DNA from: Rhodothermales bacterium
GTDB taxonomy: Bacteria; Bacteroidota; Rhodothermia; Rhodothermales; JANQRZ01
Direction: 5' to 3'
NCBI GenBank assembly: GCA_965215145.1
Contig: OZ244038.1
Coordinates: forward strand, 3,132,579 to 3,196,578
Length of the DNA: 64,000 nt
The first letter of the stretch is position 1, and each line of letters opens with the position of its first letter. Shown here in pieces: positions 1-64,000 of this stretch. A program made the position numbers and the translations under genes. The notes under the pieces were generated by a model. It did not search any database and was not told the origin of the DNA. It worked only from the letters and a program-made list of their open reading frames with translations.

Positions 1-169
1 CGGCACCAGCCACCCCGGCTCCGAGATAGCTCTGGTGGATGTACTCCTCGGCGCTGATGCGGTGGACTCGCTCGTAGGTTTCTGGGTCTTCACCGGCGGC
101 GTGCGCATCCCAGACGAAGATGAAGAACGCCCAGCAGGGCCTCCGTCGCCAGTAGCGCGGCAACGACAC
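1..169 (-). CDS. N-terminal part of an unidentified protein; CDS continues off the left edge
   Basis: The minus-strand frame is open from a GTG at 169 (in-frame TAG just upstream) down to base 1: VSLPRYWRRRPCWAFFIFVWDAHAAGEDPETYERVHRISAEEYIHQSYLGAGVAGA... The composition is sensible, unlike the Arg/Pro-rich shadow ORFs. It is absent from the ORF track because it is edge-truncated. Function not recognised. Confidence 0.3.
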   Translation of the reverse strand, partial: MSLPRYWRRRPCWAFFIFVWDAHAAGEDPETYERVHRISAEEYIHQSYLGAGVAGA

Positions 170-190
170 TGTCGCGGGTGTGCAGCTCTA

Positions 191-375
191 AGAGCCTGTA
201 TTCGAATGGAGGGAGCAAGCGAAAACGAGCGTCGCGCGTCGCGCTCAAGGCGCGCGAAGCAGCCGTAGCGCAGGCTACGGCGATGTGCTTGCATCCCGCC
301 CTGCGGGGCAGCGCAACGCCGAGCGCGGCGTGCGGCGCCGTTTGCAGCCTGCCCTACTGTTTGAATACAGGCTCT
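191..375. repeat. Intergenic palindromic (MITE/REP-like) element
   Basis: A 13-bp perfect inverted repeat, AGAGCCTGTATTC (191-203) / GAATACAGGCTCT (363-375), brackets about 160 bp of GC-rich, partly self-complementary sequence. This includes the hairpin GCCGTAGC-GCAG-GCTACGGC (262-281). No credible ORF; it lies between two minus-strand genes. Confidence 0.35.
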
Positions 376-393
376 AACACAGCCTACCAGCGG

Positions 394-654
394 CTATGCC
401 GCCTCGCCCTCCGGCTCCTTCGGGCGCCAGAGGATGGCGTAGATCACGCCGAGGTAGCCGCCGAGGATCATGAGCGGCGTGAGGTAGAGCGACAGGAACC
501 CGTCCACCGCGTTCTCCATGCGCATCACGGCGTAGCCGACCACGACGAGGCCGACGCAGAGCGCGAGGAGCACGTAGTTCCTCCGCTCGAACACCATCCG
601 CGCTTGGCGGCGGGCGGTGCGACGGGGGCGGCGCTTGCGGTCGGGCTTTGCCAT
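394..654 (-). CDS. Small membrane protein, DUF3098-like
   Basis: ORF 394..744 trimmed to the ATG at 654 (MAKPDRKRRPRR...). A basic N-terminus is followed by two hydrophobic helices (YVLLALCVGLVVVGYAV; LTPLMILGGYLGVIYAIL). This is the layout of the small DUF3098 proteins common in Bacteroidota. Confidence 0.6.
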   Translation of the reverse strand: MAKPDRKRRPRRTARRQARMVFERRNYVLLALCVGLVVVGYAVMRMENAVDGFLSLYLTPLMILGGYLGVIYAILWRPKEPEGEAA

Positions 655-797
655 TGGGGGATCGGGGTGAAACGGCGGGGCGAAATATAAACCTCGCCCG
701 TGGGCGCGTTCGTGCGACCCCACACCTACTGCCGTCTTCTCCACGGAACCCCCGTGCGGCGGCTTCGATCAATAGCGCCCTCCCTCCCTGCTCTCCC

Positions 798-2264
798 GTG
801 CCTCTCCCCTCCCGGACTCGACTCTGGTTGCTCGTCGCGCTGTCGCTCGCGGTCGGTGCGATGGTGTGGCTCCGGCCGAGCGTGGGCGAGGCGTCCTCGG
901 CGGCCAGCGACGCGGCCATCCGCAACGCCGTCAACGGCATCCTGAACAACGCCGCGATGCCGTCGGCGCTGTGGGGGGTGTGGGTGCAGAACCTCCAGAC
1001 CGGCGAGGTCGTCGTCAGCCGCAACGCCGACCTCAACATGGTCCCGGCGAGCAACCTCAAGCTCGTCACCACGGCCACGGCGCTGAGCGCCTTCGGCCCG
1101 CACCACCGATTCGTGACCCGGCTCCACTTCGACGGCGAGGCCGCGGACTCGGCCCTCGTCGGCGACCTCGTGATCCGCGGCTCGGGGGACCCGACGTTCG
1201 GGAGCGCGCTCTCGGGTGAGGACCCGCTGGAGCAGTGGGCGCGCGAGCTGCACCGCCTCGGCGTCCGCCGCATCGTAGGCCGCATCCTCGGCGACGACGA
1301 CGCGCTCGACGAGGCGCCCTACGCCGCCGGCTGGGACATCGACTACATCGCCGTCGAGGACTGGGCCGCCGGGGCGGGCGGGCTCTCCTACGCCGACAAC
1401 CTCGTGAACATCGGGATCGCGGGGACGCGGGCGGGCGAGGCCGCCGCCGTCACCGCCGACCCCGCCGGCTACGTGAGCCTCGACGCCGACGTGATGACGC
1501 GGCGGGGGCGCGGCTACGGGCCGCTGCGGATCCGCCGGGCCGTCGGCACCAACGACATCTCCGTCGAAGGAAGGGTCTCGGCGGCGTACCGGGGCACGGC
1601 GCGGATCCCCATCCAGGACCCCACGGCCTTCACGCTGACCGCCTTCGCCGCCGCCCTCCGCGACGCCGGCATCGCCGTCGACGCCCGGCTCGTCGACGCA
1701 GACGACCTGGAGGGGGGGTTCGTCTACAACGCCGACCCGGTCCTCGTCCACCTCTCGCCGCCGCTGATCGAGATCCTCGAGACGATCAACGAGAAGAGCA
1801 ACAACTTCTACGCGGAGCAGGTCTTCCGCGTGGTCGGGCGGGGGACGACGCGGGGCGGCGCCCTCCGCGTGCAGTCGTTCATGGAGCGGGTCGGGTTGCC
1901 GGCCGACGGGCTCTCGATGCGCGACGGCTCGGGGCTCTCGCGGAAGAACCTCGTCCAGCCCGAGGCGCTGGGGCGGCTGCTGGCCCACCTCTACCGGAGC
2001 CCGCTCCGCGACGACTTCCTCGCCACGCTCCCCCAGGGCGGCGACCCCGAGACGACGCTGCGGTACCGGCTCGGCGGGCTCCCCGTCCGCGCCAAGACCG
2101 GCGCGCTCGAGCACGTCCGCGCGCTCTCCGGCTACGTCGCCGGGCCGGGCGAGACGCCCTACGCCTTCGTCCTGTTCGCCAACAACTTCACGACGAGCTC
2201 GAGCCTGATCTCGGTGGCGCAGAACGAGGTCGTCGAGGCCATCGCCACGGGCGGCGCGCGCTGA
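798..2264 (+). CDS. dacB: D-alanyl-D-alanine carboxypeptidase/endopeptidase, PBP4 (peptidase S13) family
   Basis: Motifs seen: SNLKLVTTATAL (SxxK region), SNNFYAEQVFR, DGSGLSRKN and KTGAL(EH), which is the KTG box. The GTG at 798 gives a clean signal peptide (VPLPSRTRLWLLVALSLAVGA). The track ORF starts at a TTG at 648, which would overlap the divergent gene, so the start is uncertain. Confidence 0.85.
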   Translation: MPLPSRTRLWLLVALSLAVGAMVWLRPSVGEASSAASDAAIRNAVNGILNNAAMPSALWGVWVQNLQTGEVVVSRNADLNMVPASNLKLVTTATALSAFGPHHRFVTRLHFDGEAADSALVGDLVIRGSGDPTFGSALSGEDPLEQWARELHRLGVRRIVGRILGDDDALDEAPYAAGWDIDYIAVEDWAAGAGGLSYADNLVNIGIAGTRAGEAAAVTADPAGYVSLDADVMTRRGRGYGPLRIRRAVGTNDISVEGRVSAAYRGTARIPIQDPTAFTLTAFAAALRDAGIAVDARLVDADDLEGGFVYNADPVLVHLSPPLIEILETINEKSNNFYAEQVFRVVGRGTTRGGALRVQSFMERVGLPADGLSMRDGSGLSRKNLVQPEALGRLLAHLYRSPLRDDFLATLPQGGDPETTLRYRLGGLPVRAKTGALEHVRALSGYVAGPGETPYAFVLFANNFTTSSSLISVAQNEVVEAIATGGAR

Positions 2265-2338
2265 CGGGGCCGGCGGCGCTGCCGCTCGCTCCGCCGACGG
2301 GGCGTAGATTCCGGGCCTCACCCGCCCCTCTCCCCTCC

Positions 2339-2812
2339 ATGCCCGTCGTCGTCCGCCAGGTGCTCTTCGCACTCGGCGTGGTCCTGCTCCAGTGGCTCGT
2401 CGTCGGGCGGCTCCAGCTCTGGGGGGCGTACCCGGACGTGGTCCTGCTCTACGTGGCCTACGTCGGGCTCCGGTTCGGGCGCGTGCCCGGCGCGCTGGCG
2501 GGGTTCGGCACGGGGCTCCTGCTCGGGATCGCCTACGACATGTGGGGGAGCCAGATGCTCGTCAAGACGCTGATGGGGTTCGTGGCGGGGCAGTTCCAGA
2601 CGGAGGGCTCGGAGGGGCCGCGCCTCGGGCCGGTGCGGACGTTCGGCGGCGCGCTCGCCCTCGCCCTCGTCCACAACGGCCTGCTCGCCGTCATCCTCGC
2701 CCTCGAGAACCAGACGCAGACGGCGCTCTTCCTCATCGGCGCCCTCTGGATCGGGTCGGCCGTGCTGACGGCGCTCGTGGCGTTGCTGTGGGCCCTCGTC
2801 CGGAATCGCTGA
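2339..2812 (+). CDS. mreD: Rod shape-determining protein MreD-like membrane protein
   Basis: Only the last 157 codons of track ORF 1235..2812 look real (ATG at 2339: MPVVVRQVLFALGVVLLQWLV...). The protein is small, has multiple TM segments, and its size and hydrophobic pattern are typical of MreD. Upstream, the same frame is an Arg/Pro-rich shadow of dacB. Confidence 0.55.
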   Translation: MPVVVRQVLFALGVVLLQWLVVGRLQLWGAYPDVVLLYVAYVGLRFGRVPGALAGFGTGLLLGIAYDMWGSQMLVKTLMGFVAGQFQTEGSEGPRLGPVRTFGGALALALVHNGLLAVILALENQTQTALFLIGALWIGSAVLTALVALLWALVRNR

Positions 2813-2855
2813 GAGGCCGGAGCGCATCGCGTGTTGAAGACGCCCGACACGCAAC

Positions 2856-4088
2856 ATGCAACACACCGTGATCCGCTACCTCACCGCCGGCGAGTCCCAC
2901 GGCGAGGCCCTCGTCGGCGTCGTCGAGGGGTGCCCGGCCGGCGTGCCCCTCGCCCCGGCCGACCTCGACCGGCACCTCGCCCGGCGGTGGCTCGGGTTCG
3001 GGCGCGGCGGGCGGCGGAAGGTCGAGCGGGACCGGGTCCACGTCTACTCCGGCGTCCGGTTCGGGCGGACGATGGGGAGCCCCATCGCGCTCCGCCTCGA
3101 CAACGCTTCTTACCGGAAGGACCGCGCAGGCTGGCCCGAGGTGATGGCCGTCGAGGGCTCCGGCGAGGGCGTCGAGCCGGTGACGCTCCCCCGCCCCGGC
3201 CACGCCGACCTCGCGGGGGTGCAGAAGTACGGGTTCGCCGCGCCCGATGGGCGGCCGGACATCCGCCCGGTGATCGAGCGGTCGAGCGCGCGCGAGACGG
3301 CGATGCGGGTGGCCTGCTGCACCGTCGCCCGGCAGTTCCTCGCCCACCTCGGGATCGAGGTCGGCAGCCACGTCGTGCGGATCGGCGCGGTGGGCTACGA
3401 CGGCCCGGAGGCGTGGGCCGAGCGGGCCGAGGCGCTGCTGGCCGAGGGCGGCGCCCGCGCGCTCTATGAGGCCGCCGACCGGAGCGAAGTCCGGATGCTC
3501 GACCCGAGGCTCACCGAGCGGGCCGTCGAGCACATCAAAGAGACGAAGCGGGCTGGCGACTCGCTCGGGGGGAGCTACGAGGTGGTGGTGACGGGCGTGC
3601 CGCCGGGGCTCGGCTCCTACGTGCAGTGGGACCGGAAGCTCGACGGGCGGATCGCGCAGGCCGTCCTCTCGGTGCAGGGGCAGAAGGCCGTCGAGATCGG
3701 GGCCGGCGTGGCGGCGGGGAGCGCGCCCGGCAGCCGCGTCCACGACCCCATCGTGCGGGACGACGACGGCCGCGTCACGCGCGCGTCCAACCGCGCCGGG
3801 GGGGTCGAGGGCGGCGTCTCGACGGGGATGCCCGTCGTCGTGCGCGGCACGATGAAGCCGATCCCCACCCTCATCAAGCCGCTGATGTCGGTCGACCTCG
3901 CCACCGGCGAGCCGCAGCCGACGCGCTACGAGCGCAGCGACGTGACGAGCGTGCCCGCCGCGAGCACCGTCGCCGAGGCCGTCGTGGCGCACGCCGTCGC
4001 GGTGGCGGTGCTGGAGAAGTTCGGTGGGGACACGCTGGAGGAGGTCGCCGAGCGGGTCGCCGTGTGGCGGGCGCGGCTCGAGCCATAG
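2856..4088 (+). CDS. aroC: Chorismate synthase
   Basis: The N-terminus RYLTAGESHGEALVGVVEGCPAG is canonical. Also present: GHADL, RSSARETA, and KPIPTL near the C-terminus. The full length of 410 aa is typical. Confidence 0.95.
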   Translation: MQHTVIRYLTAGESHGEALVGVVEGCPAGVPLAPADLDRHLARRWLGFGRGGRRKVERDRVHVYSGVRFGRTMGSPIALRLDNASYRKDRAGWPEVMAVEGSGEGVEPVTLPRPGHADLAGVQKYGFAAPDGRPDIRPVIERSSARETAMRVACCTVARQFLAHLGIEVGSHVVRIGAVGYDGPEAWAERAEALLAEGGARALYEAADRSEVRMLDPRLTERAVEHIKETKRAGDSLGGSYEVVVTGVPPGLGSYVQWDRKLDGRIAQAVLSVQGQKAVEIGAGVAAGSAPGSRVHDPIVRDDDGRVTRASNRAGGVEGGVSTGMPVVVRGTMKPIPTLIKPLMSVDLATGEPQPTRYERSDVTSVPAASTVAEAVVAHAVAVAVLEKFGGDTLEEVAERVAVWRARLEP

Positions 4089-4179
4089 GGACGGCGAGCG
4101 ACCGAGAGCGGGCAAAGAGGACGCCGCCGCTCGCGGGGGGTGCGGGCGGCGGCGCGTGCTGCTCGGGTTCGGCGGGAGC

Positions 4180-4824
4180 TTACATCCCCCCCATCTCAAG
4201 CGGCTCGTCGGGGTCGTTGGCCGCGGCGTCGGAGGGCGGCGAGAACAGCAGCCGCTCGGTGTAGCGCGCGGGCTGGCCGTTCTTGAACGCCATCGCCTGC
4301 TCGCCGTAGGTCATCCGCGCCTCCTCGACCGTCTTCTGGCCGGTGGCGATCTCGTGGGCGAGGTTGAGGGCGAGGATGTTCAGGGGCTCCATGTCGCAGC
4401 GGGCGCTCATCTCGCCCTTCGTCCGCTCGAGGATCACGCTGCCGTCGTAGACGGCCAGCTCGTCCACCATCTCCTCGGGGACCTCGTAGTTGATGAACGT
4501 CTCGAGGACGTCGGGGTGGGACATCGGGAAGTCGTGCTGGACGGGCTCGCGGTAGGCGATGGTCCGCTTGAACGGGCCGGAGTCCTCCCAGACGATCATC
4601 GAGGGGGTGACGCCGCTGGGGGCGCCGTACTTCTCCATCGTCGCCATGACGGCCTTCTTCGAGGGCTCGGGCCAGTCGGAGACGTAGGATGCGACGGCCT
4701 CCTGGTCCATCATGCCGGGCATGGCGCCGTCCATCGAGCCGCCGGTGTTCATGCAGCCGGTGGCGACGAGGGCGAGGAGCAGGACGCTGAGGGGGAGATA
4801 GCGTCGGTAAGCAGAGGAGGTCAT
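4180..4824 (-). CDS. Lipoprotein of unknown function
   Basis: Signal peptide plus lipobox (LLLALVATGC) and balanced amino-acid composition. No family recognised. Confidence 0.65.
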   Translation of the reverse strand: MTSSAYRRYLPLSVLLLALVATGCMNTGGSMDGAMPGMMDQEAVASYVSDWPEPSKKAVMATMEKYGAPSGVTPSMIVWEDSGPFKRTIAYREPVQHDFPMSHPDVLETFINYEVPEEMVDELAVYDGSVILERTKGEMSARCDMEPLNILALNLAHEIATGQKTVEEARMTYGEQAMAFKNGQPARYTERLLFSPPSDAAANDPDEPLEMGGM

Positions 4825-4990
4825 GATAGAGATGGGTTAGCGAGAGGGGAGGGCGGCGCAGCCTCGCGCTCGGCAGTGCCGCGGTCGGATTTAGACAGGG
4901 AGACGATGGCGGCCGTTCCGATGGGCCTCTCACGAAAGGGTAACGTACAGTCGCCGCGTGGCGGGCGCGGTTCGAGCCGTAGCTTCGGCC

Positions 4991-5477
4991 ATGCTGCGCC
5001 CCCTGCTTCTCTTGATCCTCACCGGCCTCGCTGCACCCGCCGCGGCGCAGGTCCGTCCGGCGGAGCCTGCGGGATGGGCGCGGAACGCCGTCACGCTCGA
5101 CCTCGGCGGGGCGCCGGGGTTCATGGCCGTGAGCTACGAGCGCCTCGTGCACGAGCGGGCCGGCGTGCGGATTGGCTCTCGTGCCCGTGTTTCTGTGGGA
5201 TGAACTGCTCGGGTTCGGGGCGGCGAGCGGCGAGGTCGGAGGGCTCCTTCAACTCGTCGGCATGGTGGGCCGAGGGAACGACCGGCTGGAGGTGGCGGGC
5301 GGCGTGATGCTGCAAACGACCGGGGGCGAAGGGGCCTTCGAGATCTGGAGCGGCTACGTGGGCTTCCGGGCGCAGCACGAGCGGGGGTTCATCTTCCGTA
5401 TCGGGTTCGCGGCCTTGTTCGAGGGGGACGGCGATCGTTGGACGCTACTGGGGGTCGGCTTCGGCTACGCGTTCTGA
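4991..5477 (+). pseudogene. Small outer-membrane beta-barrel-like protein, apparently frameshifted
   Basis: Frame 1 (ATG 4991) gives a signal peptide, MLRPLLLLILTGLAAPAAAQ, then about 60 aa, and stops at 5203. A second frame (track ORF 5172..5477) continues with alternating-hydrophobic, Gly-rich sequence and ends in ...LLGVGFGYAF, a C-terminal aromatic residue as in OMPs. The second part has no signal peptide or good start of its own. The frames could be joined by a 1-nt shift near 5168-5175. Confidence 0.45.
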
Positions 5478-5607
5478 GCGAGCGCGGGGGCAGGATCTGC
5501 GCTCACCGTTGGCGGAGCCTCCGGTACCTTCCCCAGTAGAAGGCGGCGGCCCGCGTGACCGCGTCTGCCCCGCCCCTCCCCCGCCCGGCGTTCTCCCCTT
5601 CCGCCCG

Positions 5608-8600
5608 ATGCTCGACGCCCCCAACGCCGCGATCCTGAGTGCCGACCCGCCGCCCGTCGAGAGCGGCTACGACCCGAAGCGGCTGGAGGAGCCCGCCCGC
5701 GCGCTGGCCCGCCGGCAGAGCGTCACCGAGGGCCGCCGGTTCGGGCGCCCGCCGCGGCTCGTGCTCCGCGAGGCGTACCGCGGGCTGCCCGAGGCGTACC
5801 ACGAGCTCAACGAGGCCGCCCGCCGCGGCATCACCGTCACGCCGGCCGCGGAGTGGCTCCTCGACAACTTCTACCTCATCCGGGCGCAGCAGCAGCAGGT
5901 CCGCGAGGACCTCCCGTGGGCGTTCTACCGCACGCTCCCCAAGCTCGACCGCGGGCCGTACCGGGGGCTCCCGCGCGTCCACGAGCTCGCCCACGAGCTC
6001 GCCGGCCTCACCGACAACGCCATCGACGAGGACCGGCTGACGCGGTTCGTGGGGGCCTTCGAGGAGGGGGCGCCGCTGCTGATCGGGGAGCTGTGGGCGC
6101 TGCCGTCGACGCTCCGGCTCGTGCTGCTGGAGCGGCTGAGCGGGCTGGCGCAGCGGGTCGTCGACGACCTCGGGGAGCAGGAGGCCGCGGCGGGCTGGGC
6201 CGCGCGGATCGCCGAGGCCGCCGCGGCCGACCCCTCGGGCGTCGTCGTCACGCTGGCCGAGATGGTCGAGCGGCACGCGCCGCTCTCGGCCCCCTTCGCC
6301 GTCGCCCTCGCGACGTCGTTGCAGACGCAGGGGCCCGGCGGCGCCGAGGCCATCGAGTGGCTCAAGCAGCGGCTCCGCGCGCGCGGCCTCTCGCTGGACG
6401 AGATGATGCGGCGCGAGGGGCAGCGGCAGGCGCACCGGCAGGCCTCCGTCGCCAACGCCATCAACGCGCTGCGCTGGACCGACGGGGCCGACTGGGCGCT
6501 CCTCGTCGAGGGGCTCTCCGTCGTGGAGCGGGTGCTCCGACGCGACCCCGCCGGCGTCTACGCCGAGATGGACTTCGCCACGCGCGACCGCTACCGCCGG
6601 CGGGTCGAGGCGCTGGCGCGGCACGCGCCGGCCACCGAGGTCGGCGTGGCGGAGCGGGCGGTGGCGCTGGCCGCGGCGGCGCCCCCGGAGGAGCCACCGG
6701 CCGCGGAGAGCCGCGAGGGGATGGTGCCCGGTGCGCCGGAGCGGTTCCCCCTCCTCTCCCTCCACGACCACATCGGGACCTACCTCGTCGGGCGGGAGGA
6801 GCGGGTGCTGGAGCGGGAGGTCGGCTACCGGCCCCCGCTCGGGGCGCGGCTGCGGCGGGGGGCCCGGCGGAACGCGGGCGTGGCCTACCTCCTCGTCTTC
6901 CTCCCGTCGTTCGCGCTGCTGATGCTCGGGGCGTGGGGGCTCGCGGCCGAGGCCGACGCGCCGGCGTGGGCCGTGGCGCTGGCCGTGGCGGCGGCGCTGC
7001 TGCCGGCCTTCGACCTCGCGCTGGCGCTGACGAACTGGGGGTTCACGCGGGTGCTCCCGCCGGAGCCCCTGCCGAAGATGGCCTTCGAGCGCGGCATCCC
7101 CGAGGACTGCCGGACGTTCGTCGTCGTGCCGACGCTCGTCACGAGCCCGGAGAACGCGCGGCAGCAGGTGCAGCAGCTCGAGGTCCAGGCCCTCGCCAAC
7201 CCGGACCCCATGCTCCGCTTCGCGCTGCTGACGGACTTCACCGACGCGCCGGAGCCGGCGATGCCGGGCGACGAGGCCACGCTCGCCGCCGCCGTCGAGG
7301 CCGTCCGCGCCCTCAACCGCCGCCACCGCGACGCCCGCGGCGACAAGTTCTTCCTCCTCCACCGCGAGCGCCGGTGGAACCCGCAGGAGGGGGCCTACAT
7401 GGGGTGGGAGCGCAAGCGCGGCAAGCTCGAGGAGTTCAACCGGCTGCTCCGCGACCCCGCCGCCCGCGCCGAGCCCGGCGCCGAGACCTCCTACGTCCTC
7501 GTCGAGGGCGACGTCGCGCAGGCCGCCGCCGGCACCGCCGTCCGCTACGTCATCACCCTCGACGCCGACACCCAGCTCCCGCCCCGCGCCGCGACGGACC
7601 TCGTCCGCACCGCCGCGCACCCGCTCAACCGCCCCCGCTACAACCCCCGGCGGCAGCGCGTCACCGCCGGCTACGGCGTGCTCCAGCCGCGGGTCGGCAT
7701 CCGCGCCGAGGCCGGGTTCCGCACGCCGTTCGCGCAGCTCTTCTCCGGCAACGTCGGCGTGGACCCCTACACGACGGCGGTCTCGGACCTCTACCAGGAC
7801 CTCTTCGGCGTCGGCATCTTCACCGGCAAGGGGCTCTACGACGTCGACGCCTTCCACGCGGCGCTCGGCGGGGTCATCCCCGAGAACGCCGTCCTCTCGC
7901 ACGACCTCCTCGAGGGCGCCCACGCCCGGACGGCGCTCGCCACGGACGTCCTGCTCTTCGACGACTACCCCAGCCACTACGCCGCCTTCGCGAAGCGGCT
8001 GCACCGGTGGGTCCGCGGGGACTGGCAGATCCTGCCGTGGCTGCTCCCCGTCGCCCCGACGGCCGGGGGGGGGTGGCGGCGGAACCCGCTCGGCGTGCTC
8101 GGGCGGTGGCAGATCTTCGACAACCTCCGCCGCTCGCTGACGCCGCCGGCGCTCCTCGTCTTCCTCGCCCTTGCGTGGACGGTGCTGCCGGGGCCGGCGC
8201 TGCTGTGGACGCTGCTCGCCCTCGGCGCCATCGCCTTCCCGATCTACGCCCCGTTCACCTCGGCGCTGCTGGCCCACCCGCGCGACGCCGTCTGGAGCTC
8301 GTACCTCCTCGGCGCCCTCTCGGACGCGAAGCAGTCCACGCTCCAGGTCGGGCTCTCGGTGGCGTTCCTCGCCCACGAGGCGTTCCTCATGGTCGACGCC
8401 ATCGTGCGGACGCTCTGGCGGATGGCCCGAGGCCGGCGGCTGCTCGAGTGGGTCACCGCGCACCAGGCCGAGCAGGGGGGGGGCGACGCCCCCGGCATCT
8501 GGCTCTCGCCGGCGTGGGGGGTCCTCGTCCTCGCCGCCGTCGCCCTCGTCTCGCCGACGGCGCTCCCGCTCGCCGTGCCGTTCTGCCTCGCGTGGATCGC

Positions 8601-11600
8601 GGCGCCGTGGATCGCCAGGTGGACCGGGCGGCCCGTCGAGCGCGACACCTTCGAGCCCTCGGCCGAGGAGCGCGCCCGGCTCCGCCTCACCGCCCGCCGG
8701 ACGTGGCGCTACTTCGACGACTTCATGACGGCGGCCGACCGGTTCCTCCCGCCGGACAACTACCAGGAGAACCCCCACCGCGGCCTCGCCCGGCGGACCT
8801 CCCCGACGAACATCGGCCTCGGGCTGCTGGCCGTGCAGACGGCGGTGGACTTCGGCTACCTCGCCCGCGAGGAGGGGCTCGGCCGGATCGAGGCGGCGCT
8901 CGACACGCTGGAGGAGCTGCCGCGCCACAAGGGCCACTTCTTCAACTGGTACTCGACCGAGACCGGCGGCGTGCTCCACCCCCGCTACGTCTCGACGGTG
9001 GACTCCGGCAACCTGATGGGCGCGCTGCTGACGCTGAAGCAGGGCCTCCTCGAGACCCCCCGCGCGCCCTGGCCCGACCCCGCCCTCTTCGCCGGCCTCC
9101 GCGACACGCTCGGCGCGCTGGAGGAGACCCTCGACCGTCCCCGCGCCGACCCCGAGAGCATCGAGCTCGTCCGAGAGACCACCGACCGCTTCCGCGCTGC
9201 GCTGGACGAGCCGGGCGGCGGGGCCAGCGGCGACCCGGCCGCCGAGCACTTCGCCCGCGTCCGCGCCCTCGTCAGCCCCGCCGCCGACCTCGTCGAGGCG
9301 GCCGACGCCACGGAGTTCCGCAGCGAGGGGGACATCCGGGAGCTACGCTACTGGGCGGCTCAGCCGCTGAGCCGGCTCCTCGCCGAGCGGGCCGCGTTCG
9401 AGCGCCTCGCGCCGTGGCTGACGGCGAGCGAGGGCGGCGACGGCGCGCCCGAGGCCGTCGCCGGCGCAAAGACGCTGGGCGGGCTCCGCGCCGCGGCTCA
9501 GGCCACGGCCGGCGGGGACGGGGGGAGCCGCGCGCCGGTCGCCGTGGCGCTGGGGGCGGCCGAGGCCGCCGAGGCCCTCGTCCGCCGCGCCGAGCGGCTG
9601 GCCGAGCGCGCCGAGGCGCTCGCCCTGGCGATGGACTTCCGCCCGCTCTACGACGCGAAGGCCGGCCTCTTCGCCATCGGCCTCAACGCCGACACCGGCG
9701 CCCGCGACGACTCGTTCTACAACCTCCTCGCCTCCGAGGCCCGCCTCGCCTCGCTGCTCGCCATCGCGCGGGCGCACGTCCCCCCGAAGCACTGGTTCCG
9801 CCTCGGCCGGCCCACCACCACCATCGGCAGCCGGCGCGTGCTGCTCTCCTGGACGGGGACGATGTTCGAGTACCTCATGCCGCTGCTGTTCACGCGGACC
9901 TACGAGGGCTCGCTGCTCGGCGAGGCGTGCGCCAGCGCCGTCAGCGTGCAGAGGCACTACGGGCGGCGGCGGGGGCACCCGTGGGGGGTCTCCGAGAGCG
10001 CCGTCTTCGAGCTCGACCTCCACCTCACCTACCAGTACCGCGCCTTCGGCGTGCCGGGGCTCGGGCTCAAGCGCGGGCTCGCCGAGGACGACGTGATCGC
10101 GCCCTACGCGACGGCCCTCGCGCTCATGGTCCGGCCGGGCTCCGCCGTGCGGAACCTCGCGCGGCTCCGCGAGACCGGGGCCTACGGGCCCTACGGGTTC
10201 TACGAGGCCGTGGACTACACGAAGAAGCGGCTGCCGCCGGGGCAGGAGCTCGCGGTCATCGGGGCGTACATGGCCCACCACCAGGGGATGACGCTGCTGG
10301 CGATCCAGAACCTCCTGGCCGACGGCGTCGTGCAGCGGCGGTTCCACCGCGAGCCCCTCGTCCGCTCCGTCGAGGCGCTGCTGCAGGAGCAGGCGCCGAA
10401 GCAGATCGAGCGGGTCCCGCTGCCGGACGAGATGGAGGAGATGGACCCCGTCTCGCCGCAGACGGTGACGGGCGCCTCGCAGCGGATCGGGCCGGAGCGG
10501 CTGACGGACCCGACCCCCCACGGCGTCCTCCTCTCGAACGGCCGCCTCGCCTCGCTCGTCACCGCCGCCGGCGCCGGCTACGCCCGCTACGACGGCCTCG
10601 CCGTGACCCGGTGGCGGCCGGACCGGACGCGCGAGCAGGACGGCCCCTTCCTCTACGTCCGCGACCTCGACACCGGGCGCGCCTGGTGCGCCGGGCGGCA
10701 GCCGGTCACGGACGCGCGCCCGGAGGAGTACGAGGCGTGGTTCCACACGGCCCGCGCCGAGATCCGCCGGGTCGACGACGGGGTCGAGGTCAAGACCGAG
10801 GTCTGCGTCTCCCCGGAGGACGACGTCGAGGTCCGCCGCTACACGCTCACGAACCGCTCCGACCGGCCGCGGTGGCTGGAGCTGACGAGCTACGCCGAGG
10901 TCGTGCTCTACCCGCCCGAGGCCGACCTCGGCCACCCGGCGTTCTCGAAGCTGTTCGTCCGCACCGAGCACGTCCGCGAGCACCACGCGCTGCTCGCGAC
11001 CCGCCGCTCGCGGAGCGAGCACGACCGGCTGCTGTGGCTGTTCCACGCCGTCGCCGACGAGCGGCCGGAGCTGGTGGACGGCCCGCTCCAGCTCGAGACC
11101 GACCGGGCGCAGTTCATCGGCCGGGGCCGGGACCTCGAGGACCCCGCCGCGCTGACCGGGCCGCTCTCCGGCACCGTCGGCCCCGTGCTCGACCCCATCG
11201 TCAGCCTCCGCCGGCGGATCACGCTGCCGCCGCACGCCCGCGCGTCGGTCGCCTTCACGACGGGGGTGGCCGAGACGCGCGACGAGGCCGTCCGCCTGGC
11301 CGACCGCTACGACCACCCGGCGGCGGCGCAGCGGGCCTTCGAGCTCGCGGAGGTCTACGGGCTCGTCGAGCTCCAGCACCTCGGGCTGACCGGCGAGCAG
11401 GCGCTGCTCGCGCAGCACCTCGCCACGGGCCTCCGCTACGGGAACCCCGCCCTCCGCGCCGACGAGACGCTGCTCCTCCGGAACCGCCGCGCGCAGCCGG
11501 GCCTCTGGGCCTACGGCATCTCCGGCGACCTCCCCGTCCTCCTCTTCCGCATCGGCCAGACCGACGAGGTGCCGGCCCTCCGCATGCTCCTCCGGATGCA

Positions 11601-14460
11601 CGCCTACTGGCGCGCCCGCGGGCTCGAGGTCGACCTCGTGGTGATGAACGAGCACCCGCCCTCCTACGCCGACGAGCTCCAGCACGGCATCCAGCAAGAG
11701 GTCGAGGCGTCGCCGAGCCACGGGCTGCTGGACCAGCGCGGCGGCATCTTCGTCCGCCGCCGCGACGCGCTCCCGGAGGAGGACGTGACGCTCCTGATGA
11801 CGGCGGCCCGCGTCGTCCTCGACGGGAGGCTCCCCAAGCTCCCGACCGCGCCGGCGCAGAGCGGGCGGTCGCTCTCGGCCTTCACCGAGCCCGTCCCGGA
11901 GCCCGTCACCGAGAGCCTGCCCCGCCTCAGCGGGGAGCCGCCCGCGCTCACGGCCGGCGTCCGCCCCTCGCCGGCGCCGGCGAGTGCGTCCGAGCCGTCG
12001 GAGCTGACGTTCTTCAACGGGTACGGCGGGTTCGCCGAGGACGGGAGCGAGTACGTGATCCGCCTCCCCGCGCCCGACGGCACGCCGGCCACGCCGCTGC
12101 CGTGGACCAACGTCGTCGCCAACGCGCGGTGCGGGTTCACGGCGACCGAGCGCGGCGGCGGCTACACGTGGTACCGCAACAGCCAGCAGAACAAGCTCAC
12201 CCCCTGGAGCAACGACCCCGTCCTCGACCCGCTCGGGGAGGGGCTCTACCTCCGCGACGAGGACGACGGCGCCGCCTGGACGCTGCCGCCGCGCGACGGC
12301 GCCGCCTACGAGGTCCGCCACGGCTGGGGCTACACCGTCTACCACCACGAGCGCGACGGCGTCGAAGCCGAGGCCACGCTGTTCGTCCCCGAGGACGACC
12401 CCATCAAGATCGTCCGCGTCCGTCTCACGAACCGGAGCGGGCGGCCCCGCGCGCTCGCGCTCTACCGCTACGGGCGGTGGGTGATGGACGAGCAGCCCCG
12501 CCGGAGCGGCCCCTTCATCAAGGTCCGCACTGACCTCGGCACGGGCGCCCTCTTCGCCCGGAACCCCTACAACCAGACGTTCGGCGGCTACGTCGCCTTC
12601 GCCGACGCCGTCCGGCTCGGCGTGGGCGAGGACGACGCCCGCGAGGACGTCACGTTCACGGCCGACCGCACCGCCTTCCTCGGCCGCGGCGGCGACCCCG
12701 ACCGCCCCGCCGCCGTCCGCCGCGGCGGCGACCTCGACGGCACCGTCGGCGCGGGGTTCGACCCGTGCGCCGCGTTCCGCGTGCCCGTGACCCTCGCGCC
12801 CGGCGAGACGGCCGAGGTCGCCTTCCTCCTCGGCCAGGCCGACGGCCACGACGACGCCCGCGTCCTCATCGAGCGCTACCGTGAGCGGGACGCCATCGAG
12901 GCGGCGCTCGACGGGGTGAGGGCGTTCTGGCGCCAGACCCTCTCGGCCGTCCAGGTCGAGACGCCGTCCGCCGTGCTCGACACGCTGGTGAACGGGTGGC
13001 TCCTCTACCAGAACCTCGCGTGCCGGCTCTGGGGCCGGAGCGCGTTCTACCAGAGCGGCGGGGCCTACGGCTTCCGCGACCAGATCCAGGACGCCTGCGC
13101 CCTCGTCTACACCCGGCCCGACCTTTTACGCAATCAACTCCTGCTGCACGCCGCCCACCAGTTCGTCGAGGGCGACGTGCTGCACTGGTGGCACCAGGAG
13201 GTCGGCGCCGGCATCCGCTCGCGCTTCTCCGACGACCTCCTCTGGCTCCCCTACGCCACCGCCCGCTACCTCCGCACGACGGGGGACGCATCCGTGCTCG
13301 ACGAGCGGGCCCGGTTCATCACCGGCCGCCTGCTGGAGCCCGGCGAGGACGAGGCGTACATCAACCCCGAGACGGCCGCCGAGGACGGCACCCTCTTCGA
13401 GCACTGCTGCCGCGCCCTCGACCGCTCGCTCACGAAGGGGCCGCACGGCCTCCCCCTGATGGGCTCCGGCGACTGGAACGACGGGATGAACCGCGTCGGC
13501 AACGAGGGCACGGGGGAGAGCGTGTGGCTTGGGTTCTTCCTCTACCACATCCTCGACGACTTCGCGCCCCTCTGCGACGAGCGTGGGGAGACGGAGCGCG
13601 CCGCCGCCTACCGCGCCCACCGCGCCCACCTCCAGCACGCCCTCAACGACGCCGGCTGGGACGGGGCGTGGTACCGCCGCGCGTTCTACGACGACGGCAC
13701 GCCGCTCGGCTCGAAGCAGAACCGGGAGTGCCGGATCGACGCCATCGCGCAGGGGTGGAGCGTGATCTCGGGCGTGGCCCCGGACGCCCGCGCCGAGCGC
13801 GCCCTCGGCTCCGCCGAGGCCCTGCTGATCGACGAGGACGCCCGCCTGATCCGGCTGCTGACGCCGCCGTTCGATACGACCGAGCACGACCCCGGCTACA
13901 TCAAGGGCTACGTGCCGGGCGTCCGCGAGAACGGCGGGCAGTACACCCACGGGGTCCTCTGGCTCGTCCGCGCCCTCGCCGAGCGCGGCCACGGCTCCCG
14001 CGCCGCCGCGCTGCTGGAGATGATCACGCCGCTCAGCCACGGGAGCACCCGCGCCCGCGCCGACCGCTTCAAGACCGAGCCCTACGCCGTCGCCGCCGAC
14101 GTGTACTCGGTGGCGCCGCACGTCGGGCGGGGGGGGTGGACGTGGTACACCGGCTCGGCGGGGTGGACGTACCGCGTGGCCGTCGAGAGCATCCTCGGGC
14201 TCGGCGTCGAGGGCGGGCGGACGCTCCGCCTCGACCCCCGCATCCCGCGGGAGTGGGACGGCTACGGCCTCACCCTCCGCCACGGCGCGGCGAGCTACGC
14301 CGTCCGCGTCGAGAACCCGGAGGGCGTGCAGCGCGGGGTGGTCTCCATCGAGGTAGACGGGGAGCCGGTGGCGCCGGAGGGCGGCGTGGCCCGCATCCCG
14401 CTGGAAGACGACGGGCGGGAGCACCGCGTCCGCGTCGTCCTCGGCGGGGAGGCCGGGTAG
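5608..14460 (+). CDS. ndvB: Cyclic beta-1,2-glucan synthase (GT84 glycosyltransferase + cyclisation domain + GH94 phosphorylase-like domain)
   Basis: Giant ORF (track 5509..14460; the TTG at 5509 or the ATG at 5608 could be the start). The NdvB/Cgs-type N-terminus is present (AAEWLLDNFYLIRAQ). There is a glycosyltransferase block (ITLDADTQLP ... SHDLLEG) flanked by TM segments. The middle (alpha/alpha)6-type region shows TSPTNIGLGLLA, GHFFNWY, STVDSGNL and GPYGFYEAVDY. The C-terminal GH94-like region shows FYQSGGAYGFRDQIQD, GSGDWNDGMN and ENGGQYTHG. Confidence 0.9.
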   Translation: MLDAPNAAILSADPPPVESGYDPKRLEEPARALARRQSVTEGRRFGRPPRLVLREAYRGLPEAYHELNEAARRGITVTPAAEWLLDNFYLIRAQQQQVREDLPWAFYRTLPKLDRGPYRGLPRVHELAHELAGLTDNAIDEDRLTRFVGAFEEGAPLLIGELWALPSTLRLVLLERLSGLAQRVVDDLGEQEAAAGWAARIAEAAAADPSGVVVTLAEMVERHAPLSAPFAVALATSLQTQGPGGAEAIEWLKQRLRARGLSLDEMMRREGQRQAHRQASVANAINALRWTDGADWALLVEGLSVVERVLRRDPAGVYAEMDFATRDRYRRRVEALARHAPATEVGVAERAVALAAAAPPEEPPAAESREGMVPGAPERFPLLSLHDHIGTYLVGREERVLEREVGYRPPLGARLRRGARRNAGVAYLLVFLPSFALLMLGAWGLAAEADAPAWAVALAVAAALLPAFDLALALTNWGFTRVLPPEPLPKMAFERGIPEDCRTFVVVPTLVTSPENARQQVQQLEVQALANPDPMLRFALLTDFTDAPEPAMPGDEATLAAAVEAVRALNRRHRDARGDKFFLLHRERRWNPQEGAYMGWERKRGKLEEFNRLLRDPAARAEPGAETSYVLVEGDVAQAAAGTAVRYVITLDADTQLPPRAATDLVRTAAHPLNRPRYNPRRQRVTAGYGVLQPRVGIRAEAGFRTPFAQLFSGNVGVDPYTTAVSDLYQDLFGVGIFTGKGLYDVDAFHAALGGVIPENAVLSHDLLEGAHARTALATDVLLFDDYPSHYAAFAKRLHRWVRGDWQILPWLLPVAPTAGGGWRRNPLGVLGRWQIFDNLRRSLTPPALLVFLALAWTVLPGPALLWTLLALGAIAFPIYAPFTSALLAHPRDAVWSSYLLGALSDAKQSTLQVGLSVAFLAHEAFLMVDAIVRTLWRMARGRRLLEWVTAHQAEQGGGDAPGIWLSPAWGVLVLAAVALVSPTALPLAVPFCLAWIAAPWIARWTGRPVERDTFEPSAEERARLRLTARRTWRYFDDFMTAADRFLPPDNYQENPHRGLARRTSPTNIGLGLLAVQTAVDFGYLAREEGLGRIEAALDTLEELPRHKGHFFNWYSTETGGVLHPRYVSTVDSGNLMGALLTLKQGLLETPRAPWPDPALFAGLRDTLGALEETLDRPRADPESIELVRETTDRFRAALDEPGGGASGDPAAEHFARVRALVSPAADLVEAADATEFRSEGDIRELRYWAAQPLSRLLAERAAFERLAPWLTASEGGDGAPEAVAGAKTLGGLRAAAQATAGGDGGSRAPVAVALGAAEAAEALVRRAERLAERAEALALAMDFRPLYDAKAGLFAIGLNADTGARDDSFYNLLASEARLASLLAIARAHVPPKHWFRLGRPTTTIGSRRVLLSWTGTMFEYLMPLLFTRTYEGSLLGEACASAVSVQRHYGRRRGHPWGVSESAVFELDLHLTYQYRAFGVPGLGLKRGLAEDDVIAPYATALALMVRPGSAVRNLARLRETGAYGPYGFYEAVDYTKKRLPPGQELAVIGAYMAHHQGMTLLAIQNLLADGVVQRRFHREPLVRSVEALLQEQAPKQIERVPLPDEMEEMDPVSPQTVTGASQRIGPERLTDPTPHGVLLSNGRLASLVTAAGAGYARYDGLAVTRWRPDRTREQDGPFLYVRDLDTGRAWCAGRQPVTDARPEEYEAWFHTARAEIRRVDDGVEVKTEVCVSPEDDVEVRRYTLTNRSDRPRWLELTSYAEVVLYPPEADLGHPAFSKLFVRTEHVREHHALLATRRSRSEHDRLLWLFHAVADERPELVDGPLQLETDRAQFIGRGRDLEDPAALTGPLSGTVGPVLDPIVSLRRRITLPPHARASVAFTTGVAETRDEAVRLADRYDHPAAAQRAFELAEVYGLVELQHLGLTGEQALLAQHLATGLRYGNPALRADETLLLRNRRAQPGLWAYGISGDLPVLLFRIGQTDEVPALRMLLRMHAYWRARGLEVDLVVMNEHPPSYADELQHGIQQEVEASPSHGLLDQRGGIFVRRRDALPEEDVTLLMTAARVVLDGRLPKLPTAPAQSGRSLSAFTEPVPEPVTESLPRLSGEPPALTAGVRPSPAPASASEPSELTFFNGYGGFAEDGSEYVIRLPAPDGTPATPLPWTNVVANARCGFTATERGGGYTWYRNSQQNKLTPWSNDPVLDPLGEGLYLRDEDDGAAWTLPPRDGAAYEVRHGWGYTVYHHERDGVEAEATLFVPEDDPIKIVRVRLTNRSGRPRALALYRYGRWVMDEQPRRSGPFIKVRTDLGTGALFARNPYNQTFGGYVAFADAVRLGVGEDDAREDVTFTADRTAFLGRGGDPDRPAAVRRGGDLDGTVGAGFDPCAAFRVPVTLAPGETAEVAFLLGQADGHDDARVLIERYRERDAIEAALDGVRAFWRQTLSAVQVETPSAVLDTLVNGWLLYQNLACRLWGRSAFYQSGGAYGFRDQIQDACALVYTRPDLLRNQLLLHAAHQFVEGDVLHWWHQEVGAGIRSRFSDDLLWLPYATARYLRTTGDASVLDERARFITGRLLEPGEDEAYINPETAAEDGTLFEHCCRALDRSLTKGPHGLPLMGSGDWNDGMNRVGNEGTGESVWLGFFLYHILDDFAPLCDERGETERAAAYRAHRAHLQHALNDAGWDGAWYRRAFYDDGTPLGSKQNRECRIDAIAQGWSVISGVAPDARAERALGSAEALLIDEDARLIRLLTPPFDTTEHDPGYIKGYVPGVRENGGQYTHGVLWLVRALAERGHGSRAAALLEMITPLSHGSTRARADRFKTEPYAVAADVYSVAPHVGRGGWTWYTGSAGWTYRVAVESILGLGVEGGRTLRLDPRIPREWDGYGLTLRHGAASYAVRVENPEGVQRGVVSIEVDGEPVAPEGGVARIPLEDDGREHRVRVVLGGEAG

Positions 14461-14715
14461 GGGCTCGATGCATCGTGCCCCTACGCCACGGTGGCGGGCC
14501 ACCGCCCCTATGACCGCGGCTGCGGCATCGCATCGGCGGGCCGGCATCCCCGCTGCGCTCAGGAGACGGGGGTGGGGCGGCCGCGGCACGGGAGGCTAAA
14601 CTAGCTCCCATCAGCACGTCATCTTTCGTATGTTGGCGCGTAGGTCTTCCCCCCCCCCTCCTTATCGGGGATTCCCCCATCTAGCGGCCAAGTCTGGAGC
14701 CGTCGAGGTCCCACC

Positions 14716-17700
14716 ATGTCGGCAGACGACCCGCACCCGCAGCAAGGAGACGACGCGCCAGGAGACGGCCCGCGCAGAGGCAGCCCAGGAGAGAACGGGG
14801 AGGCCAGCGAGGGCGCCGAGGTGGCCTCCGGCACGAAGGAGCGCCCCATCGTGGCGGGCATCGGCGCCTCGGCCGGGGGGGTCGAGGCGTTGCAGGCGTT
14901 CTTCGAGGCCGTGCCCGAGGGGCTGGGCGTGGCCTTCGTCGTCGTCATCCACCTCTCGCCCGAGCACCGGAGCGAGCTGGCCGCCATCCTCGACCGCACG
15001 ACGCACCTCACCGTGCAGCAGGTCGAGGGCACGATGGACCTCGAGGGGGACTGCGTCTACGTGATCCCGCCGGGCCGGCGGCTCGAGATCACCGACACCT
15101 CCGTCGGCGCGTTCCCGTTCGAGGAGCCGCGCGGGCAGCGCGCCCCGATCGACGCCTTCTTCCGCTCGCTCGCCGTCCAGCACGGCGACGGCTTCGGGGT
15201 GATCCTCACCGGCGGCGGCTCCGACGGGGCCGTCGGCGTCAAGGCCATCAAGGAGGCCGGTGGGCTGATCCTCGTCCAGGACCCCGACGAGGCCGCCTTC
15301 GACTCGATGCCGCGGGCCGCCATCGCCACCGAGGTCGCCGACCTCGTGCTGCCGGTGCGCGACCTCGCCGCGCGCCTCGCCGACCTCACCCACACCAAGC
15401 GCCGCATCCGCGAGACCCTCGGCACCGGCGCGCCGGCCCCGCTCGACGGCGACGGCGAGGAGGCCCTCGGCCGCATCCTCACCCACCTCCACGCCCGCAC
15501 CGGGCACGACTTCTCGAAGTACAAGCGCTCGACGGTGCTCCGCCGCGTCGGCCGCCGGATGCAGGTCCACCGCAAGGAGACGCTGAAGGACTACCTCGCC
15601 TTCCTGCGCCAGCACGTCGAGGAGGCGCAGGCGCTCTTCGAGGACCTGCTGATCTCGGTGACGACGTTCTTCCGCGACCCCGAGGCGTGGGCGGCGCTCG
15701 CCGAGGCCGTCATCCCGCAGCTCTTCGACGGCCTGCCCCGCTCCGGGCCCGAGGCGCAGGAGGAGCCGCTGCGGCTGTGGGTCCCCGGCTGCGCCACGGG
15801 CGAGGAGGCGTACTCGCTCGCCATCCTCCTGCTCGAGGAGGCCGAGCGCCGGGACGTCTGGCCCGAGGTCCAGGTCTTCGCCTCCGACCTCGACGCGGGC
15901 GGCCTCGCCACGGCCCGCGGGGGCCGCTACCCCGCCGCCATCGAGGCCGACCTCGCGCCCGAGCGCCTCCGCCGCTTCTTCGTCCGGGAGGGCGACCACT
16001 ACCGCGTCACGAAGGAGGTCCGCGACTGCGTGCTCTTCGCCCAGCACAGCCTGCTCCGGGACCCGCCGTTCTCGCGGCTCGACCTCGTCTCCTGCCGGAA
16101 CCTCCTGATCTACCTCGACCGCGACCTCCAGCGGCAGGTCTTCGGCATCCTCCACTACGCGCTCCGGCCGGGCGGCTTCCTGTTCCTCGGCTCCTCCGAG
16201 GCCGCCGAGGGCGACTACTTCCGCACGCTCGACAAGCGGCACCGCCTCTTCCAGGCGCGCGAGGCCACGGGCGAGCCGAGCCGCCTCCCCGAGCTGCTCG
16301 TCGCGGCGCCGCGCCTGCGCACGCCCGCCGAGCACGAGCGCGCCCACCGCGAGCCGCCCCCGCCCCGCACCCTCCACCAGGCGCTCCTCGAGGACCTCGC
16401 CCCGCCGAGCCTCGTCGTGGACGAGCGCCGCCAGGTGCTCCACCTCTCCGAGACCGCCGGCCGCTTCCTCCAGCCCCCCGGCGGCGCGCCCACCCGCGAC
16501 GCGACGGAGCTCGTCCGGCCCGAGCTGCGGGCCGAGCTGCGGGCGGCGCTCTTCCGCGCCTTCGAGCACGACGAGCGGACGCTCTCGCCGTTCGTCCCCG
16601 TGCGGTTCAACGGGACGCCCCGGCGCGTGGCCCTCCTCGTCCGCCCCCGCCCCGGCGAGGGCGCCGGCCAGCCCCGCCCCAGCGGGGAGCGCCTCGCCCT
16701 GGTGGTGTTCGTCGAGGGCGGCGAGGCCGTGCTCGGGGCCGCCGAGGGCGAGGTCTCGGAGGAGGCCGTGCAGGGGCTCCAGGCCGAGCTCCGGCAGACG
16801 CAGGGCCGGATGCGGGCGGCGCGCGAGGAGCACGAGGCCACGGTCGAGGAGCTGCGCGCCGCCAACGAGGAGCTCCAGAGCATCAACGAGGAGCACCGCT
16901 CGACGGCCGAGGAGCTCGAGACGAGCAAGGAGGAGCTGCAGTCCATCAACGAGGAGCTCCAGACGGTCAACAACGAGCTCAAGAGCAAGCTCGACGAGCT
17001 CGCGCGCGCCTACGGCGACCTCGAGAACCTCATGGTCGCCACCGAGATCGGCACGCTCTTCCTCGACCGGCACCTCCGCATCCAGCGCTTCACCCCGCAG
17101 GTCGCCGACCTCTTCAACATCACCCTCAGCGACCGCGGGCGCCCCATCGCCGACTTCACCCACCGCCTCCACTACGACGGCCTCGACGCCGACGCCCGCG
17201 CCGTGCTCGACGACCTCCAGCCGGTCGAGCGCGAGGTCCGCAGCGAGGACGGGCGGTGGTTCCTCGCCCGGCTCCGCCCCTACCGCACCGTCGAGGACAA
17301 GATCGACGGCGTGGTGGCGACGTTCGTGGACGTCACCGGGCGGCGCGAGGCCGAGGAGGCCCTGCGCGCCGCCCGCCACCGCCTCGAGCAGACCCTCGAG
17401 CACCTCCCCGCCGGCGTCGTCCTCGCCGACACCGCCGGCGCCCTCGTCTACGGCAACCCGACCGTCGAGCGCATCTTCGCCCGGCCGTTCATCGAGACGG
17501 GCGCCTTCGAGGAGTACGGCCGGTGGCCGCTCTTCCGCCCCGACGCCGACGAGCCGTTCCCGCTGGACCGGATGCCGATGACGCGCTCGCTCACCGAGGG
17601 CGTGGTCGTCACCGGCGAGGAGATGCGGGTCCGGCGGCCCGACGGCTCGTTCCGGCACGTCGTCGTCAACACCGCCCCGATCCTCGGCGAGGATGGCCGC

Positions 17701-18843
17701 CCCGTCTACGGCGTGGCCGCCTTCATCGACGTCACCGCGCGGCGCGCGGCCGAGGAGGCGCTGCGCCAGAGCGAGGAGCGCTACCGGCTCCTCTTCGAGG
17801 GCGTCGAGGAGTACGCCATCTTCACCACCGACCCCGCCGGCGCCATCACGACGTGGAACTCCGGGGCCGAGGCCCTCTTCGGCTACCCCGACGCCGAGGC
17901 CCTCGGCCGGCCCGGCGCGATGCTCTTCACGGAGGAGGACCGCGAAGCCGGCGTGCCGGAGCGCGAGATGGCGACGGCGGCCAAGACCGGCACCGCCAGC
18001 GACGACCGCTGGCACGTCCGCCAGGACGGCTCGCGCTTCTGGGCCTCCGGCGTGCTGACGGCGCTCGACGGCGCCGGGGGCGACCTCCGCGGCTTCGCCA
18101 AGGTGCTCCGCGACAACACCCAGCGCAAGGAGGCCGAGGACGCCCTGCGTTGGGCCAAGGAGACCCTCGAGGTGCGCGTGGCCGAGGCGGCGGGGCAGGT
18201 CCGCGAGCTCGCCGCGCGGCTGACGGTCGCCGAGCAGGAGGAGCGCCAGCGCGTCGCGCAGGTCCTCCACGACGACCTCCAGCAGCTCCTCTTCGGCGTC
18301 CAGATGCAGCTCGCCGCCTGCCTCCGCAGCGCCGAGGCGGCCGACCCCGAGGCGCTCGCCGCCGAGGTCCGCCAAGCCGACGCGTGGCTCGACGACGCCA
18401 TCGAGACGACGCGGCGGCTCACGGTGGACATCAGCCCGCCCCTGCTCCAGGGCGAGGGGCTCGCCCAGGCGCTCGAGTGGCTCGTGGCGCAGATGGAGAC
18501 GGTCCACGGCCTCCGCGTCGAGGTCCGCGCCGAGCGGGACCTCCCGATCCCCGGCGACGCCATGCGCATCCTCCTCTTCCAGGTTCTCCGCGAGCTCCTC
18601 TTCAACGTCGTCAAGCACGCCGACACCGACCGCGCCACCGTCACCCTCCACGACGGCGACGGCCTCACGATCACCGTCGCGGACGACGGCGACGGGTTCG
18701 ACCCGTCGGCGGTCGAGGGCGGCACGGGGTTCGGGCTGTTCGGCGCCCGCGAGCGGCTCCGCTTCTTCGGCGGGCGGATGGAGGTCGAGGCCGCGCCGGG
18801 CGAGGGCACGCGCGTGCGGCTCCACGTCCCGCTGCCGGAGTGA
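14716..18843 (+). CDS. Hybrid CheB-methylesterase / CheR-methyltransferase / PAS / histidine kinase sensor protein
   Basis: CheB-like region: IVAGIGASAGGVEAL..., VVIHLSP. CheR-like SAM region: LWVPGCATGEEAYSLAILL, CRNLLIYL. The characteristic coiled coil EELRAANEELQSINEE...ELQTVNNEL is present, followed by several PAS-like repeats. HisKA_3-type H-box: ERQRVAQVLHDDLQQ. HATPase G-box: GTGFGLFGARERL. Confidence 0.9.
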   Translation: MSADDPHPQQGDDAPGDGPRRGSPGENGEASEGAEVASGTKERPIVAGIGASAGGVEALQAFFEAVPEGLGVAFVVVIHLSPEHRSELAAILDRTTHLTVQQVEGTMDLEGDCVYVIPPGRRLEITDTSVGAFPFEEPRGQRAPIDAFFRSLAVQHGDGFGVILTGGGSDGAVGVKAIKEAGGLILVQDPDEAAFDSMPRAAIATEVADLVLPVRDLAARLADLTHTKRRIRETLGTGAPAPLDGDGEEALGRILTHLHARTGHDFSKYKRSTVLRRVGRRMQVHRKETLKDYLAFLRQHVEEAQALFEDLLISVTTFFRDPEAWAALAEAVIPQLFDGLPRSGPEAQEEPLRLWVPGCATGEEAYSLAILLLEEAERRDVWPEVQVFASDLDAGGLATARGGRYPAAIEADLAPERLRRFFVREGDHYRVTKEVRDCVLFAQHSLLRDPPFSRLDLVSCRNLLIYLDRDLQRQVFGILHYALRPGGFLFLGSSEAAEGDYFRTLDKRHRLFQAREATGEPSRLPELLVAAPRLRTPAEHERAHREPPPPRTLHQALLEDLAPPSLVVDERRQVLHLSETAGRFLQPPGGAPTRDATELVRPELRAELRAALFRAFEHDERTLSPFVPVRFNGTPRRVALLVRPRPGEGAGQPRPSGERLALVVFVEGGEAVLGAAEGEVSEEAVQGLQAELRQTQGRMRAAREEHEATVEELRAANEELQSINEEHRSTAEELETSKEELQSINEELQTVNNELKSKLDELARAYGDLENLMVATEIGTLFLDRHLRIQRFTPQVADLFNITLSDRGRPIADFTHRLHYDGLDADARAVLDDLQPVEREVRSEDGRWFLARLRPYRTVEDKIDGVVATFVDVTGRREAEEALRAARHRLEQTLEHLPAGVVLADTAGALVYGNPTVERIFARPFIETGAFEEYGRWPLFRPDADEPFPLDRMPMTRSLTEGVVVTGEEMRVRRPDGSFRHVVVNTAPILGEDGRPVYGVAAFIDVTARRAAEEALRQSEERYRLLFEGVEEYAIFTTDPAGAITTWNSGAEALFGYPDAEALGRPGAMLFTEEDREAGVPEREMATAAKTGTASDDRWHVRQDGSRFWASGVLTALDGAGGDLRGFAKVLRDNTQRKEAEDALRWAKETLEVRVAEAAGQVRELAARLTVAEQEERQRVAQVLHDDLQQLLFGVQMQLAACLRSAEAADPEALAAEVRQADAWLDDAIETTRRLTVDISPPLLQGEGLAQALEWLVAQMETVHGLRVEVRAERDLPIPGDAMRILLFQVLRELLFNVVKHADTDRATVTLHDGDGLTITVADDGDGFDPSAVEGGTGFGLFGARERLRFFGGRMEVEAAPGEGTRVRLHVPLPE

Positions 18844-18886
18844 TGCCGCTCCCCCGGGTCGGTGGTGCCCCCGCGCATTGTAGGGG

Positions 18887-18923
18887 CGGACATCCGGGTC
18901 CGAGGGCGGGCCGCGCTCGGCCC
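18887..18923. terminator. GC-rich hairpins (REP-like) downstream of the kinase gene
   Basis: GTAGGGGCGGAC-ATCCGG-GTCCG (5-bp stem, 18887-18902) is followed by GGGCCG-CGCT-CGGCCC (6-bp stem, 18908-18923), starting about 40 nt after the stop at 18843. There is no U-tract, so terminator function is only inferred. Confidence 0.3.
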
Positions 18924-19059
18924 GTCTTGAGCACTCCCGGAAACCCTCCTTCTCGCTGAGCGGCCGGGGGGGAGGTGAAACGCCGGGACCGAGAATGGGG
19001 GAATCCCGCGTGGGGCTCGGCCGTAACCCCGCCCTCCATCTTTTACCCCTGCCCCCTCC

Positions 19060-19521
19060 GTGTCCGCCCGCGTCTTCCTCGTCGAGGACCACCCCCTCAT
19101 GCTCCAGGCGACGAGCCAGTTCGTCGGGAGCCTCCCCGGCTTCGAGGCCGTCGGCGGCGCCGCCACGGCCGAGGCCGCGCTCGACGCCCTCACCGGGGCG
19201 GCGGCCGGGGCAGCGGATGCCGCGCCCGCCGTGGACGGCCCCGACCTCGTCCTTGCCGACGTGTCGCTGCCGGGGATGAGCGGGATCGAGCTCGTCGCGG
19301 CGCTGCGGGAGCGGCGGCCGGGGCTCCCGTGCCTGATGTTCTCCGCCCACCAGGAGGCGTCCTACGCTGAGCGGGCGCTCGCGGCCGGCGCGCGGGGCTA
19401 CGTCGTGAAGGGCCGGCTGGCGGACCTCGAGGAGGGGCTGCGGACGGCGCTCGCCGGGGAGGTCTACCTCAGCCCACCGCTCCGCGAGAAGCTCCGCGCC
19501 CGCTCCGGGTTCGGGACGTGA
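19060..19521 (+). CDS. Response regulator, receiver domain only
   Basis: VFLVEDHPLM (acidic pocket), LVLADVSLPGMSG (phospho-acceptor Asp) and YVVKG (conserved Lys). No recognisable DNA-binding output domain in the 153 aa. Confidence 0.85.
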   Translation: MSARVFLVEDHPLMLQATSQFVGSLPGFEAVGGAATAEAALDALTGAAAGAADAAPAVDGPDLVLADVSLPGMSGIELVAALRERRPGLPCLMFSAHQEASYAERALAAGARGYVVKGRLADLEEGLRTALAGEVYLSPPLREKLRARSGFGT

Positions 19522-19530
19522 GGCTGGGTG

Positions 19531-19552
19531 GGGGCACGGCGCGCCGTGCCCC
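19531..19552. terminator. Perfect 22-bp GC-rich palindrome between convergent genes (candidate bidirectional terminator / REP)
   Basis: GGGGCACGGCGCGCCGTGCCCC is its own reverse complement. It sits 10 nt after the response-regulator stop (19521) and abuts the TAG of the convergent GH144-like gene (19552-19554). Confidence 0.5.
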
Positions 19553-20868
19553 TACGGCGCCCCGTCGAGCCAGCCGCCGGCGAAGCCGGCCCGCCGGAGG
19601 CCGCGCACGACGGGCGGGCACGCCCGCATCAGCCGCCACACGAGCCCGTCGCGGTAGTTCGCCACCGCCAGCGTGATCGGCCCCTGGTTCAGCGCGAAGT
19701 GGTGCGGCGAGACCCAGCCCAGCTCCGGGTCGCCGTCGGGGAAGGTGGGGTTGAAGGCGTTCTCGAAGCCGTAGCTGTCGTCGCGGCCGGCGTGGGCGTG
19801 GGAGAGGCAGTGGATGCACGTCGTCACGATCTCCGGAGCGAACGGGAGCGAGGCGATGGCGGCCCACGGCGCGATGGTCCCGTCGTCCGGCCCGAACGGG
19901 ACGCCGCGGGCCTTGTACCCGAAGAACCGCCGGCTCCGCCCGCCGACGCGCTCCGTGGCCGGCCCCGGCCCGTCGCTCGCCGTGACCCCCCAGATCTCGG
20001 CGCTGTAGCCCTTGAACCCCTTCGGGTTACGCTTCGCGTACTCCTGCTGGACGTAGGTCGCGCGGCGGCTGTTCTCGAAGTAGTCGATCCCCTTGTCGCG
20101 CATGAACGCGTCCTGGATGCCGCGGAAGTCGACCCAGAGGTGCGAGAACTGGTGGATGAAGAGGGGCCCGGCGTAGAGGTACTCGTGGCCGTAGATCTTC
20201 TTCCAGCGGTACGTCCGGGTGTAGGCGTCGAAGCAGCCGTCCGGCAGCGGGTGCGTGGGCGAGCCGAGGCCGAGGACGTAGAGCAGCAGCGCCTCGTCGT
20301 AGCCGTGCCAGCGGTGGCGGATGAAGCCCTTCTCGGGCTTCCAGCCGTGGGTGACGGCCGGGCCGCCGTTCGTGGCCCAGATCCAGTCGGCGCGGCGGTA
20401 GAGGGCGCCGGCGAGGTGGCGGACCTCGGCCTCGCCGTCCTCGTCGAAGTATTGCGCAGCGACGAGGGCGCCGGCCAGGAGCAGCGTCGTGTCGATCGTC
20501 GAGAGCTCGCTCTGCCAGGCCCGGCGGCCCGTCTCCATGTCGAGGAAGTGGTAGTAGAACCCCTTGTGGCCCGTCCCGTCGGGCGCGCCGTCGTGGGGGG
20601 CCTCGTGGAAGAACCGGAGCGCGGCGAGCGTCCGCGCCCGCGCGTCGTCGCGCGCCATCCACCCCCGCTCGACGGCGACGGGGTAGCCGGCCAGCGCGAA
20701 CCCCACCGCGGCGATGCTGGCCGGGCTCTCGGGCACGGTGCCGTCGCGGACGAGCCCGTTGTCCGGGTTGACCTCCTCCAGGAAGAAGTCGAACGAGCGG
20801 CGGTGAACGTCGTCGAGAAGGGTCTCGCCGATGGGGTGGGAATGATCTCCCGTCGCGGGGTCGGACAT
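19552..20868 (-). CDS. GH144-type 'glucoamylase family' protein (endo-beta-1,2-glucanase family), no signal peptide
   Basis: (alpha/alpha)6-like pattern: SFDFFLEEVNPDNGLVRD, SIAAVGFAL, GFYYHFLDMETG, STIDTTLLLAGAL, YDEALLLYVLGLGS and C-terminal YGFENAFNP. This matches my memory of the PF10091/DUF3131 family, now GH144. The N-terminus MSDPATGDHSH... is not a signal peptide. Confidence 0.65.
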   Translation of the reverse strand: MSDPATGDHSHPIGETLLDDVHRRSFDFFLEEVNPDNGLVRDGTVPESPASIAAVGFALAGYPVAVERGWMARDDARARTLAALRFFHEAPHDGAPDGTGHKGFYYHFLDMETGRRAWQSELSTIDTTLLLAGALVAAQYFDEDGEAEVRHLAGALYRRADWIWATNGGPAVTHGWKPEKGFIRHRWHGYDEALLLYVLGLGSPTHPLPDGCFDAYTRTYRWKKIYGHEYLYAGPLFIHQFSHLWVDFRGIQDAFMRDKGIDYFENSRRATYVQQEYAKRNPKGFKGYSAEIWGVTASDGPGPATERVGGRSRRFFGYKARGVPFGPDDGTIAPWAAIASLPFAPEIVTTCIHCLSHAHAGRDDSYGFENAFNPTFPDGDPELGWVSPHHFALNQGPITLAVANYRDGLVWRLMRACPPVVRGLRRAGFAGGWLDGAP

Positions 20869-20941
20869 GGGATAGGGGTCAGCGAGGCCCGGACCTCGGC
20901 GTAGAGACGTGACATATCGCGTCTCTGGTGGCCGGTCGCGG

Positions 20942-22381
20942 CTAGGCGTCGAACGTGAGGGTGACGGCGGCGACGGCGTGGGCCGGCACGTCGAGCGTGA
21001 GCGCGGCGCCGTCGCCGTCGGCCTCGACCGAGATGGGCTCGGGGGCGAGGCGGCTGGCGGCGTGGAGGGCGTCGAGCTGCGCGGGGCTCGGGTACGTCGG
21101 CTCCCCCATCGCCTCCCACGTCCGCCGCGGGTTCGCGTGGTCCTGGTCGATCCGCTCGACGGTGGCGCGCGCGACGGCCGGCGCCCCCGCGAGCCGGATC
21201 TCCACCCGCTCGTCGGCGATGTCGTGCTCGGGGAGGGCGTGGTTCGTGAGGAGGAGGGTGAGCGAGCGCTCGTCCTCGTTGCGGACGGCGTAGCAGTCGA
21301 GCGTCGGGTGCAGCCCGTCCACCAGCAGCCGCTCCGAGCCGAGCCGGTTCAGCAGCTCGAACGCTCGGTACGTCGGCTTCGCGACGCCGTGGATCGTCAG
21401 CAGCCCGAAGCCACCGTGGAAGGGGACGCTGGAGAAGTAGTTCTCCTCGAAGATGTCCGAGAACGTCCAGTAGCTGTACGCCTCCACGAGGTCGGCCACG
21501 TCGAGCAGCGTCTTCATGACGAAGGCGGCGGCGTAGGGCGAGTCGTGGCGCCAGAAGAACGGGTTGCTCGACGTGTTCCACTCGGTGTAGAGCACGGGCC
21601 GGCCGCCGGCCTTCGCGACGGTGTCCTGCGTCCGCTCGCGGAGCACGTTGCGATGAGCAGCAGCCAACTGCGCCTCGGTGTCGTCGCCGGGGTCGCCGAA
21701 GGCGTCGGTGGGGTAGTGGTGCGTCGTCACGAAGTCGAGCGGGAGCCCGTGCTCCTCGCAGAACGCGACGGCCTCCTCGACCCAGCCGTTGTTGGCCGTC
21801 GCCGGGCCGCCCACGCGGAGCCCGTCGTCCACGCCCTTCACGGCCTCGGCGGTGGCGCGGTAGAGGGCGAAGTAGTCGTCCTGCGTGCCGCTCCAGAAGT
21901 GCTTGATGTTCGGCTCGTTCCAGACCTCGAAGTACCACCGCCGGACCTCCTCCGCGCCGTACCGGTCCACGAGGCCCCCGACGAACCGGCGGATCAGCTC
22001 GGCCCAGGCGTCCATGTCCTTCGGCGGGGAGACGTTGGCGGCGTAGCTGAAGACGATCCGCCCGCCGGAGGCCAGCGCGTCCGGCATCAGCCCGAGTTCT
22101 ACGACCGGCCGCATCCCGATCCCGACCAGGAAGTCGTAGATGTGGAAGGCGTTGTAGAACGAGTAGATCGTCTCGCCCTGCTGCACCGTCAGCGCGCCGG
22201 TGTTCGAGAGGATGCCGTGGAAGCGGACGTGGCGGACGCCGATCTCCTCGCGGCAGCGGCGGAGCTGGGCCTGCCAGTCGGCGCGGAGGGCGAGGCCGGC
22301 GTGCCCGCTCCCGACGGTGTGCGACCACGAGTGGCGGAGGGGCGTCCCGCGCTGGGCGAGGTCGACGTGGAACTGGGCCAT
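20942..22381 (-). CDS. GH39-family glycoside hydrolase (beta-xylosidase-like)
   Basis: VRFHGIL, WYFEVWNEPN (acid/base Glu), TTHHYP, LYTEWN (nucleophile Glu) and YWTFSDIFEE. No signal peptide. Confidence 0.8.
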   Translation of the reverse strand: MAQFHVDLAQRGTPLRHSWSHTVGSGHAGLALRADWQAQLRRCREEIGVRHVRFHGILSNTGALTVQQGETIYSFYNAFHIYDFLVGIGMRPVVELGLMPDALASGGRIVFSYAANVSPPKDMDAWAELIRRFVGGLVDRYGAEEVRRWYFEVWNEPNIKHFWSGTQDDYFALYRATAEAVKGVDDGLRVGGPATANNGWVEEAVAFCEEHGLPLDFVTTHHYPTDAFGDPGDDTEAQLAAAHRNVLRERTQDTVAKAGGRPVLYTEWNTSSNPFFWRHDSPYAAAFVMKTLLDVADLVEAYSYWTFSDIFEENYFSSVPFHGGFGLLTIHGVAKPTYRAFELLNRLGSERLLVDGLHPTLDCYAVRNEDERSLTLLLTNHALPEHDIADERVEIRLAGAPAVARATVERIDQDHANPRRTWEAMGEPTYPSPAQLDALHAASRLAPEPISVEADGDGAALTLDVPAHAVAAVTLTFDA

Positions 22382-22541
22382 GGGGGGAGGGGCTCGGGGG
22401 AGGGGCCGGGAAAGGTAGCACGGCGACGGGGGACGGTCTGCCGCACCGCCGCGGCCTGCTCGGTGTGAGCGAATGGTGACAGCTACGTCCGCGCGACGTG
22501 CCCTATCCTCCGCACCTCACCCCGGCGCAGCCCCCAGCTGC

Positions 22542-23038
22542 ATGGACCTCCAGGCCCTCTTCCTCAACTGCTCGCTCAAGCCCTCCCCCACCACCTCCAA
22601 CACCCGCGCGCTGATCGACAAGGTGGCGACGCTGTTCGAGGACGAGGGCGTTCCGTGGCGCAGATGGTCGTCGAGCGGCTCGACGGGACCTACGACGAGC
22701 GGGACGAGCGCGGGCAGTACCCGCTCTACGGGAAGGTCGGCGCCTGCGTCGTCACGGGGAACGAGGGCGGCGCCCACGACGCCGCGGCGACGACGCTGTT
22801 CAACCTCTTCCACCTCGGCTGCACCATCCCCCCGAACGCCGACTGCTACTGGGTCGGCGACGCGGGGCCGGGGCCGAGCTACCTCGCCGCCGGCGGGGAC
22901 CGCCACCTCTACACGAACCGGACGGCCCGCTACCTCGCCAAGAACTGCGCCCACGCCGCGCGCACGCTGCAGGCGAACCCGTACCCCATCGACCTCGACG
23001 CCGTGGATGAGGCGGCGGAGGCGGTCAGCCGCCCGTAG
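22542..23038 (+). pseudogene. Flavodoxin-like NAD(P)H-dependent FMN reductase, internally deleted and frameshifted
   Basis: The N-terminal piece (frame of ORF 22473) reads MDLQALFLNCSLKPSPTTSNTRALIDKVATLFEDEGV. The C-terminal piece (frame of ORF 22655) reads (V)AQMVVERLDG...YGKVGACVVTGNEGGAHD...WVGDAGPGPSY... The two pieces abut at about 22640-22655. The roughly 50-aa segment that normally lies between them in this family is missing, and the frames differ. Confidence 0.6.
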
Positions 23039-24683
23039 CGAGCGGGGCGAGGTGCTTCCCGCTAAACGCCTCGGCCCACCCGCTCATCCGGTCGAGCGCG
23101 GCGGGCTTGACGTCGCCGAGCCGGCGGCCTTCGGCCTGCATCCGGGCGTGGTAAGCACCGAGCGCGTCGCCCTCGACGCGGAACACGCCGAGGGGGCCGA
23201 GCTGCCCGAGGTCGCGGGCGTGGGCGTAGTGGACGTTCCCCCGCAGCCCCGCCTCGACGGCGTCGCCCAGCGCGCCGAGTGCGACGGGGTCAACGTCCGC
23301 CTGCACGAACAGGGTGTAGGCCCGCCGCTCCCCCTCGAAGGCGACGAGCGCGAACCGCGGCTCGACGCCCGCCTCCGCTGCCGCCACTTCGATCACGGCC
23401 CGGACGTGCCGCTCGGCTAGCTTCTCCCCCACCCGGTCGGAGGTCGCCCCGGCGCGGCCGAGGAACCGGAGCCGCGGCGCCGTCCCCTCGAACCCGACCA
23501 CCTCCACGAGGTCGCGGAGGCGGTAGCGGTAGAGCCCGCCGCGGGTGGTGAGGACGACCTCGTAGACCCCGCCCCGCTCCACCTCGTCGGCCCAGCGCGG
23601 CGTGCCGTCGTCGGTCAGAAACTCGAACACGTGTGAGCGGACGGCGAGCACCCCGCCCTCCCCCCCGCCGAGCGGGACCGAGACGACGCCCTCGGTGGCG
23701 AGCAGCCCCTTTGGCTGGAGGGCGGCCTGGGGGAGCAGCGCCGCGAGCCGCGCGGCGTACCGGGCGGCTGCGGCGTCGGCCCACGCGCTGACGACGGCGA
23801 GGCGGGGCCAGAGCCGCACGTGCCGCGCCGCCCCTTCGGACTCGGCGAGCGCGGCGCGGACGGTGGCCGCGCGAGGCGGGTCGGGCGCGAGGCGGGCCGA
23901 GAGCCGCTGGGCGAGGGCCGGGGTGAGCGGGGCGGGTGGGGAGAGCGTGCCGCGGCGGAGGTCGTGCGCGAGCCGGTCGGCCCAGGGCGCGAGGGCGTCG
24001 AGGAGCAGGAGGAGGAACGTCGGGCTCCAGACGGAGATGAGGGCGAGGTCCCCGCGGGCGACGAGCGCGCGGAGCGTGACGTACCGCCACGCCTCCGTGC
24101 CCCGGACGTGCCGGACCTCCGGCGGCACGGCGAGCGCGGCGCGGGCCACCCCGCCGAGCAGACCGAGGTAGGCCGCATCGTCCTCGAACCCAATCCGGAC
24201 GCCGCCGGCCGTCCGGCGCTCTGTCGGCGCTGCCGGGCTGATGGCCCAGTAGTGCGGCCCGCGGGCGGCGTCGGGGTGGCGCCGGTACAGGTCCGCGATC
24301 CACGGGGCGAGGGCGCGCCCGAAGTCCCCTCGCAGCCCGCGCGTGTACGGGATCAGCTTCGTACCGCCCGTCGAGCCCGAGGTCGGTTCGAGCAGCCGGA
24401 CCGGCTCGGCCGTCAGCACCCCCCGTTCGCCCGCCGCAATCCGGTCCACGAACGGGCGGAGGGCGTCGTAGTCCGCGAGCGGGACGCGGCGGCGGAAGTC
24501 CTCCCGCGACCCGATCATCCCGAACCCGTGTGCCTGCCCGAAGTCCGTCCCCGCGTTCGCCGAGACGACCTGCCGGAGCAGTCGGCTTTGGGCGCCGGCC
24601 ACGTCCGCCAGCGCGCGGCGGAACCGGCGGGCCTCGGGGCGGCAGGCGAGGCGCCACGCCGCGTGCGCGAGCCGCGCCCTCAC
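23025..24683 (-). CDS. GH3 (auxin-responsive-promoter/JAR1-like) family acyl-adenylate-forming amido synthetase homologue
   Basis: FGQAHGF..., ...DYDALRPFVDRI, LLEPTSGSTGGTKLIPYT (adenylation P-loop-like), YWAISP, and later GGLYRYRLRDLVEV...F..R. The GTG start at 24683 overlaps the upstream TGA by 4 nt (GTGA). The track ORF 23025..25490 runs on as a shadow of the upstream gene. Confidence 0.8.
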   Translation of the reverse strand: MRARLAHAAWRLACRPEARRFRRALADVAGAQSRLLRQVVSANAGTDFGQAHGFGMIGSREDFRRRVPLADYDALRPFVDRIAAGERGVLTAEPVRLLEPTSGSTGGTKLIPYTRGLRGDFGRALAPWIADLYRRHPDAARGPHYWAISPAAPTERRTAGGVRIGFEDDAAYLGLLGGVARAALAVPPEVRHVRGTEAWRYVTLRALVARGDLALISVWSPTFLLLLLDALAPWADRLAHDLRRGTLSPPAPLTPALAQRLSARLAPDPPRAATVRAALAESEGAARHVRLWPRLAVVSAWADAAAARYAARLAALLPQAALQPKGLLATEGVVSVPLGGGEGGVLAVRSHVFEFLTDDGTPRWADEVERGGVYEVVLTTRGGLYRYRLRDLVEVVGFEGTAPRLRFLGRAGATSDRVGEKLAERHVRAVIEVAAAEAGVEPRFALVAFEGERRAYTLFVQADVDPVALGALGDAVEAGLRGNVHYAHARDLGQLGPLGVFRVEGDALGAYHARMQAEGRRLGDVKPAALDRMSGWAEAFSGKHLAPLATGG

Positions 24684-25663
24684 GCCCGCCGCGTCGGCTC
24701 GACGAGCCCGATGGGCGTCTCGTCGAGCGTCAGCGTCTGGCGAACGAAGCGGCCGAGGAAGCCGAGGTACGAGATCCCACCGACGGCGCGCGGCAGCCGG
24801 TCCCAGATGGCTCGGTGCAGCGCCGGGAGGTGGTAGCTCGGGACCTCGGGGAAGAGGTGGTGCTCGAGGTGGTAATTCTCGTTCAGCAGGAAGAACGCCA
24901 CCACCGAGTTCGCCTCGATGGAGCGGCTGGCGAGCAGCGGGTCGTGGGCGTCGGTGATGCCGTGCTGCGTGAACCCCCGCACCTGCACCATCGCCGCAAC
25001 GAGGAGGAGTGGAACGAGCCACGCGGCGGCGAGGAGCCCGAAGGGGACGAGCGCGAGGAGCGCGGCGTAGAGCCCCCCGAGCAGGGCGTACTCCGTCACG
25101 ATGGCGCGGCGCTCGGCGGGCGTGCCGTGGCGGAAGGCGAGGAACGGGATGGCGAGCAGGTACAGGAAGCAGCCGACCGTGAGGCGCATGTAGTGCAGCG
25201 CCCACACGACCCCGCGCCGGCCGGTGTAGTTGTGGTAGTCGTCGGGGTCGTCCTCGGTGCCGAGGTGGTCGTGGTGGCGGGTGTGCATCACCCGGTAGGC
25301 CGTGAGCGAGATCAGCGCCGGCGCGCCGAGGACAACGCTCACCCAGCGGTTGAGGCGCGGGCTCCCGAGCAGCACCCCGTGCATCCCCTCGTGAAGCAGC
25401 AGCACGAACGCGTTCACCGCGAGCGCCACGCCCACCGTCCCCACACCCCGGAGCGCCCACGCAGCGGCCCCCTCCATCCCGAGGCTCCACCCGACCAGCC
25501 CGACGCTACCGGCGAAGAGGCCGACGAACGTAGTCAGCTCCCGCAGCCGCTCGCCGGCATCGAGTCGGCAGAGCGCGCCGAGGCGGTCGCCGAGGAGGTG
25601 GGCCACGGCGGCGCGGGCCTCGTGGTGGGAGAGCGGGGTTTGGTCGAGGGCGGGGGCGCTCAT
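24680..25663 (-). CDS. Membrane fatty-acid-desaturase/hydroxylase family (di-iron, three His boxes)
   Basis: His boxes HEGMHG, HTRHHDH and HLEHHLF, with hydrophobic segments between them. Its ATG (25663) overlaps the stop of the upstream gene (ATGA). Confidence 0.85.
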   Translation of the reverse strand: MSAPALDQTPLSHHEARAAVAHLLGDRLGALCRLDAGERLRELTTFVGLFAGSVGLVGWSLGMEGAAAWALRGVGTVGVALAVNAFVLLLHEGMHGVLLGSPRLNRWVSVVLGAPALISLTAYRVMHTRHHDHLGTEDDPDDYHNYTGRRGVVWALHYMRLTVGCFLYLLAIPFLAFRHGTPAERRAIVTEYALLGGLYAALLALVPFGLLAAAWLVPLLLVAAMVQVRGFTQHGITDAHDPLLASRSIEANSVVAFFLLNENYHLEHHLFPEVPSYHLPALHRAIWDRLPRAVGGISYLGFLGRFVRQTLTLDETPIGLVEPTRRA

Positions 25664-26436
25664 GGGTTCACAAGGGCATCGCCGACCATGCGGCGGCCGG
25701 CGGGGGTTAGGTTGTCGGGGTGGATCCGGGTGAGGCAGGCCAGTTCATCCCCGCGGGCGGAGCCGGGGTTCGTCCGCACGAAGAAGGCGACGTGGGGGTC
25801 GCGGAGGTGCCGCGCCGTCGGCTCGGCCACGCCGGGGCGGAGCGGCGTGGCGCGGCGGAGGCGGACGACGCCGTGCCCGGGGTCGTACTCGCCGGGGAAT
25901 TTCCGCCGGGCGAGCGTGTCGAGGAGGGCCTGCTCGTGCGGGGGCGTCGGCGCGGCGGGGTTCGGCCAGAACCGGCGGAAGAACGTCGGGAGGAAGCGGT
26001 AGGTCTTGTAGCCCGACGAAATCAGGAACCAGTACGTCGGGACGGCCTCGGCGGCGGCGCGGCGGAAGACGTGCCGCGACCACGTCTGCGCCAGCGCGGG
26101 CGCCGTCCGGTGGGAGGCATCCACGATGGTGTCCCCCGAGAAGAACGCGACGAGCGGGCGGCCGTCGACCTCGGCCTCCATCCGGAGGAGCGTCGAGAAC
26201 CCCTGGACCGTACCGGCCGCGTCGCGCAGCAGCACTGCCACGTCCTTCTCCGCGAGGTCGGCCTCGAAGCCCGCGCGGGTGACGCCCTCGAAGTAGCGCC
26301 CGAGCAGCGCGTGCATCCGCGCCCGCTCGGCCCCCGTCAGCGCCGCCACGGGGCGGACGCCGCCGGCGAGCGCGCCGTCAGAGCGTGGCGACTTCGACGT
26401 GCGGCGTGCGACCTCGGAGATCGGGGACGTGTCCAT
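25660..26436 (-). CDS. Hypothetical protein, possibly GNAT-fold acyltransferase-like
   Basis: Part of track ORF 25660..26637. ATG at 26436 (MDTSPISE...), or alternatively GTG at 26349 (VAALTGAERARMHALL...). Contains LLGRYFEGVTRAGFEADL, VAFFSGDTIVD and YWFLISSGYKTYRFLPTFF. I only weakly recognise the fold. The gene is coupled to its neighbours on both sides. Confidence 0.5.
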   Translation of the reverse strand: MDTSPISEVARRTSKSPRSDGALAGGVRPVAALTGAERARMHALLGRYFEGVTRAGFEADLAEKDVAVLLRDAAGTVQGFSTLLRMEAEVDGRPLVAFFSGDTIVDASHRTAPALAQTWSRHVFRRAAAEAVPTYWFLISSGYKTYRFLPTFFRRFWPNPAAPTPPHEQALLDTLARRKFPGEYDPGHGVVRLRRATPLRPGVAEPTARHLRDPHVAFFVRTNPGSARGDELACLTRIHPDNLTPAGRRMVGDALVNP

Positions 26437-27583
26437 CGGGCCAGGCGGCGGTGTAGAGGGTGCTGGCGTAGGGAATATGCAGGAGCCGCCGCGCCGCTGC
26501 AAGCCGGGGGTCCCCCTCCGCCAAGCCCAGCGGTACAAAAGCGTGCCCCCGCCGTGCTGCCTCCCGAAGCGTGGCCCGCAGCAGCACGCGCACGAGCCGC
26601 GGGTCCTCCTCCCCACGCGTGCAGAGGAATGCCGCATACGCCGACCGGAGCGGCTCCCCGACCGCCGGCAGCGGCGCAGCGCCCACCGCCCGCGCGCCGA
26701 CGTTCACGAGGGGCCGCGCCCAACGAAGCGCCCCGCCGTAGCCGCGCACTACGGTCTGCTTGTACGCCCCCTGGTCCCACAGCGCTACTGCCCCGACGAG
26801 CTCGCCGCCGCGCCGGGCCAGGATGAAGTCCTCCGCTCCGAGCCCCTGCAGCAGCGGCGTGCCGAGGTCGCCCTCGGTGAGGACCGGGAAGAAGGCGTAG
26901 CGCCGCCCGTGCTCCCGCAGGAACGCGACCGTCTCCGGCCAAGATGCCGCCGAACCGGCCTCGATCTCAAACGGCGAGGCCGGGACGCGCACACGGCGGC
27001 GCACGACGAGCACGAGTGTAGTTACCTCGGCGAGGGGACGGAAGGCGGGGACGGAGCCGCGGGGCTTCTCCGCGAGCAGCCCCCGCGCCTGCCGGTTCCC
27101 CGCCGTGATCGTGGCGAGGTAGAACGGGACGGGGTCGGCGTCGTGGAGGCGGCGGAGGGCGCGGAAGCCGCTCGCCGTGAGGTGCCGCCCCTGGAACGCC
27201 GGGTCCACCCGAAGCCCGCTGAGGTACCCGACTCGCCGCTCCTCCCCGCCCACGAACGCCCGCCGCACCGCGCGGCTCGCCGCCGCCACCACGCGCCCGC
27301 TTCCCCCCTCCTCCGCCACCAGCGTCTCGACGGCATCACCGAGCGGGCCGTTGCCCAGCAAGAAGTCCGGCTCCCGCTCATAGGTCACCGCCACGCTGCC
27401 CGGCATCGGCGCGGCCCGCGTCAGCCGGCGCAGCGCCGCGTCGTCCGCCGGTGTGGCGAGGCGGTATCGGAAGGGGGGCTTCAGAGCGTCGGGCGATGGG
27501 AGCGGACCCCCCGTCGCGCTCGCCCCGCGGAGCGGGACTTGCAGCTTCAGAAGGGGGACAGTTCCGGTCGTGCCTGAGCGCAA
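26378..27583 (-). CDS. Tandem GNAT-like N-acyltransferase
   Basis: The C-terminal ~370-400 codons of track ORF 26378..29191. FRYRLATPADDAALRRL is a typical GNAT beta1/alpha1 opening, and VGYLSGLRVDPAFQGRHL is motif A-like. A second GNAT-like half follows (LVGAVALWDQ...LLRATLREAARRGHAF). Start uncertain: TTG 27583, CTG 27484 or ATG 27406. Confidence 0.55.
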   Translation of the reverse strand: MRSGTTGTVPLLKLQVPLRGASATGGPLPSPDALKPPFRYRLATPADDAALRRLTRAAPMPGSVAVTYEREPDFLLGNGPLGDAVETLVAEEGGSGRVVAAASRAVRRAFVGGEERRVGYLSGLRVDPAFQGRHLTASGFRALRRLHDADPVPFYLATITAGNRQARGLLAEKPRGSVPAFRPLAEVTTLVLVVRRRVRVPASPFEIEAGSAASWPETVAFLREHGRRYAFFPVLTEGDLGTPLLQGLGAEDFILARRGGELVGAVALWDQGAYKQTVVRGYGGALRWARPLVNVGARAVGAAPLPAVGEPLRSAYAAFLCTRGEEDPRLVRVLLRATLREAARRGHAFVPLGLAEGDPRLAAARRLLHIPYASTLYTAAWPDGHVPDLRGRTPHVEVATL

Positions 27584-27633
27584 GGACTCGTCCCGGAGCG
27601 ATGCACAATCCAAACGGGGGGTCGGGGGGGTCC

Positions 27634-29043
27634 TCAGACCGCCTCCAGCAAGCGCGGCGTCGGCGTGGCGTCGAAGGGCTCGGTGTGGGCGGCGGGGATG
27701 AGGTCGCCGCGGAACGCCTCGTCGCCGAGGGGGAACCCGTCGCGCTGACTCACCTCGCGGCGGAGCATGGCGTTGATCGTGAAGAAGGCCGACCACATGA
27801 ACAGGTTGCCCGCGTTCACCCGGTCGAGGCTGCGGCGGAGGATGGACGGCCACGAGTAGAACTTGGTCCGCGCCTCGACGCACTTCTGCTGGACGGCCTC
27901 CGGCGTCATCCGCTTCGGCCAGAACGGGAGCATGTTGTAGCGGTAGTCCGGGTCGAGCCACCACTTCTCGAAGCGGAGGCGGCCCTCCCGTTCGAGGCGG
28001 TCGTAGAGCGGGGTGCCGGGGAACGGGGTGAGGTGGTTGAAGGCGGTGATGTAGAACCGGTGCTTCTTCGCAAAGGCCAACGCTTCGTCGAACGTGTCGT
28101 CGGTGTCCTCGTCGTAGCCGAGGATGAACGTGATGTAGAGGCGAAGGCCGTGGCGGCGGAGGTTCTTGAGCGCGGCCTCGTAGCCGCCGCGCGCGGTGTT
28201 GAAGCGCTTCTTCATCTGCCGGAGGTTCTGCTCGTTCAGCGTCTCGAACCCGAACAGGAGGCCCTGGCAGCCGCTCGCCTTGAGGAGCCGGAGGAACTCG
28301 TCGTCGTGCGCCGCATCGATGCTGGCCTGCCCGACCCAGCGGACCTTCAGCGGCGCGAGGGCACGGAAGAGTTCCTTGGCCTGGCGCATGTTCGACGTCA
28401 CGTTGTCGTCGACGAAGAACAGCAGCTTGTGGCCGAGCGCCTTCATCTCCCGGATCTCCTCCAGGATCGCCTCCGTCGGGCGGCGCGTCTGGGTCGAGCT
28501 GAAGTAGGCCTGGATGGCGCAGAACTCGCACGCGAAGTGGCACCCCCGCCCGGCCTCGACCAGCCCGATGGGCAGGTACCGCTTGCCCCGGAAGATGCTC
28601 CGGTCGGGGCGGACGCCGCCGAGCGACGGGCGGCCCTCGCCGCGGTAGACCCGCCGGAGCCGCCTGGCCTCGGCGTCGCCGACCACCCGCGGCCAGACGC
28701 CCTCGGCCTCGCCGATCACGAGGGCCTCGCAGTAGCGGCTCACCTCCTCCGGGACGAGCGTGGCGTGGAACCCACCCATCACCACCGGCACCCCCCGCCG
28801 CCGGTACTCCGTCGCGATCTGGTAGCTCCGCTTCGCGGTGTACGTCTCGACCGAGATCGCCACGAGGTCCGTGGGCTCGTCGTAGGGGACGGCCTCCATC
28901 CGGTCGTCGTAGAACCGGACCTCGACCCCCTCGGGCGTGAGGCCGGCGAGGGTGGCCGGCGGCAGCGGCTCCATCTGCCACGCCTTGATGTAGGGCTCGC
29001 CCACGCGGCGGCCGATGCAGGGGTGGACGAGCGTGAGGCGCAT
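27634..29043 (-). CDS. B12-binding-domain radical SAM protein
   Basis: The N-terminal Rossmann-like B12-binding region reads DLVAISVETYTAKRSYQIATEYRRRGVPVVMGGFH. The radical SAM cluster motif is GRGCHFACEFC (CX3CX2C). The C-terminal helical extension resembles DUF4070-type tails. Confidence 0.9.
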   Translation of the reverse strand: MRLTLVHPCIGRRVGEPYIKAWQMEPLPPATLAGLTPEGVEVRFYDDRMEAVPYDEPTDLVAISVETYTAKRSYQIATEYRRRGVPVVMGGFHATLVPEEVSRYCEALVIGEAEGVWPRVVGDAEARRLRRVYRGEGRPSLGGVRPDRSIFRGKRYLPIGLVEAGRGCHFACEFCAIQAYFSSTQTRRPTEAILEEIREMKALGHKLLFFVDDNVTSNMRQAKELFRALAPLKVRWVGQASIDAAHDDEFLRLLKASGCQGLLFGFETLNEQNLRQMKKRFNTARGGYEAALKNLRRHGLRLYITFILGYDEDTDDTFDEALAFAKKHRFYITAFNHLTPFPGTPLYDRLEREGRLRFEKWWLDPDYRYNMLPFWPKRMTPEAVQQKCVEARTKFYSWPSILRRSLDRVNAGNLFMWSAFFTINAMLRREVSQRDGFPLGDEAFRGDLIPAAHTEPFDATPTPRLLEAV

Positions 29044-29154
29044 GGTTTTCCCAGCGGGCAGAGAGCAGGGGGCAGCGAGCAGAAGGTAGCAGGCGGGAGA
29101 CGGTGGGCGGAGAGCACCATCCAGAAAGTCCCGCCTCGAGGGGGGTGCCCCGTA

Positions 29155-29218
29155 GGGGCGGGGGATGTCCTGCGCGACGTCCCGCCCCCATATCGTAGGG
29201 GCGCAGCGTGCTGCGCCC
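29155..29218. terminator. Two GC-rich hairpins (REP-like) in the spacer between the two radical SAM genes
   Basis: One is an imperfect long stem, GGGGCGGGGGATGTC ... GACGTCCCGCCCC (29155-29189). The other is GGGCGCAG-CGTG-CTGCGCCC (29199-29218), 19 nt downstream (on the minus strand) of the stop at 29237. Both start with a (C)GTAGGGGC motif that recurs at other gene ends in this window. Confidence 0.35.
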
Positions 29219-29236
29219 GCGCGGTGGTGAGCAGAT

Positions 29237-30577
29237 TCAGGCGGTGGGGCGGAGGCCGAGGCGCCAGTCGCAGGTGTAGTAGCGGTGGAGGCGGTGGGCG
29301 TAGAACCGGTAGCCGAGGTTCGTCGCCACGGCGAGGGCCGGCTGCGTGCGCGCGCCGAGCAGCCGTTTGGCGATGCTCCGGTAGCGGTACGTCTGCTTCC
29401 ACGCCCACTCGGTCCCCTTCCAAAGCTGGTCGGGCGACATCTGGGCCGGCTCGAAGACGACGTGCTGCGCGTCGTACAGGCTCCAGTCCGTCGTGAGGAT
29501 GCGGCCCTCGGCGTCGAGGCGGCGGTAGAGCGGGGTACCGGGGAACGGGGTGAGCACGGCGAAGCGGGGGAGGTCCACGTTGGCTTCGTGGACGAACTGC
29601 GCCGTCTCGGCGAAGACGTCCGGGCCGTCGTGGTCGAACCCGAACACGAAGCAGCCCATCACCGCGATCCCCCGCCCGTGCAGCGCCTCGATCACCACCC
29701 GGTAGTCCTGGTGCCGATTGAACCCCTTCTTGGACTCTCCGAGCACGGCGTCCGAGAGCGACTCGAACCCGATCAGCAGCGCCCGGCAGCCGCTCCGCGC
29801 GGCGAGGTCAAGGAGCTCCTCGTCGCGCGCCATCAGCGTCGTGGCGAGCCCGCCCCACGTGACGCCCAGCGGGGCGAGCGCCTCGAAGAGCGCCTTCGCG
29901 TAGGCCACGTCGCCGATGAGGTTGAGGTCGAGGAAGAGCAACTTCCGCGCGCCCATCTGCCGGACGTCGTCCACCACCTCTGCGACGGGCCGCTGCATCG
30001 GGCCGCCCCAGGCCGTGGGGACGACGCAGAACGTGCAGCGGTGCTGACAGCCGCGCGTGGCCTCCAGCGTGTGGGCCTGCGCAAACCGCCCCTTCGGGAG
30101 GAGGTCGCGGCGGGGGTGCGGGCGCCCGGCCAGCGAGAGGCCGGGGGTCGGGCCGTAGCGGGGCCGCATCCGGCCGGCGGCGAAGTCGCGGACGAGTTCG
30201 GGCCACGTCTCCTCGGCGTAGCCGACGACGACGCTGTCGGCGTGAGCCTGCGCCTCACCGGGGGCGAGGGTGGGGTGGACGCCGCCGAGGACGACGGGGA
30301 CACCCCGCGCCCGGAGGCCGTCGGCGAGCTCGTAGGCGCGGGGGGCCGTGCCGGTGATCGCGCTGATTCCCACGAGGTCGGCGTCGAGCGCGGGGTCGAG
30401 GTCGGCGATGCCCTCGTCCACGAGCGTCACCTCGGTGGGGACATCGTCGGGGAGGAGCGCGGCCAGCGTGGTCAGCGTCAGCGGCGCGTAGCGCATCTGC
30501 TTCTTCCAGATCCCGGAGCCGTGGCGGTAGAGCGGCCCGCGCGGCGAGACGAGCGCGATGCGGAGCGGGTCGGGCAC
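29237..30577 (-). CDS. B12-binding-domain radical SAM protein (second copy)
   Basis: The C-terminal 446 codons of track ORF 29237..31999. B12-binding-like region: DLVGISAITGTAPRAYELADGLRARGVPVVLGGVH. Cluster motif: TRGCQHRCTFC. The domain order is the same as in the neighbouring paralogue. The GTG at 30577 (VPDPLRIALVSP...) mirrors the paralogue's start; an in-frame ATG at 30712 is the alternative. Confidence 0.85.
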   Translation of the reverse strand: MPDPLRIALVSPRGPLYRHGSGIWKKQMRYAPLTLTTLAALLPDDVPTEVTLVDEGIADLDPALDADLVGISAITGTAPRAYELADGLRARGVPVVLGGVHPTLAPGEAQAHADSVVVGYAEETWPELVRDFAAGRMRPRYGPTPGLSLAGRPHPRRDLLPKGRFAQAHTLEATRGCQHRCTFCVVPTAWGGPMQRPVAEVVDDVRQMGARKLLFLDLNLIGDVAYAKALFEALAPLGVTWGGLATTLMARDEELLDLAARSGCRALLIGFESLSDAVLGESKKGFNRHQDYRVVIEALHGRGIAVMGCFVFGFDHDGPDVFAETAQFVHEANVDLPRFAVLTPFPGTPLYRRLDAEGRILTTDWSLYDAQHVVFEPAQMSPDQLWKGTEWAWKQTYRYRSIAKRLLGARTQPALAVATNLGYRFYAHRLHRYYTCDWRLGLRPTA

Positions 30578-30811
30578 GGCGGGGGCTGGCGGGTGGAGGA
30601 GGGAAGATAGAGGATGGGTTGGGGTGGAGAGATCCCGGGCGTCCGCCCCACATCCTCTCGCTAATTCCCCCTTCGAAGTGGGACTTTCAGGGCTTTGCCT
30701 GCGGCCCTCCATCCCCCGCCCTCCGTCTTCTGCCCTCTGCTCACCGCACTCTGTCCACCGTCCCCCGTCTCCCGTCGCTATCCTCCCACCCTCCACGATT
30801 CGCCCTGCACT

Positions 30812-32080
30812 ATGCCCACCGCTGCCAGCCGCCGCCTCTCGTTCGAGAACGCCGAGGGCCACCGCCTCGCTGCCCGCCTCGACCTCCCCGCCGACGGGGA
30901 CCCCATCGCGTGCGCCCTCTTCGCCCACTGCTTCACCTGCTCGAAGGACCTCAAGGCCGCCGCCGCCATCGCCCGCGCGCTGACCCGCGAGGGCCTCGCC
31001 GTGCTCCGGTTCGACTTCACCGGGCTCGGGCAGAGCGAGGGGGAGTTCGCCGAGACCACGTTCTCCTCGAACCTCGACGACCTCGTCGCCGCGGCAGAAT
31101 GTCTCGCCGACGAGGTCGAGCCGCCGGCGCTGCTCGTGGGGCACTCGCTCGGGGGCGCCGCCGTGCTCCGCGCCGCCCACCGGATCCCCAGCGCGCGGGC
31201 CGTCGCCACCCTCGGCGCGCCGTGCAGCCCGGACCACGTCAGCCACCACTTCGCCGAGTCGCTCGACGAGATCGCGCTGGCCGGGCACGCGACGGTGGAC
31301 CTCGCGGGGCGGCCGTTCACGATCTCGAAGGCGTTCGTGGACGACCTCGGGGAGCACCGGATGCGCGAGGCCATCCGCACGCTCGACCGCGCGCTCCTCG
31401 TGTTCCACTCCCCCGTGGACCGGACCGTCGGCGTCGAGCAGGCCGCCGAGATCTTCCACGCCGCCAAGCACCCCAAGAGCTTCGTCTCGCTCGACACCGC
31501 CGACCACCTCCTGACCGACCCCCGCGACGCGGAGTACGCCGGGACGGTGCTCGCGGCGTGGGCCCGCCGCTACGTCGGGGCGCCGCAGGAGGAGGTCAAG
31601 CGCGCCGCCGAGCAGAGCCGCGTCGTCGCGCGGATCGGGCCGCGCGGCTTCCGCACGGAGCTCCTGGCGAACGGCCACCCCCTCGCCGCCGACGAGCCGG
31701 AGTCCGTCGGGGGGACGAACACGGGGCCGACGCCGTACGACCTCCTCGCCGCCGGCCTCGGCGCCTGCACCGCGATGACGCTCCGCCTCTACGCCGACCG
31801 GAAGGGGTGGCCGCTGGAGGAGGCCGTCGTCCGCCTCCAGCACCGCCAGACCCACGAGGCCGACTGCGAGGCCGCAGCCGAGGGGAACGGCAAGCCCGTC
31901 GCGATGGACCACCTCGACCGCGAGCTCGACCTCCTCGGCCCCCTCGACGACGAGCAGCGGGCCCGCCTCGCCGAGGTCGCCGACCGCTGCCCCGTCCACC
32001 AGACCCTCGAGCGCGGGGTCACGGTCAACACGACGGTCCGCGCGCCGAGCCCCGCCGCCGAGCCGCTCCCCGAGGCTTAA
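30812..32080 (+). CDS. Alpha/beta hydrolase fused to an OsmC/Ohr-family domain
   Basis: The hydrolase half shows FAHCFTCSK, LRFDFTGLGQSEG and the nucleophile elbow GHSLGG. The OsmC half shows GTNTGPTPYDLLAAGLGACTAMTLRLYA and CPVHQTL. ATG at 30812, within track ORF 30695..32080. Confidence 0.85.
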   Translation: MPTAASRRLSFENAEGHRLAARLDLPADGDPIACALFAHCFTCSKDLKAAAAIARALTREGLAVLRFDFTGLGQSEGEFAETTFSSNLDDLVAAAECLADEVEPPALLVGHSLGGAAVLRAAHRIPSARAVATLGAPCSPDHVSHHFAESLDEIALAGHATVDLAGRPFTISKAFVDDLGEHRMREAIRTLDRALLVFHSPVDRTVGVEQAAEIFHAAKHPKSFVSLDTADHLLTDPRDAEYAGTVLAAWARRYVGAPQEEVKRAAEQSRVVARIGPRGFRTELLANGHPLAADEPESVGGTNTGPTPYDLLAAGLGACTAMTLRLYADRKGWPLEEAVVRLQHRQTHEADCEAAAEGNGKPVAMDHLDRELDLLGPLDDEQRARLAEVADRCPVHQTLERGVTVNTTVRAPSPAAEPLPEA

Positions 32081-32086
32081 CCAACT

Positions 32087-32422
32087 ATGTGGGATTCCGT
32101 CCGCGATTGGTTCCTGGGGCTCGGCGCCGAGTACGGCGTGGACCCCATCGTCTTCGGGGCGATCTACGTCGGGGCCATCCCGCTCTTCACCGTCTGCCTT
32201 GCGTGGACGATCCGCAACCTCCGGCGGAAGCGGCCCGCCGCGCTGCCGGCGCTGCTGACGCTGTTCTTCTTCTCGTCGGCGTACCTCTACCTGCTGGCCG
32301 TGGGGATGAACATCCCGTGGTGGGTCTACGGCATCGTCGCGGCGATGGTCGGGCTGGGGATCTCCTCGACGGTGCAGAGGGTGCGGCGGGGGGTCCGTGA
32401 AGAGGGGCCGGGGGACGGATGA
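32087..32422 (+). CDS. Small membrane protein, unknown function
   Basis: 111 aa with three hydrophobic segments. It begins 7 nt after the preceding stop. No family recognised. Confidence 0.5.
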   Translation: MWDSVRDWFLGLGAEYGVDPIVFGAIYVGAIPLFTVCLAWTIRNLRRKRPAALPALLTLFFFSSAYLYLLAVGMNIPWWVYGIVAAMVGLGISSTVQRVRRGVREEGPGDG

Positions 32423-32492
32423 GGCCGGGGACGGATGAGGCCGGGGGACGAACGTAGCTTGCAGCCCCCTACTCCGGCCGCAACCCCTCCCA

Positions 32493-33935
32493 ATGCTCCG
32501 TTTCGTCCCCCTCCTCCTGGCCGCCGTGCTGGCGCCGGCCGCGCTCGCGCAGCCGCAGACCGTCCTCTTCCCCGGCCAGGACGACGCCGACCTCCGCGCC
32601 GCGCTCGTCGCGGACTACAAGCCGTCGTCGGTGCTCAGCTCCGCCGCGTCGAAGGACCGGATGTACGACACGGTCTGGCGCACGACCGAGGGCGGGGACG
32701 ACGGCGTCGAGGGCCTCTACACCGGGTTCTTCGTCGCCTTCGACTGCGACCCCTCCTGCGACCCCTCGCAGGACGTGTTCAACGCCCCGAACGAGAACAC
32801 CCTCGGCCTCAACCAGGAGCACATCTGGCCCCGCTCCGAGGGCACCGACGGCACGCAGGCCGAGCGCGACCTCCACGGCCTCGCCCCCACCTGGGTCCGC
32901 GCCAACTCCGACCGCGGGAGCCTCCCCTTCGACGAGATCCCCGACGCGCAGACCGACGACTGGTACCGTGAGAACTCGGTCCAGACGGACGACCCGCCGC
33001 TCGCGGAGCGCGACGCGTACAGCGAGCGCGACCGGAACGTGGCCTTCGAGCCGCGCGAGGAGGCGAAGGGCGACGTGGCCCGCGCCATGTTCTACGTCGC
33101 CACGGTGTACGAGGGGACGGTGGACATGGGCTTCTTCGACGGTCAGAAGGAGACGCTGCTCGACTGGCACTACGCCGACCCCGTGGACCCCGCCGAGTAC
33201 GACCGGACGTTCCGCGCCGCCGACTTCCAGCAGGACCTCCCGAACCCGTTCGTGCTCGACTCGACGCTGGCGCGGCGGGCGTTCTTCCCAGACATCGTCG
33301 TGAACCCGCCCGTCGCCGTCACGGCCGTGGTGGGAGGCTCGACCACGGTCGGGCCCGGCGGGGGGAGCATCGGCTACACGGTCACGCTGACGAACCCCGC
33401 CGCCGGCCCGCAGACGGTCGAGGCGTGGGTGATGGTGCTGCTCCCGGACGACACGTTGTTCGGGCCGGTCAAGGGGCCGACGGCGGTGGCGCTGCCGGGC
33501 GGCGGCGTCATCGGGCCGGTGCCGCTCGCGCTGAACGTGCCGTCGGCCGCGCCGGCGGGCGTCTACGTCGTCTCCGTCCGGGCCGGGACGTACCCCGCGC
33601 CGTTCACGGCCGAGGACAGCTTCATCTTCGAGAAGACGGGGGCCGTGAGCGCCGAGGCGGAGGCCGCGCCGGCGGCGTTCGCGTTGGAGGCCCCCTTCCC
33701 GAACCCGGCGGCCGGCGCGGTCACCGTCGGCCTCGTGACGCCGGAGTCGGGCGACGCACGGGTCGAGGTGACGGACCTGCTCGGCCGCCGCGTGGCGACG
33801 CTCGTAGACGGGCCGCTGGCGGCGGGCCGCCACATAGTGAGCTTCGACACGAGCGGGCTGCCAAGCGGCGTCTACCTCGTGCGGATGGGCGCCGACGGCT
33901 TCACCGCCGTCCAGCGGGTTACGCTAACGCGCTGA
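32493..33935 (+). CDS. Secreted endonuclease I-family nuclease with T9SS C-terminal sorting domain
   Basis: Signal peptide MLRFVPLLLAAVLAPAALAQ. Endonuclease-I-like blocks: LNQEHIWPRS, DLHGLAPTWVRANSDRGSLPF, EPREEAKGDVARAMFY and LLDWHYADPVD. The C-terminal ~80 aa end in ...GVYLVRMGADGFTAVQRVTLTR, which is T9SS CTD-like. Confidence 0.8.
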   Translation: MLRFVPLLLAAVLAPAALAQPQTVLFPGQDDADLRAALVADYKPSSVLSSAASKDRMYDTVWRTTEGGDDGVEGLYTGFFVAFDCDPSCDPSQDVFNAPNENTLGLNQEHIWPRSEGTDGTQAERDLHGLAPTWVRANSDRGSLPFDEIPDAQTDDWYRENSVQTDDPPLAERDAYSERDRNVAFEPREEAKGDVARAMFYVATVYEGTVDMGFFDGQKETLLDWHYADPVDPAEYDRTFRAADFQQDLPNPFVLDSTLARRAFFPDIVVNPPVAVTAVVGGSTTVGPGGGSIGYTVTLTNPAAGPQTVEAWVMVLLPDDTLFGPVKGPTAVALPGGGVIGPVPLALNVPSAAPAGVYVVSVRAGTYPAPFTAEDSFIFEKTGAVSAEAEAAPAAFALEAPFPNPAAGAVTVGLVTPESGDARVEVTDLLGRRVATLVDGPLAAGRHIVSFDTSGLPSGVYLVRMGADGFTAVQRVTLTR

Positions 33936-34116
33936 TCGCCCCTCCTGAACGAACGCTCGGAGCGGCCGGCAAGCCCCGCGCTGCTGGCCGCTCCGAGCCG
34001 CACCCGTCCCCTCTGAGCCAGATCTTCCTACCGGAGCGCACCACATCTGCCCCCTGCCAATCGTAGGCTTGCGGGGCTCACCCTGCTCCACCCTTCCCCC
34101 ACAGACTGCCCCGAAC

Positions 34117-35391
34117 ATGCGCTACGCACTCCCCCTCGCCGTCGGCCTCCTCCTGCTCGCGGCCCCAGCCTCTGCTCAGATCTCGCTGGGGCAAGAGGAC
34201 GACTTCCAGGACGGCACCCGCGAAGGCTGGCAGAACGGCGCCGTCGGCAGCGCCATCACCAACATCCCGAACGGCGGCCCGAACGGCGCCGGGGACCGGT
34301 TCCTCCAGGTCGTCGCGGACGGCAGCGGGCCGGCGGGCCGGCTCGTCGTCTTCAACGACGCGCAGTGGAGGGGGGACTACGTGGCGGCGGGCGTGACGGA
34401 GATCGAGGCGGACCTCCAGAACCTCGGCCAGACGGACCTCGACGTCCGGGTGTGGCTCGAAGGCGCGGGCGGCCGGTTCGTCTCGACGGACCCCGTGTCG
34501 CTGGCGCCCGGCAGCGGGTGGCGGGCGGCGACCTTCTCGGTCGAGCCCGGCGCGCTCACGTTCGCCGGCCAGGGCCCGAACGACGTAGACGCCACGCTCT
34601 CGAACGTGACGCGGCTGCGGATCTACCACGCGACCGTCCCCATTGCGCCGGGGCCGTTCATCGTGGGGACACTCGGCATCGACAACGTCACCGCCGGGCC
34701 GGCGGGCGGGGGGGGTGAGCTCGACCTCGAAGCCGAGAACACGACGCCGCTGACGGTGTCGGCTGGCGGCTCGGTGGGCTTCTCGTACACGATCGAGAAC
34801 TCGACGGACGCGCCCGCCACGGGCGACCTCTGGTACACGGCCTCGCCGGGCGGCGTCTCGGGCGTCATCCTCTCCGGCACCCTCCCGGCGGGGCAGACCC
34901 TCTCCGGCAGCTTCACGCAGGCGATCCCGCCGAGCGCCCCGGCCGGGACGTACACGTACACCCTCAACATCGGCGTCTTCCCCGGCTCCGTCGTGGACTC
35001 CGAGACGTTCACCCTCGTCATCACCTCCCCACTCCGGGCCGGCGAGGGGCCGGCCGGCTGGGCCGTGAGCCGGGTGACTCCGTGGACGCTGGCTACGGCG
35101 GCGACGTCGCGGAGTGTGTCGGCGCCTGAGGCGTTCGGGCTCTCCGGCGCGTGGCCGAACCCGTTCCGTGCGAGCACCACGCTCTCGCTTGACGTGCCGG
35201 CGGCGGGCCCCGTCTCCGTCACCGCCTACGACCTGCTGGGCCGGCGGGTGGCCGTGCTGATGGAAGGCGAGGTCGAGGCCGGCACGCACGCCGTCGCGTT
35301 CGAGCCGGCGGGGCTCCCGAGCGGGGTCTACGTCGTGAGCGCCCGCAGCGCGCACGGCACCTCGACGCGGCGGGTGACGCTGCTGCGCTGA
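34117..35391 (+). CDS. Secreted protein of unknown function with T9SS C-terminal sorting domain
   Basis: ATG at 34117 gives the signal peptide MRYALPLAVGLLLLAAPASAQ. There are beta-rich Ig-like middle regions. The C-terminus ...SGVYVVSARSAHGTSTRRVTLLR is T9SS CTD-like. Confidence 0.75.
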   Translation: MRYALPLAVGLLLLAAPASAQISLGQEDDFQDGTREGWQNGAVGSAITNIPNGGPNGAGDRFLQVVADGSGPAGRLVVFNDAQWRGDYVAAGVTEIEADLQNLGQTDLDVRVWLEGAGGRFVSTDPVSLAPGSGWRAATFSVEPGALTFAGQGPNDVDATLSNVTRLRIYHATVPIAPGPFIVGTLGIDNVTAGPAGGGGELDLEAENTTPLTVSAGGSVGFSYTIENSTDAPATGDLWYTASPGGVSGVILSGTLPAGQTLSGSFTQAIPPSAPAGTYTYTLNIGVFPGSVVDSETFTLVITSPLRAGEGPAGWAVSRVTPWTLATAATSRSVSAPEAFGLSGAWPNPFRASTTLSLDVPAAGPVSVTAYDLLGRRVAVLMEGEVEAGTHAVAFEPAGLPSGVYVVSARSAHGTSTRRVTLLR

Positions 35392-35504
35392 CGCCGGCTG
35401 TCTACTCCGCCGGTCACGCTGGGCTCGCGTGCGCGCGCGCGCACCGCCCCGTGAGGACTGGCAGACGCTTTGAGAGAGAGGGGGGCGCACCTGCCCCTCC
35501 CCCC

Positions 35505-36335
35505 ATGCTGCTCCACACCCGCCGCCGCCCTGCCCTCCTCGCCCTGCTCCTGATCGGAGCCGCCCTCCTCAGTGCCGGACTGCTCCTCTCCGGCTGCGTC
35601 ACCAGCGGCGTCAACCAGGGCGACGTGAACCTCATCTCGCTGGAGGAGGAGTGGGAGATGGGGCGCCAGATCGAGGCCGACATCAACCGGCAGGTCCGCC
35701 TCGTGGACGACCCCACGCTCCAGCGCTACGTGGAGCGCATGGGCCAGCAGATCGTAGCCCAGACGGAGCTGCGGGGGCTGCCGTGGCGGTTCCACGTCGT
35801 GCAGGACGACGCCGTCAACGCCTTCAACGCGCCGGGCGGGCTGGTCTACGTCCACACCGCCCTCCTCGCCGCCGCCGACAACGCGGCCGAGTTGGCCGGC
35901 GTGCTCGCCCACGAGGTCGTCCACGGCGTCTCGCGCCACGGCACCGAGCGGATGTCGAAGGTCTACGGCCTCCAGCTCGGCGCCGGCCTCGTGCTCGGGC
36001 AGGACCCCGGCCTCGTCTCGCAGGTCGCGGCGCAGGCCATCGCCGGCGGCGCCGTGGCGAAGTTCTCGCGCGACGACGAGCGCGAGGCCGACCGCCTCGG
36101 CGTCCGCTACATGGCCGCCGCCGGCTACGACCCGGAGGGGATGGCGACGATGTTCGAGGAGCTCCTCGCCGACCGCCGCCGGCGCCCCGGCGCCGTCGAG
36201 CGGTTCTTCTCGACGCACCCCGTGACGGAGGACCGCATCGCCGCCGTCCGCCGCGAGGCGCGGAGCGTCCGCCGCTCCGGCCTCGTCCGCGACGGCGGGT
36301 ACGCCCCGATCCAGGCCCGCGCCCGCCGCTACTGA
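35505..36335 (+). CDS. M48-family Zn metallopeptidase, lipoprotein
   Basis: Lipobox LLLSGC. HEVVH zinc motif within AGVLAHEVVHGVSRHG, then EREADRLG. ATG at 35505 within track ORF 35451..36335. Confidence 0.85.
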   Translation: MLLHTRRRPALLALLLIGAALLSAGLLLSGCVTSGVNQGDVNLISLEEEWEMGRQIEADINRQVRLVDDPTLQRYVERMGQQIVAQTELRGLPWRFHVVQDDAVNAFNAPGGLVYVHTALLAAADNAAELAGVLAHEVVHGVSRHGTERMSKVYGLQLGAGLVLGQDPGLVSQVAAQAIAGGAVAKFSRDDEREADRLGVRYMAAAGYDPEGMATMFEELLADRRRRPGAVERFFSTHPVTEDRIAAVRREARSVRRSGLVRDGGYAPIQARARRY

Positions 36336-36359
36336 CCCGACCGGTCCGGCCAGCGGGCG

Positions 36360-38156
36360 CTAACAGGCGACGGCCGGGGACGGCTCGGCAGCGCCCTCGG
36401 ATGCCGCGAGCAGGACGGTGAACGTGCTGCCGCGCCCGAGCTCGCTCTCGGCCGAGACCGTGCCCCCCATGCACTCGACGAGACGGCTCGTGATGGCGAG
36501 GCCGAGCCCGCTCCCCTCGTGCTCCCGCGCCTCCCCCTCCGACTCCTGCCGGAACTCGTCGAACAGCTGCGGCAGGAACTCCGGCGAGACACCGATGCCG
36601 GTGTCCCGCACCTCAATGCGGACGCGCTCCCCGGCCGGCGCGACGGCGATGGTGACCCCCCCCTTGGAGGTGAACTTGACGGCGTTCGAGACGAGGTTCG
36701 TGAGGACCCGGTCCAGCGCGGCCGGGTCGGCCCAGGCCGTCAGCTCGGCGCCGGCGGCCGGAGCGGAGCCTGGGGTGAGCGCAGCCGAACCATCGCCCCC
36801 GGCGGCCCCCTCGACGCGGACGGTGAGGGTCAGCCCCTTCCCCTCCGCCATCGGGCGGAGCATGTCCGCCACGGCGTGCGCGACCTCGGGGACGGGCACC
36901 GCCGCCGGGCGGAGGTCCACGCGGCCGGCCTTCAGCCGGGCCAGGTCGAGCACCGAGTTCAGGGTGTGGAGCAGGCGCCGCCCGCTCCGCTCGATGAGCC
37001 CGGCGAACTCCTGCTGCTCGCCCTCGACCTCCTCGGCCAGCATCTGCGCGAACCCGATGATGGCCGTCAGCGGCGTGCGGATCTCGTGGCTCATGTTGGC
37101 GAGGAAGTGCGACTTCAGCCGGGCCAGCTCCTCGGCCTCGGCCCGCGCCGCCTCGGCCTCCTCCCGGGCCTCCTCCGCGCGCTCGCGCGCCGCGACCAGC
37201 GCCTCCTCGCGCGCCGCCTCGGCCGTGATGTCCTGGCAGGCCCCGAAGTAGCGGACCCGCTCGCCGCGCGCGTTCGTCTCCGCCTCGCCGCGGATGGAGA
37301 GGGTGCGGACGGCGCCGTCGGGCCGGACGATCCGCGCCACGAACGCCTCGAGCGTTCGGTCCGTCTGGGTCGCCTCGACGAACCGGCCTCGGTCGTCGGG
37401 GTGGATGAGGCTGAAGAAGCGCTCGAGCGACGGCCTCTCGCTCGGGTCGATCCCGGAGATGCGGTACATCTCATCCGACCAGTAGGTCCGCCCCGCGGCG
37501 GGGTCGTACTCCCAGCTCCCGAGCCCCGCCACGCGCTGCGCCTCGGCCAGCCCCGCGTTGCTGTGCGTGAGGCTGTCCTGGATCTGGATGTAGGCCGCCA
37601 GCGCGATGTAGAGCGTGAGCAGGCACGAGCCGATGCCGAAGATGAAGAGCGGCGGGTCGAAGCCGGGCTCCGGCGTCACGACCACGAGCAGCACCGTCGT
37701 GGCGAACGCGAACAGGACGTACCACACGACGGGCGCCACCTCGCGGAAGCTGAGGCTGTTGAGCAGCGCGACCACGAGGACGACGAAGAGGAAGCCGAGC
37801 GCGTAGAGGGCGTTGAGCCCGTTGAGGTACGTCAGCGCGGCGAACCACACCGTCAGGAGGTACCCGCCGGCGGTGGAGATGGCGACCGCGTGGCGGCGCA
37901 CCCCCTCCGAGACGTAGGAGAGCCCGACCATCCCGAGGCCCGTGCCCGCGATGACCAGGCGGAGGCTCAGCGGGTCCACCGTCGCCGGGTCCGCGGCGTG
38001 GTAGACGAACCAGAACGGCAGCGTGAGCAGCGCGCACATCACCCCCACGATCCGGAAGATGCGGACGCGCGTCCGCGCGTGCCAGCCCCGCCCCGAGTTG
38101 GGGAGCGGGCGGAGCGCGGCGTCGCCGAGCCGGACGAGGAATCGGGGGACTTCCAT
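36360..38156 (-). CDS. Membrane sensor histidine kinase (multi-TM N-terminus, PAS, HisKA, HATPase)
   Basis: About 6 hydrophobic helices are followed by a PAS-like region (WSDEMYRISG...). The H-box is FLANMSHEIRTPL, with NLVSNAVKFT and the G-box GSGLGLAI. Confidence 0.85.
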   Translation of the reverse strand: MEVPRFLVRLGDAALRPLPNSGRGWHARTRVRIFRIVGVMCALLTLPFWFVYHAADPATVDPLSLRLVIAGTGLGMVGLSYVSEGVRRHAVAISTAGGYLLTVWFAALTYLNGLNALYALGFLFVVLVVALLNSLSFREVAPVVWYVLFAFATTVLLVVVTPEPGFDPPLFIFGIGSCLLTLYIALAAYIQIQDSLTHSNAGLAEAQRVAGLGSWEYDPAAGRTYWSDEMYRISGIDPSERPSLERFFSLIHPDDRGRFVEATQTDRTLEAFVARIVRPDGAVRTLSIRGEAETNARGERVRYFGACQDITAEAAREEALVAARERAEEAREEAEAARAEAEELARLKSHFLANMSHEIRTPLTAIIGFAQMLAEEVEGEQQEFAGLIERSGRRLLHTLNSVLDLARLKAGRVDLRPAAVPVPEVAHAVADMLRPMAEGKGLTLTVRVEGAAGGDGSAALTPGSAPAAGAELTAWADPAALDRVLTNLVSNAVKFTSKGGVTIAVAPAGERVRIEVRDTGIGVSPEFLPQLFDEFRQESEGEAREHEGSGLGLAITSRLVECMGGTVSAESELGRGSTFTVLLAASEGAAEPSPAVAC

Positions 38157-38174
38157 ATCAGCGTGAGTATCGCC

Positions 38175-38783
38175 TCAGCGATCTTCGGCGTTAAACTCCG
38201 CTATCCCGTCACGGACCCCGCGCTCTTGGGCGCGCACCCACGTCTCGAACCGGAACCCCGGCCGCCCCTCCTCCGGCTCGTGCGCCTCGCGGGCCGCGAG
38301 CTCGAAGGGGCCGTCCAGGAGGTGCTCGTAGGGCGGGAAGTACGTGTCGCCCTCGAAGGACCCCTCGACCAGCGTCAGCTCCAGCCGGTCGGCCAGCGGG
38401 AGGCCGGCGGCGTAGACGGCGGCGCCCCCACCGAGGTAGATCCGCTTCCGGTCCTCGTAGGCGCGGAGCGCGTCGGGGAGCCCGCCGAACACATGCACAT
38501 CCTTCAACCCGGCCCCCTCTACCTTCGCGCGCAGCGCCTCGGGCGAGCGGGTGAGGACGACGTTCTCGCGCCCCGCGAGCGGCCCGCCGAACTGGTGCAC
38601 CAGCGACTCGAACGTCCGCCGGCCCATCACGAGCGGGTGCCCGAGCGTGAGCCGCTTGAACCGCCGGAGGTCCGCCGGGAGGTGCCAGGGCAGCTCCAGC
38701 CCGTCCCCGATCAGCCGGTCCCGCTCGGCCAGCGCCGCGATGGCGACGATCTCCGGGCCGCGTCCTGTGCGCTCGTCTCCCAC
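38175..38783 (-). CDS. folA: Dihydrofolate reductase
   Basis: IVAIAALAERDRLIG...LPWHLPADLRRFKRLTLGHPLVMGRRTFESL, later YLGGGAAVY. It starts 4 nt after the thyA stop. Confidence 0.85.
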   Translation of the reverse strand: MGDERTGRGPEIVAIAALAERDRLIGDGLELPWHLPADLRRFKRLTLGHPLVMGRRTFESLVHQFGGPLAGRENVVLTRSPEALRAKVEGAGLKDVHVFGGLPDALRAYEDRKRIYLGGGAAVYAAGLPLADRLELTLVEGSFEGDTYFPPYEHLLDGPFELAAREAHEPEEGRPGFRFETWVRAQERGVRDGIAEFNAEDR

Positions 38784-38787
38784 GGGC

Positions 38788-39705
38788 TCAGACGGCGACG
38801 GGGAAGCGGATGGCGTCGTGGTGCCGGTAGCCCACGAGCCGGACGTCCTCGAACCGGAGGTCGTCCAGCCCCTTCGGCGCGATCTCCAACCGGGGCGCCG
38901 CGAAGGGCTCGCGCTGAAGCTGCTCCTCCAGCCCCTCGACGTGGTCCACGTAGACGTGGCAGTCGATGAGGGTGTGGGCGAACGTGCCGACGGCGAGGCC
39001 GGCCCCCTGCGCGATGGCCTGCGTCAGCAACGCGTAGCAGGCGAGGTTGAACGGCACGCCGAGGGCGAGGTCGGCCGAGCGCTGGGTGAGGTGGCAGTGG
39101 AGCCGCCGCACGCCCCCGGCGTCCTCCTGCACGTTCAGCACCCAGGCGAAGTGGCACGGGGGGAGCTTGCTGACGGCGGCGTTGGCCGGGTGCCACGCCG
39201 TCACCACGAGGCGCCGCGAGGTCGGGTTCCGGCGGATCTCGTCCACGACGTAGCCGAGCTGGTCGAACGAGAGCGAGCCGTCGGCCTCGCGGTGGACGTG
39301 GGGGTGGCCCTCGCCGGCCCACGTCTCCCCCTCCAGCGCCGCGCCGGCCTCGGGCACGGGGAAGCGGCGCCAGAACCGCCCGTAGGCCGTCTCGAGGTGG
39401 CCCTCCTCGTCGGCCCAGGCGTCCCAGATCTTCGTGTGCCGCCGGAGCTCGCGGATGTGCGGTGCGCCGGAGAGGTACCACAGCACCTCGCGCAGCATCG
39501 AGTCGAAATAGACCCGCTTCGTCGTCAGCAACGGGTAGCCCGCGGCGAGATCTACCCGGTAGTGCTCGGCGAACGACGAGATCGTGTCGGTGCCGGTGCG
39601 GTTGCGCTTGCGGGTCCCCGTCGTGAGGACGCGGCGGACGAGGTCGAGGTAGGCGAGGTCGGCCGGGTTCGGCGGGGCGAGCGTGGGCGCGGCGGCGGGC
39701 TGCAT
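38788..39705 (-). CDS. thyA: Thymidylate synthase (ThyA type)
   Basis: RNRTGTDT, IWDAWADE, LPPCH (catalytic Cys), SADLALGVPFN and HVY. Confidence 0.95.
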   Translation of the reverse strand: MQPAAAPTLAPPNPADLAYLDLVRRVLTTGTRKRNRTGTDTISSFAEHYRVDLAAGYPLLTTKRVYFDSMLREVLWYLSGAPHIRELRRHTKIWDAWADEEGHLETAYGRFWRRFPVPEAGAALEGETWAGEGHPHVHREADGSLSFDQLGYVVDEIRRNPTSRRLVVTAWHPANAAVSKLPPCHFAWVLNVQEDAGGVRRLHCHLTQRSADLALGVPFNLACYALLTQAIAQGAGLAVGTFAHTLIDCHVYVDHVEGLEEQLQREPFAAPRLEIAPKGLDDLRFEDVRLVGYRHHDAIRFPVAV

Positions 39706-39843
39706 CGGCGGCGGGTAGCGTTCGGGGACGGGCGGAGGTTACTGGCCCTCGACCGCCGCGCGCAACCGGTATGGACATCCACACGCGGAACGCGCATTGA
39801 GCCTCCGGGTTGAGCCTGGCCGCCTCCACTGCCCCCTTGCCCG

Positions 39844-40104
39844 ATGGACCCCGGCCTCCACGTCAAGCAAGCCGTCAACCACCTCAACAAGGTGCTCGCC
39901 TACTACCCCTACGTGCAGGAGGGGGACTGCGCCACGGTCGCCCTCACGCCCGAGGACTGGCAGGTCGTCGCCGACGCGCTGTTCCGCATGGACACCCCGC
40001 GCTCGGTCTTCCCCGACGCCATCGAGGACTACCGGCTCGCGGACGACGGCCGCGCCATCGAGCTCACCACCGCCGACTGCGCGATCACCGTGGAGATGGG
40101 CTGA
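39844..40104 (+). CDS. Hypothetical small protein
   Basis: 86-aa ORF with balanced composition (MDPGLHVKQAVNHLNKVLAYYPYVQEGD...), divergent from thyA. No family recognised. Confidence 0.4.
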   Translation: MDPGLHVKQAVNHLNKVLAYYPYVQEGDCATVALTPEDWQVVADALFRMDTPRSVFPDAIEDYRLADDGRAIELTTADCAITVEMG

Positions 40105-40108
40105 TCCG

Positions 40109-41623
40109 TCAGTTGCGCCCACGACGCACCATCGCCAGCGCGGCGCGGAGCTCGTCCCGCCGGTAGACCCCGGCGGCGACGACGAGGGGCGGGTAGAGCC
40201 CGACGAGGCCGAGGCGGGCGAGCACGCGCGGCCCCTGCGCCCAGTCCCAGGTCGGCTGCGCCAGCGCCCACAGGCCGAGGACGAGGAGCACGGCCGCCGC
40301 CAGCGCCGCCCACGGCAGCCGGACCGTCGTGGCCCGCCGCGCCTGCACCAGCGTGAGCCCGACGAGGCTGGCATACGAGGCCACCGTCGCCAGCGCCGCG
40401 CCCATCGCGCCGAGCGCGGGCACGAGCGCGAGGTTCAGCGCGAGGTTCAGCACCGCCGCCATCACGACGGCCGAGGCGATCTGCCGCGTCCGCTCGGCCA
40501 CGAACAGCAGGTTCATCAGGATGAAGTAGACGCCGTAGGCGAGGAAGCCGAGCGCGATCGGGAGGATCAGCGGCTCGGCCGCCCGGTACGCCGGGTCCGG
40601 CGAGAGGAGCACCGTGAGGTCGAGCGCGAGCACGGACACCGCGAGCACCCCCCAGCCGGCCCCGACGGCGAAGTGCCGAAACACGCGGCTGTGGAAGCCC
40701 GATGCCTCGTTCTCGCCGGCCGCGTCCTCCCCCCGCGTGAGCGTCTTCACCCCGAGCACGGAGAACGCCGCGTTGAAACTCTGCACGAATAGCATGTTGA
40801 TGAGCCCCCCGAACCGCGCGGCGAGGACGTAGACGGCGAGCACCTCCGGCCCCACGAGCGCGTCGAGCACGAACCGGTCGCCGACCTTCAGCAGCGTGCT
40901 CGCCAGCACCGACCCCGTCAGCGGCACGCCGAACGTGAGGAGCTGCCGGGCCAGCGCGGGCCGCCACCGCCACCGCGCGCTCCTGAGCACGGCCGCGCTC
41001 AGGAGCACCGCCGGCACCGCCGCCGAGGCGGCGAACGCCCCCATCACCCCCTCCAGCCCGGCGTCCCGCACGCCGAGCGCTACCCCCACCCCGCCGACGA
41101 GCACGGCCGCCTCGGCGACGAGGGCGATGAGGAACAGCCCCGCCCGCTCCCGCACCCGCAGCAGTACGTACGGCAGCGCCCCAACCGTCTTCAGCCCGAT
41201 GTAGGCGCCGGCCCAACGCATCACGCCCGCCCGGGCGGGGTCGTCGAGGAGGACCCCCGCCAGCGGCTCGGCCAGCAGCACGACGAGGGCTGCCACGAGC
41301 GCCGCCGTGGCGAGGGTGGTGAGGAACGCGGTGCCGGCGTAGTCGGCGGCGGAGGCGCCGCCTTCCGAGGACGCCCCGGCGGCGTAGCGGAGCAGCCCCG
41401 GCGCGAGGCCGAGCCCCGCCAGCGCGATGGCGAGCGCGGCCGTCGTCTCGATCAGCCCGAGGTAGCCGTAGTCGGCGACGGGGAGGCGCGCCGGGTCGAG
41501 GTAGAGCGGAAGCAGGACGAGCCCCGCCGCCTTGACGGCGAGGTTGCCGAGCGAGTAGATCCCGCTCTGCAGGAGAAGACGGACGGCCGGGCGTGCCGGT
41601 GCACCTGAGGAACGTCGGAGCAT
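40109..41623 (-). CDS. Polysaccharide/oligosaccharide flippase (Wzx/MOP superfamily)
   Basis: 504 aa with about 12-14 TM helices. The N-terminal SGIYSLGNLAVKAAGLVLLPLY pattern is typical of polysaccharide biosynthesis (MOP) transporters. Confidence 0.75.
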   Translation of the reverse strand: MLRRSSGAPARPAVRLLLQSGIYSLGNLAVKAAGLVLLPLYLDPARLPVADYGYLGLIETTAALAIALAGLGLAPGLLRYAAGASSEGGASAADYAGTAFLTTLATAALVAALVVLLAEPLAGVLLDDPARAGVMRWAGAYIGLKTVGALPYVLLRVRERAGLFLIALVAEAAVLVGGVGVALGVRDAGLEGVMGAFAASAAVPAVLLSAAVLRSARWRWRPALARQLLTFGVPLTGSVLASTLLKVGDRFVLDALVGPEVLAVYVLAARFGGLINMLFVQSFNAAFSVLGVKTLTRGEDAAGENEASGFHSRVFRHFAVGAGWGVLAVSVLALDLTVLLSPDPAYRAAEPLILPIALGFLAYGVYFILMNLLFVAERTRQIASAVVMAAVLNLALNLALVPALGAMGAALATVASYASLVGLTLVQARRATTVRLPWAALAAAVLLVLGLWALAQPTWDWAQGPRVLARLGLVGLYPPLVVAAGVYRRDELRAALAMVRRGRN

Positions 41624-41694
41624 GCGGGAAAGCAGGGGGCATCGCGGCGGGGAGGATACGCCTCTCTACAGGGCTGCTGTGAGGATGGGTTGCG

Positions 41695-42330
41695 TTAGGC
41701 CGTGTGAGACAATCCATGCTTGATCCAGTCCACCGCCGCCGCCACGTGGAGCGCGCCGAGGTAGCTCTCGGCCGTCTTCTCGTAGCGCGTCGCCACCGCC
41801 CGCCACTCCTTGAGTCGGCCCCACAGTTGCTCTACCCGGTGCCGCTCGCGGTAGGCCCCCCGGTCGTAGGCCGCTCGGTCGTAGGCCGCTCGGTCGTAGG
41901 CCGCTCGGTCGTAGGCCGCTCGGTCGTAGGCCGCTCGGTCGTAGGCCGCTCGGTCGTAGGCCACGGCCGGGTGCGTCCGGTTGGCCGCGACGACGGGCTC
42001 GGCTCCGGCGATCCGGATCCCCGCCCGCCACGAGGCCGACGAGTACCCCCGGTCGCAGACGACCCGGCCCACGCGGCCGAGCCCGACCACGGCGACCAGG
42101 AGCGCGTCGGCCACGCGGAGCTCCGAGCGGTGCCCCGGCAGCAGCCGGAACGCGAGCGCCCGGCCCCGGCGGTCACAGGCGACGACGGCCTTCGTGCCGA
42201 AGCCGCCCCGGCTGCGCCCGAGCGCTACGTCTCGGAGCGCTACGTCTCGGAGCGCTACGTCTCGGAGCGCTACGTCTCGGAGCGCTACGTCTCGGAGCGC
42301 TACGTCTCGGAGCGCTACGTCTCGGAGGGG
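41695..42330 (-). CDS. IS5-family transposase, DDE catalytic (orfB) part; needs a -1 frame change from orfA
   Basis: In the frame of track ORF 41695..42654, after the repeat: ALGRSRGGFGTKAVV, VVCDRGYSS, YRERHRVEQLWGRLKEWRAVATRYEK (the E of the DDE motif). Upstream of about 42330 this frame is not transposase-like. The reading frame runs into the terminal IR. Confidence 0.75.
   Translation of the reverse strand, partial: PLRDVALRDVALRDVALRDVALRDVALRDVALRDVALGRSRGGFGTKAVVACDRRGRALAFRLLPGHRSELRVADALLVAVVGLGRVGRVVCDRGYSSASWRAGIRIAGAEPVVAANRTHPAVAYDRAAYDRAAYDRAAYDRAAYDRAAYDRAAYDRGAYRERHRVEQLWGRLKEWRAVATRYEKTAESYLGALHVAAAVDWIKHGLSHTA
41861..41962. repeat. 15-bp tandem repeat (CGGTCGTAGGCCGCT) x 6 perfect + 12-bp partial copy, inside transposase orfB
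   Basis: Read directly from the sequence. It is in frame and encodes (AYDRA)n between the second Asp and the Glu of the DDE motif. A degenerate copy lies just upstream, at about 41848-41860. Confidence 0.95.
42221..42325. repeat. 15-bp tandem repeat (AGCGCTACGTCTCGG) x 7 perfect copies at the orfA/orfB junction of the transposase
   Basis: Read directly from the sequence. It encodes (LRDVA)n in the orfB frame, and every unit carries a TAG in the orfA frame. Confidence 0.95.
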
Positions 42331-42677
42331 GCCGTAGCGTCGGGAGCCCCCTTCTTCGCCCCCGCCGCCTTGGGGTGGGCGCGCACGACGGTCCCGTCGA
42401 GCATGACCGCGGCGAGGTCGGCGTGCCCGGTGTCGCGGAGGTGCTCGAAGGCCCGCTCCCAGACGCCCGAACGGGACCAGCGCTTGTGGAGTTGGGCGGC
42501 GCGCCACCAGGGCCCGAACTCGGCGGGGACGGCGCGCCAGGGTGGGCCGTTCTTGAGGCGCCAGACGACGCCCTCGACGGTGGCGCGCTCGTCGCGGACG
42601 GGGCGGCCTCGACCGGAGCGAGCGTGGTCGAGGGCGGCTTTGAGGGCGGCCCACTCGGGGTCAGTCAGGAGCGGCAT
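42315..42677 (-). CDS. IS5-family transposase, N-terminal (orfA) part
   Basis: LTDPEWAALKAAL..., GRPVRDERATVEGVVWRLKNGPPWRAVPAEFGPW and WRAAQLHKRWSRSGVWE form the DUF4096-type N-terminal domain of IS5/IS427 transposases. The TAG stop lies inside the first unit of a 15-bp tandem array. Confidence 0.8.
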   Translation of the reverse strand: MPLLTDPEWAALKAALDHARSGRGRPVRDERATVEGVVWRLKNGPPWRAVPAEFGPWWRAAQLHKRWSRSGVWERAFEHLRDTGHADLAAVMLDGTVVRAHPKAAGAKKGAPDATAPSET

Positions 42678-42888
42678 GGCGGGGGGGGCTGGAGCCGGGG
42701 CAACGTCACGCCGAAGCGATTTGTCTCACACGGCCTAGCGCCAGAGTCTAGGGCGGCGCAAATAGGCAGGGAGGTATGGCGCAAATCAATGCGCTCGAGT
42801 TTGTAGCTCTCGCCTAATCTCCATCGTGAGTCTTAGATTGGACCCTCCACTTCCGCCCACTCACCGACCGCGCCGGGCCGGCGCCTCT

Positions 42889-44943
42889 ATGATGAACCAC
42901 CCCCCTCGTCGCCGGTACGTCGGCGTTCTTGCGTTGCTTCTCTCCTGGCTAGCTCCGGTTGCCCCCGCCCAAGGGCTTCTCGAAGCGCTCCAATCGCCTA
43001 ATCCCGAATCGGACGGCGACTTCGGCTACTCCGTGGCCGGAGTGCCGGACGTCGACGGCGACGGCTTCGGGGACCTCCTCATCGGAGCGTCCTCTGAGAA
43101 TGGCGGGGCGCCGGACGCCGGGCGGGCCTACCTCTTCAGCGGCGCCTCCGGCGCTCTCCTCCACACCCTCACCTCCCCCAACCCGGAGACCAACGGTCGA
43201 TTCGGAGCGTGGGCCAACGGGGTGTCAGATGTCGACGGCGACGGCTTCGGCGACCTCCTCGTCGGAGCCCCCTTCGAAGACGGCGGCGCGCCGGACGCCG
43301 GGCGGGCCTACCTCTTCAGCGGCGCCTCCGGCGCCCTCCTCCACACCCTCGCCTCGCCGAGCCCCGAGTCCCCCGGCCGGTTCGGCACGGGGGTCGCCGG
43401 CGTGCCAGACGCCGACGGCGACGGCTTCGGCGACCTCCTCGTCGGAGCGAAGTTCGAGGACGGCGGCGCGGCGGACGCCGGGCGGGCCTACCTCTTCAGC
43501 GGCGCCTCCGGCGCCCTCCTCCACACCCTCGCCTCGCCGAGCCCTGAGGCCTTCGGCCGGTTCGGCACGGGGGTCGCCGGCGTGCCGGACGCCGACGGCG
43601 ACGGCTTCGGCGACCTCCTCGCGGGAGCCCCCTTCGAAGACGGCGGGGCGACGGACGCCGGGCGGGCCTACCTCTTCTCCGGTGCGACGGGCGCCCTCCT
43701 CCACACCCTCGCCTCCCCCAATGCAGCGTTCGATGGACGTTTCGGCGTCTCCGTCTCCGGCGTGTCCGACACAGATGGCGGTGGGTTCGGGGACCTCCTC
43801 GTCGGTGCGCGGAGCGAGAACGGCGGCGCGCCGGACGCCGGGCGGGCCTACCTCTTCAGCGGCGCCTCCGGCGCCCTCCTCCACACGCTCACCTCCCCTA
43901 ACCCTAATTTTGCTGGGAACTTTGGGTTTGATGTCTCCGAAGTGCCCGACGCCGATGGCGACGGCTTCGGGGACCTCCTCGTCGGCGCATTCACTGAGAG
44001 CGGCGGCGCGATCGACTCCGGGCGGGCTTACGTGTTCTCGGGTGCAACGGGCACCCTGCTAGCCGGACTAGTCTCTCCCAATCCCAAGTTCGATGGGTTC
44101 TTCGGCTTCGGCGTCTCCGGCGTACCGGACGCCAACGGCGACGGACGAGGCGACTTTCTGATCGGCGCCTATGAAGAGACGGGAGGCGTCTTCAGCGCTG
44201 GCCGTGCCTATCTCTTCACGGGCGGGGATGCTCCCCCACGTTACGAGCTTGAAGTGACCCCCCTCTCTTCCCTCACCGTCGCGCCCGGTGGCTTTGTCGA
44301 GTTATCGTACACCATCACCAACAACACCGACGAGGCCGCCGCGGGCGACCTCTGGGCCATAGCGCAACGGGCACCCTCAGGGCCGAGGCTCACAGTGGGG
44401 CCTATTGTCTCCGGCACCCTCGGGGCGGACGAGGTCGTTACAGGCGTCTACACACAGCGGATACCGGAGGACGCGCCCGCAGGGACCTACACCTACGTAG
44501 TCAACATCGGGACCTTCCCCGGTAACCCGGTCGACTCCGACACCCTCACCGTTACAGCGACGGGTACAGTGACTGGCTCCGCCAATGCCCACACGCAAGG
44601 TCGCCCCATGGGCGGGGCATGGAGGGTTACCAACGTTGCGGGATGGGGGAGCGCGCAGCTACGCCACGCCGTCTCCGCCGAAGCCCCCTCCGGGGCGACG
44701 GCCTATCCGAACCCGTTCACCGGGAGCACCCAGGTCGCCTTCGCGCTCGAAGCACCGGCTCACGTCCGGCTCGCCGTCTTCGATGTCGTCGGTCGTGAAG
44801 TAGCCCGGCTCGCCGAAGGCCAGTTCGCGCCGGGAACGCACGCCATGACGTTCGATGGGTCGGAGCTACCGAGTGGAGTCTATCTCTGGCGTCTCGATAC
44901 CGGGAATGCGGTTCAGACCGGACGATTAACGCTCCTTCGGTAG
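42889..44943 (+). CDS. FG-GAP (integrin-alpha-like) repeat protein with T9SS C-terminal sorting domain
   Basis: ATG at 42889 gives a signal peptide (MMNHPPRRRYVGVLALLLSWLAPVAPAQG). There are about 7 repeats of roughly 60 aa: D(V/A)DGDGFGDLLVGA..EDGGA.DAGRAYLFSGASGALLHTL.SP. These are followed by an Ig-like region and the CTD ...SGVYLWRLDTGNAVQTGRLTLLR. The track ORF starts at a GTG at 42826. Confidence 0.85.
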   Translation: MMNHPPRRRYVGVLALLLSWLAPVAPAQGLLEALQSPNPESDGDFGYSVAGVPDVDGDGFGDLLIGASSENGGAPDAGRAYLFSGASGALLHTLTSPNPETNGRFGAWANGVSDVDGDGFGDLLVGAPFEDGGAPDAGRAYLFSGASGALLHTLASPSPESPGRFGTGVAGVPDADGDGFGDLLVGAKFEDGGAADAGRAYLFSGASGALLHTLASPSPEAFGRFGTGVAGVPDADGDGFGDLLAGAPFEDGGATDAGRAYLFSGATGALLHTLASPNAAFDGRFGVSVSGVSDTDGGGFGDLLVGARSENGGAPDAGRAYLFSGASGALLHTLTSPNPNFAGNFGFDVSEVPDADGDGFGDLLVGAFTESGGAIDSGRAYVFSGATGTLLAGLVSPNPKFDGFFGFGVSGVPDANGDGRGDFLIGAYEETGGVFSAGRAYLFTGGDAPPRYELEVTPLSSLTVAPGGFVELSYTITNNTDEAAAGDLWAIAQRAPSGPRLTVGPIVSGTLGADEVVTGVYTQRIPEDAPAGTYTYVVNIGTFPGNPVDSDTLTVTATGTVTGSANAHTQGRPMGGAWRVTNVAGWGSAQLRHAVSAEAPSGATAYPNPFTGSTQVAFALEAPAHVRLAVFDVVGREVARLAEGQFAPGTHAMTFDGSELPSGVYLWRLDTGNAVQTGRLTLLR

Positions 44944-44960
44944 CCTGACCGTTTCGGTAA

Positions 44961-45003
44961 GGCGAGGGGCAGGGATGAGAACCTGTCAGCCCCGCCCCTC
45001 GCC
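44961..45003. terminator. Hairpin between convergent genes
   Basis: 10-bp stem GGCGAGGGGC (44961-44970) / GCCCCTCGCC (44994-45003) with a 23-nt loop. It starts 18 nt after the FG-GAP stop, and its 3' arm overlaps the last codons and the stop of the convergent GT2 gene. Weak as a terminator because there is no U-tract. Confidence 0.3.
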
Positions 45004-45942
45004 GCGTAGGAGCCGGCCGAGCCCCCAGACCGTCCCCGCTGCCGTGACGGCGTGGCGGGCGAGCCGAAAGAGGCCGTGCCGGCGGAAGGGGGCGGCCGGG
45101 ATCGCCACGAGCGTCTGCCCCGCTCGCTTCACCGCCTTCCCCACCGCGAGCGCCGCCCCGCGCGGCCTCCCAAGCGCGTAGACCGCGAGCTCGGGGTACT
45201 TCGCCGCCGTCATGAACGTCCGCCGGGCGACGTATCCCGGTCGCTGCTTCTCAGCCATCTCGACATGCCGCAAGGCCATCTTGGGGACGTAGTATGTTCG
45301 GTTCCCGAACCGGCGGTAGAGGCGGACAAAGAAATCGGTGTCCTCGCTGAAGAGCGCCCGCCCTGGCCGCATCCCGAGCTCTGGATCGAACCCACCCAGC
45401 TCCTCCAGCAGCACCCGCGCGATGGCCATGTTGCCCCCGGGAAATCCGAACATCGCCTCCATCTCCCCGAGCGGCCCAGCTTCCTGCCGCTGTGCTCGCA
45501 CGACCGATGCAGGGTCGAACCAAGGCGGCGGCGGTGTCTCGAAGAGCGGGTAGATCGGTCCGCCCACGGCACCGGGCGTCGCGCCGAGCGCGCGGACGCC
45601 GCGGCGGAGCCCGTCCAGCCAGCCCGGCTCTACGGTGGCATCGTCGTCGACATAGACGAGGTAGTCGGCCGCGGAGGCGCGGAGGGCAGCGTTGCGGGCG
45701 TGACTCAGCCCCGGCTCGGGCTCGTAGAGCACCCGGATGAACGGGTGCTGCGTGGCCCACGCCGCCGCCACCTCGGCCGTGGCGTCGGTTGAGGCGTTGT
45801 TCACGACGAGTACCTCGGTGTCGCCCCCAATGCCAGGCTGCTCGACGAGCGCGGCGAGGTTCTGCTCGAGGTGCCGCGCCCGGTTGTGGGTGCAGATGGC
45901 GATGGTGAAGGCTAAAGCATCCGACCCCGTCGGAGCCCCCAT
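44986..45942 (-). CDS. Family 2 glycosyltransferase
   Basis: FTIAICTHNRARHL, EVLVVNNASTDAT, GLSHARNAAL and YLVYVDDD (DxD). The ATG at 45942 overlaps the TGA of the upstream gene (ATGA). Confidence 0.85.
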   Translation of the reverse strand: MGAPTGSDALAFTIAICTHNRARHLEQNLAALVEQPGIGGDTEVLVVNNASTDATAEVAAAWATQHPFIRVLYEPEPGLSHARNAALRASAADYLVYVDDDATVEPGWLDGLRRGVRALGATPGAVGGPIYPLFETPPPPWFDPASVVRAQRQEAGPLGEMEAMFGFPGGNMAIARVLLEELGGFDPELGMRPGRALFSEDTDFFVRLYRRFGNRTYYVPKMALRHVEMAEKQRPGYVARRTFMTAAKYPELAVYALGRPRGAALAVGKAVKRAGQTLVAIPAAPFRRHGLFRLARHAVTAAGTVWGLGRLLRGEGRG

Positions 45943-46598
45943 CACCGGGCCCGCCGCCAGCGCTTCCACCACGGCGTCCGGTTCTCCCGCAGCGCGAGGT
46001 CGAGCACGCGCTCGCCGGTGTAGCCGGCGGCGTCGAGCAGCGCGGCACGGCCCTCGGCGGCGTTGAGCGTCTCGGTCGGGAAGACCCGGAAGCGGTCGGG
46101 GTGGCGCGCGGCGAGCCGGTCGGCCTCGGCGTAGTAGGCGTCCCAGTAGCGGCCGAGCGCGGCGGCCTTGTCGGGCTCGTCGAACGAGGGGAAGGCGGGG
46201 TCCCATAGGGGGTCCTCGGCCCAGCCGTCGCCGCCGTGGTCGTACCAGTGGTTGCGGCCCTCGGTCTTCTGGAGGAAGCTGCGGACGGTTTCGGCGCGGT
46301 CCCGCTTCAAACAGACGAACCGCGCTTCCGGCTCGCGCTCAGCGAGGAGCTCGACGTAGGGCAGGAAATACGGCCCGACGTCGCCGAAGAGGGCGTGGCC
46401 GTCGGAGCGCGCGCGGAGCGTGCCGAGCCACCGGTCGAGCGCGTCGGGGTCGGGCTGCCACGGGAGCATCCGGTGGGCGCCGTCGAGCACCCCCTCGTGG
46501 AGGACCCACGCGGCGGGCTGAGCGTCGAGGAGGGTGGCGAGCGAGACCGTGCCGCACCGCCCCGTCCCCATCCCGATCACGAGTTGCCGTCCGTCCAT
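45942..46598 (-). CDS. Sulfotransferase-like P-loop protein (assignment tentative)
   Basis: ATG at 46598: MDGRQLVIGMGTGRCGTVSLATLL resembles a PAPS 5'-phosphosulfate-binding loop (G..R.GT). About 218 aa. Upstream, the track ORF 45942..47030 is Arg/Ser-rich shadow. Confidence 0.5.
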   Translation of the reverse strand: MDGRQLVIGMGTGRCGTVSLATLLDAQPAAWVLHEGVLDGAHRMLPWQPDPDALDRWLGTLRARSDGHALFGDVGPYFLPYVELLAEREPEARFVCLKRDRAETVRSFLQKTEGRNHWYDHGGDGWAEDPLWDPAFPSFDEPDKAAALGRYWDAYYAEADRLAARHPDRFRVFPTETLNAAEGRAALLDAAGYTGERVLDLALRENRTPWWKRWRRAR

Positions 46599-46713
46599 AG
46601 GCCCGCCGTCCGGGTCCGCTGTGGGTGGTGCCGTCTCCGGCGCGGAATCTACGGGGCCGCCCGGCCGCCGCGCCTTCGCGCACTCCTCACCCGCGGCGCC
46701 CCAGCGCCACCCG

Positions 46714-48519
46714 CTAGCGCCGCCGCCCCGCGGAATGCCGGGTCCAGATGACGATGGCGCCGCACGGGCTCGCCAGCCCGCCGAACTGCGCCGGCGTCGT
46801 GCTCGCGCTCGTGTAGACCTCGACGCCCACCACCTCATCGGCCCGGACGAGCCCGTCGAGCCGGAGCGCCCACGCGCTGTCGCCCTGCCGCCCGAGGTCA
46901 TCCGTGGGGTCCCCCTGCCCGAACCCCCGGACGAGGGCGCCGTCCACGACGACGGATGGGCGGCACTCGGCCTTCTGCGTGCCGTGGGCCGAGACGCGCC
47001 CTTCGGGGGTAGTCGGGCGGGGGTTCTCAATAAAGCGCCCGTCGGAGCCGGTCTGGGGGGGTGCCTCGGCGGGGTTCGTGCGGCCCGAGGGGAGGAACGA
47101 CCGTCCGCGCGGCTGCTGCGTGTCGCCCTCGCGGAGCATCGTCAGGCCGGGGACGCGCCCGAGCAGGTCGGTCATCGTCCGCGGCTGCCGGGCCTCGATC
47201 TCTTCGGGCCCGACGAAGTGGCCCCAGCCGGCCTCCTGGCGGTCGTAGAAGCCCGCCGCCGCGAGGGCCGCGTTGAGCCCCTCCGCCTCGACCTCGACCT
47301 GGCCGAGGGCGCGTACGACCTCCATCTCCGGAGGCTCAGAGAAGGAAGAGGGAAGGTCGGGAGCGTTGGCCGCGGCGAGGGCGGCGTCTAGGCGGGGGTC
47401 GAGTGGCTCGGCGTCGAGGGCGGGGCGGTAGTCGTGGGGGAGCCAGTTCGGGAGCCGCTCGTGCCAGCCCCAGTAGCCGCTGACGACGAGGGGGTACGGG
47501 TCGTAGCCCTGCCCCGTGCGGAGGTCCACGCGGGCCTCGCCGGCCGGCGCCTGGAGCCACGACACCTGATCGCCGGGGCGGCGGTTGCCGTCGGGGGCCT
47601 GGCGGAGATAGGCGCGCTCCTCGCGCTCGCCCGTGTAGTCCACCCGGAGGAGCGGGGCGTCGGGCCAGAGCGCGCCCTCGGTGCCGCCGGGAACGGGGCG
47701 GAGGAGATCCCCCGGGCGTCGGACGCGCGCGAGGGCGTCCTGGCCCCGCGCCTCGGAGGTCGAGAGTCGGTGGCGCGTGTTGGCCTGGTACACGCGGAAG
47801 CGGCCGAAGTCACCGTCGGCGAGGGCGTGGACGAAGTGCTGGAGCGACCCCTCATAGGCCCGCTCGCGGGCCCTCGCCCAGCGGTGAGCCTCCCGGTCGT
47901 CGGTCGGCTCGGTCGGGAGGAACCGGGCGTGGCCGCGGAGCGACGCCTCGGCCCCGCGCGACTCGAACGCCGTCAGCGTGTAGGCGACGTGGTAGCCCAG
48001 CGCCCGGTTCGCCACCTCCAGCGGGGCGGAGGCGCGGGCGCGGAGGAGCAGCCCGTCCTCCTCGAACGCGAGCACCTCGGGGTTGAGGAGTTCGGCCTCG
48101 GCGGCGTTCTCACTCTCCCCGAAGAACGCCGCCTCGAACCGGTCGAGCTGCCGGAGCCACGCCGAGCGGTCGAAGGTGACGGTGATGCCGCCGAGCTCCT
48201 CGGTCTGCGGGCGGAGCCGGAACGCGAGCGTGTGTCCACCGGCCCCGACCTGCAGCGGCTGCGTGGCCGGCGCGTACCCGACCATCGTGGCGACGACCTC
48301 GTGGCGACCCGCCGGCACGGCGTCGAGGCGGAACCGCCCCTCGGCGTCGGTGGCCGCGCCCCGCGAGGTGCCGCTGAGGAAGACGTGCGCGCCGGCGAGC
48401 CCCTCTCCGCTCTCGGCGTCCACGACGTGGCCCTCCAGCACTCCGCCCGACGGGGCCTGCGCGAGCGCCGGCAGAGCGGTGACGACGGCGAGGGCGAGGA
48501 GACGCGGCAGGGGACGCAT
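46714..48519 (-). CDS. Carboxypeptidase-regulatory-like (CarbopepD_reg) domain protein with TonB-plug-like C-terminus
   Basis: Signal peptide MRPLPRLLALAVVTALPALAQA. LEGHVVDAESGEGLAGAHVFLSGTSRGAATDAEGRFRL is a classic CarboxypepD_reg beta-sandwich opening. The C-terminus reads LLGRVPGL...VVVDGALV...VVGVEVY. Confidence 0.7.
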   Translation of the reverse strand: MRPLPRLLALAVVTALPALAQAPSGGVLEGHVVDAESGEGLAGAHVFLSGTSRGAATDAEGRFRLDAVPAGRHEVVATMVGYAPATQPLQVGAGGHTLAFRLRPQTEELGGITVTFDRSAWLRQLDRFEAAFFGESENAAEAELLNPEVLAFEEDGLLLRARASAPLEVANRALGYHVAYTLTAFESRGAEASLRGHARFLPTEPTDDREAHRWARARERAYEGSLQHFVHALADGDFGRFRVYQANTRHRLSTSEARGQDALARVRRPGDLLRPVPGGTEGALWPDAPLLRVDYTGEREERAYLRQAPDGNRRPGDQVSWLQAPAGEARVDLRTGQGYDPYPLVVSGYWGWHERLPNWLPHDYRPALDAEPLDPRLDAALAAANAPDLPSSFSEPPEMEVVRALGQVEVEAEGLNAALAAAGFYDRQEAGWGHFVGPEEIEARQPRTMTDLLGRVPGLTMLREGDTQQPRGRSFLPSGRTNPAEAPPQTGSDGRFIENPRPTTPEGRVSAHGTQKAECRPSVVVDGALVRGFGQGDPTDDLGRQGDSAWALRLDGLVRADEVVGVEVYTSASTTPAQFGGLASPCGAIVIWTRHSAGRRR

Positions 48520-48619
48520 GGTAGCAGGGGTTTAGCTCAGACCCAGAAGCTACTGCCGTGGCCTGAGGTCCGAATGCCTCGGGGAGGGCGCTTCCAGGCG
48601 CCGCTCCCTCAGTCTCCCC

Positions 48620-49549
48620 TCACGTGACGGGCACGACGAGGACGGCGCAGGGGGCGAGCCGGCAGACGCGCTCGGTCACGCTCCCGATCAGGAAGCGCTC
48701 GACCCCGTGGAGCCCCTGCTTCGCCATCACGACGGCGTCGGCGCCGCTGGAACGGGCGGCGTCCACGATGGCCTCGGCGGCGCGGCCCTCGACGAGGCGG
48801 TAGCCGATGCGGGCCAGGACGCGGCCCCCGGCCTCAGCCGGCGCGTCGTCCCCGGCGAGCGCCTCGGCCAGCGCGGGCTCCTCAGCGAGCGCCCGGAGGT
48901 GCCGCTCGGCCTCGGCGTGGAGCTCCGGCAGCACGCCGGCCGCCGCCTCGGCCCCCGTCATCGCTTCGAGGAGCGGGACGGGCTCGACGGCGTAGAGCAG
49001 GTCGAGGTCGGCGCCGTAGGCCCCGGCGAGGCCGGCCGCCAGCGGGAGCGCGAGGCGCGACGCCTTCGAGAAGTCCGTCGGCGCGAGGACGAGGCGGCGG
49101 GCGTCGCGCTCGGCGGAGGACTCCGGCACGACCATCACCGGCAGCTCCGTCCGGCGGAGCACCTCGCCGGCGACGCTGCCGAGGAAGAACCGCCGGAGCC
49201 CCCGCCGCCCGGCCGTCCCCACCACGACGAGGTCAGCGCCCTCGCAGTCGGCGTAGGCGAGGATCTCGCGGGAGGCCGGCCCGAACGAGAGTGCCGAGGT
49301 GGCCGCGTCCACGCCGACGCTCCGGAGCATCTTCCTCATCTCCGGCTCGGCGCGCTCCCACAGCGGCCGGTAGAACGCCTGCTCCTTCGGGGGGAGGTCG
49401 CCGTAGGCCGCCTCGTCGAGGCCCGGCACGACGTGGAGCACGTGGAGGTCCGCGTCGGCGCGGCGGGCGAGGTCGGCGGCGCGGCGGAGCGCGGCGCGAG
49501 ACGCGTCGGAGAAGTCGACGGCGGCGAGGATGCGGTTCGGGGCGAACAC
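48620..49549 (-). CDS. Universal stress protein, tandem UspA domains
   Basis: Two Usp halves: ILAAVDFSDASRAAL...HVLHV...DLVVVGTAGRRGL...GSVAGEVLR, and VLAPTDFS...DAVVMAKQGLHGV...GSVTERV. Confidence 0.85.
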   Translation of the reverse strand: MFAPNRILAAVDFSDASRAALRRAADLARRADADLHVLHVVPGLDEAAYGDLPPKEQAFYRPLWERAEPEMRKMLRSVGVDAATSALSFGPASREILAYADCEGADLVVVGTAGRRGLRRFFLGSVAGEVLRRTELPVMVVPESSAERDARRLVLAPTDFSKASRLALPLAAGLAGAYGADLDLLYAVEPVPLLEAMTGAEAAAGVLPELHAEAERHLRALAEEPALAEALAGDDAPAEAGGRVLARIGYRLVEGRAAEAIVDAARSSGADAVVMAKQGLHGVERFLIGSVTERVCRLAPCAVLVVPVT

Positions 49550-49761
49550 AGGCGGGGGCAGATGGCGGTGGGGGGCACGGTCTCGTGCCGGAGGTTACCG
49601 CTCGATGGATCAGGCGGCGGCGGCCGGTCCCGGAACCCCTCGACGGGGGGCGGCCCACGCCGGGGCGGGGGATCCCCCTACGCCCGCCCCCTCGGCTGGC
49701 CGTCCCGGAGCATGTCCGCCGCGAGCCATCTTACACTGACCCCCTCCCCCGCTCCGCCGCC

Positions 49762-50469
49762 GTGCTCGACCTCCCCGTCGTCTTCCTTATCGGGCTCCTG
49801 GGCTCCGCCCACTGCGTCGGGATGTGCGGCGGGTTCGTCGCGCTGCTCGGGCACACGGCGGATTCGGCCCGGAGCGCGCGGCGGCGCCAAGCAGCCTACT
49901 TCCTCGGCAAGACGGCGACCTACGCCGCCCTCGGCGCCCTCGCCGGGTGGGCCGGGAGCGCGGCCGTCACCGTCCCCGGCGCCCAGGGTGCGCTGAGCGT
50001 CGCGCTCGGGCTCGTCCTCGTCGCCGTCGGGCTCGGGCTGTGCGGGGTTGCGCAGCGGCTGCCGGGGGCGGGGCGCGTGGGGGCCTGGGCCGCCGTCCGG
50101 CTCGGCCCCGCCGTCCGCCGCCTCGTCCAGCGGGACCGCGCGGAGGCGCTGTTCGGGCTCGGCGCGCTAAACGGGCTCCTCCCCTGCGGGCTCGTCTATG
50201 GGATGCTCGCCAAGGCCGCTACGGTGGGGAGCGCGGCCGGCGGCGCCCTGACGCTCGCCGCCTTCGGGGCCGGGACCGTCCCTGCGCTCGCCCTCGCCGG
50301 CGCGGCCGGCGCCCTCCTGCCGGCGGCGCGGCGGCTGTGGCTCCAGCGGGCCGGCGGCGTCCTCGTCGTCGCGCTCGGCCTCGTCACCGTTGCCCGCGCG
50401 GCCCTCGCGCTCGCCGCCCCCGAGGCCGCCGCTGCCACCGGCGCCGACCTCCTCTGCCTGCCGCAGTAG
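49762..50469 (+). CDS. TauE/SafE- or DsbD_2-like membrane protein with HCxGMCGG motif (cbb3-cluster associated)
   Basis: The GTG at 49762 within track ORF 49291..50469 gives VLDLPVVFLIGLLGSAHCVGMCGGFVALL... There are about 6 TM segments and a second motif, LLPCGLVY. Proteins of this shape commonly sit next to ccoS/ccoI in Bacteroidota. Confidence 0.65.
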   Translation: MLDLPVVFLIGLLGSAHCVGMCGGFVALLGHTADSARSARRRQAAYFLGKTATYAALGALAGWAGSAAVTVPGAQGALSVALGLVLVAVGLGLCGVAQRLPGAGRVGAWAAVRLGPAVRRLVQRDRAEALFGLGALNGLLPCGLVYGMLAKAATVGSAAGGALTLAAFGAGTVPALALAGAAGALLPAARRLWLQRAGGVLVVALGLVTVARAALALAAPEAAAATGADLLCLPQ

Positions 50470-50492
50470 CCGCGCCGGACGGGGGTTGCCCG

Positions 50493-51062
50493 CTAGCTCA
50501 CGACGTAGACGGCGAACAGGATCAGGCAGAGGACGACGAACGAGGCCAGCATCAGCACCCCGTAGCTGGCGATCTCGAAGTCGGATGGCACGGTGTCGCC
50601 GCGCTCCCAGTGGGGGACGCGGTCGCGGGCGGCGGCCTCCTCGGCCTCCTGCCGGAGCCGCGCCTTCCGGGCCTCGGCGCGCTCGGCCTCGCGGCGGGCG
50701 CGGAAGGCGTCTACGGCCGCGTCGCCGCCGACGTGGAAGCGGCCGTAGGGGCTCCACCGGGTCGTCCCGCCGTCGAGCTCGGCGCGGACGCGCCAGAACA
50801 GCGGGGCGTCGGCCGCGGGGAGGGCGTCGTGCAGGGTGAACGCCGTGCTGTCGCCAGCGCCGAACGCGGTCGTCCCCCGCACGAACTGCCGGTCCGGCCC
50901 GACCTCGAGGTGGTAGCGCCGGGCGCCGGGGACGCCCGCCCATAGGAACGTCACGGCGGCCCCATCCTCGACGGCCCCGCCGAGGGGCGAGAGCGGCCGG
51001 GGCGGCGCGGCGTCGAGGGGTCGGGAGGGCGTCGAGGGGGAAAACGTTGCGGTGGCCGTCAT
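50493..51062 (-). CDS. Hypothetical tail-anchored membrane protein with Ig/FN3-like N-domain
   Basis: VTFLWAGVPGARRYHLEV...LFWRVRA (beta-sandwich-like), then a charged coiled segment and a C-terminal TM (SYGVLMLASFVVLCLILFAVYVV). Its ATG overlaps the ccoS stop (ATGA at 51059-51062). Confidence 0.5.
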   Translation of the reverse strand: MTATATFSPSTPSRPLDAAPPRPLSPLGGAVEDGAAVTFLWAGVPGARRYHLEVGPDRQFVRGTTAFGAGDSTAFTLHDALPAADAPLFWRVRAELDGGTTRWSPYGRFHVGGDAAVDAFRARREAERAEARKARLRQEAEEAAARDRVPHWERGDTVPSDFEIASYGVLMLASFVVLCLILFAVYVVS

Positions 51063-51265
51063 GGCAAGTTCGGGTTGGAGGTTCGAGAGGGAGCGGCCCC
51101 GTCGTCGGCGGCGGGCTCGCGGAGCGGGGGGTCGTCGAGGAGGATGCGGAGCGCGGGCGTCTCGACGTCGTCGAACTGCCCGTCGCGGACGGCCCAGCGG
51201 AAGGCGCCCACGCCGAGGCCGGCGAGGAGCAGCGCGAGGGGGACGAGGACGAAGAGGACGGTCAT
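51059..51265 (-). CDS. ccoS: cbb3 oxidase maturation protein CcoS/FixS
   Basis: ATG at 51265: MTVLFVLVPLALLLAGLGVGAFRWAVRDGQFDDVETPALRILLDD. A single TM followed by GQFDD is the CcoS signature. Confidence 0.75.
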   Translation of the reverse strand: MTVLFVLVPLALLLAGLGVGAFRWAVRDGQFDDVETPALRILLDDPPLREPAADDGAAPSRTSNPNLP

Positions 51266-51281
51266 AGGAGGCGGGCGCTCA

Positions 51282-53792
51282 TCACCCGGAGCCAGCATGA
51301 GGCCGGCGGAACGAGGGCTGGAGGATGGCGAGGCCGACGACGGCGAGCGACGAGAGCGGCATCGCGACGGCCGCGACGAGCGGCGTCACGAGCCCGGCTA
51401 CGGCCGCCGCCGCGCCGGCGGCGTTGTAGGCGAGCGAGACGGCGAGGAGCCGGCGGACCGTCCGCATCACGGCGCGGGCGCCCCCGAGGAGCTCGGCCAC
51501 GGCCGCGACGCCGGGGCGCGTCAGGAACACGTCGGCCGCGACGAGGCTGGCCGTGGCCCCGCCCCCGACGGCGACCCCCACGTCGGCGGCGCGGAGGGCG
51601 GCGGCGTCGTTCACCCCGTCCCCCACCATCAGCACCACGCGGCCCCCGGCCTGGAGCCGCTCGACGGCGGCGCGCTTGCCCTCGGGCGAGACGCCCCCGC
51701 GCGCCCGCTCCGGCGGGAGCCCGAGGCGATGGGCCACGGCGGCGACGGCGGCGGGGTGGTCGCCGGAGAGGAGGTAGACCGCCTTCCCCTCCCCCTCCAG
51801 CGTGCGGATCAGCGGCGCGGCGTCGTCGCGGATCCGGTCGCCGAGGGCGGCGACGCCGGCCCACGTTTTACCTACGAGCACGGCGACGGGGGTGTGGCCC
51901 TCGCCCGCGAACCGGCAGAACGCGGAGCGGAGCTCCGGCGGCGGCTCCCCCTCCGCCTGCTCCGCACACCACGCCAGCCGCCCGACGACGACCGTCCTTC
52001 CAGCCACCTCCCCCCGGACGCCGCTCCCCGCGACGGCCTCGAACCGCTCGACGGGGAGCACGCTCGGGTCGGCGACCTGCGCCCGCACGAGCGCGGCGGC
52101 AACGGGGTGATTCGAGTGGGCCTCGAGTGCGGCGGCGAGCCGGAGCGCCTCGGCGTCGCCGGCCCACTCGACGAGCGCCATCTGGCCCTCGGTGAGGGTG
52201 CCGGTCTTGTCGAGCACGACGGCGTCCACGTCGGTCAGCCGCTGCGTGGCCTCGTCGGTCTTGACGAAGAGGCCGGCGCGCGCGGCCCGCCCGGCGGCGA
52301 CGGCCATCGCCAGCGGCGTCGCCATGCCGAGGGCGCAGGGGCAGGTGATGACGAGCAGCGCGGCGACGTGGAAGGCGGCCCGGCTCGGGTCGAGCCAGAG
52401 CCACAGCGCGGCCGTGACGGCGGCGAGCACGAGCACGCCGAGGACGAATACGCCCCCGAGCCGGTCGGCGAGGAGCACGACGGGGGCGCGGCGGTCGGCC
52501 TCGCGGACCCACGCCAGCAGCCGTCCCACGCGGGTCGCCTCCCCGACGGCGTCGGTGCGGACGCGGAGGGGGGCTTGCAGGTTCGTCGCGCCGGCGGCCA
52601 CGCGCGCGCCCTCGGCGGCGGGCACGGGCCGGGCCTCCCCCGTCAGCACGGCGTTGTCGAGCCGGCTTTCTCCCCGCACCACGACGCCGTCCACGGGGAC
52701 GACCTCGCCGGCCGGGACCTCAACCACGTCCCCCGGCTGAAGCTCGTCCTGCCGGATGACCTCGACGGTGCCGCCCTCCCCCACCCTCCGGGCCATCGTC
52801 GGGACGAGCGTGAGGAGCCGCTCGGCGGCCTCGCCGGCGAGGCGGCGGCTGCGGAGCTGGAGGTACCGCGCCGTCAGCAGCGCGGCGACGAGGACGGCCA
52901 CGGAGTCGAACCAGACCTCGCCGCGGCCGGTCACCGTCGCCCACGCGCTGTGGCCGAACCCGACGGCGACGCCGAGCGCGATGGGGGTGTCCATGTGGAG
53001 CCGCCGGCCGTCGCGGGCGCGAACGGCGGCGCGGACCGACGCCCACGCCCGCCGGAAGAACGGGGCGGCGCCGTAGCCGACGGCCGGGACGGTGAGGGCC
53101 AGCGAGGCCCACCGCGCCGCCGTCGCCATCGGCCCGCCCGCCACGTCGAGCCCGGAGTAGAGCGCGAAGGCGACGAGCATCACGTTCCCCGCCAGCGCCC
53201 ACGCAACGCCAAGCCGGACGAGCAGCCGCCGCTCGGCCTCCGTCCGCCGGCCCAGCGCCTCGGAGCGCGCCGGCCGCGCGGCGTACCCGAACCGGGCCAG
53301 CCACGCCGCCACGGCCGAGAGCCGGACGCGCGCGGGGTCGAACGTCAGCGCGAGCCGGGCGCGGGGGAGGTCGAGCCGGGCGCCCGCCACACCCTCCATC
53401 TCAAAGGGCAGCCGCTCGACGAGCCACACGCACGCGGCGCAGTGGACGCCGTCCACGAAAAGCTCGCACGCGCGGAGGCCGCCGTCGGCGGGCCGCGTCT
53501 CTTCTTCCAGGAACCGCGCGGTGTCGAGCTCGGCGAGCTGGAGCGCGTCGGGCGCCGCGGGCCGCGCGGCCGGACGCTCGCGGCCCACGGCGCGGAGGCG
53601 GTAGAAGGTCTCCCCGAAGCCGGCCGAGCCGAGCGCCTCGTGGACGACGGCGCAGCCCGTGCAGCAGAACGCCCCGGTGTTCTGCAAGACGGGCGCGGGG
53701 CCGACGGGGAGGCCGCAGTGCGCGCACGGCGTCTCCGGCGCGGCCCGTGCGATGCTCGGCGGCCGGGCGGTATCGGCCACGGCCGCGCTCAC
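51282..53792 (-). CDS. ccoI: Copper-translocating P1B-type ATPase CcoI/FixI
   Basis: CAHCGLPV and FCCTGCAVVHE (N-terminal metal motifs), a CPC transmembrane motif, DKTGTLT (phosphorylation site), and GDGVNDAAAL. The GTG start at 53792 overlaps the upstream stop (GTGA). The track ORF extends to 53915. Confidence 0.9.
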   Translation of the reverse strand: MSAAVADTARPPSIARAAPETPCAHCGLPVGPAPVLQNTGAFCCTGCAVVHEALGSAGFGETFYRLRAVGRERPAARPAAPDALQLAELDTARFLEEETRPADGGLRACELFVDGVHCAACVWLVERLPFEMEGVAGARLDLPRARLALTFDPARVRLSAVAAWLARFGYAARPARSEALGRRTEAERRLLVRLGVAWALAGNVMLVAFALYSGLDVAGGPMATAARWASLALTVPAVGYGAAPFFRRAWASVRAAVRARDGRRLHMDTPIALGVAVGFGHSAWATVTGRGEVWFDSVAVLVAALLTARYLQLRSRRLAGEAAERLLTLVPTMARRVGEGGTVEVIRQDELQPGDVVEVPAGEVVPVDGVVVRGESRLDNAVLTGEARPVPAAEGARVAAGATNLQAPLRVRTDAVGEATRVGRLLAWVREADRRAPVVLLADRLGGVFVLGVLVLAAVTAALWLWLDPSRAAFHVAALLVITCPCALGMATPLAMAVAAGRAARAGLFVKTDEATQRLTDVDAVVLDKTGTLTEGQMALVEWAGDAEALRLAAALEAHSNHPVAAALVRAQVADPSVLPVERFEAVAGSGVRGEVAGRTVVVGRLAWCAEQAEGEPPPELRSAFCRFAGEGHTPVAVLVGKTWAGVAALGDRIRDDAAPLIRTLEGEGKAVYLLSGDHPAAVAAVAHRLGLPPERARGGVSPEGKRAAVERLQAGGRVVLMVGDGVNDAAALRAADVGVAVGGGATASLVAADVFLTRPGVAAVAELLGGARAVMRTVRRLLAVSLAYNAAGAAAAVAGLVTPLVAAVAMPLSSLAVVGLAILQPSFRRPHAGSG

Positions 53793-54034
53793 CGGCCGGT
53801 GTCGTAGGGCGAGCCCTCGATGACCTGCACGCCGCCGTCGGAGTTCGCCGCGATCACGGTGCCGACGGCGGCGGCGACGCTGAGGAGCAGGAGGAACACG
53901 ACGAACGCGGGCCACGCGATGTGCGGCGGCACGAGCGGCGGGCGGCGGGGCGGCGGCTGAGGGGCGGCCGGGGCGCCGTCGCCGGCGTGGGCGTTCGAGG
54001 AGAAGGCGTCGGTCACGGGAGCGGGGGAGGGCAC
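53789..54034 (-). CDS. Small membrane protein, FixH-like N-terminus (tentative)
   Basis: 81 aa with a single TM, WPAFVVFLLLLSVAAAVGTVIAANS. It occupies the position, immediately upstream of and overlapping ccoI, where FixH-type proteins usually lie. It is much shorter than typical FixH. Confidence 0.4.
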   Translation of the reverse strand: MPSPAPVTDAFSSNAHAGDGAPAAPQPPPRRPPLVPPHIAWPAFVVFLLLLSVAAAVGTVIAANSDGGVQVIEGSPYDTGR

Positions 54035-54128
54035 GGTGCGAAGGTGCGGCGACGGGGCTCCGGAGGATGCCGGTGCCGGGGGTGCCCGCCGGGCCGGGCG
54101 ACGGCCCGCCGCCGTGTGGGGGACGGCC

Positions 54129-55682
54129 CTACGCCGGCTCCGCCCCGGCCTCCGCGTCGAGCACGCGGACGACCTCGTCGTAGAGCGCCCGCGCCTGCGG
54201 CGGCGAGGCCCCGATGCAGAGGGCGCCGAGCTTGCCGAACTCCGAGAGCGCGCCGATGAGGTGGAACACGACGCCCTCGTGGGTCCCCCCGTGGTAGTGC
54301 AGCCGGTGCTCCACGGCGATGTCCACGAGGTCGCGCGGGGTGAGGCCGCGGTAGCGCGGGCTCGTGAGGTTGTCCGAGGCGAGGTAGTGGAGGGGCTGCC
54401 CGCTCGGCGTGCGGTAGAGCCCGCTGGCCTCGTCGTAGTCCCCGTCGGTCAGGAAGTCGAGCATGTCGAAGGGGTGGGTCGTGCCGCCCTTGCGGAGGTT
54501 GACCTCGATGGCGTAGTGCCGCCACCCGGCGCCCTCGCGGACCGAGACGAAGTCGACGCCGAACCGGCCGAGCACGCCCTGCCCGGCGAGGACGTCGGCC
54601 ACGCGCCGTCCGGCGTCCTGAATCTCCCGGCGGTAGACGTGGTCGGCGGGGAAGGTGCAGCCGAGGAAGACCTGCCCGCTCGGGCCGCCGAGGACCTGGT
54701 CGTGCGTCGAGATCACGGCGGGCCGGCCGGCGGGGTCCACCCGGCATTGTACCGAAGGCGACGTCTTCATCTCCCCGTCCACCCACGCCTCCACGATCCC
54801 GCCCATCTCGGCGAACGTCGCGGCGTAATGCTCCCACGTCTCCGTCTTCGCCTCGAACCGGAGCCGCTCGGGGAGCGCGTCCCGCACCCACGCCGTCATC
54901 CCGTCCCCGCCGGGCGCACCCTCGAACGAGAACACCGCGTTGCCCTCCCCGCTGAACCCCTCGTCGAGCTTGACGACGGCCTTGCGGAGCGCGGGGTGGC
55001 GGCGGCGGAGGTCGGCGAGGGCCTCGGCCACGTCGTCCATGTCGCGGAGGTCCTCGGCGCCGTCGGGCAGCTCGATGCCGGCCTCGCGGAAGGCCCACCG
55101 GCTCCCGCTCTTCGTGCCGAGGCGGCGGAGCGCGGGGTCGCAGGCGTAGAGGGGGATGCCGAGGCGGACGGCCAGCGTCCGCTCCAGCTCCGTCGCGTTG
55201 AAGCACGTGAGGTGGGCCGCCCCGGCGTCGGCGACGTGGTCGCGGATGCGGCGGACGAGGCGGGGGCGCTCCAGCACCTTCTGGGTCAGCGGGACCTCCG
55301 AGGCGTCGTGGCAGGCCAGCAGCACGAGGCGCTCGCGGGCGTGGACGCTCGGGATGCCGGGGAGGAGGTGGAGGTAGTAGTCGACGATGCCCGGCGCGAC
55401 GGGCTGGCTCGTCACGAACACGAGCCGCGTGTGCGGCATCCGGAGCAGCATCAGCGTGAACAGCATCCGCTCCTCGTAGTGGTGGACGCCGCTGATCTTG
55501 CGGAGCTCGTCGGCCGGCATCGAGAGGCTCGGCACGACGACGACGGTGCGGGGGGCGAGGGGGTCGGGGAAGACCCGCTCGAACTGCTGGCGGAACCCAG
55601 CCTGGAGCTCGGCGAACCGCGCGAGCTCCTCCGCCGAGCCCGGCTCGGGCCACGCCTCGATGGGAGGGGCGAGCGCGCTCAT
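54129..55682 (-). CDS. ATP-grasp protein of the PGM1-like (peptide/carboxylate-amine ligase) type
   Basis: The last 517 codons of track ORF 54129..56774. VVVVPSLSMPADEL, HHYEERMLFTLMLLRMPHTRLVFVTSQPV..IVDYYLHLLPG, KLDEGFSGEGN, RFGVDFV and IEVNLRKGGTTHP match what I remember of PGM1-related ATP-grasp proteins. The ATG at 55682 overlaps the upstream stop (ATGA). Confidence 0.65.
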   Translation of the reverse strand: MSALAPPIEAWPEPGSAEELARFAELQAGFRQQFERVFPDPLAPRTVVVVPSLSMPADELRKISGVHHYEERMLFTLMLLRMPHTRLVFVTSQPVAPGIVDYYLHLLPGIPSVHARERLVLLACHDASEVPLTQKVLERPRLVRRIRDHVADAGAAHLTCFNATELERTLAVRLGIPLYACDPALRRLGTKSGSRWAFREAGIELPDGAEDLRDMDDVAEALADLRRRHPALRKAVVKLDEGFSGEGNAVFSFEGAPGGDGMTAWVRDALPERLRFEAKTETWEHYAATFAEMGGIVEAWVDGEMKTSPSVQCRVDPAGRPAVISTHDQVLGGPSGQVFLGCTFPADHVYRREIQDAGRRVADVLAGQGVLGRFGVDFVSVREGAGWRHYAIEVNLRKGGTTHPFDMLDFLTDGDYDEASGLYRTPSGQPLHYLASDNLTSPRYRGLTPRDLVDIAVEHRLHYHGGTHEGVVFHLIGALSEFGKLGALCIGASPPQARALYDEVVRVLDAEAGAEPA

Positions 55683-56608
55683 GTCGCCCGCTGGGACACG
55701 ACCTCGCCGCCGGCACCCTCGACGCGGATCGAGAGGACGGGGCACGAGGCGAGCCGGAGTGTCCGCTCGGTCACGCTCCCGAGGAGGGCGTGCTTCAGCC
55801 CCGTCAGCCCGTGCGTCGCCATCACGACGAGGCCGTAGCCGCCCTCGGCCAGCCGGGCGATCTCCCGGTGCGCCGCCCCGCTGAGGACGTGGAACGCCGC
55901 CGCCGGCCCGCCCCCCGCCTCGGTGTCGAAGGCGCGGAGGTACTCCTCGGTCGTCTGCGCGAGGGCCGTCAGGTGCTCGCCCTGGATCATCCCCGTCTCG
56001 AAGTAGAACGAGGGGTACGGCTCCGTGCTCGCCAGCACGTGGACGACCTCGACGGGCGCCTCGAACAGCGCGGCGATCTCCTTCGCCACGCCGAGCGCCT
56101 CGCGGCTCGGGTCCGAGAAGTCCACCGGCGCGAGGACCGGGGCCGTCGGGCTCGGGGCCGTCCGCCGCGCCGCGTTTGGGACGGTCAGCACGGGGCACGC
56201 CGCCTGCCGGAGGACCTCCTCGGCCACGCTCCCTACGATGAGGTGGCGGACGCCGCGGCGCCCGTGCGTCCCGAGCACGAGGAGCCCCGCGCCGACCTCC
56301 TCGGCGTAGCGGAGGATGGCGTCGGCGGCGTACTCCCCCCGCCGCGCCGCCACCTCCGGCCCGAGCACGTCGAGGGCGTCGGCCCCGCCGAAGACGCGCT
56401 CGGCGAACTCCCGGACGCGGCCCTTCAGGATGGCGTCCGGCTCGTCGGGCTGCGGGAGGCTCCCGAGCTCGGTCCGGAACAGCGGCGAGGCGTGCAGCAG
56501 GTGGAGCCGGGTGCGGAGCCGCTCGGCGAGGTCGGCGGCGCGGACGAGCGCGGCCTCGGAGCCCTCCGAGAAGTCGAGGGCGCAGACGACGGGGCGGACG
56601 TTGGACAT
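55679..56608 (-). CDS. Universal stress protein, tandem UspA domains
   Basis: VVCALDFSEGSEAAL...LHLLHA...LLVLGTHGRRGV...GSVAEEVLR, and a second half VLAPVDFS...LVVMATHGLTGL...GSVTERTLR. Confidence 0.85.
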   Translation of the reverse strand: MSNVRPVVCALDFSEGSEAALVRAADLAERLRTRLHLLHASPLFRTELGSLPQPDEPDAILKGRVREFAERVFGGADALDVLGPEVAARRGEYAADAILRYAEEVGAGLLVLGTHGRRGVRHLIVGSVAEEVLRQAACPVLTVPNAARRTAPSPTAPVLAPVDFSDPSREALGVAKEIAALFEAPVEVVHVLASTEPYPSFYFETGMIQGEHLTALAQTTEEYLRAFDTEAGGGPAAAFHVLSGAAHREIARLAEGGYGLVVMATHGLTGLKHALLGSVTERTLRLASCPVLSIRVEGAGGEVVSQRAT

Positions 56609-56637
56609 GGGCGGGGTGAGCGGGCGGGGATGAAGGG

Positions 56638-56774
56638 TTGCTCTGTTGCAAAGCTCGAATCACGTCATCTCGACCGAGCGCAGCGAGTGGAGAGATCTTT
56701 GGTGCAGCGTGGTAAGCGCCTGCAGAGATCCCTCGACTGCGCTCGGGATGACAGATAGGTTTGCAACAGAACAA
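56638..56774. repeat. ~137-bp nested palindromic intergenic element (MITE/REP-like)
   Basis: Outer inverted repeat TTGCTCTGTTGCAAA (56638-56652) / TTTGCAACAGAACAA (56760-56774), 14 of 15 bases complementary. The inner arms are GTCATCTCGACCGAGCGCAGCGAGTGGAGAGATCT and AGAGATCCCTCGACTGCGCTCGGGATGAC. It lies between the usp start (56608) and the ccoG stop (56784). Confidence 0.55.
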
Positions 56775-56783
56775 GAGGAAGAG

Positions 56784-58232
56784 TCAGCGGCTCGGGCCGA
56801 GCAACGGGAACGCGAGCGTCTCCGCCTGCCCGTCCTCGAAGACGACGCGGACGGTGGCCTCCTGCTGGGCCGCCCCTTCGAACGACGCGGCCGGCACGAC
56901 GACGAAGGCCTCGACCCGCTCCAGCGCCCCCGCCGCCAGCGCCACCGGCTGCCGCGCCCCGACCCGGAGCGTCGCCCCCGCCGGCTCGACGACCTCGATG
57001 CGGAACGCCGTCGCGGAGGCGGTCTGGTTCTGGACCCGGACGCGGACGCGGTTGGCGACCTGCCCGTCGGGCAGCTCCGTGAACGGCGCCCCCGTCGCCC
57101 GGACGAGCTCGACGTCGTAGGCCCCCCGCGTCGTGAGCGCCACGGTGAACATCGTCGCGACGGCCAGCAGGAGGGCGGTGTAGACGAGCGTCCGCGGCCG
57201 GGCGACCCGCGTGGGCTGGCCTTCGAGGGCGTGCTCGCTCGTGTACCGGATGAGCCCGCGCGGCTGCCCCGTCGCGTCCATGATCGCGTCGCAGGCGTCG
57301 ATGCATTGGGTGCAGGCGATGCACTCCATCTGGAGCCCGTCGCGGATGTCGATCCCCGTGGGGCAGGTGCGGACGCAGGCGAAGCAGTCGATGCAGTCGC
57401 CCTTCGGGGGCCGGAGGCCGGCCTGCTCCTCGGCGATTTTTTTCTTGGACCGCTTCGCGCGGGGCTCGCCGCGGTTGGGGTCGTAGGAGACGATCATCGA
57501 GTCCTCGTCGAGGAGGACGCTCTGGAAGCGGGCGTAGGGGCAGGTGATCGTGCACATCTGCTCGCGGAAGACGCCGAAGTCGAACAGCACGAGCCCGCTC
57601 GTGACCGCCATGAGCACGAAGAACCCCCAGTGCTCGGCCGGCGGCCCGGTCATCCAACGCAGGAGGTCCTCCCACCCCACGAAGTAGCTGACGAACACGT
57701 GCGCGAGCGCGACGGAGAGGAGGACGTAGACGCCCCACTTCGCCCCCTTCCGCCACGCCTTGTCGAGCGTCCACGGCCCGGCGTCGCGACGGGCGCGGAC
57801 GTGCTCCTTCCCCTCGATCCAACGCTCGATGGGGCGGTAGACGAACTCGAGGTAGACCGTCTGCGGGCAGCCCCACCCGCACCACACCCGCCCCAGCAGC
57901 GCCGTCAAGAGCGCGATGCTCACCAGCGCGGCGATCCCGAAGAGGAGCAGGAGGAAGGTGTCGGTCGGGTAGAACGTGAACCCGAAGAGGGTGAACTCCC
58001 GGCGGACCACGTCGAGCAGCACGGCGGGCTTCCCCCCGATGCGGACGATGGGGAGCGCGACGAACAGCGCGATCAGCGCCCACCCGAGCGCCTGCCGCCG
58101 GCGCCAGAACCGGCCCGTGCTGGGGGTCGGGTAGAGCCACCGCCGCCGCCCGTCGCTGCGGAGCGTGCTGAGGACCTCCTCGGGGGACTCGAGGACGGCG
58201 ACGGTGTCGGCGGGGACGAAGTTCGAGGCCAA
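56784..58232 (-). CDS. ccoG: cbb3 oxidase accessory protein CcoG/FixG (polyferredoxin membrane protein)
   Basis: RVWCGWGCPQTVYLE, CTITCPYARFQSVLLD, CIDCFACVRTCPTGIDIR and CIACTQCIDACD, followed by a C-terminal Ig-like FixG domain. TTG start at 58232. Confidence 0.9.
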   Translation of the reverse strand: MASNFVPADTVAVLESPEEVLSTLRSDGRRRWLYPTPSTGRFWRRRQALGWALIALFVALPIVRIGGKPAVLLDVVRREFTLFGFTFYPTDTFLLLLFGIAALVSIALLTALLGRVWCGWGCPQTVYLEFVYRPIERWIEGKEHVRARRDAGPWTLDKAWRKGAKWGVYVLLSVALAHVFVSYFVGWEDLLRWMTGPPAEHWGFFVLMAVTSGLVLFDFGVFREQMCTITCPYARFQSVLLDEDSMIVSYDPNRGEPRAKRSKKKIAEEQAGLRPPKGDCIDCFACVRTCPTGIDIRDGLQMECIACTQCIDACDAIMDATGQPRGLIRYTSEHALEGQPTRVARPRTLVYTALLLAVATMFTVALTTRGAYDVELVRATGAPFTELPDGQVANRVRVRVQNQTASATAFRIEVVEPAGATLRVGARQPVALAAGALERVEAFVVVPAASFEGAAQQEATVRVVFEDGQAETLAFPLLGPSR

Positions 58233-58440
58233 GGGCGGGCGGGGTGGCGGGCGTCCTCCATGAAACGCTGCCCCCGGCCCCAGCAGCGACGGCCCCTCAC
58301 CCCCGCCCCCGCCGGACGCTCCCGCCCCCCGCTGCCGGGGCAGCCCCTACAGCGCTCAACTCTTGCTCGGGGCCTTGACGCTCCGCTCGGGGGGGACCCC
58401 CCGTACGGCTTGCGTCGCTCCGCTCCGGCTGCGCCAGACT

Positions 58441-58467
58441 GCTGTCCCCCTTGTCAAGGGGGACAGC
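58441..58467. terminator. 12-bp-stem hairpin downstream of ccoP
   Basis: GCTGTCCCCCTT-GTC-AAGGGGGACAGC lies about 60 nt downstream (on the minus strand) of the ccoP stop at 58528, in the 295-bp ccoP-ccoG spacer. It could be an attenuator/terminator or a REP-type element. Confidence 0.4.
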
Positions 58468-58527
58468 TTCCCGACCTGGAAGCGGAGCGACCGGGAGGGA
58501 AGCGGGGGGCTGGTGAGGCGGTCGGCG

Positions 58528-59193
58528 CTAGAAGCTCTCCACGAGCTCGCCCTCCGGCGCCTTCGGGTTCGGCGGGTCGGTGCCCTGGAGCGAGACGACG
58601 AACGCCATCAGCGCGGCGCGCTCCTCCTCCGAGAACTGCCCCTCCCACGCCGGCATCCCCTTGGCCGGCACGCCGACGGCGAGGATCTCGTAGATGTCGG
58701 CGGGGGTGCCGCCGTGGACCCAGTAGTCGTCGGCGAGGTTGGGGCCGATGAGGCCCTGGCCCTGGTCGCCGTGGCAGGCGGCGCAGACGGCCTGGTAGTC
58801 GGCCGCGCCGGCCTCGGCGTGGGCGGGGTCGGCGGCGTAGGCGGCCAGCGCGCGGGGGTCGTCGTCGAAGACGCCGCTGGCGCGGTACGCCTCGCGGATG
58901 GCCGCGAGCTCGGCCTGCCCCTCGGCGAGGTCGTCGCCGTAGTCGTCGATCCAGTCGAAGGCGTGGACGCCGAGGACGTAGACCGGCGCGAAGGCCATGG
59001 TGGCGACGAAGAGCCACGTCCACCACCCCGGCATGGGGTTGTCGTACTCCCGGATGCCGTCGTACTTGTGGCCGAGGATGTTCCGGTCGCTGGCCTCGCC
59101 GACGAGGGGCTCGGGCAGCGTGGGCTCGGCGGGGTCGCGGAGCGGGGAGTCCGGGTCGGGTACGCTCTGGTGGGGAAACTGGGGGTCGCTCAT
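58528..59193 (-). CDS. ccoP: cbb3-type cytochrome c oxidase subunit CcoP-like (single haem c motif)
   Basis: The last 221 codons of track ORF 58528..62142. HKYDGIREYDNPMPGWWTWLF is the CcoP N-terminal domain. There is one CAACH haem-binding motif, then MPAW. The ATG at 59193 overlaps the ccoQ stop (ATGA). Confidence 0.85.
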   Translation of the reverse strand: MSDPQFPHQSVPDPDSPLRDPAEPTLPEPLVGEASDRNILGHKYDGIREYDNPMPGWWTWLFVATMAFAPVYVLGVHAFDWIDDYGDDLAEGQAELAAIREAYRASGVFDDDPRALAAYAADPAHAEAGAADYQAVCAACHGDQGQGLIGPNLADDYWVHGGTPADIYEILAVGVPAKGMPAWEGQFSEEERAALMAFVVSLQGTDPPNPKAPEGELVESF

Positions 59194-59414
59194 GCGGGGG
59201 CTCCGTTGGGGTGGGCGCCGGTGCCGGCGCCGTTCGTGTGCTCTGGGAAGAACTCCGGCGCGTCGTCGAGGGGGAGGTGCTTGGCGGCGTCGCGCTTCTC
59301 CCGCGAGAGGGTCAGCGCGTAGAGCACCATCAGCACGAAGGCGACGACGAAGGCGATCAGCCCGACCTCGGCGAAGGCGCCGGTCTCGAGGGCGCGGACG
59401 GCTTCTTTCATCAT
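59190..59414 (-). CDS. ccoQ: CcoQ/FixQ-like small subunit
   Basis: 74 aa with a single TM (VGLIAFVVAFVLMVLYAL), located between ccoO and ccoP. Confidence 0.6.
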   Translation of the reverse strand: MMKEAVRALETGAFAEVGLIAFVVAFVLMVLYALTLSREKRDAAKHLPLDDAPEFFPEHTNGAGTGAHPNGAPA

Positions 59415-59423
59415 GGCGGTTCC

Positions 59424-60350
59424 CTATGGCTGGTTCGGGGCTTGCTGATCGGATTCCATGTCGTCGAGCGCGGGGTCGATCACGGCGGAGCCGGTGTCGG
59501 TCGGGACTACGTCGACGTCGCGGGGGTCCATGCCCGGCGGGAGGTCCTCGACCTCGATGTCGGTGCCGGGGAGGTCGCCGGGCTGCTCGCCCTGCATCGT
59601 CTCGATGACCTCCTCGCGCTCGTGCTCTTCGAGGTCGTTCTCCGCCGGGAGGTCGTCGCGGTTCGGCGTGGCGCCCATCGTGCCGAGGCGCTGGAGGTAG
59701 GCGACGAGCGCCGTGATCTCGCGGTCGGCGAGGCCGTCGGGGCCGCCCTGCTCCACGACTTCCGCGGCGAGGGCCTCGGCCTGGGCGCGCGCGAGGGCCT
59801 CGGCGTTCTCCACCTCCTCGTCTGAGTACGGGAGCCCGACGACGCGGACGGCGCGCATCTTGGCCGAGAGGTCGCCGAGCTCGAGCTCGTCCCTGAGCAG
59901 CCACGGGTAGTCCGGCATCAGCGAGCGGGGGCTCGTCGAGCGAGGGTTCTCCATGTGGCGGACGTGCCAGAGGTGGGGGTACTTCCCGCCGAGGCGCCCG
60001 AGGTCCGGGCCGGTCCGCTTCGAGCCCCAGAGGTGCGGCGTCTCGTAGGCCGTCTCGGCGGGGGTGGTGTAGGGGCCGTAGCGCTCGAGCTCGTGGCGGA
60101 AGGGCCGCACCATCTGGCTGTGGCAGTTGTTGCAGCCCTCGCGGATGTAGAGGTCGCGGCCGGCGAGCTCCAGCGGCGTCCACGGCTCGACGCCCGCCGG
60201 GGCCGCCATGCTGTCGTCCACCAGGAACAGCGGGGCGAACTCGACGACGGTCCCGACGAGGATGGCGAGCGTGGTGAGGACGGTGAAGACGAGGGGCCAC
60301 CCCTCGAGGCGCCGGTGCCGCCCGTTCGGCTTGATGAAGCGGTTGAACAT
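59424..60350 (-). CDS. ccoO: cbb3-type cytochrome c oxidase subunit II (CcoO) with an acidic C-terminal extension
   Basis: N-terminal TM, LYIREGCNNCHSQMVRPF (CxxCH), and GPDLGRLGGKYPHLWH. About 80 extra Asp/Glu/Pro-rich residues follow AYLQRLG. Confidence 0.9.
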   Translation of the reverse strand: MFNRFIKPNGRHRRLEGWPLVFTVLTTLAILVGTVVEFAPLFLVDDSMAAPAGVEPWTPLELAGRDLYIREGCNNCHSQMVRPFRHELERYGPYTTPAETAYETPHLWGSKRTGPDLGRLGGKYPHLWHVRHMENPRSTSPRSLMPDYPWLLRDELELGDLSAKMRAVRVVGLPYSDEEVENAEALARAQAEALAAEVVEQGGPDGLADREITALVAYLQRLGTMGATPNRDDLPAENDLEEHEREEVIETMQGEQPGDLPGTDIEVEDLPPGMDPRDVDVVPTDTGSAVIDPALDDMESDQQAPNQP

Positions 60351-60395
60351 GGGGGTCGGTGGTAGGGGGCACGGCCGTGCGCCCGTACGGTGGAT

Positions 60396-61904
60396 TTAGG
60401 AGACGGGGATCTCCTTGGCGGGCGTGGCCGCTACGGCGGGCACGGCGACGGCGGGGTCGGGGAGGTCCTTCGGCGCGCGGCGGACGGTCTGCCACACGTT
60501 CACCATCATCAGGACCACGCCGCCGAGGTACATCGTCCCGCCGATGAGCCGGACCCAGTACATCGGGCGGATCTGGATGACGGTCTCCATGAAGTCGGGG
60601 TAGAGGAGGCGGCCGGCGTCGTCGAAGGCCCGCCACATCAGCCCCTGCGTCACGCCCGAGGTGTACATCGCCAGCACGTAGAGGAGGATGCCGATGGTGC
60701 CCGTCCAGAAGTGGGCGTTCGCCAGGCGGTCGCTCCACAGCGGGCGCCGCCACAGCCGCGGCACGAGCCAGTAGATCATCCCGAACGTCATGAACCCGTT
60801 CCAGCCGAGGGCGCCGGAGTGGACGTGGGCGATGTTCCAGTCGGTGTAGTGGCTGAGCGCGTTGACCGTCTTGACCGAGAGCGTCGGGCCCTCGAAGGTC
60901 GCCATGCCGTAGAACGTGATCCCGACGACGAACATCTTGAGGACCACGGAGTCGCGGAGCTTGTGCCACGCGCCGCGGAGCGTGAACAGCCCGTTGATCA
61001 TCCCCCCCCACGACGGCATCCAGAGCATCACGGAGAACACCATCCCGAGCGTGGCGGCCCACTCCGGGACGGCGGTGTAGTTGAGGTGGTGCGGGCCGGC
61101 CCAGATGTAGATGAAGACGAGGCTCCAGAAGTGCACGATCGAGAGCCGGTACGAGAACACCGGGCGCTCGGCCGCCTTCGGGAGGAAGTAGTACATCAGC
61201 CCCAGGAACGGCGTCGTCAGGAAGAAGGCGACGGCGTTGTGGCCGTACCACCACTGCACGAGCGCGTCCTGCACCCCCCGGTAGATGGGGTACGAGTTCC
61301 AGAGCCCCGAGGGGATCGCCATCGAGTTGCCGATGTGGAGCACGGCCACCGTCACGATGGTGGCGATGTAGAACCACAGCGCGACGTACATGTGCTTCTC
61401 GCGCCGCCGCCAGAGCGTCCCGAAGAAATTGACCGCGAAGGCCACCCACACGACGGTGATGGCGACGTCGATGGGCCACTCGAGCTCCGCGTACTCCTTG
61501 CTCGTCGTGATGCCCAGCGGGAGCGTGATGGCGGCGGCGACGATGATGGCCTGCCAGCCCCAGAAGTGGAACCGGCTCAGCCCGTCGGAGAACATCCGCG
61601 CCTTGCACAGCCGCTGCGTGCTGTAGTAGATCGCCGCGAAGATGGCGTTGCCGGCGAAGGCGAAGATGACGGCGTTGGTGTGGAGCGGGCGGAGCCGGCC
61701 GAACGAGAGGTACGGGCCGAGGTTGGCCTCGGGGAACGGGAGCTGCAGCGCGATGACCACGCCGACGAGCATCCCGACGAACCCCCACAGGATGGTCGCG
61801 AGCGTGAAGTGCCGGACGATCCGGTCGTCGTAGCGGAAGACGTCGAGCGCGGGCCGCGGCGCTGCCTGGGCAGCGGCAACGGCAGCGACGGGGGGTTCGG
61901 CCAT
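60396..61904 (-). CDS. ccoN: cbb3-type cytochrome c oxidase subunit I (CcoN)
   Basis: 12-TM haem-copper oxidase pattern: [28 protein letters not shown], and [17 protein letters not shown]. Confidence 0.95.
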
Positions 61905-62024
61905 CGGGCGGGGGGCGTGGGTGGGGTGATAGCAGCCAAGCTCCCCGCCCCCACGGTTCTGCGGTGACGGCCCGACCCCGCCGGCCCGGCCGGGCCGCTC
62001 CGCCCGCGGCTGTGGGGGCGTTCC

Positions 62025-62243
62025 CTACGCCGGGATCGCCGTGCTCGACCGGACGCCCGGCCGCCGCGCCATCTCGGCCGACGCGGCAGCCAGCGCCTCG
62101 GCGCTCTTGACCTCGATGAGCGCAACCGCCTCGCGGCGCCACAGCTCCAGCGTGGTGACGACCAGCGACGGCAAGCGCAGCGCGCTGATGGCGGAGCGGA
62201 GGTCAGCCTCGGACTCGAACTCGACGGCAAGGAAACCAGTCAT
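62025..62243 (-). CDS. Hypothetical small protein upstream of ccoN
   Basis: The ATG at 62243 within track ORF 62025..62315 gives MTGFLAVEFESEADLRSAISALRLPSLVVTTLELWRREAVALIEV... (72 aa). The composition is plausible, but no family is recognised. Confidence 0.35.
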   Translation of the reverse strand: MTGFLAVEFESEADLRSAISALRLPSLVVTTLELWRREAVALIEVKSAEALAAASAEMARRPGVRSSTAIPA

Positions 62244-62468
62244 GGCAAGGAGGGTCGTTGGGTCCGACTCCGAGCATCGGACCGTTCCCCGGCCGCCGCT
62301 AGCGGGACCACCCACGCCGCTGCGGCAGGGAATCCCCCACAGCCCTCCCGTTCAGTCTGCGCCCTCGCCCTCGACCCAGCGCACGGCGTGCTGCTGCATC
62401 ACTTATGAGTGACACGAAGGATGTCACCATGACGTGCTTATCGTAGCTCCCTACCATCCTGACTTGCC

Positions 62469-64000
62469 ATGCCCTCAGACCTTAGTTACTCCTCCGATGC
62501 CCCTCTCACGACTAGAGAGGGCGACCTGTTTGATCGGTGGCCGTTCGCCGAGCGCGTTGCTCACGTCCTTCGTAACCGGCGTGAGGCGTCAAGTTTAGTC
62601 ATCGGACTATACGGGACATGGGGAGAGGGCAAGACTACTCTTCTCAATTTCATTGAGGAGGCGCTTGAGGATGCTGAGAACGTAGTCGTCGTGCGCTTCA
62701 ACCCGTGGCGATTCGGCAATGAGTCAGCACTGATCCGAAGCTTCTTCGACGCGCTTGCGACTGCCGTAGGCGGGAAGTTGACAACAAGCAAGGAAGATTT
62801 CGCTTCGACTATAGTAAAGTATGCCGGAGCCGTGTCGCTGGGAGGGTTCGGCGTCGATATTGACCCCGCGAGCGCGGCTCAGGTTCACGCTGAGGTTGAT
62901 CTTGAGAAGCTGCGTGACCGACTCACCACCATCCTTCATGAGGCCGACTTGCGGGTCGTGGTTCGCATAGATGATATCGACCGCCTCGACAAGGACGAGG
63001 TACAAGCTGTATTCCGCCTCGTGAAGTTGTCAGCCGACTTCGAAAACGTTGCGTACGTGTTGGCATTCGACCCCGACGTGGTGGCCGCGGCGCTCCAAGA
63101 GCGATATGGACCAGGTCAGCCAAGGGCAGGATACGACTTCCTAGAAAAAATCGTGACGGTCCCATTGCAGATCCCACCCGCTCGCCTACAGTCTCTCTTC
63201 AACTTAAGTCTCGCTGCAATCGAAGAAGCCCTTAGTCTGTCAGGCTTGGACATTTCTGATGATAAGTACCACTTTGTGAATGCATTTAGACTAGGACTCC
63301 TCCCAGCCATGAGGACACCGAGAATGGCGAAGCGATATGGAAATGCTGTTCGCTTCGCGCTACCTATTCTGGCTGGTGAGGTTAATGTATCGGATCAACT
63401 TCTCATTGAGGGCATGCGGGTTATGTATCCAAGGCTCTATGATCACGTTCGTTCTCATCCAGAGATCTATTTGCGAAATGAACCTGATAGTTACATAATA
63501 TCACGCACCAAAGAGGGAGAGGACGAACGTCTCTGCTCTATCGAAGCCGTCATTTCCGAACGAGTGACCCAACACTCTGTAGCGGCATCTCGATTGCTCA
63601 ACCATCTCTTCCCTCAAGTATACGATCGAGGCACTAATGGAGATCCTCGCAAGGATCAGAGAGTCGCCTCGGATTGGTACTTCGAACGCTTTTTCAATTA
63701 TGCTGTTCCCTCCGACTCCATCGCGGATCGGGCACTCGCAGAGGCCATATCGATCGCCGAGAGCGGTGACCTGCCGAGATGCATAGAGCATTTACGCTCT
63801 CTGTTAAGAGAGTCAACCGAACAGCGCCTTGTCGAGATGCTGCACATTCGTGCTGACTCTGTGCCACAGGTTGCAATTCCGACACTCAGCCGTGCTATCG
63901 CTTCGATATCGGATGGCTTGTTGGCCCAGCATCGCTTCTTCCATTTCTCAACTGAGAACACAGCAGCAGCGGCAGTATGTTCCATGATTCAGCGAGTCGA
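62469..64000 (+). CDS. KAP-family P-loop NTPase (partial; runs off the right edge)
   Basis: Not in the ORF track because no stop is reached. My translation from the ATG at 62469 is open to the window end: MPSDLSYSSDAPLTTREGDLFDRWPFAERVAHVL..SSLVIGLYGTWGEGKTTLLNFI (Walker A, G.WG.GKT), FNPWRF, and LRVVVRIDDIDRLDKDEV (Walker B, DD.DR), then FDPDVV... Codon usage is A/T-rich, unlike the rest of the window. Confidence 0.8.
   Translation, partial: MPSDLSYSSDAPLTTREGDLFDRWPFAERVAHVLRNRREASSLVIGLYGTWGEGKTTLLNFIEEALEDAENVVVVRFNPWRFGNESALIRSFFDALATAVGGKLTTSKEDFASTIVKYAGAVSLGGFGVDIDPASAAQVHAEVDLEKLRDRLTTILHEADLRVVVRIDDIDRLDKDEVQAVFRLVKLSADFENVAYVLAFDPDVVAAALQERYGPGQPRAGYDFLEKIVTVPLQIPPARLQSLFNLSLAAIEEALSLSGLDISDDKYHFVNAFRLGLLPAMRTPRMAKRYGNAVRFALPILAGEVNVSDQLLIEGMRVMYPRLYDHVRSHPEIYLRNEPDSYIISRTKEGEDERLCSIEAVISERVTQHSVAASRLLNHLFPQVYDRGTNGDPRKDQRVASDWYFERFFNYAVPSDSIADRALAEAISIAESGDLPRCIEHLRSLLRESTEQRLVEMLHIRADSVPQVAIPTLSRAIASISDGLLAQHRFFHFSTENTAAAAVCSMIQRV

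What the first reader, a model, noticed from the sequence alone, without database searches (positions are those of the whole stretch)
62390..64000. Abrupt GC drop marks a probable horizontally acquired island opening with a KAP-family NTPase gene absent from the ORF track
Up to about 62.39 kb the sequence has strong G/C third positions. From about 62.40 kb on, the two 60-nt lines I counted are about 43% and 57% GC. Codons such as TTA, ATA, AAA and AGA appear there. A >510-codon open frame (62469 to the edge) carries the KAP Walker A (GTWGEGKTT) and Walker B (IDDIDRL) motifs.

KAP NTPases are typically found in mobile or accessory regions and next to phage-defence genes. The island begins directly upstream of the conserved cbb3 operon. 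No tRNA or integrase is visible within the window, so the rest of the system, if there is one, lies to the right of the window.
Basis: partly seen in the sequence, partly recalled or inferred. Interest (0 to 1): 0.65.

Follow-up and report, generated by a model that had tools for sequence, protein, structure and literature searches.

The report
Foreign PifA-like anti-phage NTPase gene
The last 1.6 kb of the window is recently imported low-GC DNA that starts inside a truncated host regulator gene next to the cbb3 oxidase operon and encodes a distant full-length relative of PifA, the F-plasmid phage-exclusion protein; this is a real but fairly ordinary accessory defence gene.

Summary
GC falls from 73.6% to 53.2% at a change point at 62,397. 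The open frame from 62,469 has GC3 of 0.56, against 0.92-0.98 in host genes, and CAI of 0.16 against 0.76 (z = -7.7).

The frame is the first 510 codons of a 715-aa protein (P0001). It matches KAP_NTPase (E = 2e-49) and has intact Walker A and B motifs. Its best defence-model hit is PifA (219 bits). A profile-profile comparison with the genuine F-plasmid PifA clade aligns 660 columns (probability 100%, E = 1e-42), so the homology is full-length but distant (18-25% identity). No transmembrane helices are predicted, as reported for PifA.

About 75 family loci show no conserved partner gene. Many lie next to R-M, pAgo, TIR, Septu or Gabija genes and integrases. It is "absent from the ORF track" only because the ORF runs off the window.

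New here: the foreign DNA begins inside a conserved FixJ/NarL-type response-regulator gene, leaving a 48-nt 3' stub (62353-62400). Close relatives have that regulator intact upstream of ccoN and no KAP gene there. The nearest KAP homologue (62% identity, native GC) abuts the same regulator in another Rubricoccaceae lineage.

The right end lies outside the window, so island size is unknown. Verdict: new member of a known kind, modest interest.

The parts
60396..61904 (-). Host ccoN (cbb3 oxidase subunit I), first large gene of the ccoNOQP-ccoG cluster. It serves as the native-composition reference flank.
   Evidence: ORF; GC3 0.984; 88-92% identical to Rubricoccaceae/Rhodothermales CcoN.
62025..62243 (-). 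Small host ORF (72 aa from the ATG at 62243) between the regulator stub and ccoN. Function unknown.
   Evidence: GC3 0.918. A homologue lies immediately upstream of ccoN in the closest relative L010 (50% identity over 44 aa, E = 1e-6). Only a sub-threshold Pfam hit.
62353..62400 (-). 3' stub of a FixJ/NarL-type (receiver + GerE HTH) response-regulator gene: the last ~15 codons plus the stop, encoding ...QHAVRWVEGEGAD*. It is a candidate att-like or crossover sequence.
   Evidence: blastn match of L012 2727-2763 to window 62356-62392, 92% identity. Alignment A4 shows collinearity with the regulator 3' ends of L012, L013, L099, L098 and L009 up to ~62400. L098's C-terminus is QHAVRWVEGEGAG*.
62397..62404 (.). 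Breakpoint: homology to the regulator gene ends and GC content changes.
   Evidence: Maximum-likelihood change point at 62397; alignment A4 loses homology after ...GTGCTGC.
62401..62468 (+). 68-nt low-GC leader of the foreign gene. It contains the perfect palindrome GTGACA-N7-TGTCAC (62409-62427) and an in-frame TGA at 62460-62462.
   Evidence: Read from the sequence. No sigma-70-like promoter or terminator was found. The leader is not similar to the L012 upstream region, because blastn similarity starts exactly at the start codon.
62469..64000 (+). First 510 of 715 codons of a PifA-like KAP-family P-loop NTPase (P0001). The gene continues to about 64616, beyond the window.
   Evidence: AF2 model has pLDDT 89 and pTM 0.80.
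62613..62636 (+). Walker A (P-loop), GTWGEGKT, aa 49-56.
   Evidence: W51, G52, G54 and K55 are invariant in 114 family members.
62955..62987 (+). Walker B, VVVRIDDIDRL, aa 163-173.
   Evidence: Sequence. D168, D169, D171 and R172 are invariant in the family.
63354..64000 (+). Start of the family-specific all-helical C-terminal module (aa ~296-715; only aa 296-510 are in the window). It is homologous to the C-terminal module of F-plasmid PifA.
   Evidence: Secondary structure. Invariant and nearly invariant residues extend to aa 698. hhalign covers columns 12-687. No Pfam domain is found there.

Best explanation
The sequence from ~62,400 to the window edge is recently imported DNA of about 53% GC in a 73.6% GC Rubricoccaceae (Rhodothermales) chromosome. 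It entered at, or replaced, the body of a FixJ/NarL-type response-regulator gene that normally lies upstream of the cbb3 oxidase genes. Only a 48-nt 3' stub of that gene remains.

Its first, and possibly only, gene encodes a 715-aa soluble KAP-family P-loop NTPase that is a full-length distant homologue of F-plasmid PifA. The most likely function is a stand-alone, single-protein anti-phage system.

Inferred mechanism, by analogy with PifA and with experimentally tested KAP fusions: the conserved helical C-terminal module recognises a phage protein. NTP binding and hydrolysis at the Walker A/B site (K55; D168/D169) then drives a conformational or oligomeric switch, since ring-forming RdrA and AAA+ initiators are its nearest structural relatives. 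The activated protein halts infection, probably by compromising the membrane or energy state as PifA does.

Shown here: foreign composition, exact left junction, family membership, intact motifs, confident fold, absence of a conserved partner, and frequent defence-island context. Inferred: defence activity, trigger, effector step, and the size of the insert.
For: Foreign origin: the GC, GC3 and CAI breaks. There is no KAP homologue at the ccoN locus of relatives L009, L010 and L011 by tblastn or in the gene tables of L098 and L099. Family members in general sit about 5 GC points below their flanks, and the window's -20 points is more extreme than any of the 49 loci compared.

Junction: the regulator stub is collinear with five relatives up to ~62400.

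Identity: Pfam KAP_NTPase scores 168.7 bits against a cutoff of 20. PADLOC PifA scores 219 bits and covers model positions 4-670 of 720, far above QatA at 62 bits. hhalign against the true PifA clade gives probability 100%, E = 1.2e-42 and 660 columns. Length is similar (715 vs 741 aa) and no TM segments are predicted in either protein.

Intactness: all 31 family-invariant residues are present in P0001. The AF2 model has pLDDT 89.

Stand-alone status: no neighbour family is shared by more than 3 of ~75 loci, and neighbour orientation is mixed.

Defence context: a type I R-M operon (L002); MmeI-type enzyme, Mrr, SLFN and integrases (L003); MmeI-type enzyme and GmrSD (L007); UmuDC, ArdC and RadC (L005). 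Among 145 neighbours there are pAgo, TIR, PtuA, GajB, type I, IIG and III R-M, Mrr and resolvases.

Literature: PifA aborts T7 infection through membrane depolarisation and nucleotide leakage, triggered via gp1.2 and gp10 (PMC13001434, PMC8594841). KAP NTPases fused to uncharacterised C-terminal regions protect against phage and require both Walker B and the C-terminal region (PMC13552941).
Against: Identity to F PifA is only 18-25%, and BLASTP aligns only the NTPase half. There is no pifC-like repressor; host DNA lies upstream.

No member of this sub-family has been tested. F PifA has a very narrow phage range, and its status as a dedicated immunity gene has been questioned (PMC8594841). The tested Enterococcus KAP protein did not behave as abortive infection (PMC13552941), so the effector step may differ.

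Many family loci lie next to ordinary housekeeping genes. The gene's last 205 codons and everything downstream are outside the window, so a partner specific to this locus cannot be excluded. No promoter was recognised, though the scan does not cover Bacteroidota-type promoters.
Confidence: 0.7

Rival explanations
1. The KAP gene is only the distal cargo gene of a larger mobile element (integrative island, ICE or prophage) that integrated site-specifically into the 3' end of the response-regulator gene. The integrase, the other cargo and an intact regulator copy would lie to the right of the window. This is a rival about the size and mechanism of the insert, and it is compatible with a defence role.
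For: The left junction is a short 3' gene stub, which is the classic footprint of integration into the 3' end of a gene with att duplication. Homologues lie near integrases in L003 and near resolvases. Defence genes are often island cargo (general knowledge).
Against: No integrase, tRNA or repeat is visible in the window. In L012, the nearest homologue at the same regulator is a one-gene islet between an outer-membrane-protein gene and the regulator. No exact match was found among IMG/VR proviruses, and no relative was found in 50,697 phage genomes.
Confidence: 0.35
2. The protein is the ATPase subunit of a multi-gene defence system, either Qat-like (QatABCD) or RADAR-like (RdrA/RdrB), whose partners lie just beyond the window.
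For: QatA models give secondary hits (PADLOC 62 bits, NCBIfam 72.6 bits). The best PDB fold matches are RdrA rings.
Against: NCBIfam QatA scores 72.6 bits against a cutoff of 600. No PADLOC RdrA hit appears at E <= 1e-3. TM-scores to RdrA are only 0.24-0.30. No conserved downstream partner exists in ~75 family loci, and the downstream neighbour is often convergent.
Confidence: 0.07
3. The gene is a horizontally acquired KAP NTPase with a role other than defence, for example regulating assembly of a protein complex, or a selfish or addiction function.
For: The original KAP analysis proposed regulation of membrane-associated complexes (cited in PMC13552941). The BASEL authors question whether PifA evolved as an immunity gene (PMC8594841). 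Many family loci are flanked by housekeeping genes.
Against: Defence and mobile-element genes recur among the neighbours. Four diverse KAP fusion proteins were experimentally protective (PMC13552941). The patchy distribution and low GC relative to flanks are typical of defence genes.
Confidence: 0.15
4. The region is not foreign: a native gene with unusual composition, or an assembly chimera at a contig join.
For: The nearest homologue (62% identity) sits beside the same regulator in a related lineage, which could suggest old residence at this locus.
Against: A native gene in this genome would be expected to have GC3 above 0.9, as the L012 copy does (0.898), not 0.555. CAI is 7.7 sd below host genes. 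The protein is recorded on a single 3.67-Mb contig. The break falls inside a conserved gene with a clean stub, which indicates recombination and not drift.
Confidence: 0.03

Closest known systems
PifA of the E. coli F plasmid (phage inhibition by F; PADLOC PifA, DefenseFinder Pif)
   Same: Both have an N-terminal KAP P-loop NTPase and a ~400-aa helical C-terminal module. Lengths are 715 and 741 aa, and neither has predicted TM helices. Profile-profile homology covers ~90% of both proteins, including shared C-terminal motifs such as R-x-x-S-x-x-Y-[FW]-x-R-Y-F.
   Different: Identity is only 18-25%, and the PifA HMM scores 219 bits against 963 for F PifA. There is no pifC repressor. The gene is chromosomal in a Rhodothermales bacterium, not on an enterobacterial plasmid. 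The T7 gp1.2/gp10 trigger cannot be assumed.
Experimentally validated KAP NTPase fusion defence proteins (EF_KAP and three gut-metagenome proteins; PMC13552941)
   Same: Each is a single polypeptide with a KAP NTPase plus an uncharacterised C-terminal region with no known fold relative. They are found beside mobile or defence markers. Walker B and the C-terminal region are both required in EF_KAP.
   Different: EF_KAP is modelled with two TM helices, whereas P0001 has none.
QatA of the QatABCD system
   Same: It is a KAP-family ATPase and gives secondary HMM hits.
   Different: The score is far below the family threshold (72.6 vs 600 bits), and no QatBCD-like partners appear in family loci.
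RdrA of the RADAR system (PDB 8hr8, 8hra, 8fnw, 8fnu)
   Same: It is the best structural match in PDB: an ATPase core plus a helical C-terminal region, aligned over 760-930 columns. RdrA forms heptameric rings in a defence complex.
   Different: TM-scores are 0.24-0.30 with rmsd ~20 A and 11-12% identity. There is no sequence-level hit and no RdrB partner.

Membership tests
KAP family P-loop NTPase (Pfam PF07693) | Match to the KAP_NTPase model above the gathering threshold | tested here: met
   168.7 bits against a cutoff of 20, E = 2.3e-49, aa 25-295 covering model positions 3-287 of 293 (window fragment).
KAP family P-loop NTPase (Pfam PF07693) | Walker A GxxGxGK[ST] and Walker B hhhhDD-h-DR motifs | tested here: met
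   GTWGEGKT at aa 49-56 and VVVRIDDIDRL at aa 163-173. These residues are invariant in 114 relatives.
KAP family P-loop NTPase (Pfam PF07693) | Insert between Walker A and B that carries transmembrane helices in many members (absent in PifA) | tested here: not met
   A helical insert is present (aa ~85-158, with a low-confidence loop at 123-140). No 19-residue window reaches Kyte-Doolittle 1.6 (maximum 1.22), the same as for F PifA at 1.27. The PifA branch is reported to lack TM helices (PMC13001434), so this does not exclude membership.
PifA (F-plasmid phage exclusion protein) | Best-scoring defence model is PifA, with near full-length coverage | tested here: met
   PDLC02361 scores 219 bits, E = 3.3e-65, aa 6-626 on model positions 4-670 of 720. 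The next best is QatA at 62 bits. The curated PADLOC threshold was not available.
PifA (F-plasmid phage exclusion protein) | Homology of the C-terminal module as well as the NTPase domain to genuine PifA | tested here: met
   hhalign of A1 against A3 (33 genuine PifA-clade proteins) gives probability 100%, E = 1.2e-42 and 660 aligned columns, 12-687 against 15-729. Pairwise BLASTP aligns only aa 22-325 at 25% identity.
PifA (F-plasmid phage exclusion protein) | pifC-pifA operon organisation (repressor gene immediately upstream) | tested here: not met
   F has pifC directly upstream of pifA. In the window, the upstream DNA is a 68-nt leader followed by the host regulator stub. No conserved upstream partner exists in the family.
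PifA (F-plasmid phage exclusion protein) | Abortive exclusion of T7-like phage, triggered by gp1.2/gp10, with membrane depolarisation | not testable with these tools
   Known for F PifA only, from the literature (PMC8594841, PMC13001434).
QatA (QatABCD system) | Score above the NCBIfam NF041923 equivalog cutoff, plus QatB/C/D neighbours | tested here: not met
   72.6 bits against a cutoff of 600. No recurring partner in ~75 family loci. The downstream DNA of the window itself is unseen.
RdrA (RADAR) | Sequence match to RdrA models and an adjacent RdrB deaminase | tested here: not met
   No PADLOC RdrA hit at E <= 1e-3. Only remote fold similarity, TM 0.24-0.30.
Horizontally acquired genomic island | Compositional and codon-usage break relative to the host | tested here: met
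Horizontally acquired genomic island | Absent from the same locus in related genomes | tested here: met
   L009 (R. marinus), L098 and L099 have the regulator and ccoN without KAP. A related but native-GC KAP gene is present beside the regulator in L012 and L013.
Horizontally acquired genomic island | Both ends defined, with flanking direct repeats and an integrase or other mobility gene | not testable with these tools
   The right end lies beyond the window. The source contig was not retrievable. Only the left stub at 62353-62400 is seen.

The most novel reading that the evidence does not exclude
The 3' end of the FixJ/NarL-type regulator upstream of the cbb3 oxidase genes may be a lineage-specific hotspot where PifA-like genes are exchanged as one-gene cassettes. 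The mechanism would be Campbell-type recombination through the ~45-nt conserved regulator tail.

This would explain two things: why the two most similar family members known (62% identity, but 53% vs 69% GC) both abut this regulator in different Rubricoccaceae lineages, and why the window carries a duplicated-looking stub.

It predicts a ~2.3-kb insert ending at an intact regulator gene that carries the same 45-48-nt repeat. Alternatively, the insertion destroyed the oxygen-responsive regulator and rewired cbb3 expression.
Probability: 0.2. Interest if true: 0.45.

Novelty: new member of a known kind. Interest (0 to 1): 0.27.

Why it matters
It adds a clear, datable example of recent cross-lineage import of a PifA-type single-gene defence candidate into a very high-GC marine Bacteroidota-related (Rhodothermales) genome, with the left junction resolved to a few bases inside a conserved regulator gene.

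The wider family is large: 8,846 clusters at 50% identity match at E <= 1e-30. It is conserved over its full length, has no solved structure and no tested member outside the enterobacterial PifA clade. A confident model and a defined set of invariant residues make it a reasonable target for mechanistic work on how KAP NTPases sense phage.

The gene itself, however, is an ordinary accessory defence-type gene, and nothing about it challenges current understanding.

Tried and rejected
1. Retrieving the source contig to see the right end all failed. Exact look-ups of CcoN and of P0001 found nothing. The GTDB genome scan returned only a 37%-identical Rhodothermaceae MAG. An exact 50-mer search in IMG/VR found nothing. 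No look-ups remained for the other near homologues, P0002 and P0003.

2. A tRNA or ncRNA integration target at the junction: none found.

3. Terminal direct or inverted repeats within 61.9-64 kb: only chance-level matches. A second copy of the regulator stub in the window or in other loci: none.

4. Promoter and terminator scan of the junction: nothing. The scan does not cover Bacteroidota-type promoters.

5. A plasmid or phage origin for the DNA: no blastn match in 72,556 plasmids and no tblastn match in 50,697 phages. Plasmid-borne relatives exist but at <= 37% identity. Only 4 relatives were found in 2.9 million viral contigs.

6. A solved structure for the family: none by sequence, and only remote AAA+/RdrA fold matches. 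The viral fold library gave only a giant-virus KAP protein.

7. A conserved partner gene: rejected.

8. QatA or RdrA identity: rejected.

9. A separate fold search of the C-terminal module alone was considered but not run. The full-length Foldseek list showed no C-terminal-only hit better than E ~ 1e-2.
Full report
**1. Observation**

The compositional break is real and sharp. Positions 1-62390 are 73.6% GC and 62391-64000 are 53.2%. In the whole 64 kb, the only 500-nt windows below 62% GC start at 62201 or later. Host 500-nt windows have mean 0.7365, sd 0.031 and minimum 0.644. The foreign segment lies 5.7-7.2 sd below that mean, and a two-segment likelihood fit puts the change point at 62397.

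Third-position GC is 0.92-0.98 in ccoN, ccoO, ccoG and the small ORF next to the junction, but 0.555 in the open frame. A codon-adaptation index trained on 29 host ORFs gives 0.159 for the frame against 0.764 +/- 0.078 for host genes (z = -7.7). TTA, ATA, AGA, GAT and AAT are 10-130 times enriched.

The frame 62469-64000 is open for 510 codons and starts two codons after an in-frame TGA. It is missing from ORF listings only because ORFs that run off the end of the source are not listed.

**2. What the gene is**

A homology search returned the full-length product, P0001: 715 aa, recorded on a single 3.67-Mb contig. The gene would therefore end about 616 nt beyond the window.

- Pfam KAP_NTPase matches at 168.7 bits against a cutoff of 20.
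- Walker A (GTWGEGKT, aa 49-56) and Walker B (VVVRIDDIDRL, aa 163-173) are intact and invariant across 114 relatives.
- Among defence models the best hit is PifA: 219 bits covering model positions 4-670 of 720. QatA scores ~62 bits and PDC-S20 ~33 bits.
- NCBIfam QatA scores 72.6 bits against a cutoff of 600.

I retrieved F-plasmid PifA, the 741-aa protein next to pifC. BLASTP aligns only the NTPase half, at 25% identity and E = 4e-20. To test the C-terminal half, I built a profile of the genuine PifA clade (33 proteins at 40-99% identity) and compared it with the profile of the window's family. The result was probability 100%, E = 1.2e-42 and 660 aligned columns spanning 12-687 against 15-729 of 764. 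The protein is therefore a full-length but distant (18%) PifA homologue.

Neither it, F PifA nor seven relatives has a predicted TM segment. This agrees with the literature statement that PifA lacks the TM helices of other KAP proteins (PMC13001434).

**3. Structure**

AlphaFold2 with the 114-sequence alignment gave a confident model: pLDDT 89 and pTM 0.80. It shows an alpha/beta NTPase core with a helical insert (loop 123-140 disordered), followed by about 25 helices and one small beta-hairpin region.

No PDB sequence matches. The best fold matches are the RdrA rings of the RADAR defence system, then Cdc6/ORC/DnaA/RFC-type AAA+ proteins. All are remote (E ~ 1e-4, TM 0.2-0.3). The viral library adds only a giant-virus KAP protein. 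No C-terminal-only match appeared, so that module has no known structural relative.

**4. Family and contexts**

The family is large. An exhaustive profile search finds 8,846 representative clusters (50% identity) at E <= 1e-30 and 35,510 at E <= 1e-3, out of 1.84 billion. Conservation extends over the whole length.

Contexts of the nearest homologues are typical defence or mobile regions:
- L002: a complete type I R-M operon and YgjP directly upstream, and a SACS/NOV_C giant protein downstream.
- L003: an MmeI-type enzyme, Mrr, SLFN/AlbA, two integrases and RadC.
- L005/L006: a second KAP NTPase, UmuDC, ArdC and RadC.
- L007/L008: an MmeI-type methyltransferase and GmrSD.

I added 80 metagenomic and 4 viral-contig loci, called genes locally and clustered all neighbours within 8 kb. 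No neighbour family is shared by more than three loci, and the immediate neighbours are often convergent or divergent. The gene therefore behaves as a stand-alone unit.

A bulk scan of 145 nearest neighbours found type IIG, I and III R-M, DrmMI-like, pAgo, TIR, PtuA, GajB, OloB, Mrr and resolvase proteins. It also found clear housekeeping genes.

Family members are on average 4.5-5 GC points below their distal flanks (24 of 49 are more than 5 points lower). The window's -20 points is more extreme than any of the 49 loci compared. No homologue occurs in 50,697 phage genomes. Plasmid-borne relatives exist at <= 37% identity.

**5. The junction (new)**

The host is a Rubricoccaceae/Rhodothermales bacterium. 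Its CcoN is 88% identical to that of Rubricoccus marinus and >= 90% identical to several MAG proteins.

In close relatives, a PAS-HisKA_3 kinase and a receiver-GerE response regulator lie upstream of ccoN on the same strand: L099 (regulator stop ~157 nt from ccoN), L098 and L009. None has a KAP gene there.

The contig carrying the closest KAP homologue (P0004/L012; 62% identity over 708 aa; GC3 0.90) has the orthologous regulator (72-81% identity) convergent with KAP, with overlapping stop codons. An outer-membrane-protein gene tail lies on the other side, so this is a one-gene islet.

In the window, 62356-62392 matches the 3' end of that regulator at 92% identity. A six-sequence alignment shows collinearity from the regulator's stop codon (62353) to about 62400, after which homology ends exactly where GC collapses. 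The stub encodes ...QHAVRWVEGEGAD*, against ...QHAVRWVEGEGAG* in L098. The window has no orthologous regulator, only a 27-40% identical paralogous pair at ~17.7-19.6 kb.

The foreign DNA therefore begins inside a conserved regulator gene, not in neutral intergenic DNA.

Two readings remain:
- Integration by recombination within the regulator tail, either site-specific or Campbell-type through the ~45-nt conserved segment. This duplicates the tail and leaves an intact regulator at the unseen right end. The L012 arrangement makes a ~2.3-kb one-gene insert plausible.
- Illegitimate insertion or replacement that destroyed the regulator, and perhaps the kinase.

The small 72-aa ORF and ccoN to the left are host genes.

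**6. Mechanism**

What is shown: an intact, conserved P-loop NTPase with a conserved PifA-type C-terminal module, stand-alone, horizontally mobile, and often located in defence islands.

What is inferred from F PifA and from tested KAP fusions:
- F PifA is triggered through T7 gp1.2 and gp10 and causes membrane depolarisation and nucleotide leakage (PMC8594841, PMC13001434).
- Tested KAP fusions require both Walker B and the C-terminal region (PMC13552941).
- By analogy, the C-terminal module senses a phage component, and the NTPase drives a switch, possibly oligomerisation as in its nearest structural relatives. Infection is then arrested, most likely through the membrane or energy state.

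I rate the identity and foreign origin at ~0.9, a defence role at ~0.65, and a PifA-like membrane-abortive effector step at ~0.35.

**7. Comparison and novelty**

This is a new member of a known kind: the PifA branch of KAP NTPases. It fails the pifC-operon feature of F Pif and is too distant to assume the same trigger. It is not QatA or RdrA.

The points of modest interest are the extreme compositional contrast, the base-level junction inside a regulator next to the cbb3 operon, and the fact that the closest known homologue abuts the same regulator in another lineage, which hints at a local hotspot.

**8. Limits**

The right end and the last 205 codons are outside the window, and the source contig could not be fetched. 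Gene calling in the metagenomic loci was a simple longest-ORF heuristic. Defence-context counts are descriptive and were not tested against a background rate.

Noticed in passing
window 53003-53086 (-): ARAGORN calls an 84-nt tRNA-Glu(TTC) with the anticodon at position 30. Rfam at gathering thresholds finds no family, tRNA included, anywhere in the window. The call is probably a false positive or a very aberrant tRNA.
   Followed up: partly
window 62409-62427: A perfect palindrome, GTGACA-N7-TGTCAC, lies in the 68-nt low-GC leader about 40 nt upstream of the KAP start codon. It could be an operator for a regulator, but it was not compared with other family leaders.
   Followed up: no
window 17752-19569: A paralogous PAS-kinase and GerE response-regulator pair, 27-40% identical to the pair that flanks ccoN in relatives. 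It might compensate if the ccoN-linked regulator was destroyed.
   Followed up: partly
L010 1-154 (closest CcoN relative, 92% identity): The metagenomic contig ends right at the homologue of the small 72-aa ORF, at the position where the foreign DNA begins in the window. An assembly break there could mean a variable or repeated segment in that organism too.
   Followed up: no
L009, L098, L099: between the response regulator and ccoN: The segment between the regulator and ccoN holds zero to about eight unrelated genes in different relatives (YceI x2, Usp, Na+/H+ exchanger, peptidase S8 and others). This interval is variable even without the KAP gene.
   Followed up: partly
L005 10001-12158 and L006 2466-4623: In two independent assemblies the 64%-identical KAP homologue is split into overlapping 542-aa and 186-aa ORFs, which suggests a frameshift or pseudogene. 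It sits divergently next to a second, weakly matching 831-aa KAP NTPase.
   Followed up: no
L003 6365-9883, L007 3222-6635, L027 182-2917: An MmeI-type (type IIG / BREX PglX-like) methyltransferase-restriction enzyme is the immediate upstream neighbour of the KAP gene in three otherwise unrelated loci. This is the only recurrent neighbour seen and a possible functional pairing.
   Followed up: partly
Protein cluster P0241 (F-plasmid PifA, 2,596 member sequences): NCBI names this 741-aa KAP NTPase 'exclusion suppressor FxsA'. To my knowledge FxsA is a different, small membrane protein that suppresses F exclusion, so this looks like a propagated misannotation of PifA.
   Followed up: no
window 61905-62024: The ccoN-to-small-ORF spacer is extremely GC-rich (80-85% per 60 nt) with nested GGCC/CCGG-rich repeats and an 18-nt imperfect hairpin at 61906-61950. 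It was not examined further.
   Followed up: no
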